A stretch of 64,000 nt of DNA from Eledone cirrhosa (Eukaryota): positions 253,084,001 through 253,148,000 of the forward strand of contig OZ024743.1 in assembly GCA_964016885.1 (NCBI GenBank). Reading direction: 5' to 3'. The notes under the pieces are model-generated. The model was not told where the DNA came from. It did not search any database and worked only from the letters and a program-made list of their open reading frames with translations. Shown one piece after another: positions 1-64,000 of this stretch. A program made the translations under genes and the position numbers. Each line of letters starts with the position of its first letter. Positions within the stretch are counted from its first letter, which is position 1.

Positions 1-3000
1 ATAAGAGTGTTTAAATATCGAACCTAAACAGTTCGAATAACGGTGAAATGGAGACTAGAGCGTCATGTGACAGACTCTCACCCAACAGGTGCTCCCTGGC
101 TCAGCAGCAGGAACCTGGCTGTCAACCAAATACTGCTGGTGTCGGAGGAAGAAGAAGGAAGGAAAGGGACCAGAACCAACTGGACGAAAGAATTGAATAG
201 AACTGTTATGCAATGTTACCTGAAAAGTAACCCCAAGGAGAGGGGCTATAGGAGACGGATGCAGAACATCTGGAACGAGATTGGTCTATTTAAATGAGAT
301 GAACAAAAATTGGCCGGGCAGGCTCGGGTAATAAGAACTAATGGGTGGATGAGCGAGCAGGAACTGGAGGAACTGAGCAGAGAGATTAGCTTGGAGATGG
401 AGGGTGGAGTATGCCAGGCAAACGAGCCAGTGGGAAATGAATTTGAAGAGGTCGAGAGAACGGAGGAACCACCCGAAGCAGACAATGATCTGAATAGTGA
501 GATAAATAATACCTGGAACAGAGATACGGCCACTGAGGAGATGAATGCTGACGGGCTAGGACAAGATTTGGTTGATATCCTAAACTTAGTGGTAGATGAA
601 ATGAACAATGATAGTGGGAGACCTATGAACCTAAGATTTGTAGACAGGAAAAAGTTAAAAGAAACAATAGCTAAGGTAAACAAAGTCATCCCATACCTTG
701 AGGCGAGGACCCTTCACCAGTGCAACAATATCCTCAAAGCAACAGCAAATACGGTGAGGAAACTACTTGGTATAAAAGCGAGAGGAAACAACAGACGAGA
801 AAGAGCAGAGCCTTGGTGGAAGAAACGACTGAGTGGTCAAATCAGGGAAATGAGAAATGACATTGGAAAGCTTGAGTCACTACTGAATGGGATACTAAAA
901 AACATAAGCACTAAAAATAGACTGGTAATAAAGTACAAAACTAGGAGGAAAAAGCTAAATATTATCATAGAGGAACTGAAGCAACGCATTGTAGCAAATA
1001 GTGCAAAAATCAGGCGATACGAGAACAGTCAGTCAGTATAAACAGAACCGCTTGTTCGACAACAACCAGAAGATGCTGTTTGGACAGCTTGAGGGGAAAG
1101 AAAGAGGCAACGACTTGATCCCTGAGGCGGAACAAACTAAAACATTCTGGAGAGGAATATGGGTGCAGGATGTTAGACATAATGACCAGGCAGGGTGGAT
1201 TGAGACAGTAGAGAGGGAGATCGGTGAGCAGGCACACCAACAAACTGATTTGAGTATCACAGTTGAAACTCTTAAGGGGCAGGCCAAAAAACTAACCAAC
1301 TGGAAATCACCAGGCCAAGATGGTGTGAAGGGGTATTGGATTAAACATTTAACATCCCTCCACCCGAAACTGACAACCATGTTCAATGACTGCTTGATGT
1401 CAGGTGAGGTACCAGAGTGGTTGACAAAAGGTACCACAGTTCTGATAATGAAAGACCGAATCAAGGGCAGTGATGTTACCAACTATAGACCTATCACATG
1501 TCTGTCCGTAATGTCGAAAATTCTGACGAGCATTGTGTCTGAGGAAATCTACCATCACCTCCACACAAACAACTTATTACCGGACGAACAGAAAGGATGC
1601 CGAAAGAAGTCACGTGGTACAAAGGACCAGTTACTTATTGATAATATGGTAATGGGGAATTGCAGGAGGAGACACACTGATCTTGCCATGGGATGGATAG
1701 ACTACAGAAAGGCATTTGACATGGTGCCTCATTCTTGGATCACCAAAAGCCTGGAGATCTCCAAGGTGGCGGATAACATCAGACAGTTGCTGGGCAGGAG
1801 TATTAGGTCCTGGGAAACAGAGTTGACATCAACTGGAGAATCCTTGGGAAGCGTGAAGATCAAGAGAGGTATCGTCCTGGTAGATAGCCTGTCCCCTCTA
1901 TTTGTTGTCCTTGCCCTGATGCCCCTGACCATTATGCTGTGAAAAGTGAGAGCAGGATACAAGTTGGGAAAGGGAGAGCTTACCATCAATCACCTCCTCG
2001 TCATGGACGATCTTAAGCTCTTCGGGAAGAGTGAGAAGGAGTTGGATGTGCTTGTTGACACTGTCCGTATTTTCGGCAGTGATATATGTATGCAGTTTGG
2101 TATTAGTAAGTGTGGAGTCATTATGATGAGGAGGGGTAGGTTGAGCAGAAGTAACGGAATCCAGATACCAACAGGTGAGATGATAAAGGAAATTGACTCT
2201 GAGGAAGGATACAAGTATTTGGGCGTTCTGGAAGCTGATGGCATAACGAAAAAAAATATGAAGGAATTGTTAAGAACTGAATACATTCGGAGAATAAGGA
2301 GCGTATTGAAGTCACATCTGAACAGCAGAAATGCCATAAGCGCAGTAAATTCCCGAGCTGTGTCTATTATTAGGTACAGTGCGGGAATTCTGAGATGGAA
2401 TGTTGCTGAACAAAAAGAAATGGATAGGAAGACTAGGAAGCTATTGACTATCTACAACATGTTCCACAAGAGGAGTGATGTCGATAGACTCTACCTAAGG
2501 AGATCTGAGGGGGGAAGAGGTCTTATCAGCATAGAGGACTGTGTTCAGATGGAGAAAAACAACCTACACAAATACGTGACTGATAGTAAGGAGCCAATGC
2601 TCAGAACTGTACTGAAGGAGGGGACAATAGGCCAGGGGATGTCCAAGGAGGAAATAACATCAAGGAGAAAGAGCAGCCTTCAGGGAGAATCCCTTCATAG
2701 TACCTTCTTTGAGAAAACTGAATTTAGAGATCCACAGACATGGAACTGGTTGAGAAGATGAGACCTCAAAACGTCTACAGAAGGAATGTTAATGGCTGCG
2801 CAGGAGGAGGCCCTCAAAACGAAGTGGTTGGAACACCATATTTACAAGGAAGAGGCTAGCCCACTGTGCAGGATCTGTGGAGAGAGAGAAGAGACTGTGG
2901 CTCACATTGTATCCGAGTGTAAACACCTAGCCCAGACCCACTATAAGGGCTGGAGACATGATGTGATGGGCAGGGTGATCCACTGGCACCTGTGCAAAGT

Positions 3001-3512
3001 AAACAATTTACCACATTCTGAGAAATGGTATGAGCATAAGCCAGGGGCGGTGATGGAGAACGATCAGGTGAAGGTGCTGTGGGATTTTAGGATACAGACG
3101 GACAAAAAACTGGAACACAATAGACCTGACGTGGTGGTTGTGGACAAAGGAAAAATATCGTGTCTGATTGTGGATGTGGCCTGCCCATTCGACACGAGAG
3201 TGCAAGAGAAGGAGAGGGAGAAAATTAACCGATACCAAGACTTAAAGTGGGAGGTAAAAAGGATTTGGAACTGCCATGAAGTCAAAGTGATCCCGATTGT
3301 CATAGGCGCACTGGGGACTATCTCCAAAAGTTTCCAGGGATGGTTAAAGAAAATCGGCCCCTTCACGCTTTTTGGAACGCTTCAAATGGCATGCTTGCAG
3401 GGAACAGCAAGAACCCTCCGATACGTCCTGAATATCTGAGGCTGCAGGTAGTGGCTTGATATTCATACCTACGGACTTTCCAGTTAACTAACATCAATGA
3501 CTGAGGTTCAAG

Positions 3513-3546
<34 letters not shown>
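1..3546 (+). mobile_element. R4/Dong-clade non-LTR retrotransposon (RT + restriction-like endonuclease), copy 1; 5' UTR start lies outside the window
   Basis: ORF pieces 43-297, 310-1041, 1001-1942, 1946-2761 and 2786-3439 form one disrupted ORF: [25 protein letters not shown], knuckle [39 protein letters not shown]. Ends in (AAT)n at about 3514-3546. (TAA)n targeting is known for Dong. Confidence 0.9.
43..3439 (+). pseudogene. Disrupted RT-RLE polyprotein of Dong copy 1
   Basis: In-frame TGA stops near 296, 1940 and 2759 plus a frameshift near 1030; sister copies have sense codons (TTA, CGA, GGA) at the stop positions. Confidence 0.88.
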
Positions 3547-3547
<1 letters not shown>

Positions 3548-3789
3548 TTTTCTTTATTAACCACAAGGGTTTACATGACGTAGACATTAAGGACAGTACA
3601 TGACAATACAGGACGGTACAAATGGGCATTTCTGCGTGTAAAAAAAGAGAGGATGTAATAAAATAACAAAGAAAAATTCCCCAATAGGGGGGAGACTTCT
3701 GGGGGACATTTGTGGAGAAAGCCCAGTAAAAGGCCACAGTGACCCTGACCACCAAGGCAAGTGCCCTCTCCCAGTTTTCCACCTTTAAT

Positions 3790-6700
3790 TTACAGACACA
3801 TACTCAGAGTAGGCCCATTCACTCGGGCCATTCTTGCTTCTCTCACCCATCTTTCAACAAAATGCTGGGAAGAGAGCACTTCCCTTTCTACCCTGATTTT
3901 CCTTTTGAAATGAAATTTAAAAAAGTTACTCAGGGCATCACCGAAGAGGTAAAGCTCGTCTTTAGCCCTTTCAAACATGTCCACCATACTATCTCTTTCG
4001 CCATGGCCACCGGACAGATAAAAACTGCCTGCCCTTCCCGGCTAAAGGAAGAGGGCGCGGCAATCCTCACGATGGACTCAGGTGATAGCCGGATCCGGCC
4101 TACACGTGACAGCAGGTGTTCGACATAAACCCACAAGTCAGCAATTTTCGGACACTGGAAGAGTGTGTGCAGGACGGTTTCGTCGTCTGCGCGCATCTCG
4201 GACATGCTCGGCTGACGGCACCTCTATGCCAGTAGAGTTTATCTCGAACTGGCAAGGCTCCTCGGTAGCGCTGCCAGGCCAGAGATTTCTGGAAGTTGTC
4301 CATAGGCCCGGCCCGAAAGTTCATCCGAAGAAATTGGCTAGATGATTTTCGTCGACGCCTAGAGTTTCCCCAAGCACGTCGTCGCTCTTCCCCTCCACTA
4401 ATCCTCTATAGAACGCCGAGGTGGAGTTTCCACCGATCACATTCCCCGATTGGTCGAGGGCTGTGAGCGCCTGAAGACATTCCAGTCTCCAAGCGCTCCC
4501 TCTCGGTCTTCGCTTGACCCAGGACTGCAGCTCCGTCAAGGAAACGAGCTGGGTAAATACGTGTCTAGCAAATGGCTACCACAACTGATCACCGTCGAGG
4601 AAGAGGTGGAGATGTCGTAGCCTGAGCGCGTGTCTGCGCATCATCAGCCACGGCATGCCCAGCCCTCCACTTAGCGGGTGTTGACAACAGATGGACCACC
4701 TGACCATCGGAGCGCGTCCCTTCCACAAAAAGCGAAAGAGCAAACGCTCCAGAGCAGTCAGGCGGTAGAAGATGACAGACGCGATGTACGCGTTAGCTAT
4801 CTCCGCTCGACCTTTCAGGGATAGCTTCCTCTCCGCCCATTTCTGGGTGAGAGAAGCCACCCTGCTCGTAACCTCGTTCCAGTTTTTGTCCGTCTGGAGA
4901 ACCGGACCGAACCAGACCCCGAGCAATTTAACTGGACCGTCCGTCCAGCGCCCGACGACGCTGTTGGACGGCATGGACCTGCCTCTCCAGGTGCCGAGCT
5001 GCAGGTTCACTGACTTTTCCTGGTTGATCATTGCTCCTGTCACCGCTTCGTATTCTCTTAGTGTAGTACCGATAGCCTCGATGTGTTTGGCGTTCGACAC
5101 CACTACGGTGACATCATCCGCATATGCTGACACGGAACTTCCACATCCTAGTTCGCGCGGGACCCCCTTCAACGTCTCCAGTTTGTGCAGTAATGGCTCG
5201 AGAGTCAATACGTACAAGAGGGACGAGAGGGGACATCCTAGCGGACCGAGCGCATGATGTTGAACGGTTCCGAAAGGTGACCGTTCACTCTCACAACAGA
5301 GCAGATGTCGCTGTGCATGGCAGCGATCCAGCCTCTGAAGACGGGCCCAAAGCCAGCCGCCCTCAGGACTGCCGCTAGGTAACGATGGTCGACCCTATTG
5401 AAAGCTTTCGACTGATCTAAATTGATCAAGGACCCACCCGTGCCAGGTTCCCTAGCTACCTTCTCTACGATGTATCGCATGAGGTGGAGGTTGTCGTGGA
5501 TGGATCTATCGGGAATGGCGCATGTCTGTGCCTTACCCACCAGACCACCAACGACAAGCGCCAAATCTCTGCTAGCACCTTGGCCAATATCTTGAACTCT
5601 GTGTTAAGCAGAGTTATGTGCCTAAAATTGTGTATGTTATCCCCCTTGTTCGGATCCTTTCTCAGCAGCGCCACAGCTCCTCGGCTCACAGAGCTGGGAA
5701 TTCTCCCGTTCTGCTGCCAGTTGCAGTAGACGTCCGCCAAGAATCCTCCGAACAAGTCTGGCATCTGTACGTAAAGTTCATAGGGCAGACCATCCAAACC
5801 AGGCGAATTACCCCTTGTGCAGCCAGTCATTGCCTCCCGTACTCAGCGGCTGTTATCGGCTTTTCGCAACACTCCGCCAGTGGCCGAGAGCCGCGGCAGT
5901 CCGTTGAGGTAGACACTAAAGTCCATCCCTCGACCCGCCCCGGCGCTGCCCCCGAACAACTGAGCGAAGTGTCGCTGAAAAGCTTCACACAATTTCCCGG
6001 TATCGTGTAGCATGCGACCGTCGTGGTCCACCAAAGACGGGATCGTGGCTTTGTTGCCACGACGCGCCTCCGCCACTCCGGCCCATTGAACGGCTTTCGT
6101 TCCCCCGTGTCTGAGAGCACGCACCCTAGCTCTGACAACGCAGCCTTCGTGCTTTGCATTGAAGAATTGGTCAAGGGCCAATTTCGCCGCAAGTACGTCG
6201 GTCGCGATGCCTTTGCTAAGCGCCTCGTCTAATTTTCAAACTAATTCTCCCTATGCTCTATTTTTCTCTCTTCCTAAAGCCTTACTAAACCTAATGGACT
6301 CTATTCTAATTGCTCTTTTCAGAGCAAACCACCACTTGTTGTTGACGACGGCCCCCGTCAACGCCCGCTTAACTAGTTCGCTAATCCGGGCTCTGTAGGC
6401 CTTGTGCGCTGGTAAGGACGCGTTTAGCTTCCAGTAGCCGGGTCCTCGTCTATGAAGCCTATCTAAGTCAAGCACACAGATCACGAATTTGTGGTCCGTG
6501 TAGCTGACTATCTTGAATCGTGGACAGCCTATGCTAGACCTATCTATTTCCCTACAAAATACTCTATCTAGATATGATCTGGATGACCCGATACGATTTG
6601 TCCAAGTCCACATTGGCACATTCGGTAAATCCAATCGGTACCTGTCAGTCATGTCAAAACGCCTGAGCAGGTTGGTAAGGCTATTGCACCCTCCTCCCCT

Positions 6701-7171
6701 ATCCGCTAATCTCACACAGTCCCAGCATGCATCTAAGATCCCGTTCCAGTCGCCACTAACACTATAGAGCGGGACATTCCAAGAAAGGTCTCCAGACGCC
6801 GGAAGAAATCGGGCCGCCCTGCTCCCGTCGGAGCATAGACGGCCACTAGCCTGAAAGCTTGCCCTTTTCCGCTGGTCACGACTAGCACCACCAACTTACC
6901 CTCTGGGTCCAGGAAGATGGCCCGTATGGCGAGATCCAAACCTCTCCGAAAAAGCACAGCAACTCCTTCCCCCCGATCCCGGACGGCTGGGAGATGCGTA
7001 CACATCGTAGCCGCCGAAGAACGGTGCGGAGGCCCGTGCTTCGGAGATTCTGGTCTCGCTGATGGCCACTACATCTATGTTTAGTGACCTGAGGTCGTTG
7101 AGCAGGTAGCCCTGCTTCCATGACGTCCCCAAGCCACGCGCATTTATGCTGCCTATTCCGAGTGAGGTCAT
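3790..7171 (-). pseudogene. Tx1-like ORF2 (AP endonuclease + RT + C-terminal zinc finger), many frameshifts
   Basis: Consecutive minus-strand ORF pieces 6896-7171, 6733-7005, 6251-6715, 5843-6181, 5465-5830, 5238-5564, 4576-5217, 4100-4324, 3930-4205 and 3790-3987. Confidence 0.88.
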
Positions 7172-7342
7172 GTTGAAATGGAGAGGAAAAGATGGGAAGG
7201 ACCACTTACCTTACTTCTCGTAGAGGAAGGATGGTTTGTCCATCCTTTTCACTGCTTGTGGCCTCCTCCGGAAGGATGTCCTTATAAATCCTCCTGGAGA
7301 GTGTTTGTCAGAAGTCTCCGATGTCTTTGGGGAATTTTTGTT

Positions 7343-9162
7343 TTAGTGTCGTGTATGTTTTCTGTGTGATGCGAGTAATTTGTATGTGTGGAGGTGGTGT
7401 GAACTTTTGGGTTGTTGTGTAGTCTTTTTCTGTGATGCTGGTGTTGTGTTGCATGTAGTGTAATAATTGTTGTTGTTCAAATTTAATGCTGTGTAGTGTG
7501 TATCGTTTTGGTTGTATTGTTTTGCTGGCGTTTGTTGTGGGTTTGTTTCTGTTACGCTTTTTGGTGACTTTTGTGGTGTTGGCGATGGTGGGGTTGGGGT
7601 TAATGATGGTGATGGTGTTGGTGATTGTGGTGATGGGGTTGGTGATACTGGTGTGGATGGTGGCATATCTGTCTTAACTTTCTTGTTTGATAATTTATTT
7701 GTTTCGCTCTGTATTTTGTTTTTGGAGGGGGTAGGAATATAATTTTTTTCTTTTTTGGTTTCTTTTTTTTTTCTTTTTTCCTGATACCGTTTCCCACTCC
7801 TCGTCGTCACAATCTGTCTCCAGTTGCGATAAGCCGGGGAGTGGAAAATCCTCGACAGGCGTTGGTTTTGGTTGTGGCGTGGTGGATGGTGTAGGCGCTG
7901 GTGCTAGTTCTGGGGCGTTGGGTGGTGGTGGTGTTGGTTTTGTTACTGTTGCTGGGGTTGTTGCTGTTACAGTTGCTTCTGTTTTTGCTGCTACAGTTGT
8001 TGCTGCCATTTCTGCTGCTGGTGGTGTTGATGGTTGACTCACTGGGGTGGGTAAGAGAGATGGCCTCAACTTTTTAGCCTGAGGGTAGAAAGCCCTTAGG
8101 TGGGTTACTTCACCACAAACGATACACCTAGGTCTTCTGCCCTCGACGATTACGTTGAGGTGGCTGTCGTCAGTGAGGTCTATTACCTCTGGGATCTCCT
8201 CAATGCTTTTATAGTCCGCTTGGATCAGGTGCTCTATCCCAGATCCGGACCAGTTCTCCTGCTTTTCTTTTGCTATTTCTATTATTTTGGTGTTGGCCTC
8301 GGTGCTGGCGTGGACGGCAGCCATTAGCCAGGGAATTTTGATGGCCGGTGGAACGTGGGTCACCCTGATCTTCACAAGTCTCTGGCCACAATAGCTTGGG
8401 ATGAGTGTGAAGTCGTCACTTCTTAATGGAGCCATGGAGTGTTCTCTGGCCTCCTGTGGTGTTTCAAAGAACACGTCCACGGTTCCATACTTCTGCCCAC
8501 GTCTGATGTGGGTTTTTTTTGTACACACATGTCCCAAAACTTTTTGTATTTGGGACTCGGATGCCCGTTCCACTCGGCGCGATTTTATGTTTATTGTCCG
8601 ATAAGACACGGTGCCTAGGCGACGTTGGTCCATTTTATTAGGTGTGTGTGTGTGGGGGGGGGGGGATGACCTTGTACCCATCTTTCTTTACCATTCCTTT
8701 GGCTTCTTCTAATTCCTCCTGAGTTACCTGGATCGCTTCGCACGTTTTTGCTACTCTGGCAAAACTCAGGGTAGTTTTCTTAATTTCATTGTTGCTGTTG
8801 TTGTTATCGTTATTTTTGCTATTGTTAATTTTAGTTTCAGTTGTGGTGGTGGTGGCGTCAGTGGTGTTCGGTGTGGAAGAGTTCATTTTGGTTGAATTCA
8901 TTTCGATATCACGAGTTAAATTATTTCTTTCTTTTGTTTCTGTTGTCGCTGTGGTGGTGGGGGTGGGGGTTGTCGTGGTGGTTGTGGTGGTGGTGGTGGC
9001 GGCTTTAACACCTGCAGTCATTGGTAATGGCGGGAAATAAATGTCTGCCTGAGACAAATTTAATATATTGCTACTGCTTACAACCCCAGTTTTGGCAAAC
9101 GTAGCAATATTTACAATGGTGGTGTCGGTGTGAGGTGTTGGATTGTGAGGATGGAGTGACAC
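7343..9162 (-). pseudogene. Tx1-like ORF1 (gag-like, Thr/Pro/Asn-rich, degenerate zinc knuckle)
   Basis: ORF pieces 8638-9162, 7695-8681 and 7343-7810; VEGRRPRCIVCGEVTHLRAFYP (CX2CX4HX4C with last C->Y); lies upstream of ORF2; frameshifts fall at homopolymer runs. Confidence 0.7.
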
Positions 9163-9390
9163 TGAGTCATGTATTTTTTTTCAGAGAAACAAATTTTGTT
9201 TGATAATTATAAAAAGTTTAAATTTTGGGCTCAAGGCCCCAATATTTTTGAGTGTCCTTTTCAGAAATCACTGTATGTGCAGTCATATACAGTTAACAAT
9301 AAAAATTTTCCATAATTGGCAATTTTAAACAACTGAAAATAACAAACTTTTGCGGAGCTCACGATGATACGATTTACTGCGTAGGTCGCC

Positions 9391-9447
<57 letters not shown>
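9391..9447. repeat. (AAT)n microsatellite between the Tx1 5' end and Dong copy 2
   Basis: Perfect AAT array read directly. Confidence 0.98.
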
Positions 9448-9449
<2 letters not shown>

Positions 9450-11587
9450 CTGCTTGGTGTCGGGTGAGGTGCCAGAGTGGTTGACAAAAGGTACCACAGT
9501 TCTGATAATGAAAGACCGAATCAAGGGTAATGATGTTGTCAGCTGTAGACCTATCACATGTCTGTCCGTAATGTGGAAACTGTTGACGAGCATTGTGTCT
9601 GAGGAAATCTACCATCACCTCCACACAAACAACTTGTTACCGCACGAACAGAAAGGATGCCGAAAGAAGTCACGTGGTACAAAGGACCAGTTACTTATTG
9701 ATAAGATGGCAATGGGGAATTGCAGGAGGAGACACACTGGTCTTGCCATGGGATGGATAGACTACAGAAAGGCATTTGACATGGTGCCTCATTCTTGGAT
9801 CACCAAAAGCCTGGAGATCTTCAGGGTGGCAGATAACATCAGACAGTTGCTGGGCAGCAGTATTGGGTCCTGGGAGACAGAGTTGACATCAACTGGAGTA
9901 TCCTTGGGAAGCGTGAAGATCAAGAGAGGTATCTTCCAGGGAGATAGCCTGTCCCCTCTGTTGTTTGTCCTTGCCCTGATGCCCTTGACCATTATGCTGC
10001 GAAAAGTGAGAGCAGGATACAAGTTGGGAAAGGGAGAGCTTACCATAAATCACCTCCTCTTCATGGACGATCTTAAGCTCTTCGGGAAAAGTGAGAAGGA
10101 GTTGGATGTGCTTGTTGACACTGTCCGTATTTTCAGCAGTGATATATGTATGCAGTTTGGTATTAGTAAATGTGGAGTCATTGTGATGAGGAGGGGTAGG
10201 TTGAGCAGAAGTAACGGGATCCAGATACCAACAGGTGAGATGATAACAGAAATTGACTCTGAGGAAGGATACAAGTATTTGGGCGTTCTGGAAGCTGATG
10301 GCATAAAGAACAAAAAAATGAATGAATTGTTAAGAACTGAATACATTCGCAGAGTAAGGAGCGTATTGAAGCCACATCTGAACAGCAGAAATGCCATAAG
10401 CGCAGTAAATTCCCGAGCTGTGTCTATTATTAGGTACAGTGCGGGAATTCTGAGATGGAATGTTGCTGAACAAAAAGAAATGGATAGGAAGACTAGGAAG
10501 CTATTGACTATCTACAACATGTTCCACAAGAGGAGTGATGTCGATAGACTCTACCTAAGGAGATCTGAGGGTGGAAGAGGTCTTATCAGCATAGAGGACT
10601 GTGTTCAGATGGAGAAAAACAACCTATACAAATACGTGACCTATAGTAAGGAGCCAATGCTCAGAACTGTACTGAAGGAGGGGACAGTAGGCCAGGGGAT
10701 GTCCAAGGAGGAAATATCATCAAGGAGGAAGAGCAGCCTTAAGGGAAAATCCCTTCATAGTACCTTCTTTGAGAAAACTGAATTTAGAGATCCACAGACA
10801 TGGAACTGGTTGAGAAGAGGAGACCTCAAAAAGGCTACAGAAGGAATGCTAATGGCTGCGCAGGAGCAGGCCCTCAAAACGAAATGGTTGAAGCACCATA
10901 TTTACAAGGAGGAGGCTAACCCACTGTGCAGGATCTGTGGAGAGAGAGATAGGAGACTGTGGCTCACATTGTCTCGGAGTGTAAACACCTAGCCCAGACC
11001 CACTATAAGGGCTGGAGACACGATGTGATGGGCAGGGTGATCCACTGGCACCTGTGCAAAGTAAACAATTTACCACATTCTGAGAAATGGTATGAGCATA
11101 GGCCAGAGGTGGTGATGGAGAACAATCAGGTGAAGGTGCTCTGGGATTTTAGGATACAGACGGACAAAAAACTGGAACACAATAGACCTGAGCTGGTGGT
11201 TGTGGACAAAGAAAAAAGATCGTGTCTGATTGTGGATGTGGCCTGCCCTTTCGACACGAGAGTGCAAGCGAAGGAGAGGGAGAAAATTAACCGATACCAG
11301 GACCTAAAGTGGGAGGTGAAAAGGATTTGGAACTGCCATGAAGTCAAAGTGATCCCGATTGTCATAGGCGCACTGGGGACTATCTCCAAAAGTTTCCAGG
11401 GGTGGTTAAAGAAAATCGGCCCCTTCACGCTTTTTGGAACGCTTCAAAAGGCATGCCTGCTTGGAACAGCAAGAATCCTCCGATACGTCCTGAATATCTG
11501 AGGCTGCAGGTAGTGGCTTGATATTCATTCCAACGGACTTTCCAGTTAACCAACATCAATGACTGAGATTCAAGGAATAACAACAAC

Positions 11588-11631
<44 letters not shown>
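9448..11631 (+). mobile_element. R4/Dong element copy 2, 5'-truncated
   Basis: Highly similar to 1389-3546. ORF 9454-10992 has intact RT motifs [14 protein letters not shown] and FMDD; frameshift near 10950; RLE ORF 10959-11501; (AAT)n tail. Confidence 0.92.
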
Positions 11632-11632
<1 letters not shown>

Positions 11633-12139
11633 CTGAGAAGTGGTATGAGTACAAGCCAGAGTCGGTGATAGAAAACGATCAGGTGAAGGAGCTGTGTGAT
11701 TTTACGATACAGACGGACAAGAAACTGGAACACAATAGACCTGACCTGGTGGTTTTGGACAAGGAAAAAAGATCGTGCCTGATTGTGGATATGGCCTGCC
11801 CATTCGACACGAGAGTGCAAGAGAAGGAGAGGGAGAAAATTAACCGATACCAGGACTTAAAGTGGGAGGTAAAAAAAAAAAGCATTTGGAACTGCCATGA
11901 AGTCAAAGTGGTCCCGATTGTCATAGGCGCACTAGACACTATCTTAAAAAGTTTCAGGGATGGTTAAAGAAAATTGGCCCCGCCATGCTTTTTGGAACGT
12001 TTCAAAAGGTATGCTTGCTGGGAACAGCAAGAACCCTCCGATACGTCCTGAATATCTGAGGCTGCAGGTAGTGGCTTGATATTAATTTCAACAAACTTTC
12101 CAGTTAACTAACATCAATGACTGAGACTCAAAGAACAAC

Positions 12140-12184
<45 letters not shown>
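11632..12184 (+). mobile_element. R4/Dong element copy 3, short 3' fragment (RLE + 3' UTR)
   Basis: HNRPDLVVLDK..DMACPFD; 3' UTR matches the copy 4 variant; (AAT)n on both sides. Confidence 0.9.
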
Positions 12185-12974
12185 CAAAAGTCTAAACACC
12201 CAAATATGCATGTTTAGGTGTATGTATGTTCTTTCTTGAACATGGCGGAGCTTGTTGTCTCTTGAGGTCACTGGTTGTGACTTGGTGATAACTCGTATGA
12301 ACATAAAGCAAGATAAATGCAGCTGTAATAATAATAATAATAGTAATAATAATAATGATGGGAAGAAAACGAACATGGTGGATATATATCATTATGGAAT
12401 CGCTCCCGTAAGTTTTTGATTTTTACTTATTTGAAACAACTGTGATAGAATAATTCATATTACAAATGAAATATAAGATTACAGTTTGGACCCTCAGCAA
12501 GCGGCCACGCATCACATTACGGCATAGGTCCCCAGAAATGTTATAGTCGAATAAGTGAAAAATGGCTAAGTGGACAGACAGGCAAATAATTTCACTACCA
12601 ACACCACCACCGCCACCATCACCACTACCACGCAAAATCTCTAGTCAAGTTACCTCAACTTCTATTTCTTCTTCAACTTCAACACCATCACTACAGTACT
12701 ACGATCACATCACCACCACCACTCCCTCATTATCGCTACCGCCACTATTCTCCCCCAGTATATCCTGCTAAGACACTAAATGAGGAAGGCATCAAAAGAT
12801 AAATAGACTGATTTGATGACCCGGTCAAAAAATCAAAAAATAAAAAATAAAAATAAAAACAGCACAGCAGCAACGAAAAACTAAGTCAGACATTCAAACA
12901 TTACATTACAATGAAACTTATGCTTATTTTTGGTTTTTTTTACCTATTTGTTTGTTTGTTTATTTATATTCGTC

Positions 12975-15900
12975 TACAGCGTGATAGTGCAACGCTAAAA
13001 TCACTGGGGGTGATCAAATCACCAGAGGTGATGAAATCACCGGTGGTTATGTAACCATACATTCACCAATCCTCGATAAGAGTGTTTCAATGTCGAACCT
13101 AAACAGTTCGAATAACGGTGAAGTGGAGACTGGAATGTCATGTGACAGACACTCACCCAGCAGGTGCTCCCTGGCTCAGCAGCAGGGACCTGGCTGTCAA
13201 CCAAATACTGCTGGTGTCGGAGGAAGAAGAAGGAAGGGGACCAGAACCAACTGGAGGAAAGAATTGAATAGAACTGTTATGCAATGTTACCTGAAGAGTA
13301 ACCCCAAGGAAAAAAGGCTATAGGAAACGGATGCATAACATCTGGAACGAGAGTGGTCTATTTAAATTAGATGAACAAATATTGGCCGGGCAGGCTCGGG
13401 TGATAGGAACTAATGGGTGGATAAGCGAGCTGGAACTGGAGGAACTGAGCAGAGAGATTAGATTGGAAATGGAGAGTGGAGTATGCCAGGCAAACGAGCC
13501 AGTGGGAAATGAAGGTGAAGAGGTTGAGAGAACGGAGGAACCATCCGTAGAAGACAATGATATGAATGCTGAAATAAATAAATTTGTTTTTCTATTTTAG
13601 GCACAAGGCCAGCAAATACCCAGTACATTACTGGTACTTTATTTTTATCGACCCCGTAAGGATGAAAGGCAAAGATAACCTCGGCCGGATTTGAACTCAG
13701 ATCGATAAGGGACGTAACTATGCTGGAAAGCATGTCCAACCCTCTACCGATACTGCCAATTCACCGAAATAAATAATACCTGGAACAAAGATACGGCCAT
13801 TGAGGAGATGAATGCTGACGGGCTAGGACAAGATTTAGTTGATATCCTAAACTTAGTGGTAGATGAAATGAACAATGATAGTGGGAAACCTATGAACCTA
13901 AGATTTGTAGACAGGATAAAGTTAAAAGAAAAAACAGATAAGGTAAACAAAGTCATCCCATACCTTGAGGCGAGGAGCCTTCTCCAGTGCAACAATATCC
14001 TCAAAGCAACAGCAAATGCGGTGAGGAAATTACTTGGCACAAACGCGAAAGGAAACAACAAACGAGAAAGATCAGACTCTTGGTGGAAGAAACGACTGAA
14101 TGGTCAAATCAGGGAAATGAGAAATGACATTGGGAAGCTTGAGTCCCTACTGAATGGGACACTAAAAAACATAGACACTAAAAATAGACTGGAAATAAAG
14201 TACAAAAGTAGGAGGAAAAAGCTAAAGATTATCATAGACGAACTGAAGCAACGCATTGTAGCAAAAAGTGCAAAAATTAGGCGATGCGAGAGCAGAGTCA
14301 GCCAGTATAGACAGAAGCGCATGTTCGACAACGACCAGAAGATGTTGTTTGGACAGCTTGAAGGGGAAGAAAGAGGCAACGACTTGATCCCTCAGGCGGA
14401 AGAAACTAAGACATTCTGGAGAGAAATATGGGAGCAAGATGTTTAAACATAATGACCAGGCAGTGTGGATTGAGACAGTACAAAAGGAGATTATTGAACA
14501 GGCACACCAACAAACTGATTTGAGTATCACAGTTGAAACTCTTAAGGGGCAGGCCAAAAAACTAACTAACTGGAACTCACCAGGCCCAGATGGTGTGCAG
14601 GGGTATTGGGTTAAAAATATAACATCTCTCCACCCGAAACAGACAACCATGTTCAATGACTGCTTGATGACAGGTGAGGTACCACAGTGGTTGACAAAAG
14701 GTACCACAGTTCTGATAATGAAAGACCGAATCAAGGGTAATGATGTTACCAACTATAGACCTATCACATGTCTGTCCGTAATGTGGAAACTGTTCGCAAG
14801 CATTGTGTCTGAAGAAATCTACCATCACCTCCACACAAACAACTTGTTTCCGGACGAACAGAAAGGATGCCGAAAGAAGTCCCGTGGTACAAAGGACTAG
14901 TTACTGATTGATAAGATGGTAATGAGGAATTGCAAGAGGAGACACACTGGTCTTGCCATGGGATGGATAGACTACAAAAAGGCATTTGACATGGTGCCTC
15001 ATTCTTGGATCACCAAAAGCCTAGAGATCTTCAACGTTGCAGATAACATCAGACAGTTGTTGAGCAAAAGTATGAAGTCCTGAAAAACAGAGTTAACATC
15101 AGCTGGAGAATCCTTGGACGGCGTGAAGATCAAGAGAGGTATCTTCCTGAGAGATAGTCTGTCCCCTCTGCTGTTTGTCCTTGCCCTGATTCCCCTGACC
15201 ATTATACTGCGAAAAGTGAGAGCAGGATACAAGTTGGGAAAGGTAGAGTTTACCATCAATCACCTCCTATTCATGGACGATCTTAAGCTCTTCGGGAAGA
15301 GTGAGAAGGAGTTGGATGTACTTGTTGACACTGTCCGTATTTTCAACAATGATATATGTATGCAATTTGGTATTAGTAAGTGTGGAGTCCTTGTGATGAA
15401 GAGGGGTAAATTGAGCAGAAGTCACGGAATCCAGGTACCAACAGTTGAGATGATAAAGGAAATTGACAGTGAAGAAGGATACAAGTATCTGGGTAATCTG
15501 GAGGCTGATGACATCAAGAACAAAAAAAATGAACGAATTGATAAGATCTGAATACATTCGGAGAGTAAGGAGCGTATTAAAGTCACATCGGAACAGTAGG
15601 AATGCCATAAGTGCAGTAAAATCTTGAGTTGTGTCTATTATTAGGTACAGTGCGGGAAATCTGAGATGGAATGTTGCTGAACAAAAAGAAATGGATAGGA
15701 AGACTAGGAAGCTATTGACTATCTACCATATATTCCACAAGAGGAGTGATGTCGATAAACTCTACTTAAGGAGATCTGAAGGTGGAAGAGGTCTTATCAG
15801 CATAGAGGACTGTGTTCAGATGGAGAAAAACAACCTACACAAATACGTGACCGATAGTAAGGAGCTCAGAATTGTATTGAAAGAGAGGACAATAGACCAG

Positions 15901-16799
15901 CGTACGTCCAAGGAGGAAATAACAAGGAGAAAGAGCAGCCTTCATGAAAAATCCCTTCATAGTACCTTCTTTGAGAAAACGGAATTCAGAGATCCACAGA
16001 CATGGAACTGGTTGAGAAGAGGAGACCTTAAAAAGGCTACAGAAGGATTGCTAATGACTGCGCAAGAGCAGGCCCTCAAAACGAAGTGGCTGAAACACCA
16101 TATTTACAAGGAGGAGTTTAGCCCACTGTGCAGGGTCTGTGGAGAGAGAGAGAGGAGACTGTGGCTCACATTTTATCCGACTGTAAACACCTAGTACAGA
16201 CTCACTATAAAGGCTGGAGACATGATGTGATGGGCAGGGTAATCCACTGGCACCTAAGCAAAGTAAACAATTTACCACATTCTTAGAAGTGGTATGAGCA
16301 TAAGCCAGTGTCGGTGATAGAAAACGATCAGGTGAAGGTGCTTTGGGATTTTAGGATACAGACGGACAAGAAACTGGAACACAATAGACCTGACCTGGTG
16401 GTTTTGGACAAGGAAAAAAGATCGTACCTGATTGTGGATGTGGCCTGCCCATTCGACCCGAGAATGCAAGAGGAGAGGGAGAAAAATAACCGATACCAGG
16501 ACTTAAAGTGGGAGGTAAAAAGCATTTGGAACTGCCATGAAGTCATAGTCGTCCCGATTGTCATAGGCGCACTAGGTACTATCTCAAAAGTTTTCAGGGA
16601 TGGTCAAAGAAAATTGGCCCCGCCCCGCTTTTTGGAACACTTTAAAAGGCATGCTTACTGGGAACAGCAAGAACCCTCCGATACGTCCTGAATATCTGAG
16701 GCTGCAGGTAGTGGCTTGATATTAATTTCAACAAACTTTCCAGTTAACTAACATCAATGACTGAGACTCAAAGAATAATAATAATAATAATAATAATAA

Positions 16800-16861
<62 letters not shown>

Positions 16862-16873
16862 ATAATAATAACT
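12975..16873 (+). mobile_element. R4/Dong element copy 4, apparently full length, degenerate, interrupted by a SINE
   Basis: From 13076 it aligns with window position 1 onward; same RT, knuckle and RLE motifs; several stops and frameshifts; ends in (AAT)n(AGT)n. The 5' boundary is approximate. Confidence 0.88.
13582..13765 (-). mobile_element. tRNA-derived SINE (family A) inserted in Dong copy 4
   Basis: Minus strand TGGCAGTATCGGTAGAG (A box-like) and GAGTTCAAATCC (B box); body GCCTTTCATCCTTACGGGGTCGATAAAA; TSD GAAATAAATAA. Confidence 0.85.
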
Positions 16874-17334
16874 ACATCAAAAACAGTCAAATAATATAAA
16901 TAATTAAATAGAGGTTAATTTATGGACAGAAAAGCTCGTGGTAAAATAGCGAACATACTTTTTGGAAGAGATATAAAGCCTAAATCGAGAAAAGTATACG
17001 GCAATGCAGTGCGGAATTAAATAAATAAAAAAATACATGATAGTCTCTTGAAGGATCGAGATCGTTGATTCGATCTTTAGTAATATAGTAGTAGTTGTTG
17101 TTTGACCCCAGATCAACGTTGTTCTGGGTAATTGTTTATGTCATAGCCTCAGGTAAACCCAAGAATTGTGAGCGAAATTGGATAGACCGAAACTGAATGA
17201 ATGTCCGCCAGACGTACTGTAGCAGTATTTCAAACGCCCTGTCAACTGTCATAAAATGCATCATGCAGATTCAGTTTGGCAATTACATTAAACGTACACA
17301 TTTATGTGGAATATTCAACCACTATGAATATAAT

Positions 17335-17521
17335 TGTTTCTACTTTTGGCACAAGGCCAGCAATAATTCCAGTGCATTACTGGTACTTTATTTTATCGAC
17401 CTCGTAAGGATGAAAGGCAAAGTTAACCACGGTGGGATTTGAACTCAGATCATAAAGGGCCGTAACTCTATCCTTCAAAGCATGGTGTCCGACTATCTAC
17501 CGATACTGCCAATCCACCGCT
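17335..17521 (-). mobile_element. tRNA-derived SINE family A
   Basis: Same sequence as 13582-13765; TSD TGAATATAAT. Confidence 0.85.
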
Positions 17522-17659
17522 TGAATATAATACAAGATAGATTGTGTCTGTATTTCAAGGGTTCAGCCTCGTTATACAGTGTGTCATGCTGATTTGGCTC
17601 TGTAATTACATTAAGGATACACATCTCAGAGGAACTTTATGGATTTGGTAACCACACTG

Positions 17660-18150
17660 ACAATGGGAAAACAGATGAAGTACTGGGGGACCGGAAATAA
17701 GGAACAGTTTCCTACATCCCTCAAAAGGTTAACATGGCAGAATGTTAGAACTGGGGTGGAGTAAAACCCCTATCCATACCAGGAATGGTATACTGCCAGA
17801 TTATTCTGAATCAAATGAACGAGGCAATTGATCATGCCTTCAGTGAGCAACAAACTGGTTTCTGATCCAAACGTTCCTGTGCTAATCAAATAGTTACTCT
17901 ACGACGTATCATCGAGAAACATAATTAATTCCAGGTACCACTTGCCATCGCACTCATTGACTTTACTAAAGCATTTTATAGCCAACACAAACCACCCTAT
18001 GGAACACTGTTCAAGCTTATGGCATACCATCCAATGTTATCTCAGCCATGAATGATGTATATAGTGAATGGTTTAAAGTCATCACAGGAATCCGCCAAGA
18101 ATGCTCACTCTCTCCGATTATGTCTGCTCTGGCAATCAACTTTTGAACCT
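17660..18150 (+). mobile_element. Degenerate RTE-like LINE RT fragment
   Basis: Translates to LSIPGMVYCQIILN..EQQTGF*SKRSCANQIVTLRRIIEK..LIDFTKAF, resembling the N-terminal RT domains of RTE elements. Confidence 0.55.
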
Positions 18151-18361
18151 GTAAGCAGTCGAGCGCTGAATGCCAATTACCATGGAGAAGTTTCCATTCA
18201 CAGCCTCACTCAAATATATTCCCATCTCGGACAACGGAATCGGATTCATAACTACTATGGGTGACCTATCGAAACGCGCATAACAGATCTATACACAATT
18301 GAAACCTAAATACATATATGTATGTCTGTATGCATGTATGTATGCATGTATGTATGCATGT

Positions 18362-18560
18362 ATCATGTCAGGTCACTCTTGAGTGGTATTGGTAACATGT
18401 AACCCAGTACAACCTGTCGCATGGTCGAGACGTCGCCGACTAAACCGGCAATCCCAGCAAGTCTACTTAGTGGGAAAGGTGATTTTGGATACCCTGCAGG
18501 ACAACGAACAAAACCTGACAAAGGGCGGAAGAACTTATAAGAATGAACGGCCATCCCAAA
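18362..18560 (+). mobile_element. Short interspersed repeat, probably RTE-derived and non-autonomous
   Basis: A diverged reverse-complement copy lies at about 42275-42470. The RTE link is inferred from the appearance of the ends only. Confidence 0.45.
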
Positions 18561-18611
18561 ATGTGTAAATATGTATATACATGTATGCATGTGTGTCTAT
18601 ATATATATATA

Positions 18612-19774
<1,163 letters not shown>

Positions 19775-19794
19775 ATGTGTGCATGTGTATGTAC

Positions 19795-20145
19795 GCGCGG
19801 GGACATAGCAATAATTGGGCTCGATACCTGATGGCGTGGTTAAACCACTAGGAGTGAAGGACCCATAGCCTTTATCAGGGCATTCTTCTATGAGAAGGCA
19901 ACCCAGGAAACTGAGATAACTCCGACATAAAATCTGCGGCCGAGTAGTTACCGAAAATGTTGATCTTTTCTTCTTTTCGGGTTTTAGCTACTGTCGCTCA
20001 GAGTGTGGGTTTGGCTCAGTGCACAGACTTTCCTCACTTTAAAAAAAATCTTCACGCACAGGCATTGCACGATAGCATTAATTGATAATTATTAATAATG
20101 TCATATCGTGCAATGGCCATACTCGATAACGAGGAGGCAGCCATT
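19795..20145 (+). mobile_element. Possible internally deleted (bipartite) RTE-type non-autonomous element
   Basis: GC-richer island between microsatellites ending CCATACTCGATAACGAGGAGGCAGCC, which resembles RTE 3' stem-loop ends; no ORF. Confidence 0.4.
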
Positions 20146-20735
20146 ATGTATGTGTGTATTCATGTATACCACATATACATACACACACAACAGAGCAAAA
20201 AGAGAAAATAAACTAAAAACGAAGAAAAAGACGGGTGGGAAAGGTCAGATAAGGAACAGTTAACATTTTATTCTTTTAAATTCTTTTGTAACATCTGTCA
20301 GTTGAAAAGCATCTTAAAGGTTGCTCGTTCCTTGAAAATGCATTGCACCTCAAACAACTATGGTAGCTTTTTTAAGACCACTTTTGAAATCTCCCCCTCT
20401 ACTTTCTTTGGCTGGTAATATTTCTTCTGTTAAATCTCTTTGTAGTTTCCATAAATTAGAAGCGCATATATATGGTTAGTGGATCCCTCAACAGAAATTG
20501 ATCCTCTATCTATATTGATAACCTTTTTATGACCAAGTTTAAAATATCCTTGAGCTAGGCAGTTTGTGAGCTTATTTCAAAATTACAAAGTCACTGGCTT
20601 AGAACATAAACAGAGATAGACGTTAAGACTTTTTTTAAGTTGGAAATAATGTACTACAAGTCCATCATTATTTCTTCTCTCTAATAATACGCAGTAATAC
20701 TGCAACAAGAAATAATGATTTCATTTATTTATATT

Positions 20736-20829
<94 letters not shown>

Positions 20830-21468
20830 AATACTAGAACCGACATTTTTTCTCTTTATATGTTGACTTCATCCATAATCCTCAAGTGATACGGAGTGCG
20901 CTGAAGGTCAACCTAGTGCAATATTTTCGACTTTGAAATACTTAGCAATATTGCATCAAATATTACTCTCTGTCTATGTCCCTCCATCTCTCCCTCTCTC
21001 TCGCTCTCTCTTATTCTAATAGTCCTTTGAAATTGAAAGGGTACCAAAGATAGGGTATGTGTGTTCGTGGGGCTTTTATGGATCTGTAAGCTCTGTTACC
21101 TTCGTGCTAGTTGGCTATTTGTTTAGGTAGTTGAGTAGCTGAGTGGTTGTTGGTTTGATGAGGCAGAGGGTGCGGAGGAGATGTGGTGGAGTATGATGGT
21201 GTTTTGATTATTCGAATATGCGTATTATATATATATGTGTGTGTATATATATATGTATGTATGTATGTATACACACACATACACGCACACCCACACACAC
21301 ACGCGCGCGCACATATATATATTATGTATGTATAATAAATAGAGAAAAGAATAGAGAATAGGTGAATGGCTGTATATATGAAAGAATAAAGGACTGACCG
21401 AAATAAAATAGAGTGAAAGGAATATACAAGGATATAGACAGATGGATATGAATATATATATATATATG

Positions 21469-21663
21469 GGAACAAGTATGACCCCGACGGCAGAGCTTAA
21501 GCCGTTTCGAAGGGTATTTCTATTTCTGGACAGAAATAGCCGTCGAAACGACGTGAGCTCTGCCGTCGGGGTCATACTTGTTCCTATTACCCACTCTACT
21601 ACACTAAGTATTGAGTACTTTGGTGCGTTATGGTCCATCTGGTTCCTTACCACAATTCCTTCG

Positions 21664-21666
<3 letters not shown>
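21469..21666 (+). mobile_element. Short fold-back element (family H) carrying the 3' half of an HHR, in (TA)n
   Basis: Hairpin 21469-21584 plus a unique tail; further copies at 50174-50330 (-) and 61588-61776 (+). Confidence 0.85.
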
Positions 21667-21743
<77 letters not shown>

Positions 21744-21927
21744 TTATATATATATATATATTGACAAGTATACTAATGTGCACAGACACGCAGATACATT
21801 GCCCTTGGTATGACAGTGTGGTTTTAGCTCAATGTAGGATAACTACTATACTACAGAGCCGCTATACGTTTAGGAATAACCAAAGCGTGCTTAGAAATAA
21901 AACAATGTATATATATATATATATATA

Positions 21928-23722
<1,795 letters not shown>

Positions 23723-24245
23723 TATATACATACATAGTGCAAGTGGGAGAGGGAGTTATATACGGAAAGAGAGTGAGTAAGGGAGAGGGAGAGAGAGGAG
23801 AAAAGGGAGAGAGGGAGGTGAATAATGAAATAAATGTATATTGGGTGAACAGGTTTTAATAATTTTTTAGCTAAATTACACACTCACGGCGTTCCTATGG
23901 ACGATAGCGAGGCTAAGAATCCTCACGTGCACCACCTGACACATCAGTAAGGCAAGATGCCAAAAATGATAAGAATCTCGTTATTAGCTTACCAAGTTAC
24001 TTCGAAGATCTCGAATGTCACCAAATGAATTGCGTCTCCTTTAACTACACCCTACGATTCGCTTTGTAAATTGTGAAGGAAGCAAATATATAAGAAAAGA
24101 AGGATCTATAACAGAGGTTCTCAAACATTTTGGGCCACCCCATATCCACGTAATACATTCAGTGCCACCCCATGGCCACGTAATACACTTAGTGCCCCCA
24201 ACCCATTTTCCAGAGACACCTGCCTACACGCAAATTGTAAATAAT

Positions 24246-24425
24246 TGTTTCTACTTTAGGCACAAGGCCAGCAATTACGCAGTGCATTACTGGTACTTTA
24301 TTTTATCTACCCCGTAAGGATGAAAGGCAAAGTCAACCTCGGCGGGATTTGAACTCAGATCGTAAAGGGACGTAACTATGCTGGAAAGCATGGCGTCCGA
24401 CCCTCTACCGATACTGCCAACCCAC
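24246..24425 (-). mobile_element. tRNA-derived SINE family A
   Basis: Family match; TSD CGCAAATTGTAAATAAT. Confidence 0.88.
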
Positions 24426-24510
24426 CGCAAATTGTAAATAATACATAATAAATAGAATCGTTAATTTATATATGATAAATAATATAATATATACTATGTT
24501 TAAATAAATA

Positions 24511-24664
24511 TATGTATTGGAATTTCGTGTTTCCAAAAAAATACTGTATGTTTATAAATAAACATTTAGAAAACCGTAGCTATGCAAAAATACCGGCAGC
24601 TATCGCCGGTGTATTTTTTATAAACATACCATTTTTCTTTGGAAACACGAAATTCAAATACATA
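24511..24664. repeat. Short imperfect inverted repeat related to the repeat tail at about 50000-50062
   Basis: TATGTATTGGAATTTCGTGTTTCCAAA pairs with TTTGGAAACACGAAATTCAAATACATA; shares CATAGCTACGG..GAAA(C/T)ACGAAATT with 50010-50060. Confidence 0.65.
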
Positions 24665-24882
24665 TCTGTATACATTTATGCTCGAAGTTAACTACTAATT
24701 ATAAATATTATATATTTTTTATTTTAATACATTTATATATATATGGTATGCTAGGGAAAGGATCAGGGGTGTATAACACTCCACTTATACAGCAGGCAGT
24801 ATAAGGTTAGCTCAATGTCTGAGGACAGAGCCGTAATATAATAAATAACAAAGAACGCTTATAGCATATGCATATCTTTACT

Positions 24883-24928
24883 TGCTAACATTGTTTCATC
24901 CGCACTATAAGTGGGACTCATCAGAGCA
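24883..24928 (-). ncRNA. Type I hammerhead ribozyme motif (PLE 3' pLTR)
   Basis: Reverse complement of the 28651-28696 motif. Confidence 0.75.
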
Positions 24929-25468
24929 TAAAGGTTAATTACATACCATACAAGCAATAACAAATCCAAGACATTGAAGAATGAAAGGTAATAATAGACG
25001 ATAAAAGTAAAAATAAAAATAAGGGGTGCTATCAGTCACAGTTGGGCGGGGTGCTGTCAACATATAGTTACATACAAGCATACACATGGATAAGAGAACA
25101 GACAAGAGTAGACACATGGATAAGAGAACAGACAAGAGTAGATAAGATAGATGGGATTAGGTAAGAGTAGGTAAAAAATAGGTAAAAAATAGGTGAAAAA
25201 CAGACTTATAATATATATAAATAAGAAAATATAAAGAAATACAAAGAAATACATAACAAACTTACATATAAAATATAGGGTAAGGAATGAGATAAAATAA
25301 TATAAAATTAAAATTAAAAATTATATACATAGAACATAATATAATATAATCGTAAAATAAGATAAAATAAGGTAAACTAAAATCAAATAACATAGACTAA
25401 ATTAAAATAATATAATATAAGATATAATTAAATGTATAATTAAATGTAATTAAATGTAATTAAATAAA

Positions 25469-25517
<49 letters not shown>

Positions 25518-27090
25518 AAATTAAATAAATAAATAAAATTAAAATTTAAATTTTAAAATTTAAATTTAAATTTAAATAAATAAATAAATAAATGGAAGCA
25601 AGTAAGTAAATAAATAAAATTAGATAACATGAAATGAAATAAAATAAAATAAAATAAAATGAAATAAAGTAAATTGAGATAAGATATATATTTTTTTAGA
25701 ATATATCTCTTGAATATATCAGGGGCCCACGAAGGCACTAAGTGTCACAGTTATGTGTATCACTTGACCATTTTTTTAAAATATATTTCTTGAAAACATC
25801 AGGGGCCCACGAAGGCACTAAGTGTCACAGTCACCAGTATCACTTGACGATTGCAAGGCAATGGAGGCGTCCCAGGTTGGGCAGTCTCGAAAGTTCACTC
25901 GAAAGTCATGGGTGTGCATTCACACAGTTGAGCGGTGGGGTAATCACAAACCGGTTCACACCCGGGCAGGAGTCCAATGGTCAGAGAGAGGTGCATCGAA
26001 GGAGGTAGAAGAATTCACGTGCATTAGCAAGCTAGGTGCAGGCGGGTTAAAGCAAGCAGACACAGTTGTAGCGCATACAAAAGATATATAAAAAGACAGA
26101 AGATATATAAAAAATAGCTTCAAGAGCCATTAAGTCACCGCATTGGGACATCACAAGATTGTACACATCAATATGTTCAGCACGTATATGCACGTATACA
26201 CACCACATGCATATGCAGAGACGGTATACATATATATATATATATTTTTTTTTATATATACAGACACATACAACCACCTACACCCATACACATATAAATG
26301 TATACACGGACACACACGCACACACACACAGCGTAGGACACCCGGGTCAAAGCTGATATTAAACACCGAAATACCACATTAGACCAGACCCACCACCACA
26401 GGTAATACATTCAAAATAAATACATACGATGAGATGTAGTAAAATAAAGTTGAAATCCCACGGAGATATTCATGTCCACACGTGCCATTGACCGATTCGA
26501 GTGTACACAGACCGTTAGTAACTACGGAGGGCTATCGGGGCCAAAACGTTACTTTCGGGATCATAACAACGACCGTCAATATATGGAAGGCCGATCGTGC
26601 TAGAAAGACTACAACCCCGGGTAAGAGCTCCCAGAGGTCAGCCTGTAGATCTTGAACCACAGAATATGAGGGCAACACGTACATGCGCCACGTATCCACT
26701 GCTTACGGCGGGATGGCACGGGTCCGCCCACAGTTACAGGCTAAATTTCTACTAGTGCAGCCTAAATCGCAGTACACGCTTTACATAAATACATTACATC
26801 ACAACTCATGCGCATACAGAGGTACAGATCAACAAGATATACGTCAGGATAGGTCCACCAATGCACCAATGGTGGGTAGGCCAGCGTGGATGGGTTACAT
26901 CCACTGTGCCAAACAGGGGTGCTTATTAACATACACTCCCCTGCACACCCCAATATCCAGATCAATATCCTCCCACAGGCATACGTATACATTCACCGAC
27001 TCGTATACATAGACGACCAACAATAGGAGACAGTTACACACAGTCAGAGACAGTTACACAAGACAGCCCAACTGGAGGAATAAGGAAGTG

Positions 27091-27636
27091 CTAGCTAACA
27101 GGTTTAAAGTAGAAGAAAGAGCTTAATATTCGGTGGGGGCAAGAGGAAAAAATTTCAGACTTTCTATTTAGTAGAGGGCATTTAGCAAATATAATAGAGT
27201 GGGATTCGGCAAGGCACAGGTTACATACTCTACTATGAGGAGTATATGGATGGGATTTAGCAACCTGCCGCCAAGTAAGTGTGTAACGTGTTCGTGCATT
27301 TTTTAAATTATGGACGTACGCTGCCAAGGAGGTGGTGTTCCTCAGTTTATTATGTCTAAAAGTGCATTGATGAGAGTTAAACCTGGTCTTAAAGGGGGTG
27401 GAGGTTGATCCTATATAGGTCTTAGTGGACGCCGTAGTTACCACATCACACGCATAAACTATGTTTCTAACAAGGCAGAAACCATTCAGGGGGCAGCCTG
27501 AAGCCCTTCTACAGTTACAACCTCTGGTGATGCTATTCTCAGAAAGATCACCACCAGTGTTTCTGCCCACTCTATCCACTACCGTGTTTTCCCCTAGGCT
27601 TAGGTTGTCCAGGCCTTCCTTTATTTTCTTATTATT
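27091..27636 (-). pseudogene. PLE GIY-YIG endonuclease C-terminus
   Basis: CNCRRASGCPLNGFC..NIVY..YIGST..FKTRFNSH..CNLCLAE..LLNRKSE. Confidence 0.88.
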
Positions 27637-28047
27637 AGTGAATGCACACCCATGACTTTCGAGTGAACTTTCGAGACTGCCCAACCTGGGACGCCTCCAT
27701 TGCCTTGCAATGGTCAAGTGATACTGGTGACTGTGACACTTAGTGCCTTCGTGGGCCCCTGATGTTTTCAAGAAATATATTTTAAAAAAATGGTCAAGTG
27801 ATACACATAACTGTGACACTTAGAGCCTTCGTGGGCCCCTGATATATTCAAGAGATATATTCTAAAAAAATATATATCTTATCTCAATTTACTTTATTTC
27901 ATTTTATTTTATTTTATTTTATTTCATTTCATGTTATCTAATTTTATTTATTTACTTACTTGACACCATTTATTTATTTATTTATTTATTTAAATTTAAA
28001 TTTAAATTTTAAAATTTAAATTTAAATTTTATTTATTTATTTAATTT

Positions 28048-28084
<37 letters not shown>

Positions 28085-28645
28085 TTTATTTAATTACATT
28101 TAATTACATTTAATTATACATTTAATTATATCTTATATTATATTATTTTAATTTAGTCTATGTTATTTGATTTTAGTTTACCTTATTTTATCTTATTTTA
28201 CGATTATATTATATTATGTTCTATGTATATAATTTTTAATTTTTAATTTTAATTTTATATTATTTTATCTCATTCCTTACCCTATATTTTATATGTAAGT
28301 TTGTTATGTATTTCTTTGTATTTCTTTATATTTTCTTATTTATATATATTATAAGTCTGTTTTTCACCTATTTTTTACCTATTTTTTACCTACTCTTACC
28401 TAATCCCATCTATCTTATCTACTCTTGTCTGTTCTCTTATCCATGTGTCTACTCTTGTCTGTTCTCTTATCCATGTGTATGCTTGTATGTAACTATATGT
28501 TGACAGCACCCCGCCCAACTGTGACTGATAGCACCCCTTATTTTTATTTTTACTTTTATTTTTATTCTTATCCTTTATCGTCTATTATTACCTTTCATTC
28601 TTCAATGTCTTGGATTTGTTATTGCTTGTATGGTATGTAATTAAC

Positions 28646-28703
28646 CTTTATGCTCTGATGAGTCCCACTTATAGTGCGGATGAAACAATGTTAGCAAGTA
28701 AAG
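28646..28703 (+). ncRNA. Type I hammerhead ribozyme motif (inverted pLTR)
   Basis: TGCT CTGATGA GTCCCACT-tat-AGTGCGGAT GAAA CAATG TT AGCA; cleavage triplet GUU; stem I extends via CTTTA/TAAAG. Confidence 0.75.
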
Positions 28704-29194
28704 ATATGCATATGCTATAAGCGTTCTTTGTTATTTATTTTATATATATATATGTATCATTTGATATTTAATATACTATTATATCATCCCTACCGCCGCC
28801 ACCCCACCTTTAAGCCTCAGCGGCGCCTCCTGGACCTTCTCAACGACCCCCGGGTCCCGTAGCGCTTACTCTGAGAACATCTCATCTATAATAATAAGCA
28901 AGCACACATCTTACATTTCGATGACAGGGTTTGTTTCAAGGAAATATTGTAACTGGACAAATCTTTGTTGCGGGCGCCATGGCCCAGTGTTTGATATTTT
29001 CTGGGTTTTAGAAGCATTCATAATGGATATTTTAATAAAATTTGAGTATTGTCTTTTAAGCGTTATTTGCCATGTAAGCATATATAGGATTTGAAACAAA
29101 ATATAAACTTACTGCATGTTAGTATAATCACTGACTAATGTCAGTAATCTAAGTGTGTACGATGCTGTTCAATAATAATAATAGCAATAATAAT

Positions 29195-29390
29195 TCCTTC
29201 TGGAATCAACACAAGGTCAGCAATCTGGGGAAAAGAGAAAGTTGATCATATCGACACTATTACTTAACTCGTATGTGAATGAACCAAACTCGAAAAAATG
29301 AAAAGCAAAGTTGACCTAGATAGGATTTCAACTCAGAACGTAAAGAGCTGCAACGAAACGTCTTAAGGAGTCTGACAATTCATCGTCCTA
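29195..29390 (-). mobile_element. Old diverged SINE family A relative
   Basis: ATGAAAAGCAAAGTTGACC..GGATTTCAACTCAGAACGTAAAG. Confidence 0.6.
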
Positions 29391-29881
29391 AGTATTAATA
29401 AAATAATATATAACAATTCAAAATTCAATCAAATTTCGTACATGTCTGTTCCTTTGTAAAAGTTTGAAAACACTGTAACATATTTCGATAGAATAAGCTA
29501 TTGTAGATGAATGCAATGAATTGTAATTAATTAAGAATTCATGACCGGAGATATACCTGTATTTCTAGAATTGTTAACATTACATATAACAAAAACGATG
29601 ACACAAGTAGAGATGTAAAGTATTGCTAGACAATTTTTAGTCATTATATATTTATCGTCATGTTTACAAAGGAAGAGAAAACGGCCAAAGCAACCAGCAT
29701 ATGGGGAAATCCGAGATATAGGAAATATGGCATAAAGCAGGCAGCACCAACGAGCCTACGATTTTATCAAGAGTTGAAAGCCCGAGCAAGCAGTGTATTG
29801 TATACCCCCACCACACACACTGACACACAGACACAAACACACATACACAGACACACACACACACACACACACATACACACG

Positions 29882-29962
<81 letters not shown>

Positions 29963-30223
29963 TAATATGTTTTTTTCAACATCACACACGGGTCAAAGTG
30001 TAGGGAAAAGAATTTGAAAATACAACTAGAGTCTCTTAAGGATATCTATTTACTTTACTGGTTTCAAATTCATTGATTCTCAAAAGTAAAATTAAGATAG
30101 AGGATTTGTGTTTCGTTTCTGGTGTGTCTTGCATCTCACTGGAGAGTTCGAAATCATTTTTGTTTCATACTAAAAAAAGGTGGCTCAGATTATTATTTGT
30201 TTAAAGCGCAATGTTATTCGTTG

Positions 30224-30520
30224 GTGACACTCGGGTGATTAGGCACGGTAATTTTTTCGCCAAAAATGGATGGTCAGAAAGTGAAAGAATAGAAAAAAAA
30301 TTGGGGTGTTATGGTTCAGTGAGTATAGCCAATGACAATGTCAAATTTTACGATGTGTCTGGCTCCACTTGTTATTTGTTTAAAATGCAACTGTTTTTGT
30401 TGATGACAGCCACGTGATCAGGCATAGTAATTTTTGCGCCAAAAATGGATAGTCAGAAAGTGAAAGAATAGAAGAAAATTTGTAGTGTCATGGTTCATTG
30501 AGTATGGTTAATGTCAAAGT
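30224..30520. repeat. Imperfect tandem duplication, period about 180 bp
   Basis: CGCCAAAAATGGAT.GTCAGAAAGTGAAAGAATAGAA occurs twice. Confidence 0.75.
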
Positions 30521-30810
30521 GATGAGGAGTGTCAGAATTTAGGAGGTATCAAATTTCAGAATTTCTATTGTAGTAGACTCGTAAACAATTGAATGTACAA
30601 GAAGTTGGTTTATATGACAGAGCCCCATGATGATATAAGATGGTGATGGTGACGGCAATGGTGATAGCAGGGTAGTAAGAATTTGTATTTGTGTGTGGAT
30701 GTGTGTGTTGTGGGTGCTGAATGGTATTTGTGTGTATGTGTTGGAGTAGTTGTTGGAAAATAAATATAATGTGTTTGTATGTGTGGGTGTGAGTGTGCCT
30801 GCCTTAATAT

Positions 30811-31024
30811 TTATTTCTATTTTAGGTACAAGGCCATCAATTTGAAGGGGAGGAGAAAAGTCGATTAAAACGACTACAGTGCATTACTGGTACGTTAGTT
30901 TATCGACCCCGTAAGAATGAAAGGCAAAGCTAACGTCAGCGGCATTTGAACATAGAGTGTAAAGGGCACAACTCTATGTTGCAAAGTATCATGTCTAAGG
31001 CTCTACCGATATTGCCAATCCATC
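30811..31024 (-). mobile_element. tRNA-derived SINE family A (older)
   Basis: TTTATCGACCCCGTAAGAATGAAAGGCAAAG..GATATTGCCAAT. Confidence 0.75.
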
Positions 31025-31029
31025 GCCTT

Positions 31030-31488
31030 AACGATAACATTCCTGTACACTGCCTACATTCGTCATTTCACGTGCGCACGCTCACGCAAGCATCCACACT
31101 TACACAGCAGCCAGCCTGTCAGAGTTCAACCCCTCCCCTTCAAATGTAGGAACAAACCTTCAGGAACACACACACTCATATAGACATATCCATCCCACAT
31201 ATACATTGATTACCTCCATTCCTAAACATTCTATTCACCAGCTATAAAAAAATGGCTGACTGAATAAGCACGTGTGTTTCTTTTCACCACTTTTTTTCCT
31301 CATTTCCTCCCGATTCTTCCTCTTATCACTATTTTCTTTCTATTCATCTTGTATTTCTAAATCAGTCATCTGATGAAGGACTAGTGTTCGAAGGGCTAAG
31401 ACACTCTTCTATTATTTCAAGCGTTAAACTAACATACTTTTTTCCATGTGCTGTGTCGTTCGTTTTGTTATTTCTGTTTAACTTCTAC
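31030..31488 (+). mobile_element. PLE 3' UTR remnant with a degenerate HHR near 31370
   Basis: CTGATGAA GGAC-tagt-GTTC GAAG; the tail AGCGTTAAACTAA resembles the PLE tail at 58880-58950. Confidence 0.5.
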
Positions 31489-31490
31489 GC

Positions 31491-31522
<32 letters not shown>

Positions 31523-31551
31523 CCACACACACCCACCCACACACACACACA

Positions 31552-31644
<93 letters not shown>

Positions 31645-31671
31645 ATACGTATCTATCTATCTATCTATCTA

Positions 31672-32515
31672 ACGCGCTCGGAGAAACTCTAAGCGGAGTG
31701 GAGGACGAACTGGCCAGTCTGTTCGGTAGGACCTTCCGCCCGGGACCATTGGACAACTTCCAAAAGTCCCTGACCTGGCAGTGCTACCGAGGAGCTCTAC
31801 CAGTTCGAGACAAGCTCTACAGACACGGGCGCGCCCGGGCAGGGACCCTTCGAAAAAGATCTGTCCGAGATGCGTGCGCAATGAGGAAACCGTCGCGCAC
31901 GCATTTGTACACTGCCCGGGCGTTACCGACCTGTGGGGCTATGTAGAACGACTATTGTCGCGGATGGGACCAATCCGGTTGACCACCGAGTCCATTGTCA
32001 TGTTCAAACCGCCACTCTCCTTCGAAATCGAAAGAGAGGCGGTTTTGCTATATGTTATGGCTATGGCGAAAGAGGTTATATGGTGGACGAGGTTAAAGGG
32101 CTGAGTTCAAACACCTTTCACTCCGGCGAGCAACTGATTCGTTTTTTCAAATATCATTTTGAAAGAAGAATCAGGATGGAGAGAGAGGTGCTGTACCCCA
32201 GCAAATTTTATAAAAGGTGGATGAATGTGGCAAAGATGGCCCGAGTAGTTGGGCCTTCTCTCTATATCAGCCTGTAGGTTGAGGAAAAAGCGGAAGAGAG
32301 GAAGGGATTACTCACTCTTGGTGCTACTGGAGATGAGGGTTGTACATTTTTTCGGGGTGTGTACAACCCCTGTCTAACGCCTCCCTCCTATTGGGGATTT
32401 CAATTGTTATTTGTTATTTTATTAATAGTTTTATTTTCATATACCTGTATTTAAACTCCCTATTTGTATTTGTCCCCATTTGTATTTGTGCCCTTCTGGC
32501 TAATAAAGAAATTTA
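31672..32515 (+). mobile_element. 5'-truncated Tx1-like LINE, sister family of 3547-9390, in (TATC)n
   Basis: FRPGPLDNFQKSLTWQCYRGALPVRDKLYRH..CPRC..ETVAHAFVHC; 3' end CCCTTCTGGCTAATAAAGAAATT(TATC)n; 5' flank (ATCT)n. Confidence 0.88.
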
Positions 32516-32549
32516 TCTATCTATCTATCTATCCATCTCTCTATCTATA

Positions 32550-32595
<46 letters not shown>

Positions 32596-32762
32596 AAGAG
32601 TGTATAACATGGTCAACAGTACAAAAAGTTTTTTTTTACAGTATCAACAATTGTTTCGTTGATTAGGTTGTCTAAAAATTGCTAATCACTTGAAGTTGTC
32701 TATATATATATATGTATACATAAACACGCACACACACACACACACACACACATACACGCACG

Positions 32763-32815
<53 letters not shown>

Positions 32816-32848
32816 AGAATATTTTCGAAACAGCGAGGGAGTCTGAAA

Positions 32849-33059
32849 TTAGAAATATAAGCTATCGCCGTATTTTGACTAAAGAACTTATTTAGCCTGA
32901 TAGTGGGATTAAGAACCCTCGGAGAAATAGAAAAAGATGAGTATTGACGTGCATGTACGTCAATACTCATCTTTTATCATTTCTCCGAGGGTTCTTAACC
33001 CTATTATCAGGATAAATAATTTCTTTAGTCAAAATACGACGATAGCTTATATTTCTAAT
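32849..33059. repeat. Palindrome of about 210 bp with no loop, in TA-rich flanks
   Basis: Centre GAGTATTGACGTGCA|TGTACGTCAATACTC; arms pair out to TTAGAAATATAAGC/GCTTATATTTCTAA. Confidence 0.9.
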
Positions 33060-33331
33060 ATATATACATATATATATCTCAAAGGTATATATTGAGTTAG
33101 GAACTGAAAATAGTCTATTGCAACAAAATAACTCTAAGAAAGAGATATTTCCGAGCCGTATAGAATATAAAAGAATAACGAACACAGACATAAGCATATA
33201 TGTGTTCAAATCGTAAGGGACCAGATTCGCTAAGGTGAAAAGAATACTAACTATAGACAATTGGGTTCGCTTGTCTCAATTTAAGAAAGAATCAAGAAAA
33301 TAAATACAAACCGGAATTGTGGTAACTACCG

Positions 33332-33406
33332 ATCACCCAGACAACTTGTTGTTTCGCAATGTTAATTGTGAATATAATTACCAATTCAAGCTAATCAGTG
33401 GGTGAT
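33332..33406 (-). ncRNA. Type I HHR motif with a core substitution (CTGATTA)
   Basis: ATCACCCA CTGATTA GC..long stem II..GC GAAA CAAC-aa-GTTG TC TGGGTGAT; G8->U is probably inactivating. Confidence 0.7.
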
Positions 33407-34437
33407 GAATTAGTATCCTAGACACTTCTAAGTATGCTAAGAAACTGAATAGTGTGCTATATATAAACATTTTAGCGCACATGGCATCCTAGAGCGTCTC
33501 ACAAACTTACACCACTAAAAATAGCAGCCAGGTTTATTCGACATTTGAAATAGCTCAACAAATTAACGGAGCCGAATATATCAAAAGTATATATTGAGTT
33601 AGGAACTCAAAATAGTCTCTTACAACAAAATAGCTCTAAGAAAGAGATATTTCCGAGCCGTATATTATAATAGAATATAAAAGAAAAACGAACACAGACA
33701 TATACATATATGTGTTCAAATCGAAAGGGACCAGATTCTCTAAGGTGAAAAGAATACTAACTATAGACAATCGGGTTTTGTCTGGGTGATCGGTAGTTGC
33801 CACAATTCCGGTTTGTATTTATTTTCTTGATTTTTTCTTAAATTGAGACAAGCAACACACCCAATTGTCTATAGTTATTATTCTTTTCACCTTAGTGAAT
33901 CTGGTCCCTTTCGATTTGAACACATATATGTATATATCTGTGTTCGTTTTTGTTTTATATTCAATTATAATATACGGCTCGGAAATATCTCTTTCTTAGA
34001 GCTATTTTGTTGTAAGAGACTATTTTGAGTTCCTAACTCAATATATACTTTTGATATATTCGGCTCCGTTAATTTGTTGAGCTATTTCAAATGTCGAATA
34101 AACCTGGCTGCTATTTTTAGTAGTGTAAGTTTGTGAAACGCACTAGGATGCCATGTGCGCTAAAATGTTTATATATAGCGCACTATTCAGTTTTTTTATA
34201 TACTTAGAAGTGTCTAGGATACTAATCCATCACTTCAATTGGTAATTATATTCCCAATTAACATTGCGAAACGACAAATTATCTGGGTGATCGGTAGCTA
34301 CCACAATTCCGGTTTGTATTTAATTTCTTGATTTTTTTCATTAAGACAAGCAACAAACCCAATTGTCTATAGTTAGTATTCTTTTCACCTTAGAAAATCT
34401 GGTCCCTTACGATTTGAACACATATATGTATATGCCT

Positions 34438-34660
34438 TGTGAAGGCGTGTGGCTGAGTGGTTAGAGAATTGGATTCGCAATCGTAAGGTTGTGAGTTCGA
34501 TTCCTGGACCAGGTGATGCGTTATGTCCTTGAGCAAGACACTTTATTTCACATTGCTCTTTCTACCTGGAGTTCCGACCGATAGATAGTATTAGCAATTG
34601 GAAAGACCAACGGAAACATTGTTCCCTCGGTCCGATTTGACGAAAGTCGATCGTTCCTTT
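34438..34660 (+). mobile_element. tRNA-derived SINE family B
   Basis: TGGCTGAGTGG (A box), GAGTTCGATTCC (B box), GTCCTTGAGCAAGACACTT central motif; flanked by ATGTATATG. Confidence 0.8.
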
Positions 34661-34700
34661 ATGTATATGTCTGTGTTCGTTTTTCTTTTATATTCTATTA

Positions 34701-34753
<53 letters not shown>

Positions 34754-34953
34754 ATCCTTTTAATTATTATGTTTCTCCTACACCTCTCTTAGCTTATATT
34801 CTCTTCACGCTGGTGGTTAAAATCCTGTAAATGAAAACACACCCTCCTGTGTTATTCCTCTCTATATATAGTACATTAAAGAGCCCTCATCGAATTACAG
34901 GATTATACGCGAGTCCTTTACTCCGTTATTTTACACACACACACACACACACA

Positions 34954-35026
<73 letters not shown>

Positions 35027-35075
35027 CAGAAAATTCTGGCAATATTATTACAACAATATGACCCTCCCCAAGAAT

Positions 35076-35125
<50 letters not shown>

Positions 35126-35129
<4 letters not shown>

Positions 35130-35671
35130 ATAATAATAAATTTGAAGACTAAAATCCAAAGAGAGCTCGATAAGGATAAATATATATCAAATATATACGA
35201 ACCGTAGAGCAAATATTTATTAAGATAACAGATTAAAGTTTAAGCAAAAATCGCTGCTTTCACCCTTAACGGGATCTTCTGAAACTAACAATGTCAATCT
35301 ATGAACGCAGAAGTGAATATTTCATAAAACGTTGCAACCGGAGGAAGGTGGGAAGACGATACTTTGGTTCGTGGAAACGTTCCTTTCACAAAAGATACAG
35401 GTAATATATACTTACCTATACAAGTAAGTAATGGTATAAACATAACATATTCTTAGCTACCTCATCAAGACGTAAAATATCCACGTATGTTTTGCGAAAG
35501 GAACGTTACCACGAACCTATGTATCGTGTTCCTGTCTTCCTCCGGTTGCAACGTTTTTTGAAATATTCTCTTCTGCGTTCACAGATTGACTTTGTTAGTT
35601 TCAGAAGATCCCGTTAATGGTGAAAGCACCGATTCTTTGCTTAAACTTTAATCTGTTATTTTAATAAATAA

Positions 35672-35672
<1 letters not shown>
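35126..35672. mobile_element. Fold-back element (family X) in (TA)n
   Basis: Arms about 35212-35398 and 35485-35670; other copies at about 40120-40225 plus 40895-41141 (+) and 48120-48283 (-); HHR-like CAGAAGA T CCC-gttaa-GGG T GAAA. Confidence 0.8.
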
Positions 35673-35753
<81 letters not shown>

Positions 35754-35760
35754 ATATATT

Positions 35761-35828
<68 letters not shown>

Positions 35829-35838
35829 TATACATATA

Positions 35839-38800
35839 ACTTTGATCAGTTTAATAGGTTTGGGCCCAGGCCATGTCAAACTTAATAGCACCACATGGCG
35901 AAGTCTTTCAAATCAGTATTTGGACACCATGGCCTACTCAAGAAGGGAGTTATTTTTGCGGAGACATATTCGAATGTAGGAGGTTCATCCGGGATTTCTT
36001 GAAAGAATTTGTCCGAAGACTTCTTGAACATTATGGGGTCTGTTTCTGTATTAATGTGTTTTGGTGTAATGTTGAAGAGCGCGGTGCCAATTAAGGTGAA
36101 CAAATTGTACCGTATTGTTGTTATGATATGCAACTTTGATTTTTGTTGTGGGCGGATAGCACGGGTCCCAAGCCTTGGGTGTAGTTTAAAGGTGATACCA
36201 ACATCATTTGGGAAATGCTGATGAAATATTTTCCACATCATGCAGATAATGTATTGCTAACGGCAGCGTTGGAGAGAACAAAATTCGAGTTTTACTAGTC
36301 AACCCCAACAGTAAAGGCCTGACATGCCATCTATTTTTTTCGTGATTCACCTTTGAGGAGCTTCAATTTTCATGATATTTTGTTTTGTGTGGGGAGTCCA
36401 CAGTGGACAACAGTATTCAAGATGAGATCGGGCAAACGTGGAGAAGATAAGGATAATAGTGTGGATATCTCTCCTCTGGAAGGTTCTGAGAATCCAGGAA
36501 CACATTCTGCGAACCATATCAAATTTGCTGTTTGTATGAGTGGCCCAGCTCATGTTGTTGTCCACAATTACTCACAAGTCTCTGATGTTGTTTGATCCCT
36601 CGTGAATTTCACCTGAAGGTAGGGAGTCTGGACATTTCAAGGCATCCGCTTTTCCAAAGTGGATTAAATAAAATTTATCCTCGTTCAGCAGCATATTGTT
36701 CTTTATCGTCAATTGGATAACAGCCAGTAGATCTGATTGGAGGTATATCCGGTAACCCACGCCATTGATAATCTTCTGGAGCTTGGAATCATCTGCGAAG
36801 ACTCTTATGCTGCTGTGGTTGATGATGTCAGTAATGTCATTAATGTAGATGATGAAAAGACGTGGTCCAACACAGTGCCTTGTGAGACACCACTACTGAC
36901 TTTGGCTGAACTGGATTTTACTCCTTCGACTAAACATGTTGGGCTCTGTTTGACAAGAAACACTTGATCCACTGCAGCAAATTTCCAGTGACACCAATGG
37001 TGGATAGTTTTCTCAGTAGAATGTTGTGATAAACCCTGTCAAAGGACTTTCTGAAATTAAGGTAGCTCACATCATTGCTGGAGCCCTCTCCCAAAGCTCT
37101 CAAAATGTCCTCAAAGTTATGCAGTTGCTACGTTAGGCAACCCTTCTATTACGGAACCCATGTTGGATGGAGTTCTGCAGATTGTTGCTTAATGATATGA
37201 GAGGTGAGTGAGATCGGACGGTAATTGACGGCAAGGGATTTGTTTCCCTTTTTGAAAATTAGCACAGCAGACTGGCATAGTAATTTCTCTGCTATGTATC
37301 CAGAATCAAGTGAGTTACTCCACAGACTAGCAAGATATGTCGACACACCTTCAGGACACAAGCAGGAAACATATCGGAGACTTGTGCTGAATCGTGTTTA
37401 GTTTCTTTTATTGCCGCTAACAAATCAGAGGCACCAAATGTTTTGTCCGATATACTGTATTGGGGATTAACATCACTGATACAACCAGGATCGGTGAATA
37501 TCAGGATTGCTGAAAGCAGAGCAGTATTGTTTCTGCACTATCTGACCAATGATTTTAACATTATCTTGGAGAGTGCCATTTTGATCAATTAGAGGGCCAA
37601 CATTGGAGCTAGTGACTTTGTGCTTTTTCGCAAAGGAAAAGAACACTTTGAGATCGTGTTTCATTTTCTCAATGGCCCAGGCCTCTTCAGCTGTTCTTTG
37701 ATTGTTGATGGTGGACATCATGCTGTTTTGGAGGTTGTGGCTTTTCGAATCTAGTGATGTAATGCCAGTCAAATGAGTGTGTTGATGCTGGCAGTATTTC
37801 AATTTGTTGATTTTTTTTGTTAATTCTTTCAATTTTTTTTATGAGTGTTCTTCTATTTCTAAGGATTCTGCAATTAGATTTGTTTATAAATCTTAAAAGA
37901 GTATGTTTTGCACATATATGTGTTACAATGTCTAAAAATATCTGCCAGGATTTTTTATGTTAGTGGATGTGTGAGTGTGTGTGAAATACCAATCAACATG
38001 TGCAAGAGCATGACTGATCGCTTCCCAGTTTGCATTATGATGATCGATGGTGTCAAATGAATGAGCTGGAGAGATGTTATCGGATTTACCTTTTGGACGG
38101 TGGAAACCTCAGATCACAGAGAGCCATGTCATGATCTGAGAGTAATGTTTTTTTCCACTGCAATATTGTGGGTAGTGTCAGTGTGGTTACTGAACATTAG
38201 GTACAACAGGTTTTTGTGGCACCTTGTTGGTTCTAGCTGAAGTTGGACAGGAAAACCTCATCCATGTAGGAGCGATTGTACTTCCTCCTTGTAAGGGGTT
38301 GAGGTGGGAAAAACTTGGTATCAAATTGTTTGTTGAGCAGTCAACACCGGGGGAGGTTGAATACCCCGTGATTAAGATGTTCCCAGGGTGACACTGTTGG
38401 ATGAAACACTTTATGCTGTTGGCGCATTACCTGAAGCATGGTAGAGGTGTTTGGGGTAGCCACTAGAGAACAAATACTGTTAAGATGTTGGTTTTACTCA
38501 ACACACTGACTGTTTCACAGCATCCACTGACAAATATATTCTTAGACTCTGTCGAAAAGGAATCATGTTAAAAAATGGCAGTCCTGCCCTTTCTTCTGCT
38601 AGCACAATCTGCACAGATAGCTTTAACATTCTTCACTCTCACTTCAGCTTCCAAGTGGAGGTTATTGAGATGGGTCTCGGTGAGGACGAAGAAAAAGATG
38701 TGGTGAGGATGATCAGCAACCAAATCCTCAAGAAATTTGATCTTCCATTCTTGAGTATTGGTGGAAAGGGTGATGCCTTGAGTATTAAACAAAAATGTTG

Positions 38801-38900
38801 AGGGTAGAGTGGTGGTTGATTTTAATTGATTTGGGGTTTCGTTTATTAATGGCAGCAATGGGAGTTTGTGCATTGGTGTGGAGGTGGAGGGTGGTGTTGG
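35839..38900 (-). mobile_element. Degenerate CR1/L2-group LINE (APE + RT)
   Basis: NTQ..VLTETHL (APE), IFKKGNKSLAVNYRPISLTSHIIK, SGVSQGTVLGPRLFIIYIND, RSHLEYCCPLWTP. Confidence 0.82.
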
Positions 38901-39006
38901 GTGATAGTTAGAATGTTTTTATTTTGTAGCTATTTTGGTAGATACATTATGATTAAAAGAGAGGTTTCCTGTTTATATATATATATATATGTGTGTGTAT
39001 ATATAT

Positions 39007-39070
<64 letters not shown>

Positions 39071-39077
<7 letters not shown>

Positions 39078-39462
39078 TAAACAAATAATGAACAAACAAT
39101 TCCTTATATTAAACAAAAAAAGTTCACTATTTAACGATCGTTTCTAGGGTATATATGTGTTATAATTGGTATGCATATTTAACAGATCTATGTACAAAAT
39201 TATACAAAATTATACAAATTATCAAGATTAAATATACATACCTAACTCATATATACGCCGTCTTCAGAAATAATAAACTTTTTTTGTTTAATATAAGGAA
39301 TTGTTTGTTCATTATTTGTTTAATATTTTATCTTGACTCTGTATACCGTTTATCTTTCACCGAAAGTGGATTTTCATTACATCTCTTCTTTCCATGATAT
39401 CCGGAATACATTGAGTTCTTCATACGGATTGGACACTACCGTAAACTCTTGGTAGATTTATC

Positions 39463-39465
<3 letters not shown>
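39071..39465. mobile_element. Short fold-back element enclosing an HHR, in (TA)n
   Basis: Arms 39071-39124 and 39276-39329; the HHR fills the loop. Confidence 0.8.
39126..39274 (-). ncRNA. Type I HHR with an extended stem II of about 115 nt
   Basis: ATTATTT CTGAAGA [GTATATATGAGTTA/TAACACATATATAC and GGTATGTATATTTAA/TTAAATATGCATACC] GAAA CGATCG TT AAATAGT. Confidence 0.72.
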
Positions 39466-39501
<36 letters not shown>

Positions 39502-39546
39502 GTATATATATATATACATACAAACACACACACGCCACACGCACAC

Positions 39547-39588
<42 letters not shown>

Positions 39589-39606
39589 ACACACACACAC
39601 ACACAC

Positions 39607-39652
<46 letters not shown>

Positions 39653-39737
39653 ACATATGTTTATTGATATATATTTCGGACGCGAGATATCAAATAATAG
39701 AATGAGAAATAAAATATGAAATAGAAAGGTATATATT

Positions 39738-39834
39738 TGTTTCTACTGTAGGCACAAGGCCAGCAATACCCAGTGCATTACTGGTACTTTATTTTATCGA
39801 CCCCGTAAGGATGAAAGGCAAAGTCAACCTCGGT
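39738..39834 (-). mobile_element. 5'-truncated SINE family A
   Basis: Family match; TSD ATAGAAAGGTATATATT. Confidence 0.85.
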
Positions 39835-40894
39835 ATATAGAAAGGTATATATTGAAATGTAGATGGAACGAAATATAACTATATCGACAAAAAACACGTT
39901 TGTATTTAGCGATGTACACATATATGTATATACTCACCTATATATATGTACATACATAGATACATATATGCTGAAGCCCTGGAAATACTCTACGCCAATG
40001 ATCACATCTTAAACAAAAAATCGGTTTGTAAACAAAAATTCGGCTTGTAAGCACAAATTGGATTTACACTTTTCTGTATTACAGCCCCACATTATATCCT
40101 AACAGTTAGTACGAACAATACGCGGATAATTTCCGTCTTGACGTGGTAGCTAAGTATATGTTATGTTTATACCATTACTTGTTTGTATAGGTAAGTATAT
40201 ATTACCTGTATGTTTTGTGGAGGTACTTATAAGTTCTCATACGTATATATGCTTGTATTTGTTATAGGTGTATATATTAAATATACTGGTATGTGTGTCT
40301 ATGGTTATGTGTATTGTGTATCTCGTGTTTGTGCGTGTATATTTGTACGTACGTGTTTGCAAGTATGGAAGGTGTGTATATGTGTACATTGGGTTTTGGT
40401 ATATATAAATTTGGTGAACATATGCGCATTTACCTGTAGGCACGTGTGCGCGCGCGTGATATACGTATTTATGTGTGTATATTTATATACATTTATATAA
40501 TTATACACATACACACATATATTTTTATATGTGTATTGGTGTATACGTTCGTATGTGTGCGCGTACATGTGCCTCGCGGGTTTACGCATGTGTGCGCGTG
40601 TTTATGTGTACGTGCATGTATATGCATGGTGTGTTTTTTCGCAAATGCTTGTTTATGTACGTATATAGATGTGTGTATGTATATATTTACTTTTATGATT
40701 TTAATAACCTCTGTCATTTTCGTTCAACTAATTTATTTACATTATTCTTAACCCGAAGCCGAGAATCATTCGGTTTCCTCAATAGAATATTAGTCTAATG
40801 ACTCCACTTATAGCATAAACGTGGTTTTGTCTTTGTGTATTTGTTCTCGACGCTCCACATAACGACGTATTATGTTCACGTTTTTCCGTTCATT

Positions 40895-41137
40895 GCCAGG
40901 GAACATCTTCATGAACCAAAGTATCGTCTTCCTGTTTTCCTTCGGTTGCAACGTTTTTCGAAATATTTACTTCTTCGTTCACAGAATTATTTTTTTTAGT
41001 ATCAGAAGATCCCGTTAAGGGTGAAAGCAGCAATTATTTGCTTAAACTTTAATCTGTTATGTTAATATATATTTGCTCTAGGGTTCTTATATATTTGATA
41101 CATATTTATCCTTATCGAGCCCTCTTTTTATTATTAT

Positions 41138-41141
<4 letters not shown>
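40895..41141 (+). mobile_element. Family X copy
   Basis: Matches 35500-35670 and the reverse complement of 35126-35380. Confidence 0.75.
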
Positions 41142-41196
<55 letters not shown>

Positions 41197-41285
41197 CACA
41201 CACACACATATACATATATGCAGATAATATATATATATACATACTTACATATGTGAAGATATATTTATCTCCCTCTTTCTCTCCC

Positions 41286-41403
<118 letters not shown>

Positions 41404-42274
41404 AACCAGTCGTTTTCATTATGAATATGTTTGCATTCAACCTTCACCTAAGTTGTTTTAGTAAACACATCTTGGTCTAACTACCAGACAATTGTGTATT
41501 CAGTGAGAGAGTAAGACTATGTTTATGTAAGACTGAGTTTTTGTATGTATGATAGAGAGAGAGAGAGTGTGTGTGTGTGGTATGTTTATGTGTGTGTTTG
41601 TGAAAGTATGTAGATACAGTGAGTAATTTCTGTGAGAAGACATTGATTTTGGTTGCAACTGCACTTAGTCCCATTGGCATAATTGTAGAGAATGGAAACT
41701 GGACATTATCGCCACGCTTAACACTATCAATGCAAGATTTATATTATTTGTATAATACGTCAGAAATAGGATTTAAGCATACGGTTATTGGGTACAGACT
41801 TTACAGACATTTTCAATTATTTTCCCATACACACACACATACACATATACTAATATGTCGGTCTATGTATGTATGTATGTATGTATGTATGTATGTATGT
41901 ATGTATGTATGTATGTATGTATGTATGTATGTATGTATGTATGCATATATATATATATATTTATGATGGCTGAAACTGGATTTCGAGTAATGCAATCGCT
42001 TCCTACTTAAACATAAGCATCATGTACGTTGCCTTTTAGTCCTATCACATATCAAGCGATTCTTACTCTTGAAGCTATTTTAAGTGAGGAAATGCTTTGC
42101 ACGGGGCCAATCCCACTCTCTGAATATCGAAAGTATTTACTAAAAAAGTAGAACTGGTTTACATCATTGGACGCAAACGACGTTGAGAGTTTTATATGAG
42201 AGTGTTCTTCTCCCAGAGAGATGTTTTAATGATGATTAGGTGTCTCTCGCACCATTAAAAATGAAAATATTTAT

Positions 42275-42470
42275 TGGATGGCCGTTGACACTTTTGAGTG
42301 CCTCCACCCTTTGTCGGGCTTAGATTTTCATCCCGCATGGTGTCCCTAATCACCCTCCTCAGCAGGCAAAGTTGGTGGGGTTGCCGGTTCAGTCACCGAT
42401 TACCCGACCACGCACAGGTTGTACTGGACTACATGTTACCAGCTACGCTGAAGAGCTAACTGTCATGATA
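42275..42470 (-). mobile_element. Diverged copy of the 18362-18560 repeat
   Basis: GGATGGCCGTT..CAGGTTGTACTGGACTACATGTTACCA..CATGATA. Confidence 0.55.
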
Positions 42471-42542
42471 TATATATAAATATATACATAACTATATATA
42501 TATACACATATATACACACCTTCACACACACACACACACTCA

Positions 42543-42611
<69 letters not shown>

Positions 42612-42687
42612 GCATATATATATACATAAATATATAAATTCGTTCAAAGAAGTAGGAAACAGCTTTTGTACTGCCATTTATAATAAA

Positions 42688-43450
42688 CTAGCAGTGGTAC
42701 CCGGCGTTGCATGGGATAGGGTATTTTGGAACGCGGGCCGCCAACAGTGAAATATATAACCTGAAAACCTGATTTTTGCATCGCAGGAGGGTCGACTTTA
42801 TTTCACTCGCTCCACTAAAAGTTGGATTTTCTTTGCTCATGGTATGAAGAAGAGACTGACTAATACATAGTTATCGGCTTTCATATTTAGTGTTATGTGA
42901 AATATATAACCGCCTTAGCTAAGATTAGTATTGCCACAACCACGGCTGGCAAAGGAGTATGGGTCTGGTGGTATGTAACTAATCAACAATGTTGCTTAAA
43001 ACGTGAGGAAGAAGTTGTGTGCACCTACGAACTGTTTGGGGAATGAGTGTGAGATTTGTCTTGAGCAAGGGTGGCAGAATAACCGGAGGCAGCAGAGAGC
43101 CAGACATACAGACAGATATTATAAGGGCGCGTCCTGGACGGAGAGGGAATTGTGGGAAGTGACATAATGCAGACAGCCAGACATACATACAGATATTATA
43201 AGGGCGCGACGTTATATGTATGTATCTATCTAAAAAGAGAAAGACTAAGAATTATAGAGCGAGATCGCTAAATCGTCTAATGCGGTCCCTAGGACATAGA
43301 AAGTTTGCAATTTATTTTGCTTAGAACACTCCCTGAAAGATAAGTATTACATGTGTAAAGTTTGAAAACAGTCGGTTGGGTGGCTCTCAAGTTTTAGGGA
43401 TTCGAACTCACACACACACAGACAGACATCCTCAGTTTTATATATAAAGA
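42688..43450 (-). mobile_element. Non-autonomous Helitron
   Basis: 5' A|TCTTTATATATA; 3' hairpin CCCATGCAACGCCGGG followed by CTAG|T; no TSD; termini resemble 22028-23722. Confidence 0.85.
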
Positions 43451-43531
43451 TTACTGTATTTTGAGCTGTTTTTCACTTCTCCATCTATGTTTCTAATTTT
43501 TCATATTGTTTTTCTAAAAAAACGATATCTT

Positions 43532-44408
<877 letters not shown>

Positions 44409-45409
44409 GATTCCTCAAACAATCTTGCTCGGACTTGTGCCTAGGGGCGAGATCCTTCAATGTGCAAATTCCATAGTCATTTGCGACCGATTGGTTTCAT
44501 ATTATATATACATATGTATACATACAAATACATATACATATACATACATATATATACATATATATATTATGGTGGCTGCCAACTCGTTTTCGAGTACGGC
44601 CACTACTTTATATCCATGTAGGAAAACCCCTACCGATGCGCTGAATGAGTGTGACTTTTTAGTCCAGCCAGCGACTTGAACACTCTGGTACAAACACTAC
44701 ACTTGTGACAATTATTGACACATAGTGCTGGGCTCATGGTACCATGTGACGACAAGTGCAGAGAGATCTCCAGATATAAAGCAATGCCTGTGCCGTGAAG
44801 CTTTTATAGTGAGCAAAGGCACTGCACAAAGTCAGTCCCACTCTCTTAACCAAGATGATATTTACCAAAAAGAAGAACAAGTCAACATCATTATTATATA
44901 TTATATATATATACATACACACACAAACCCACAAACACACATACACACCTACACAGATATATATATATATATTATATATATCTACCAAGCAAAGTTTTAT
45001 GAAGATGATATTAAATCATTATAGTTTTTTATTCTTTCAGACATAAAGAAAAGAAAAATGAACTCTAGCCCAAACCCCATTGTTTATATACTTAGAGGTT
45101 TCGCATACTATATTCTGATCTTTGAGTCAAGTATATCTGATTATATTTGCCTCATTGTTAATGGAAAATTGTAAAGGAAGCGATGACTTCATTATTTTCA
45201 ATCTTCTCTGATGACGCAATTTCTACGAAGAAGTACACACTCATCCACGCCAAATCATGATACAGCACATTACTCCATACGATACTCCCTGCCACGTTTG
45301 GACATTTCCACAACTCTGGTTGGCGGAAACGTTTATTAATTTATTTATTGATCGTAGGAAATTATTGAATAGACAACTTAATTATACACATTTGCATCAA
45401 ACTGCAAAT

Positions 45410-45440
<31 letters not shown>

Positions 45441-45622
45441 GGGGGGAGGGGGTGTAGGTGGGTGTGTGTGTTGGTGTGTGTGTGTAGGTATGTGTGTGTA
45501 GGTGTGTGTGTGTAAGTGTGTGTTGGAGTGTGTGTGTGTTTGACTAAAAAATGCCGAGAAGACGAACGAAACCAAGGCAAAAGGAAGAGATAGAGAAGTC
45601 CAGTGTCATCAACCGTCCTATA

Positions 45623-45725
<103 letters not shown>

Positions 45726-46070
45726 GTTTGTATGTGTATATAAGTTGATGTGTGCGTTTGTTCTTCTGCGATGACTATATATACCGAACTTTAGTGGTTC
45801 GATAAAAGATTAATAAAATAATTATCATATTTTAAGAAAAGGAACCGAGTGGTGAAAGTCGGTTATATCAACACAAGTACACGGGTAGTACATTATGTTA
45901 TCGACCTCTGGAAGAAACAAAGGCAAAATTGTCCTTGACGAGAGCAGAAAACAAATCGAATAATCTTTGAACGAAAAAGTTATTTTGTCCCACGCTTCCA
46001 TGTTTCCTAGAGTTATATCTACCGCAATAATAGTAGTTATAAGGATATTGGTGCTACTACTACAACAACA

Positions 46071-46114
<44 letters not shown>

Positions 46115-46333
46115 CTATAATGATAATAACAAGCAGTCTTTTTGATTAACATTTCTCCTTTTTTGTAATCGACGCATAAATTCTATTTATTAACATATAT
46201 ATTCATTCCTGATATAATGTATGATTCACAATTCAGTTTCACAATATGTAAATTAAGCCCATTAAAGATGTTTGTAACTCTTGTACTTGGGGAACATTAC
46301 AAAATATTTCATTGAAATATATATTTATGTATG

Positions 46334-46395
<62 letters not shown>

Positions 46396-46505
46396 TAATT
46401 ATGTATATATAAGTATGTATATATATGTATATATGTATATATGTATATATAAGTATGTATATATATGTATATATGTATATATATATGTATATATATATAT
46501 ATGTA

Positions 46506-46572
<67 letters not shown>

Positions 46573-46757
46573 TTATATATACATACATATATATGTATAT
46601 ATACACCCACTTATCTCTATAAACATACATACACACTTTGGGATATCTAGGCAAGTTAGCTACAGTTATATAGATCTTCTCTTAATGTGTGGACAAGTTT
46701 GAAATTATTCTGACACTGAAATAAATGATATAATATAATATAATATATAATATCTAC

Positions 46758-46820
<63 letters not shown>

Positions 46821-46840
46821 GGGTGTGTGTGTGTGTGTGT

Positions 46841-46895
<55 letters not shown>

Positions 46896-47424
46896 CACAT
46901 ATATATATATGTATGCATGCATATTTAATATAATACTATAGAAACTCTATTTCTCAGTTATTGACATATATCGTGCTTACATGTAAGTACATGTTAAAAT
47001 GGACGGTTCAAACAGAAACAACAACAACTACTAAACCGAACGTCGGCAAAACACTAACTTCTGTATTTTTAGCATCAACATCATAGCTACCATCAGCATC
47101 CTCACCTCCATCATCATCATCATCAATATGATCATAGAAATCAGCATCGTCATCATCCACATCATCCTCCTACATCATCCTCCTAATCATCAATAGTGCC
47201 ATCTGAGCCGCCTCCACACACAAGTCTATGTTGTTCTATGGAACAAAAGGTGTATAAAATGATTCCACGAAGCACATTTACAAGATTAATGGCCACTGTA
47301 ATATTTCAATAACATAAAATAAGGTAAACCAATAACGAAAATGTATGGCATCAATGTGTGCAACAAAGAACCACTAGCAATAGAAAGAATATTAAGAGAA
47401 TAAATAGATAAATAAATAAATGAT

Positions 47425-47655
47425 AGCACGTGGTCTTGTGCTAAGAGTGTTGGACTTGAAATTGTAATTTCGTCGGTTCGATTCCTGACCTATTTTGTGT
47501 GTTGTGTTCTTAAGTATTTTGCTCTAGTGTACTCCGTTTTAAGTGTGAGCCAGAATCATCTGGGGAGTTTTAAACATTCGGTTATTTAACGCCACGGAAC
47601 TTAGGATAAGAAACAGCCTCTTGAGCCTCCTGGCTCGAGACAGGCTTTACGTTTT
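47425..47655 (+). mobile_element. Old tRNA-SINE, family B-like
   Basis: CGTGGTCTTGTGCTAAGAGTGTTGG..GGTTCGATTCC..TGTGTTCTTAAG. Confidence 0.55.
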
Positions 47656-47950
47656 AGATCAGTTAACGCTACATGCACAAACAACTAACGATGTTTTTAT
47701 CAAAAATGTACATTTAACATCAGAAGATCACAGCTCCTGTACTACAGGCATGTGGTAAACATGTCTAACGAAAGGAAATCGCAAAGCCAACCGTCCAGAG
47801 ACCCAGAGGTAGACAACATGCAATATGTAATATAACTTGACTGGTCTCTCATGAGGAACTAGAAAGAAAACTCAAACTAGTCTCAATGTTAACGACACAT
47901 ACACACATATAACTATCGTCATTAATCCTGGCTGCTGACCGAAAGAATCG

Positions 47951-48077
47951 CCGGACGGATTTTACAGGCATAACAATCGCGGAAGGGATGTAGGAAGTGG
48001 ACTACTACTACTTATACAAGCATATATTCACATATATACATACATACTTATACATTCATACGCCCACACACACACAC

Positions 48078-48123
<46 letters not shown>

Positions 48124-48287
48124 ATAATAATAAAATTGAAGACTAAAATCCAAAGAGGGCTCGATAAGGAAAATATATATCAAATATATAAGAACCGTAG
48201 AGCAAATATTTATTAAAATAACAGATTAAAGTTTAAGCAAAGAATCGCTGCTTTCACCCTTAACGGGATCTTCTGAAACTAAATATA

Positions 48288-48322
<35 letters not shown>

Positions 48323-48456
48323 GTGTGTGTGTGTGTGTGTGTGTGCGTGTGTATGTATAAGTATGTATGTATATATGTGAATATATGCTTATATATGTAG
48401 TAGTAGTCCACTTCTACATCCCTTCCACGATTGTTATGCCTGTAAACCTGTCCGAC
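47951..48456. repeat. Inverted repeat (about 47951-48078 / 48322-48456) with a family X copy in its central (TA)n
   Basis: TTTACAGGCATAACAATCG.GGAAGGGATGTAG pairs with CTACATCCCTTCC.CGATTGTTATGCCTGTAAA. Confidence 0.85.
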
Positions 48457-48480
48457 TACAGATCCTCCATCTCAACTCTA

Positions 48481-48516
48481 CTTTTGAAAAGCAGAAGAAC
48501 TGCGAAACCGGTAAAG
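48481..48516 (+). ncRNA. Minimal type I HHR, U3-A8 variant
   Basis: CTT TTGAAAA GCAG-aagaa-CTGC GAAA CCGG TA AAG; stem I is only 3 bp. Confidence 0.65.
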
Positions 48517-48623
48517 GAACCAAATAAATATATATATTTTTTTTAAATAAGTCTCCAGTTGCATTTTCGATTTCATCTTTTTTTTCTATATATACGCGTT
48601 CTTGAGACTAGTAAAATGAGGTA

Positions 48624-48711
48624 TCCTCTTGATAAGTCGGCAGACCTCGCAAGGACTCTATATCTTTGATATATTGTTTTTGTTTATGCCACGAAACTAC
48701 GTAGTCGAGGA
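48624..48711 (+). ncRNA. Type I HHR, U3-A8 variant with extended stem II
   Basis: TCCTC TTGATAA GT.GGCA..TATATC-ttt-GATATA..TGCC AC GAAA CTACGTAG TC GAGGA. Confidence 0.8.
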
Positions 48712-48942
48712 ATTTAGGAACAGTTTAGGTATGATACATTTTATTACTAATTATATCTAAATGTTTCTTCTCTCTTCATAATGTATTTTTAACTCTGATA
48801 CTGGTTCAGTCTGGTTCAAACTGAATTGGTCTGTCCCAGTCATTCATTGAGCAACATCGGTGAAGTTGGCACCCTTAACTCACAGTTGGGTGCGGATGCA
48901 TTCATGTATATATGTGTGTGTCCGCATGTATCTGTGTGTTTC

Positions 48943-49020
<78 letters not shown>

Positions 49021-49029
49021 GAATAAGAC

Positions 49030-49074
<45 letters not shown>

Positions 49075-50060
49075 GAATTGGCGCTCTGAAATAGCCGGCA
49101 AACGCTCTGTATAATCAGTTCCTGAATATTACTAGAAATTCTATAAGAATCAAACATTCATGATTTTCAGCAAACAGATGGAGTACTTGGCTTTGATAAG
49201 TACCAATCAGTACAAAACATAGCTCTGTCAGCTTTATCTCCCCTGTTTGCTGAAAATGTAAAGTAAGTGAAACTGTCACTACTCTAAAACAATAGCATAA
49301 GGTCTTCGAAATGCTTTTAATTAAGCATACAGTGTATTGCAAAATACACTATATATACATTCATACATATATATATATATATACAGTGGCGGAGTGGGTC
49401 TAAAAACATTGGTTGCCAGGTGATGAAGAGGCCCACCTACATATAGAATGCTATACTTTTGTAGCTGTCTCGGTGGCCTAGTTCGATGAATCATAGATGA
49501 TCCGAATCTGATGTTGGATCCGGAGTAGTGTTCCCGCTAAACGTATTCAGTTTTTTCTATGGGATGTAAAATAAAACCTGAAAAAGATTACATGTACCTC
49601 TTGATCAGGATTAAACCCAAGGCCAGGATCTCCACCATCGATAGTACCTACCGCCAGGCCACTGAGGCAATTACGAAAATCTTATGAAAATTCATACATA
49701 TAAACCTACGTTCAAAATTTTGAAATACGAAATTTCTATACATATTGTATAAAGCTATGCTAGAAGCGAAATCTTTTTTCTTTTCTATTATAAGTTGAGC
49801 GAACTTATGCAGCTTCATATGCAATTGACATTAATCACCTCATTTACACAGACGAGAAAACTATATATTGTAGGCTGTTTTCAAGTCCAGTAGTCGCAAG
49901 CGGGAAGAGGGATCGTCCTGACGAAGGCCAGTCAAGACTGAAAAGCATAGTTTGTTGTATCCCTTGCGTCTGCTGGAGACCACCAGTGGGCATTATCCCC
50001 CCGGTGTTTACATAGCTACGGCTTCCTAAAACCGTATTTCTTTAGAAATACGAAATTTCT

Positions 50061-50157
<97 letters not shown>

Positions 50158-50173
50158 TATTTATATATATATA

Positions 50174-50450
<277 letters not shown>

Positions 50451-50915
50451 CATGCATGAATGAATACACTAATCTTTAGAATGGTAGAATGTTCAACCAC
50501 TGATTTCAGCTATTTGCACTATTATATATTTTTGTTTCTATTCATTACCTGGAGAATGAAAACAGAACTACAGACACTAATGTTTCTGGGTATCACCCTT
50601 TATCAGTGCAGTTCACTGTTCACTTGCCAACTGTCAGAGCTAGTGAAAATATATGATATTCTCTAAAATATACAGTGACTGATCTGCTGATTTGCATATT
50701 AGCAGGCTGGCTGATCAGTCAGATCTGCATATTAGCAGATCCACTGATCAGCCAGATTTGCATAAAGGCAGACAGGCCAGTCAGTTTCCTGTATACAAGC
50801 GATTAATGGCCGGCTTTGCCATATTGAATAAAAAAAAATTATCGCTCTACTAGGCTGAATACAAAAAAAAGAGGCTGTTTGCATAATTGCAATCGAATCG
50901 GATATCATTAATAAT

Positions 50916-51100
50916 GTGGTGGATTGGCAGTATCAGTAGAGGGGCGGATGCCATGCTTTGACCCATAGAGTTACGACCCTTGCTATTCTGAGTTCAAATC
51001 CCGCCAAGGTTAACTTTGCCTTTCATCCTTACGGGGTCGATAAAATAAAGTACCAGTAATACACTGGATAATTGCTGGCCTTGTGCCAAATGTAGAAATA
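50916..51100 (+). mobile_element. tRNA-derived SINE family A
   Basis: TGGCAGTATCAGTAGAG..GAGTTCAAATCC..GCCTTTCATCCTTACGGGGTCGATAAAATAAAGTACCAG. Confidence 0.88.
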
Positions 51101-51154
51101 ATTATTAATATACGAAAAACTCAGAGTACATGTATATATATATATATATATACA

Positions 51155-52215
51155 CGGGTGTGTATGATTGTGTATAGAAGATTATATTAATAAAAGGAAT
51201 ACCAACTTTGTCTGATTTACCTGTTTTATTTACAATCTTTTAAAATTATAATGGTATTATAATGAAATAGTATGGTAGAATATTAAATGTTAAGTGTTAA
51301 TTGAACAAGTACTTTCATGCTTTCGCAATCTTCAGGTTCATATTCTGAGGTGACAGTCAAGTTTGCAATTTTCAACTGTAATGAAATGGGTAAATTTTGT
51401 GCCTTATATACAGTGAAAAGCGGCTGCAGAATGCTAAGTTTTGCAAACTGTATTTCGACCAATCGGTGTGTAGTTTCACTGAATTACTAAATCTGATTGG
51501 TTTAGGTGTCACGGTTGGTTGAGCATGTCTAACGACTTCTATTTGACCCTATCCAAAGCATCAATTGTTTTGCTATTTTTAGAAATGTTGAAAATAGCAT
51601 ATTCTAGGGTTTTTATAAAAAATCTTCAGTAATCATCAACATCAACAACACTTTTATTATTATTGTTGTTGTTTTTGTTAGTGGCGGTAGTCGAAATGGT
51701 CGTAGGCGTAGTCATAGTAGGAGTAATACCCCCAAGCATTATTATTGTTCATTTAGCTTGGGTTGGATTTTATCAATAACATTCTTTTCTTTAAATTGTC
51801 TCTTGATTTCACTTGGGCTCTGTAGTTTGTAGAATGGAAATATTATAAATAATTTCTGACCACATGTTGCTAGATGGTTACTCAGGGGTATCTGACGGAC
51901 ATATGGGTCTCGGGTCTGCTGTCGGTGCACCCGTGCACGTTCCGATAATGCATTTCCAGTTTGACCGACATATAGTTCTTCACAATTCGGGCATTTTATG
52001 CAGTAAATTAGATTTTTGCTTTTGCAGTTCATATTTGCATTTGGGAATATTTTTCCAGTTTTTGTGGTTTTTGTGTTCATATATTGACCGGTGTGTATGG
52101 ATTGACATATGCCACATCGACTATCATTGCATTTAGATATAGTGAATGATTGGTCTCTGTTGTTAAGGTCAAACTTTGCCTTTGTTAATGCTCCATTTAT
52201 ATTATCATGTTTCAC
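51155..52215 (-). mobile_element. 5'-truncated Penelope-like element (GIY-YIG + 3' UTR + HHR)
   Basis: CNDSRCGIC..NCKSKNLIYCIKCPNCEELYVGQTGNALSERARVH..QPKLN; HHR at 51302; (TA)n at the 3' end. Confidence 0.88.
51302..51340 (-). ncRNA. Minimal type I hammerhead ribozyme
   Basis: TGAAC CTGAAGA T-TGC-gaaa-GCA-T GAAA GTAC TT GTTCA; palindromic stem III AGTACT. Confidence 0.88.
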
Positions 52216-52675
52216 TGTGACCCATCTTCTCTCTCCTTCTACATATCTATTTCGTTGCTCTACTCTTCCCCCTTTTCTTTCTCTCCCTTTCTCCCTCTCA
52301 CTTTCACTCAACCTCTCTCTTCCAGCCACCTCATTGTTTCCCTAGCCTGACCCTCTAGCAGTCCTTTTCTCACTTACATTTGCCCACACGTTTTAAAACT
52401 TACGTTCAGCACCGTTATTGACTTGGATTTTCTTTCTTGAAGGTGCTCGCCATTTCTCCAGTTTGTTGCTTTTTCGCTGTTTTTCTCTCTTCTTCCCCTT
52501 TCCTTTCTATTTTCCTTTCCTCTCTCCTCCGTTTTCCCAATAACTTACCTAGTTATTGAACGCTCTGGGGTAGATAAATTGTCTTTAAAGCGTTGAAATA
52601 TCCGAGACCCCCTAGTAGACAACTGATGAGGAATACTCCCCCTCTCTGTTCCTGCTTTCTTCTTAATGTTTAGCC

Positions 52676-53245
<570 letters not shown>

Positions 53246-53504
53246 CAATAATAATGAGTTCAAATATCAGGCGATCATTTACAATGAAATAGCTCGAAGA
53301 AAAATTATTTCTGAGCCGTGTAATATAGGTTAACACAAAATTAATATATTTGATAAACACAAATATCCTCATATTTATGTTTGTATTGTAAATGACCAAG
53401 TTAGCTAGATAGAAATATACTAATAATAATATTACAGTTTGCCTATCATGACTTAAGATAATACATCATAAATCAACAAAAGCAAATTGTATTGGCAATG
53501 GCCG

Positions 53505-53638
53505 TAGTGCTTGGACAAATTTAAATTTCAAAATCAAACCTGTTCCGTAGACAGGTTTAAACCTTAAAATCCAAATATGTTTCGAATAATGAAAAAGTGG
53601 AAGAAAACACCGCATTTTGATCTCCTCAGCAAGCACTA
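53505..53638 (-). ncRNA. Mirror copy of the extended stem III HHR
   Basis: Reverse complement of 53900-54033. Confidence 0.75.
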
Positions 53639-53899
53639 TAAAAATTGGTATGTTCCACTTCAAAATATTTAGGAAGACTGTTTAGCGCACGAGGTAACCT
53701 CATGCGGTTATCCAGTGTCTAGCTAGCCTCATACTCATGCTGCTAGAAATAACAGCCGTTTGTATTAGCCCCATACAAACGGCTGTTATTTCTAGCAGCA
53801 TAAGTATGAGGCTAGCTAGACACTGGATAACCGCATGAGGTTACTTCGTGCGCTAAACAGTCTTCCTAAATATTTTGAAGTGGAACATACCAATTTTTA

Positions 53900-54033
53900 T
53901 AGTGCTTGCTGAGGAGATCAAAATGCGGTATTTTCTTCCACTTTTTCATTATTCGAAACATATTTGGATTTTAAGGTTTAAACCTGTCTACGGAACAGGT
54001 TTGATTTTGAAATTTAAATTTGTCCAAGCACTA
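53900..54033 (+). ncRNA. Type I HHR with a long extended stem III
   Basis: TAGTGCTTG CTGAGGA GA..TC GAAA CATATTTGGATTTTAAGGTTTAAACCTGT-ctacgga-ACAGGTTTGATTTTGAAATTTAAATTTG TC CAAGCACTA; stem II is weak. Confidence 0.75.
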
Positions 54034-54208
54034 CGGCCATTGCCAATACAATTTGTTTTTGTTGATTTATGATGTATTATCTTAAGTCATGATAGGCAAA
54101 CTGTAATATTATTATTAGTATATTTCTATCTAGCTAAGTTGGTCATTTACAATACAAACATAAATATGAGGATATTTGTGATTATCAAATATATTAATTT
54201 TGTGTTAA

Positions 54209-54284
<76 letters not shown>

Positions 54285-54573
54285 CTCATAATATAAATAT
54301 AGACTTTACAACTGGAAATTATCCATATAGACTTGGAACAAAAACAAGAATGAAAATGTATAAAATATAAAATGAAATAAAAAAAATTCAAATCCAAGAC
54401 CGTATCATAATACATGTTATCTTTGAAGTTGTTCGGAATAATATTTGTCGCAATCGAACAGAAAAGATAAAAAAAGGAGAAAGATGCATTTCAAGTAAAT
54501 AAATAATATAAAAATATATAAAACAATAAATGCCACCCGTGTATAAATTAGTATATGCTTGAATGTGAGTGTG

Positions 54574-54604
<31 letters not shown>

Positions 54605-54954
54605 ATGTGTGCAGGTATGTGCGTGTTTGTGTGGATGTGTCTATTGTTGTTTGCGTGTGTGTGCATGTATGACCGTATTTGTACTGTTCGGCGTATGTGT
54701 TTCTGTATGTGATTTTCAACTATTTTTCACAACATTCCAAAGAAGAAAGGAGCAGAGTTTGTATTCACTTACTGTCTTCTTTGACTCACGCTGTTTATAT
54801 ATGTAAGTAAAGGAGAAACTTTCTTTAATACATCCTCCTTTATAATTTTATCTTTTCTTAAATTTTATGTTAAGTTCATCTTATGCAATATTAGTTATAT
54901 ATATTTTCAAATGAATTGCGTGTGAAGTCTGGTGTTTGTATTTATATATAAATA

Positions 54955-54990
<36 letters not shown>

Positions 54991-55685
54991 TACAGACACA
55001 CTCACACACATATACATATATATATATATATATATTCATATACATATATATATATATAAATTCATATACATATATATAATGTGTGTGTGCGTATACACAT
55101 ATAAATACACATATAAATCATATGTACAAAACCTCCACAGCCTCTGTGATAATTCCACCTTTCGCAGCTCACTACACACACACACACACGCGCGCGCGCG
55201 CGCGCACACACACGCTCAGACACACACACACAAACATATATATAAATTTATATATATATATATATACTTCGTTTTTTAATTTGTTTTGCAAGATTTCTTA
55301 TCTGAAAACGTGTGTTGAAACAGATATTGTTATACTTTGGGAGAGTCATACTGCCAATAAAAACACACGCACCTGTTTCACTTCAATTTATTATGAATTT
55401 CCGGTTGGTTGGTTGGATAACCGGAAGATTGTTTATATATCTTCAAAGCTGTTTTGTCGCACATTCTATGACCTTCTCAGTGACTAGGTTTTTATTTTGT
55501 GCCTCTCCTTTGTTCTGTCCTACACCATCTTGTTTCTGTGCGTTGTGTGTTGTGTTTTTAGGTTGCGCATACATCATTTTGTTTGTGTAGGTCTTGATTA
55601 CATGAGTTTACAGGCAACATTTCTATTGAAACATGTGTAAGGATGTAAAATTGTTATAAAAGCTAATTTCCCCTATATATATTTG

Positions 55686-55739
<54 letters not shown>

Positions 55740-56224
55740 CTTCAAATCGTGAAATTCAAACACAGTAATCGCTAATAATAATAATAGTTTTAGGAAATAT
55801 CGTAAACTACCCGTGGGAACAGAATAGAAAGGCCAGCATCCTCCAGAGATTATTTAACTCTTCGTCTCTTGCATTCCTTATTTATCTATTTTTAAATATG
55901 TCTGTGGGTCGAATCCATGAAAGGATCAGTAGGTGGTCAAAATATTGCTTCAAACAGTACGTGTTTTAAATAGTTAGGAGATCTCTGTTCTTAAGAACAG
56001 AAGATAACTTTGGTTGGAGATAAGGCTTATTGTTGATGATCTGGTGAGCTCAAACATTTTCAGAAGTGGATCCATAAAATTTATTATAGAAACTTCTCGG
56101 ATTAACAAATTCATATTATATAGATTCAATTGTATTATGCAACAGAACATGACATAAATATTGTCGTAAGTTGACACATTAGCGGTCCAGCTAGACTGTT
56201 GTGCAACATTCCTTTTTCTAGATA

Positions 56225-56297
<73 letters not shown>

Positions 56298-56299
<2 letters not shown>

Positions 56300-58947
56300 C
56301 ACCTTTCTCTCCTAATTCTGCTCCTTCCACTCCTCCCTCCACTTCACCACCTCTATCTCCACCACCCACGTCCACTTCTTAGACATCTCCGTCGCCTTCG
56401 ACCCCTCCCACCACTCGCTCGTCACCTCCGCCTTCTTCAAACACACCGACTCCCACTCTTACCTCGACTTCACCTCTTCCCACCCCACACACACTAAACA
56501 CTCTATTCCCTCCTCCCAACTCCTCAGGATCCGCCGCTTCTGTAGCCGAGATGCCGACTTTGAGTCCCAGGCCCTTTCCCTAGTCAGCCATTTCATCCGC
56601 AGAGGTTACCCCCCCCCCACCCCCCCATCCTCTTGTCCACACCGCTCTCACCCGCGCCCGTGCTGTCTACCACTCCACCACCCTCACCCCACGCCACCGC
56701 ACACCCACCCACCGTCGCCCCTTCCCCATCACCTACCACCCCTCCACCTTACCCCTCCACCGCACCATCCTCCGCCACTTCCGACGCCTCCAGTCCGACC
56801 CCTCCACCTCCCACATCTTCCCAGCTCCACCACTCCCCTCCTTCAAACGCGCACGCAATCTCCACACCTTTCTCGTCCACAGCTCCCTACCCCTCAACCC
56901 GATCTCTTCCCCCCCCCAGTTCCTTTCCCTATTCTAGGCCCCGCTGCAACACATGTCCCCACATCACCAACACCACCACCTTCCAGGGTCCCAACGGCCA
57001 CTCTCTCTCTGTCCGGCATGCCTTCCGCTGCACCTCCTCCAACCTAGTCTACGGACTGGACGTCGCCTGGCGGAAAGATTTACTGAGCACCTGCGGGATA
57101 TTCGTCTCGGTGGTAGTTACCCCATCGCCCGCCACTTTGGTGCCCCTGGAAATTCCGCACACCATCTGACAGTCTGTGGCCTACTCCAATGCCACGGAAC
57201 ACCCGCCAATCTCCTAAGAGTCGAACAATGAACCATCTTCATCTTACAGACCCACACTCCCCCCGGCCTGAACTCACCACTCTTATTCCTTTAGCCTTCG
57301 AGCGCCCCCCTCCCCCCACACATATCCCCCACTAACACCACTAACACACCCCTCCTTTTCACCGCCCACCCCACAACTAACAATAGTAACACCTCCACCT
57401 CCACCCCACATCCGACCATTCTTCCCCAACTAACATACTAACATCCCTCCCTTCTTCTCCCCCCCTCCTTATCACACGCACACACCCACCGGTACATATA
57501 TACACGCGCTCACACTAAACACACACCCTACTACCACCACTAACCCTCACCCCCACACATTTACCCCACCACTCCGCAACTAACATCACTAACACCCCCT
57601 GACCCCAAGCACACGAACACACACACCCACTTACACCACCCACCCTATACGCAACTAACATCACTAACACCCCCCAACCCTACGCACACGTAAACACACA
57701 CCCTCTTACAGCCCCCACTCTACACACCCTACCACCACTGACCCCCACTCACACCCGCATTCAACCCTTTCTCCACCTCTTGTATACTAACACCCACTAA
57801 CACCCCCTTCACCACACACACACACCAGTACACTACACTCCCTCCATCGGCCCCCACAACCTTCTCTCCCCGCTCCACCCACACCCTTTCTCAAACACTC
57901 ACTCATCCCACTAACACCCCTACTAATACACACACACCCCCTCCTCACTCCAACTTTCACACCTACCCATCCTCTCCCCTGTCCACCGCACACACTGACA
58001 CACCTTCACTTACCATTCTACCCTACTGTTGCTATGCCCTCTGACCACCTCCCCGCACACACAGACACACAACACACCTTCACTTACCATTCTACCCTAC
58101 TGCTGCTATGCCCTCTGACCACCTCCCCACACACACAGACACACAACACTCCCCCTGCCTTGACCCTCTGAGCACTTCCTGATGCGCGCGCACCCCACAT
58201 CTCCTCTCTTCCGACCAATCTCTTCACGGATTACACATATGTGAACCTTGATCCCGAGAATCCACCGCATCCAAGGATTTTACTCAGCATTCCACCACAT
58301 CTTTTTACGGAATTACCTTTATGACTCACTCCACACACACACACACCAAAAAAAAAATGTTTTTCCAACACGCCACCTACATCCACAACACGCATAAACA
58401 CCACACACACACGTGCGTACCACCACATATTTACACATTCAGCCTCCGGAATCCTATCCGCCCACCCCTCTATCCACACACGCACACACACTCCGACCTA
58501 CACCCCACCACACACACCTCTTCCAGAACATGCAACCCCGTGGTTCCCCCAACCCTTGCTTTCACACACACACACGTACACCTACACACACACACCACCT
58601 TCAGCCCTCCCCGCTCGGACATCCCGTCTCCCTCTCCCCACTCCACCCGCCACCACCCCTACACGCCCCACACCCTCTATCCACCTGTTTTACCCCATTT
58701 TAATTTTATTTTGATCATGCCTTTATTTTTAATTTCATTTGCACCGTTTCCTCTCACCCCTTTTTGCTATATGTCTCTCCACCACTCCCCTACACACCCT
58801 TTGAACTCTCTTCCCACACACTTTTCACCTGAAGAAGGGCTTATGCCCGAAACGTCGTTCCCCACCACCACCCCACTCTCAAGAGCGTGAAATTAATAAA
58901 CCTTTGTTTGTACTGCCTCTCTGTTTTGTTCCCGTTCAATTTTTCAC

Positions 58948-58948
<1 letters not shown>
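56298..58948 (+). mobile_element. 5'-truncated Penelope-like element (RT C-terminus, GIY-YIG, long C/A-rich 3' UTR, HHR)
   Basis: FLDISV..FFKHTDSHSYLDFTSSHPTHTKHSIPSSQLLRIRRFCS..RGYP; RPRCNTC..CTSSNLVY; TGRRLAERFTEH..IARHF..PPGLN; (TA)n flanks. Confidence 0.9.
58826..58859 (+). ncRNA. Minimal HHR motif typical of PLE pLTRs
   Basis: AC CTGAAGA A GGGC-ttat-GCCC GAAA CG TC GT; stem I is only 2 bp. Confidence 0.72.
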
Positions 58949-59024
<76 letters not shown>

Positions 59025-59034
59025 AATTCTATAT

Positions 59035-59132
59035 ATAGTTCAAGGAGACAACAAACCGAGGTACAAAGTGTGTTATTAGTTTCACGCTTTACATTGGAGA
59101 GAGGAAAGAATGTTCGACGTGTCGGGCTTATA
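59035..59132 (-). mobile_element. Short PLE tail fragment with a degenerate HHR 3' half
   Basis: Minus strand GCCCGACACGTCG..AGCGTGAAACTAATAA, similar to 58845-58900. Confidence 0.55.
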
Positions 59133-59559
59133 TACACACATATATATATATATATATTCAGTCCCTTCTCACCAGTTGGCCGCTGGAGGTTATCCTGATT
59201 TCGTAGCTTTATCATCGATACATCTATCTCCTCTATATGAGTGCGTGTGTATAATCGCCCGATAACTCCTGACATATTTTCAGTTAAATCATTACTGGCT
59301 GTTAAGAGGTAAAGCAGTTGAAACGTAAAGTTGAAAATAAGACTTGAAAACAGATAGACATATTACTTCCTTCCCCAAACTCTCAAATCCTTATGGAGTT
59401 TTGGGGTGTCAAACCTGGAAGAACCCGCCTTTAATTACGGCCACAACCGATTTCTCAATGAAAAGGACAAAGAAAGTAATAGGGGTGAGGGAGGGAAGCG
59501 TGAAGCATCGTGAGGTTTCTAAAAATAGCATTTGTGGTGCATATATCTTAATTTTAAAA

Positions 59560-60030
59560 GTCTTTAACGAATAATCGAGATGCATTGTTGAAGTTAAATA
59601 ACATTACCTTCTTGAATTCATGATTCAACACAAGCAGAGAATAACGTTTAATAGGATCTGATATTAACAACCCACCAAATTTAAATATAAATTCTACCCA
59701 GTATAGAGACAACATCAATCTTATCTTAATAAACAAAAGTCTACAACAGTTGTGTTCTCATGTGACCAATGTCGTTTCATCTTAAATTCAAATAGTTGTA
59801 GGACGAATATATGAATAACAAAATATCTTTACACATCAACTTAAAAGTGATTTAGCAGAATGAGTTTCAATAAATTTAATAATGCAAGAAAAGTCTTTTG
59901 TGAAACATTTCTTACCAATTGTGAAAAATAGGCCCACATTTTTTCAAAGGAAAAGAAAGGAATTGATAACAGCATAAGGCCGTGGAATCTGGGTTTCCAT
60001 TGAACGTTTCCATTTCTGATACTTACTGTC
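59560..60030 (-). mobile_element. Highly degenerate PLE RT C-terminal fragment
   Basis: NVQWKPRFHGLML resembles the PLE thumb motif VYRKPTFTG. Confidence 0.4.
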
Positions 60031-60059
60031 AATCGCAACTCCTGGCAAAATACTCACTA

Positions 60060-60295
60060 CCTTTCTATTCAGTTGAACTCAGAACGCCACAGAGCCGGAA
60101 CAGAGAACAAAGCAATCCGTCCGACTCCTCAACGACTGCGCCAACCTACCGCCTCTTGGAAAACTACTTTATCGACACCCGAAATGATGAAAAGCAAAGT
60201 AGACTAAGGTAGGTTTTGAACTTACAGCGCAGTAGGTCGAAAAAATATTGAAGCATTTAATCCAATGCGCAAACGACTCTTGTCAATTCGTCGTC
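60060..60295 (-). mobile_element. Old SINE family A fragments
   Basis: TTTATCGACACCCGAAATGATGAAAAGCAAAG..TTTGAACT. Confidence 0.55.
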
Positions 60296-61499
60296 ATACG
60301 AATCGACAAACTAATTTAAAATATACAAAACAGAAATTAAAATACATACAACTTAGTGAAAACTATGTATACAAGGCATGGAAGTTCTGTTAACTCCAAA
60401 AAGATTGTTCATAAGGTATCTCGTCAAGTTCATGATATTGTCACTTTAAATGACGAATAAAAAAAAGGATTCGTAAAACAGCAAAAAAAAAACCCCGATG
60501 CAATGGCATCTTGCTAATAAAGAAATAAAATGAAAACACACAACACAGTCAGTAAAAGTATGTTAAATAAAGGAACTGCGATAATATAATTAGAAATATC
60601 GATGCTGATTACTTTTGATCTCGTGGAGTTAATGTTCTTTGAACTTGACTTTTGATGGACTAAATAGTCTAGATACAAATAAAAAATAAAGATTACTAAT
60701 TTAAAATCGTGTTTGTTTCGGGACTGTGGAATGTCATACTATAGTGATGGTAAGAAGAGTCGCGATATGGCCAAAAGCTGAATAAATTCAACAGGGCATA
60801 TATATGTATGTGTGTGCGTGTGTATGTAGACAAACAGATGTACGTATATATACATATTTGGTCTAAAACTATTGAAGAGGTCATGTAATGTAAAAACTAT
60901 TGTTTCATAAGAAAGGTGAAGTAAAAAATATGGTTAGATGGCCACCATAACCATCATCATTATCACCCACTCCATAATCATCACAACCAACATCATCATC
61001 ACAACCTTAATCACGACCTCCGTCACCAATACCACAACAATCATCACTACCATCAACAGCAACAACACCACCACCGTCATAATCACCTCCACCAATATCA
61101 ACGGCAAGAGCATCAATATGCTACAATAACCTGCGTTAACTTATTTCCTTATATATCGTATTTTATCACTTCTCCTCCACCTGCTCTCCCGTCTTCACAT
61201 CAGCTTTCACTGATTATCATATGGTAACAATCTTGGATTCAAATGACGAATGAAGCCAGAGAAAGCCACCTGTCAATTAGTATTGAAAATATGACTCTGG
61301 AATTTGGCAAATGGCAAACCATTTGAGTTGTGAACAAAACCAAGAACTGAAATGATTGCAAGTACCTAATTGTATATATTTAATAATAGGTTAATGTGTC
61401 TACAGCACTAACTAGATGTCAACAAAAATACCACAAAAATAAATAATACAAATTACCGAAATCCATCAGACTAACATCTTATCACGATAATGTGAAGAG

Positions 61500-61577
<78 letters not shown>

Positions 61578-61587
61578 TATATATATA

Positions 61588-61776
61588 TAGGAACAAGTAA
61601 GACCCCGACGGCTGAGCTCAAGCCGTTTCAACGGCTAATTCTGAATTAGCCGTCGAAACGGCTTGAGCTCAGCCGTCGGGGTCTTACTTGTTCCTATTAC
61701 CCACTCTACTAACCTAAGTATTGAGTACTTTGGTGCGTTATGGTCCACCTGGTTCCTTACCACATTTCCTTCGTTA
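61588..61776 (+). mobile_element. Family H fold-back element
   Basis: Near-perfect hairpin 61587-61697 centred on GCTAATTC-t-GAATTAGC; same tail as 21585-21666. Confidence 0.88.
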
Positions 61777-62028
61777 TATATTTATATATAAGTAGAAAGG
61801 ATATTTAATTTGTTGGAAATTCAACAAATATAAATGTTTATGTCTGATTCAGAGCACTACCCAACGAAAATTCAACTGATAAGGTATGGTTTCCTTGGCT
61901 ATGTCATAATTTATAAAACACTCTTTGTATTTTATCTGGTGAAAGCGTACCAAAGTTTTTGGTACCCTTGAAATATATATAATAGAATAAATATGGTTTT
62001 ATAAATATAGTTTCCATGTATTTAATAT

Positions 62029-64000
<1,972 letters not shown>

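What the first reader, a model, noticed from the sequence alone, without database searches (positions are those of the whole stretch)
33077..34705. Monomer of about 501 nt whose sense array starts at the ribozyme cleavage site
Seen: the plus-strand array begins at TTG-TC|TGGGTGAT (33778-33790), the GUC site and stem I 3' arm of the HHR folded at 33332-33406; the next site is 501 nt later. The junction to the inverted array shares the microhomology TTGTCT. Inference: the template was a self-cleaved multimeric or circular RNA (retrozyme-like), and RT switched strand at the cleaved 5' end.
Basis: partly seen in the sequence, partly recalled or inferred. Interest (0 to 1): 0.75.

Follow-up and report, generated by a model that had tools for sequence, protein, structure and literature searches.

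The report
Two-armed hammerhead repeat, Penelope-style insertion
This is one damaged copy of an abundant, protein-free repeat of about 500 bases that carries a self-cutting RNA motif; its copies sit back to back with two fixed outer ends, so a Penelope-type jumping gene likely pastes them in from both sides of a DNA break, and this copy begins five bases before the predicted cut rather than at it.

Summary
The layout is real: two head-to-head arms (33074-33777 minus, 33778-34704 plus) of a ~505-nt non-coding unit with a type I hammerhead; the two plus-strand sites lie 501 nt apart. The reading is not supported. The plus arm keeps TTGTC, five bases upstream of the scissile bond; the 6-nt microhomology needs a 3-nt gap seen in no other copy (1 vs 103). 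Of 180 sampled cut sites, 2 start at the cut and 147 read through the ribozyme. Genome-wide, about 1.5% of arms stop at the cut, a weak excess (P 0.006-0.02 against the mean rate, 0.19 against a control site). A strand switch is excluded here because each arm holds sequence that the other lacks. The fixed ends are the 3' ends: u~189 or u~274, beside (TA)n, paired one of each in 94 of 95 insertions, each next to a copy of one predicted hairpin. This is the Penelope footprint on a non-LTR retrozyme. A circular template fits but is unproven; no RNA run and no autonomous partner were found. The scan noted the same architecture before for other families in this genome.

The parts
33074..33777 (-). 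Left arm, about 1.4 units; 5' end at unit position ~u72-77, 3' end at the long ('T', u274) site against (AT)n
33332..33407 (-). Type I hammerhead: stem I CAUCACCCA/UGGGUGAU, core CUGAUUA (G8 changed to U at 33393, predicted inactive), GAAA at 33355-33352, stem III, GUC at 33342-33340
   Evidence: family core
33778..33783 (+). Head-to-head junction; TTGTC kept upstream of the predicted scissile bond (33782/33783); flush overlap with the left arm 1 nt, 6 nt only with a 3-nt gap
33778..34704 (+). Right arm, about 1.4 units; 5' end 5 nt upstream of the cut site, 3' end at the short ('S', u186-189) site against (TA)20
33783..34283 (+). The 501-nt monomer between two stem I 3' arms; 33% G+C; no ATG-led frame of 50 aa or more inside
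34220..34291 (+). Second hammerhead site, broken: 12-nt deletion of the CUGAUGA core after 34232, AUC in place of GUC
33975..34007 (+). Motif CGGCTC..GAGCTATTT directly 3' of the S end site (predicted hairpin); mirror copy at 33660 minus
34061..34087 (+). Second copy of the motif directly 3' of the T end site (predicted hairpin); mirror copy at 33574 minus
34435..34659 (+). Younger SINE-like insertion with a 10-nt target duplication TATGTATATG (34425-34434, 34660-34669); near-full-length copies at 90-97% in other fetched loci
33053..33075 (.). Left (AT)n-rich target flank
34705..34745 (.). Right (TA)20 target flank

Best explanation
The locus is one decayed insertion of a ~505-nt non-coding hammerhead repeat (a non-LTR retrozyme) whose two back-to-back arms were likely made by a Penelope-type reverse transcriptase priming separately from each strand of a cut (TA)n target. 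Shown: two fixed 3' end sites 85 nt apart, one per arm; scattered 5' ends; read-through of the ribozyme site; all passes within one insertion equally alike. Inferred: the enzyme binds the repeated GGCUC/GAGCU hairpin and starts just 5' of it, helped by A-U pairing with the target; the two cDNAs stop at variable points and are joined 3' to 3' with 0-5 nt of microhomology; the template is uncut at the ribozyme when copied, most likely a ligated monomer circle that self-cleavage of a rare two-site copy released earlier. On this reading the ribozyme makes the template but seldom sets a copy's end, and this arm's start near the GUC is chance plus local similarity.
For: 3' ends: 180 of 415 distinct arms at u266-278, 153 at u183-192, 82 elsewhere; in the first 301 arms 186 of 250 such ends abut (AT)4 or more against 8 of 51 other ends. 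296 of 415 arms are head-to-head; of 95 pairs with two canonical ends 94 are S+T, 1 T+T, 0 S+S (P about 1e-27 against free pairing). Both sites precede the same motif, also present in sister families. 5' ends: 2 of 180 anchored sites exact, 147 read through; left-truncated hazard gives 8 observed against 4.5 expected for -6..+1, P 0.09. Junctions: 71 of 148 overlap by 2 nt or more, 21 by 1, 20 blunt, 36 with inserts. Mismatch within an arm 5.6% (72 arms), across arms in register 4.7% and shifted by one unit 4.9% (22 loci, P 0.95), between loci 8.4%; no position differs between first and second pass (best P 0.03 of 255). The genome holds 10,597 first-look GIY-YIG candidates, several in long frames. 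Two internal RT starts, both-strand cleavage at AT-rich DNA and no need for ribozyme cleavage are reported for the Anolis PLE (PMC11167929); inverted 5'-truncated copies, a one-sided tail and (TA)n targets are listed as PLE marks (PMC8557442).
Against: No autonomous element sharing these ends was found in 50 GIY-YIG loci or 30 sister loci. The tail is 85 nt, not the 30-40 nt reported. A circle is not shown: a long homogeneous tandem transcript gives the same identities, and most arms are short (11 of 333 cross two cut sites). The hammerhead shape is not the minimum-energy fold in most intact copies (most lie 2-5 kcal/mol lower in another fold) and Rfam gives only a sub-threshold match (E 0.035). 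A weak excess of ends exactly at the cut (6 of 676 with G/T flank) suggests that some templates were cleaved.
Confidence: 0.8

Rival explanations
1. One reading: RT ran to the self-cleaved 5' end of the RNA and switched strand there, using TTGTCT microhomology.
For: The arm starts within 5 nt of the cut; 6 of 676 T-variant sites with a G/T flank start exactly at the cut, about 1.5% after correcting for A flanks, against 1.6-2.0 expected at the mean rate (P 0.006-0.02); one earlier scan note reports ends at the cut in a sister family (e1-8664355, not tested here).
Against: TTGTC lies upstream of the scissile bond and cannot be templated by a cleaved 3' product; the 3-nt gap needed to take it from the other arm is unique (1 vs 103). 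A control site shows 3 of 454 ends (difference P 0.19). Only 5 of 148 junctions have an arm starting at -6..+2.
Confidence: 0.06
2. Same Penelope-type two-priming insertion, but the template is an uncleaved linear read-through transcript of a tandem source copy; the ribozyme is a passenger or acts at another step and no circle is involved.
For: Ribozyme mutants did not affect insertion by the Anolis PLE in vitro (PMC11167929). Arms are mostly under 1.6 units and the stop rate rises with length. One arm spans about 3 units (L118).
Against: Stem I and stem III change in compensatory fashion between subfamilies and sister families, so the fold is under selection; passes within an insertion are equally alike while loci differ, which needs many homogeneous source arrays, and none long was seen among 415 arms.
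Confidence: 0.3
3. The inverted pairs arise at DNA level (foldback recombination, MITE- or satellite-like amplification) and the hammerhead match is incidental.
For: Rfam match below threshold; no match at E up to 1 in the window's damaged copies.
Against: Fixed unequal outer ends in 94 of 95 pairs, random inner ends, solo 5'-truncated arms (119 of 415) and covarying ribozyme stems.
Confidence: 0.04

Closest known systems
Metazoan non-LTR retrozymes (Cervera and de la Pena 2020, PMC7229834: passages, sections 14 and 17 read; Li, Clavereau and Pollet 2026, bioRxiv 10.64898/2026.07.22.740005: parts 1-3 of 5 read, supplements not seen)
   Same: Non-coding, low-G+C repeat unit with one type I hammerhead per unit, dispersed in high copy number in a genome rich in PLEs; proposed there to be moved by PLEs through a circular RNA.
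   Different: Unit of about 505 nt (above the 170-400 nt of the invertebrate examples, inside the 51-972 nt range of Li et al.); copies are mostly 0.1-1.6 units in head-to-head pairs, not long tandems. The parts I read describe no fixed paired ends or inverted arms. Expression and cleavage are untested here.
Endonuclease-bearing Penelope-like elements and their insertions (Craig et al. 2021, PMC8557442: passages read; Frangieh et al. 2024, PMC11167929: parts 1-2 of 4 read)
   Same: 5' truncation, inverted 5'-truncated copy at the 5' end, tail on one side only, (TA)n targets, hammerhead in the repeat, two internal start sites.
   Different: No RT or GIY-YIG frame; tail of 85 nt instead of 30-40; each start site is followed by a copy of one motif; no autonomous partner identified.
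L1 twin priming (recalled, no call)
   Same: Both target strands prime cDNA and give an inverted 5' part joined with microhomology.
   Different: No poly(A); the second priming site is fixed, not variable; both arms here exceed one unit and overlap in template sequence.
Rfam RAGATH-1 hammerhead RF03152
   Same: Best Rfam match for an intact copy (E 0.035), including a small hairpin 5' of stem I.
   Different: 23.8 bits against a gathering score of 56.3; much longer stem II region.

Membership tests
Non-LTR retrozyme | Type I hammerhead with intact core in the unit | tested here: met
   Family level: C3 141/150, G8 146/157, G12 148/166, A13 159/166, H17 C or A 167/172; stem I mean 6.7 of 7 pairs in 117 instances, own 6.6 vs crossed 4.1 over 11 haplotypes.
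Non-LTR retrozyme | [quoted passage not shown] | tested here: not met
   This locus: G8U in the left arm, core deletion in the right arm, upstream site truncated. Family: 11 of 333 canonical arms cross two sites; their cores were not checked one by one.
Non-LTR retrozyme | Non-coding, small, G+C under 45% | tested here: met
   32-33% G+C; no ATG-led frame of 50 aa inside the unit.
Non-LTR retrozyme | Self-cleavage and accumulation as monomer-length linear and circular RNA | not testable with these tools
   No RNA run was listed.
Penelope-type insertion (works like) | Variable 5' truncation with an adjacent inverted 5'-truncated copy | tested here: met
   296 of 415 arms head-to-head; 5' ends spread over the unit.
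Penelope-type insertion (works like) | Two 3' end sites, tail on one side only | tested here: met
   u183-192 and u266-278; 94 of 95 pairs mixed; tail 85 nt, longer than the 30-40 nt reported.
Penelope-type insertion (works like) | AT-rich or (TA)n target | tested here: met
   186 of 250 canonical ends abut (AT)4 or more, against 8 of 51 others.
Autonomous Penelope-like element | Open frame with RT and GIY-YIG domains | tested here: not met
   No such frame in the unit or locus.
Non-autonomous partner of a named PLE family | Shared 3' end or pLTR with an autonomous element | tested here: inconclusive
   Not found in 50 of 150 scored (10,597 candidate) GIY-YIG loci or 30 of 1,613 sister-motif hits; matches there were nested insertions.

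The most novel reading that the evidence does not exclude
A Penelope enzyme pair starts at two duplicated RNA hairpins on one ligated ~505-nt ribozyme circle and copies it from both strands of a (TA)n break, so every insertion has one long and one short end; a small share of templates (1-2%) is caught cleaved and leaves ends exactly at the GUC. The two hairpins would be a minimal, portable signal for PLE mobilisation in trans, and the locus family a direct sequence record of the retrozyme life cycle.
Probability: 0.45. Interest if true: 0.7.

Novelty: new member of a known kind. Interest (0 to 1): 0.42.

Why it matters
That animal retrozymes are moved by Penelope-like elements through a circular RNA has been proposed from co-occurrence and sequence kinship (PMC7229834; bioRxiv 10.64898/2026.07.22.740005). 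This family shows the Penelope footprint at its insertion ends in numbers (94 of 95 pairs with one long and one short end) and points to a duplicated hairpin as the start signal, which makes the link testable with a purified PLE protein. My five paper searches found no report of this end pairing for retrozymes, but the library is incomplete and supplements were not seen. The striking claim of the finding itself, a start at the cut with a strand switch, does not hold.

Tried and rejected
Rfam scan of 28-40 kb: no ribozyme family at E up to 1. Sequencing-run search: no RNA holder listed; no reads were laid. Pfam PF26215 is not in the library; PF01541 was used. Autonomous partner: blastn, tblastn, motif and hammerhead scans of 50 GIY-YIG loci and 30 sister loci found only nested retrozyme insertions and unrelated neighbours. 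The first 30 loci are biased to long arms and were left out of the hazard test unless also hit by a positional probe; set L061-090 was also left out; 257 of 415 arms entered. The strong depletion of 5' ends at -45..-8 (1 vs 20.7) is partly an artefact of a single reference, since subfamilies differ there; with five references it is about half the mean rate (10 ends in 7-40 nt upstream), so I make no claim on it. A hot spot at -5 was tested genome-wide: 2 independent ends among about 296 estimated sites, plus one internal deletion and 7 point variants, no higher than the control. A shared TTT variant in the two inner passes of this locus suggested a two-unit linear template; across 22 loci the effect is absent. 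Look-ups of earlier findings by sequence and nearby place returned nothing. Of the 100 listed hits, two not otherwise held were not fetched at first; of 454 and 676 exact hits only the first 100 of each are listed.

Full report
What is there. The stretch 33074-34704 is a head-to-head pair of arms of one repeat: a left arm on the minus strand (33777 to 33074) and a right arm on the plus strand (33778 to 34704), 88% alike as one inverted match over 1,274 columns. Both outer ends abut AT runs. A 225-nt SINE-like element with a 10-nt target duplication splits the right arm and has many close copies in other fetched loci. The window lies in a 3.0-Gb genome; earlier scan notes call it an octopus, which I did not test. 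I number the unit from the first base after the GUC (u1) on a 507-nt mapping reference.

The ribozyme. The second site of the plus arm has AUC and lacks 12 nt that hold CUGAUGA. The first site of the plus arm has only TTGTC and the stem I 3' arm. So no site at this locus is predicted to cut, and 501 nt is the length of a damaged monomer; periods in 71 longer arms centre near 506 nt. In the family the core is intact in about 90-96% of reads at each position. Stem I pairs at 6.7 of 7 positions in 117 instances and changes in step between sister families (TCACCCA/TGGGTGA, GTGCTTG/CAAGCAC, GTACTTA/TAAGTAC, ATGTTTA/TAAACAT); stem III varies in step between subfamilies. Against this: Rfam gives only E 0.035, below threshold, and most intact copies prefer another fold by a few kcal/mol.

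Family size and sampling. The unit gave 3,674 first-look candidates, 454 exact hits of a 22-mer and 50 plus 676 exact hits of the two variants of the sequence right after the cut. I held 267 loci for mapping, which gave 415 distinct arms.

Test 1: do copies start at the cut? Of 180 distinct anchored sites, 2 begin exactly at the cut, 9 within 0-6 nt upstream, and 147 read through 60 nt or more. With left truncation for how arms were sampled (257 arms), the exact site has 2 ends against 0.58 expected (P 0.12), and -6..+1 has 8 against 4.5 (P 0.09; rank 106 of 483 windows). Genome-wide, 19 of 676 sites have G or T directly upstream; 6 are true 5' ends and 13 are point variants. Corrected for A flanks this is about 1.5% of arms, 3-4 times the mean per-base rate (P 0.006-0.02 at rates of 0.004-0.005; 0.16 at the highest bin rate). 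A control site gave 3 of 454, not significantly lower (P 0.19). So a small cleaved-template fraction is possible, but most arms pass the site.

Test 2: this junction. The top strand reads ...GGGTT TTGTC TGGGTGAT. The left arm's family form is GGGTT-TGC-TTGTCT (own second copy GGGTT-CGC-TTGTCT). Giving TTGTC to the left arm needs a 3-nt gap that occurs only here (1 against 103). The plain parse is that the right arm starts at 33778, five bases upstream of the scissile bond, which a cleaved 3' product could not template. Ends at -5 are no hot spot (2 independent among about 296), though one of them also joins near the same TTGTCT of the other arm, so local similarity may favour the joint. Short overlaps are the rule at these junctions (92 of 148 overlap by 1 nt or more).

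Test 3: strand switch. The left arm ends at u274, 85 nt beyond the right arm's end, and the right arm is 698 unit bases long where a fold-back of the left arm starting at -5 could give about 280. Neither can be a copy of the other. Across the family the S arm is too long for a fold-back in 52 of 94 pairs, and the 5' offsets of partners equal shuffled pairs.

What is fixed. The 3' ends: 180 arms at u266-278, 153 at u183-192, 82 elsewhere, mostly beside (AT)n. 296 of 415 arms are head-to-head, and 94 of 95 pairs with two canonical ends have one end of each kind (P about 1e-27). Each end site follows a TATA run and precedes CGGCTC..GAGCTATTT, a predicted hairpin. The motif recurs in sister families with different ribozyme stems (1,613 exact hits of one form), one of which sits in this window at 53243-54214 with the same long-short layout and a junction away from its cut sites. 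These are the marks listed for Penelope-like insertions (PMC8557442, passages). The Anolis enzyme cuts both strands at AT-rich DNA, starts at two internal sites that define the tail, and does not need ribozyme cleavage in vitro (PMC11167929).

Circle or multimer. Within one insertion all passes are about equally alike (5.6% mismatch within arms; 4.7% in register and 4.9% shifted across arms, P 0.95) and closer than passes of different loci (8.4%); no position separates first from second pass. That fits one monomer sequence read round a circle. It also fits homogeneous tandem transcripts. No RNA could be examined. 11 of 333 canonical arms cross two cut sites and would be the kind of copy able to release a monomer (inference).

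Mechanism. Shown: architecture, end statistics, conserved fold, read-through. Inferred: two target-primed starts at hairpin-marked sites by a Penelope-type enzyme, 3'-to-3' joining with little microhomology, an uncut template, probably a circle. Not found: the autonomous partner, although the genome is rich in GIY-YIG elements.

Comparison and verdict. It works like a non-autonomous Penelope passenger and fits the non-LTR retrozyme class at family level (PMC7229834; bioRxiv 10.64898/2026.07.22.740005); this locus fails the 'two intact ribozymes' criterion. My reading was fixed before the first look at earlier notes; the scan reports the same architecture for several other families in this genome, which I treat as leads only; one note on ends at the cut in a sister family prompted the genome-wide test. 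Five paper searches did not show the paired-end rule for retrozymes. Verdict: real element, new member of a known kind; the specific claim of a start at the cut with a strand switch is not supported. Interest 0.42.

Noticed in passing
window 53243-54214: Sister-family insertion: head-to-head arms, long end left and short end right in (TA)n, intact hammerhead core CTGAGGA..GAAAC..GTC with a long stem III in both arms, junction near 53770 away from the cut.
   Followed up: partly
window 32848-33059: Palindrome with 106-nt arms, 91% complementary, no spacer, in an AT run directly left of the finding; perhaps another head-to-head insertion.
   Followed up: no
window 35246-35637 and 40900-41196: Another inverted pair (153-nt arms) with related copies 5.4 kb away, flanked by AT runs; the same sequence appears in L313 and L347.
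   Followed up: no
window 25001-28559: Long inverted repeats at 99-100% around a GIY-YIG-like frame at 27091-27819 minus: likely a young Penelope-like insertion.
   Followed up: no
window 51742-52341, 56316-57169, 63147-63938: Further frames that look like pieces of Penelope-like elements; R2/R4-type RT frames at 298-3439, 9385-11501 and 13718-16194 (family labels recalled, not searched).
   Followed up: no
L162:1410-1430 and sister loci: A short AAGTG..ACT hairpin-like stretch 5' of stem I is kept across subfamilies and matches the 5' hairpin of Rfam RAGATH-1; it may be the tertiary partner of loop II.
   Followed up: no
L191 around 1575: An arm that starts exactly at the cut is preceded by repeated short TGGGTGAT-AT-rich pieces, as if RT restarted several times at a template end.
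   Followed up: no
L327, L341: A sister family reads CAGA(A/T)GAG instead of CTGANGAG in the ribozyme core, with stem I intact.
   Followed up: no
L374-L376; L029/L030: Same insertion present two or three times nearby, pointing to segmental duplication or assembly redundancy; counted once where noticed.
   Followed up: partly
L271, L279, L295, L315: A coding PLE family also ends at two sites, with (AT)n, a ~32-nt tail and (TA)n; sister retrozymes are nested in these AT runs.
   Followed up: partly
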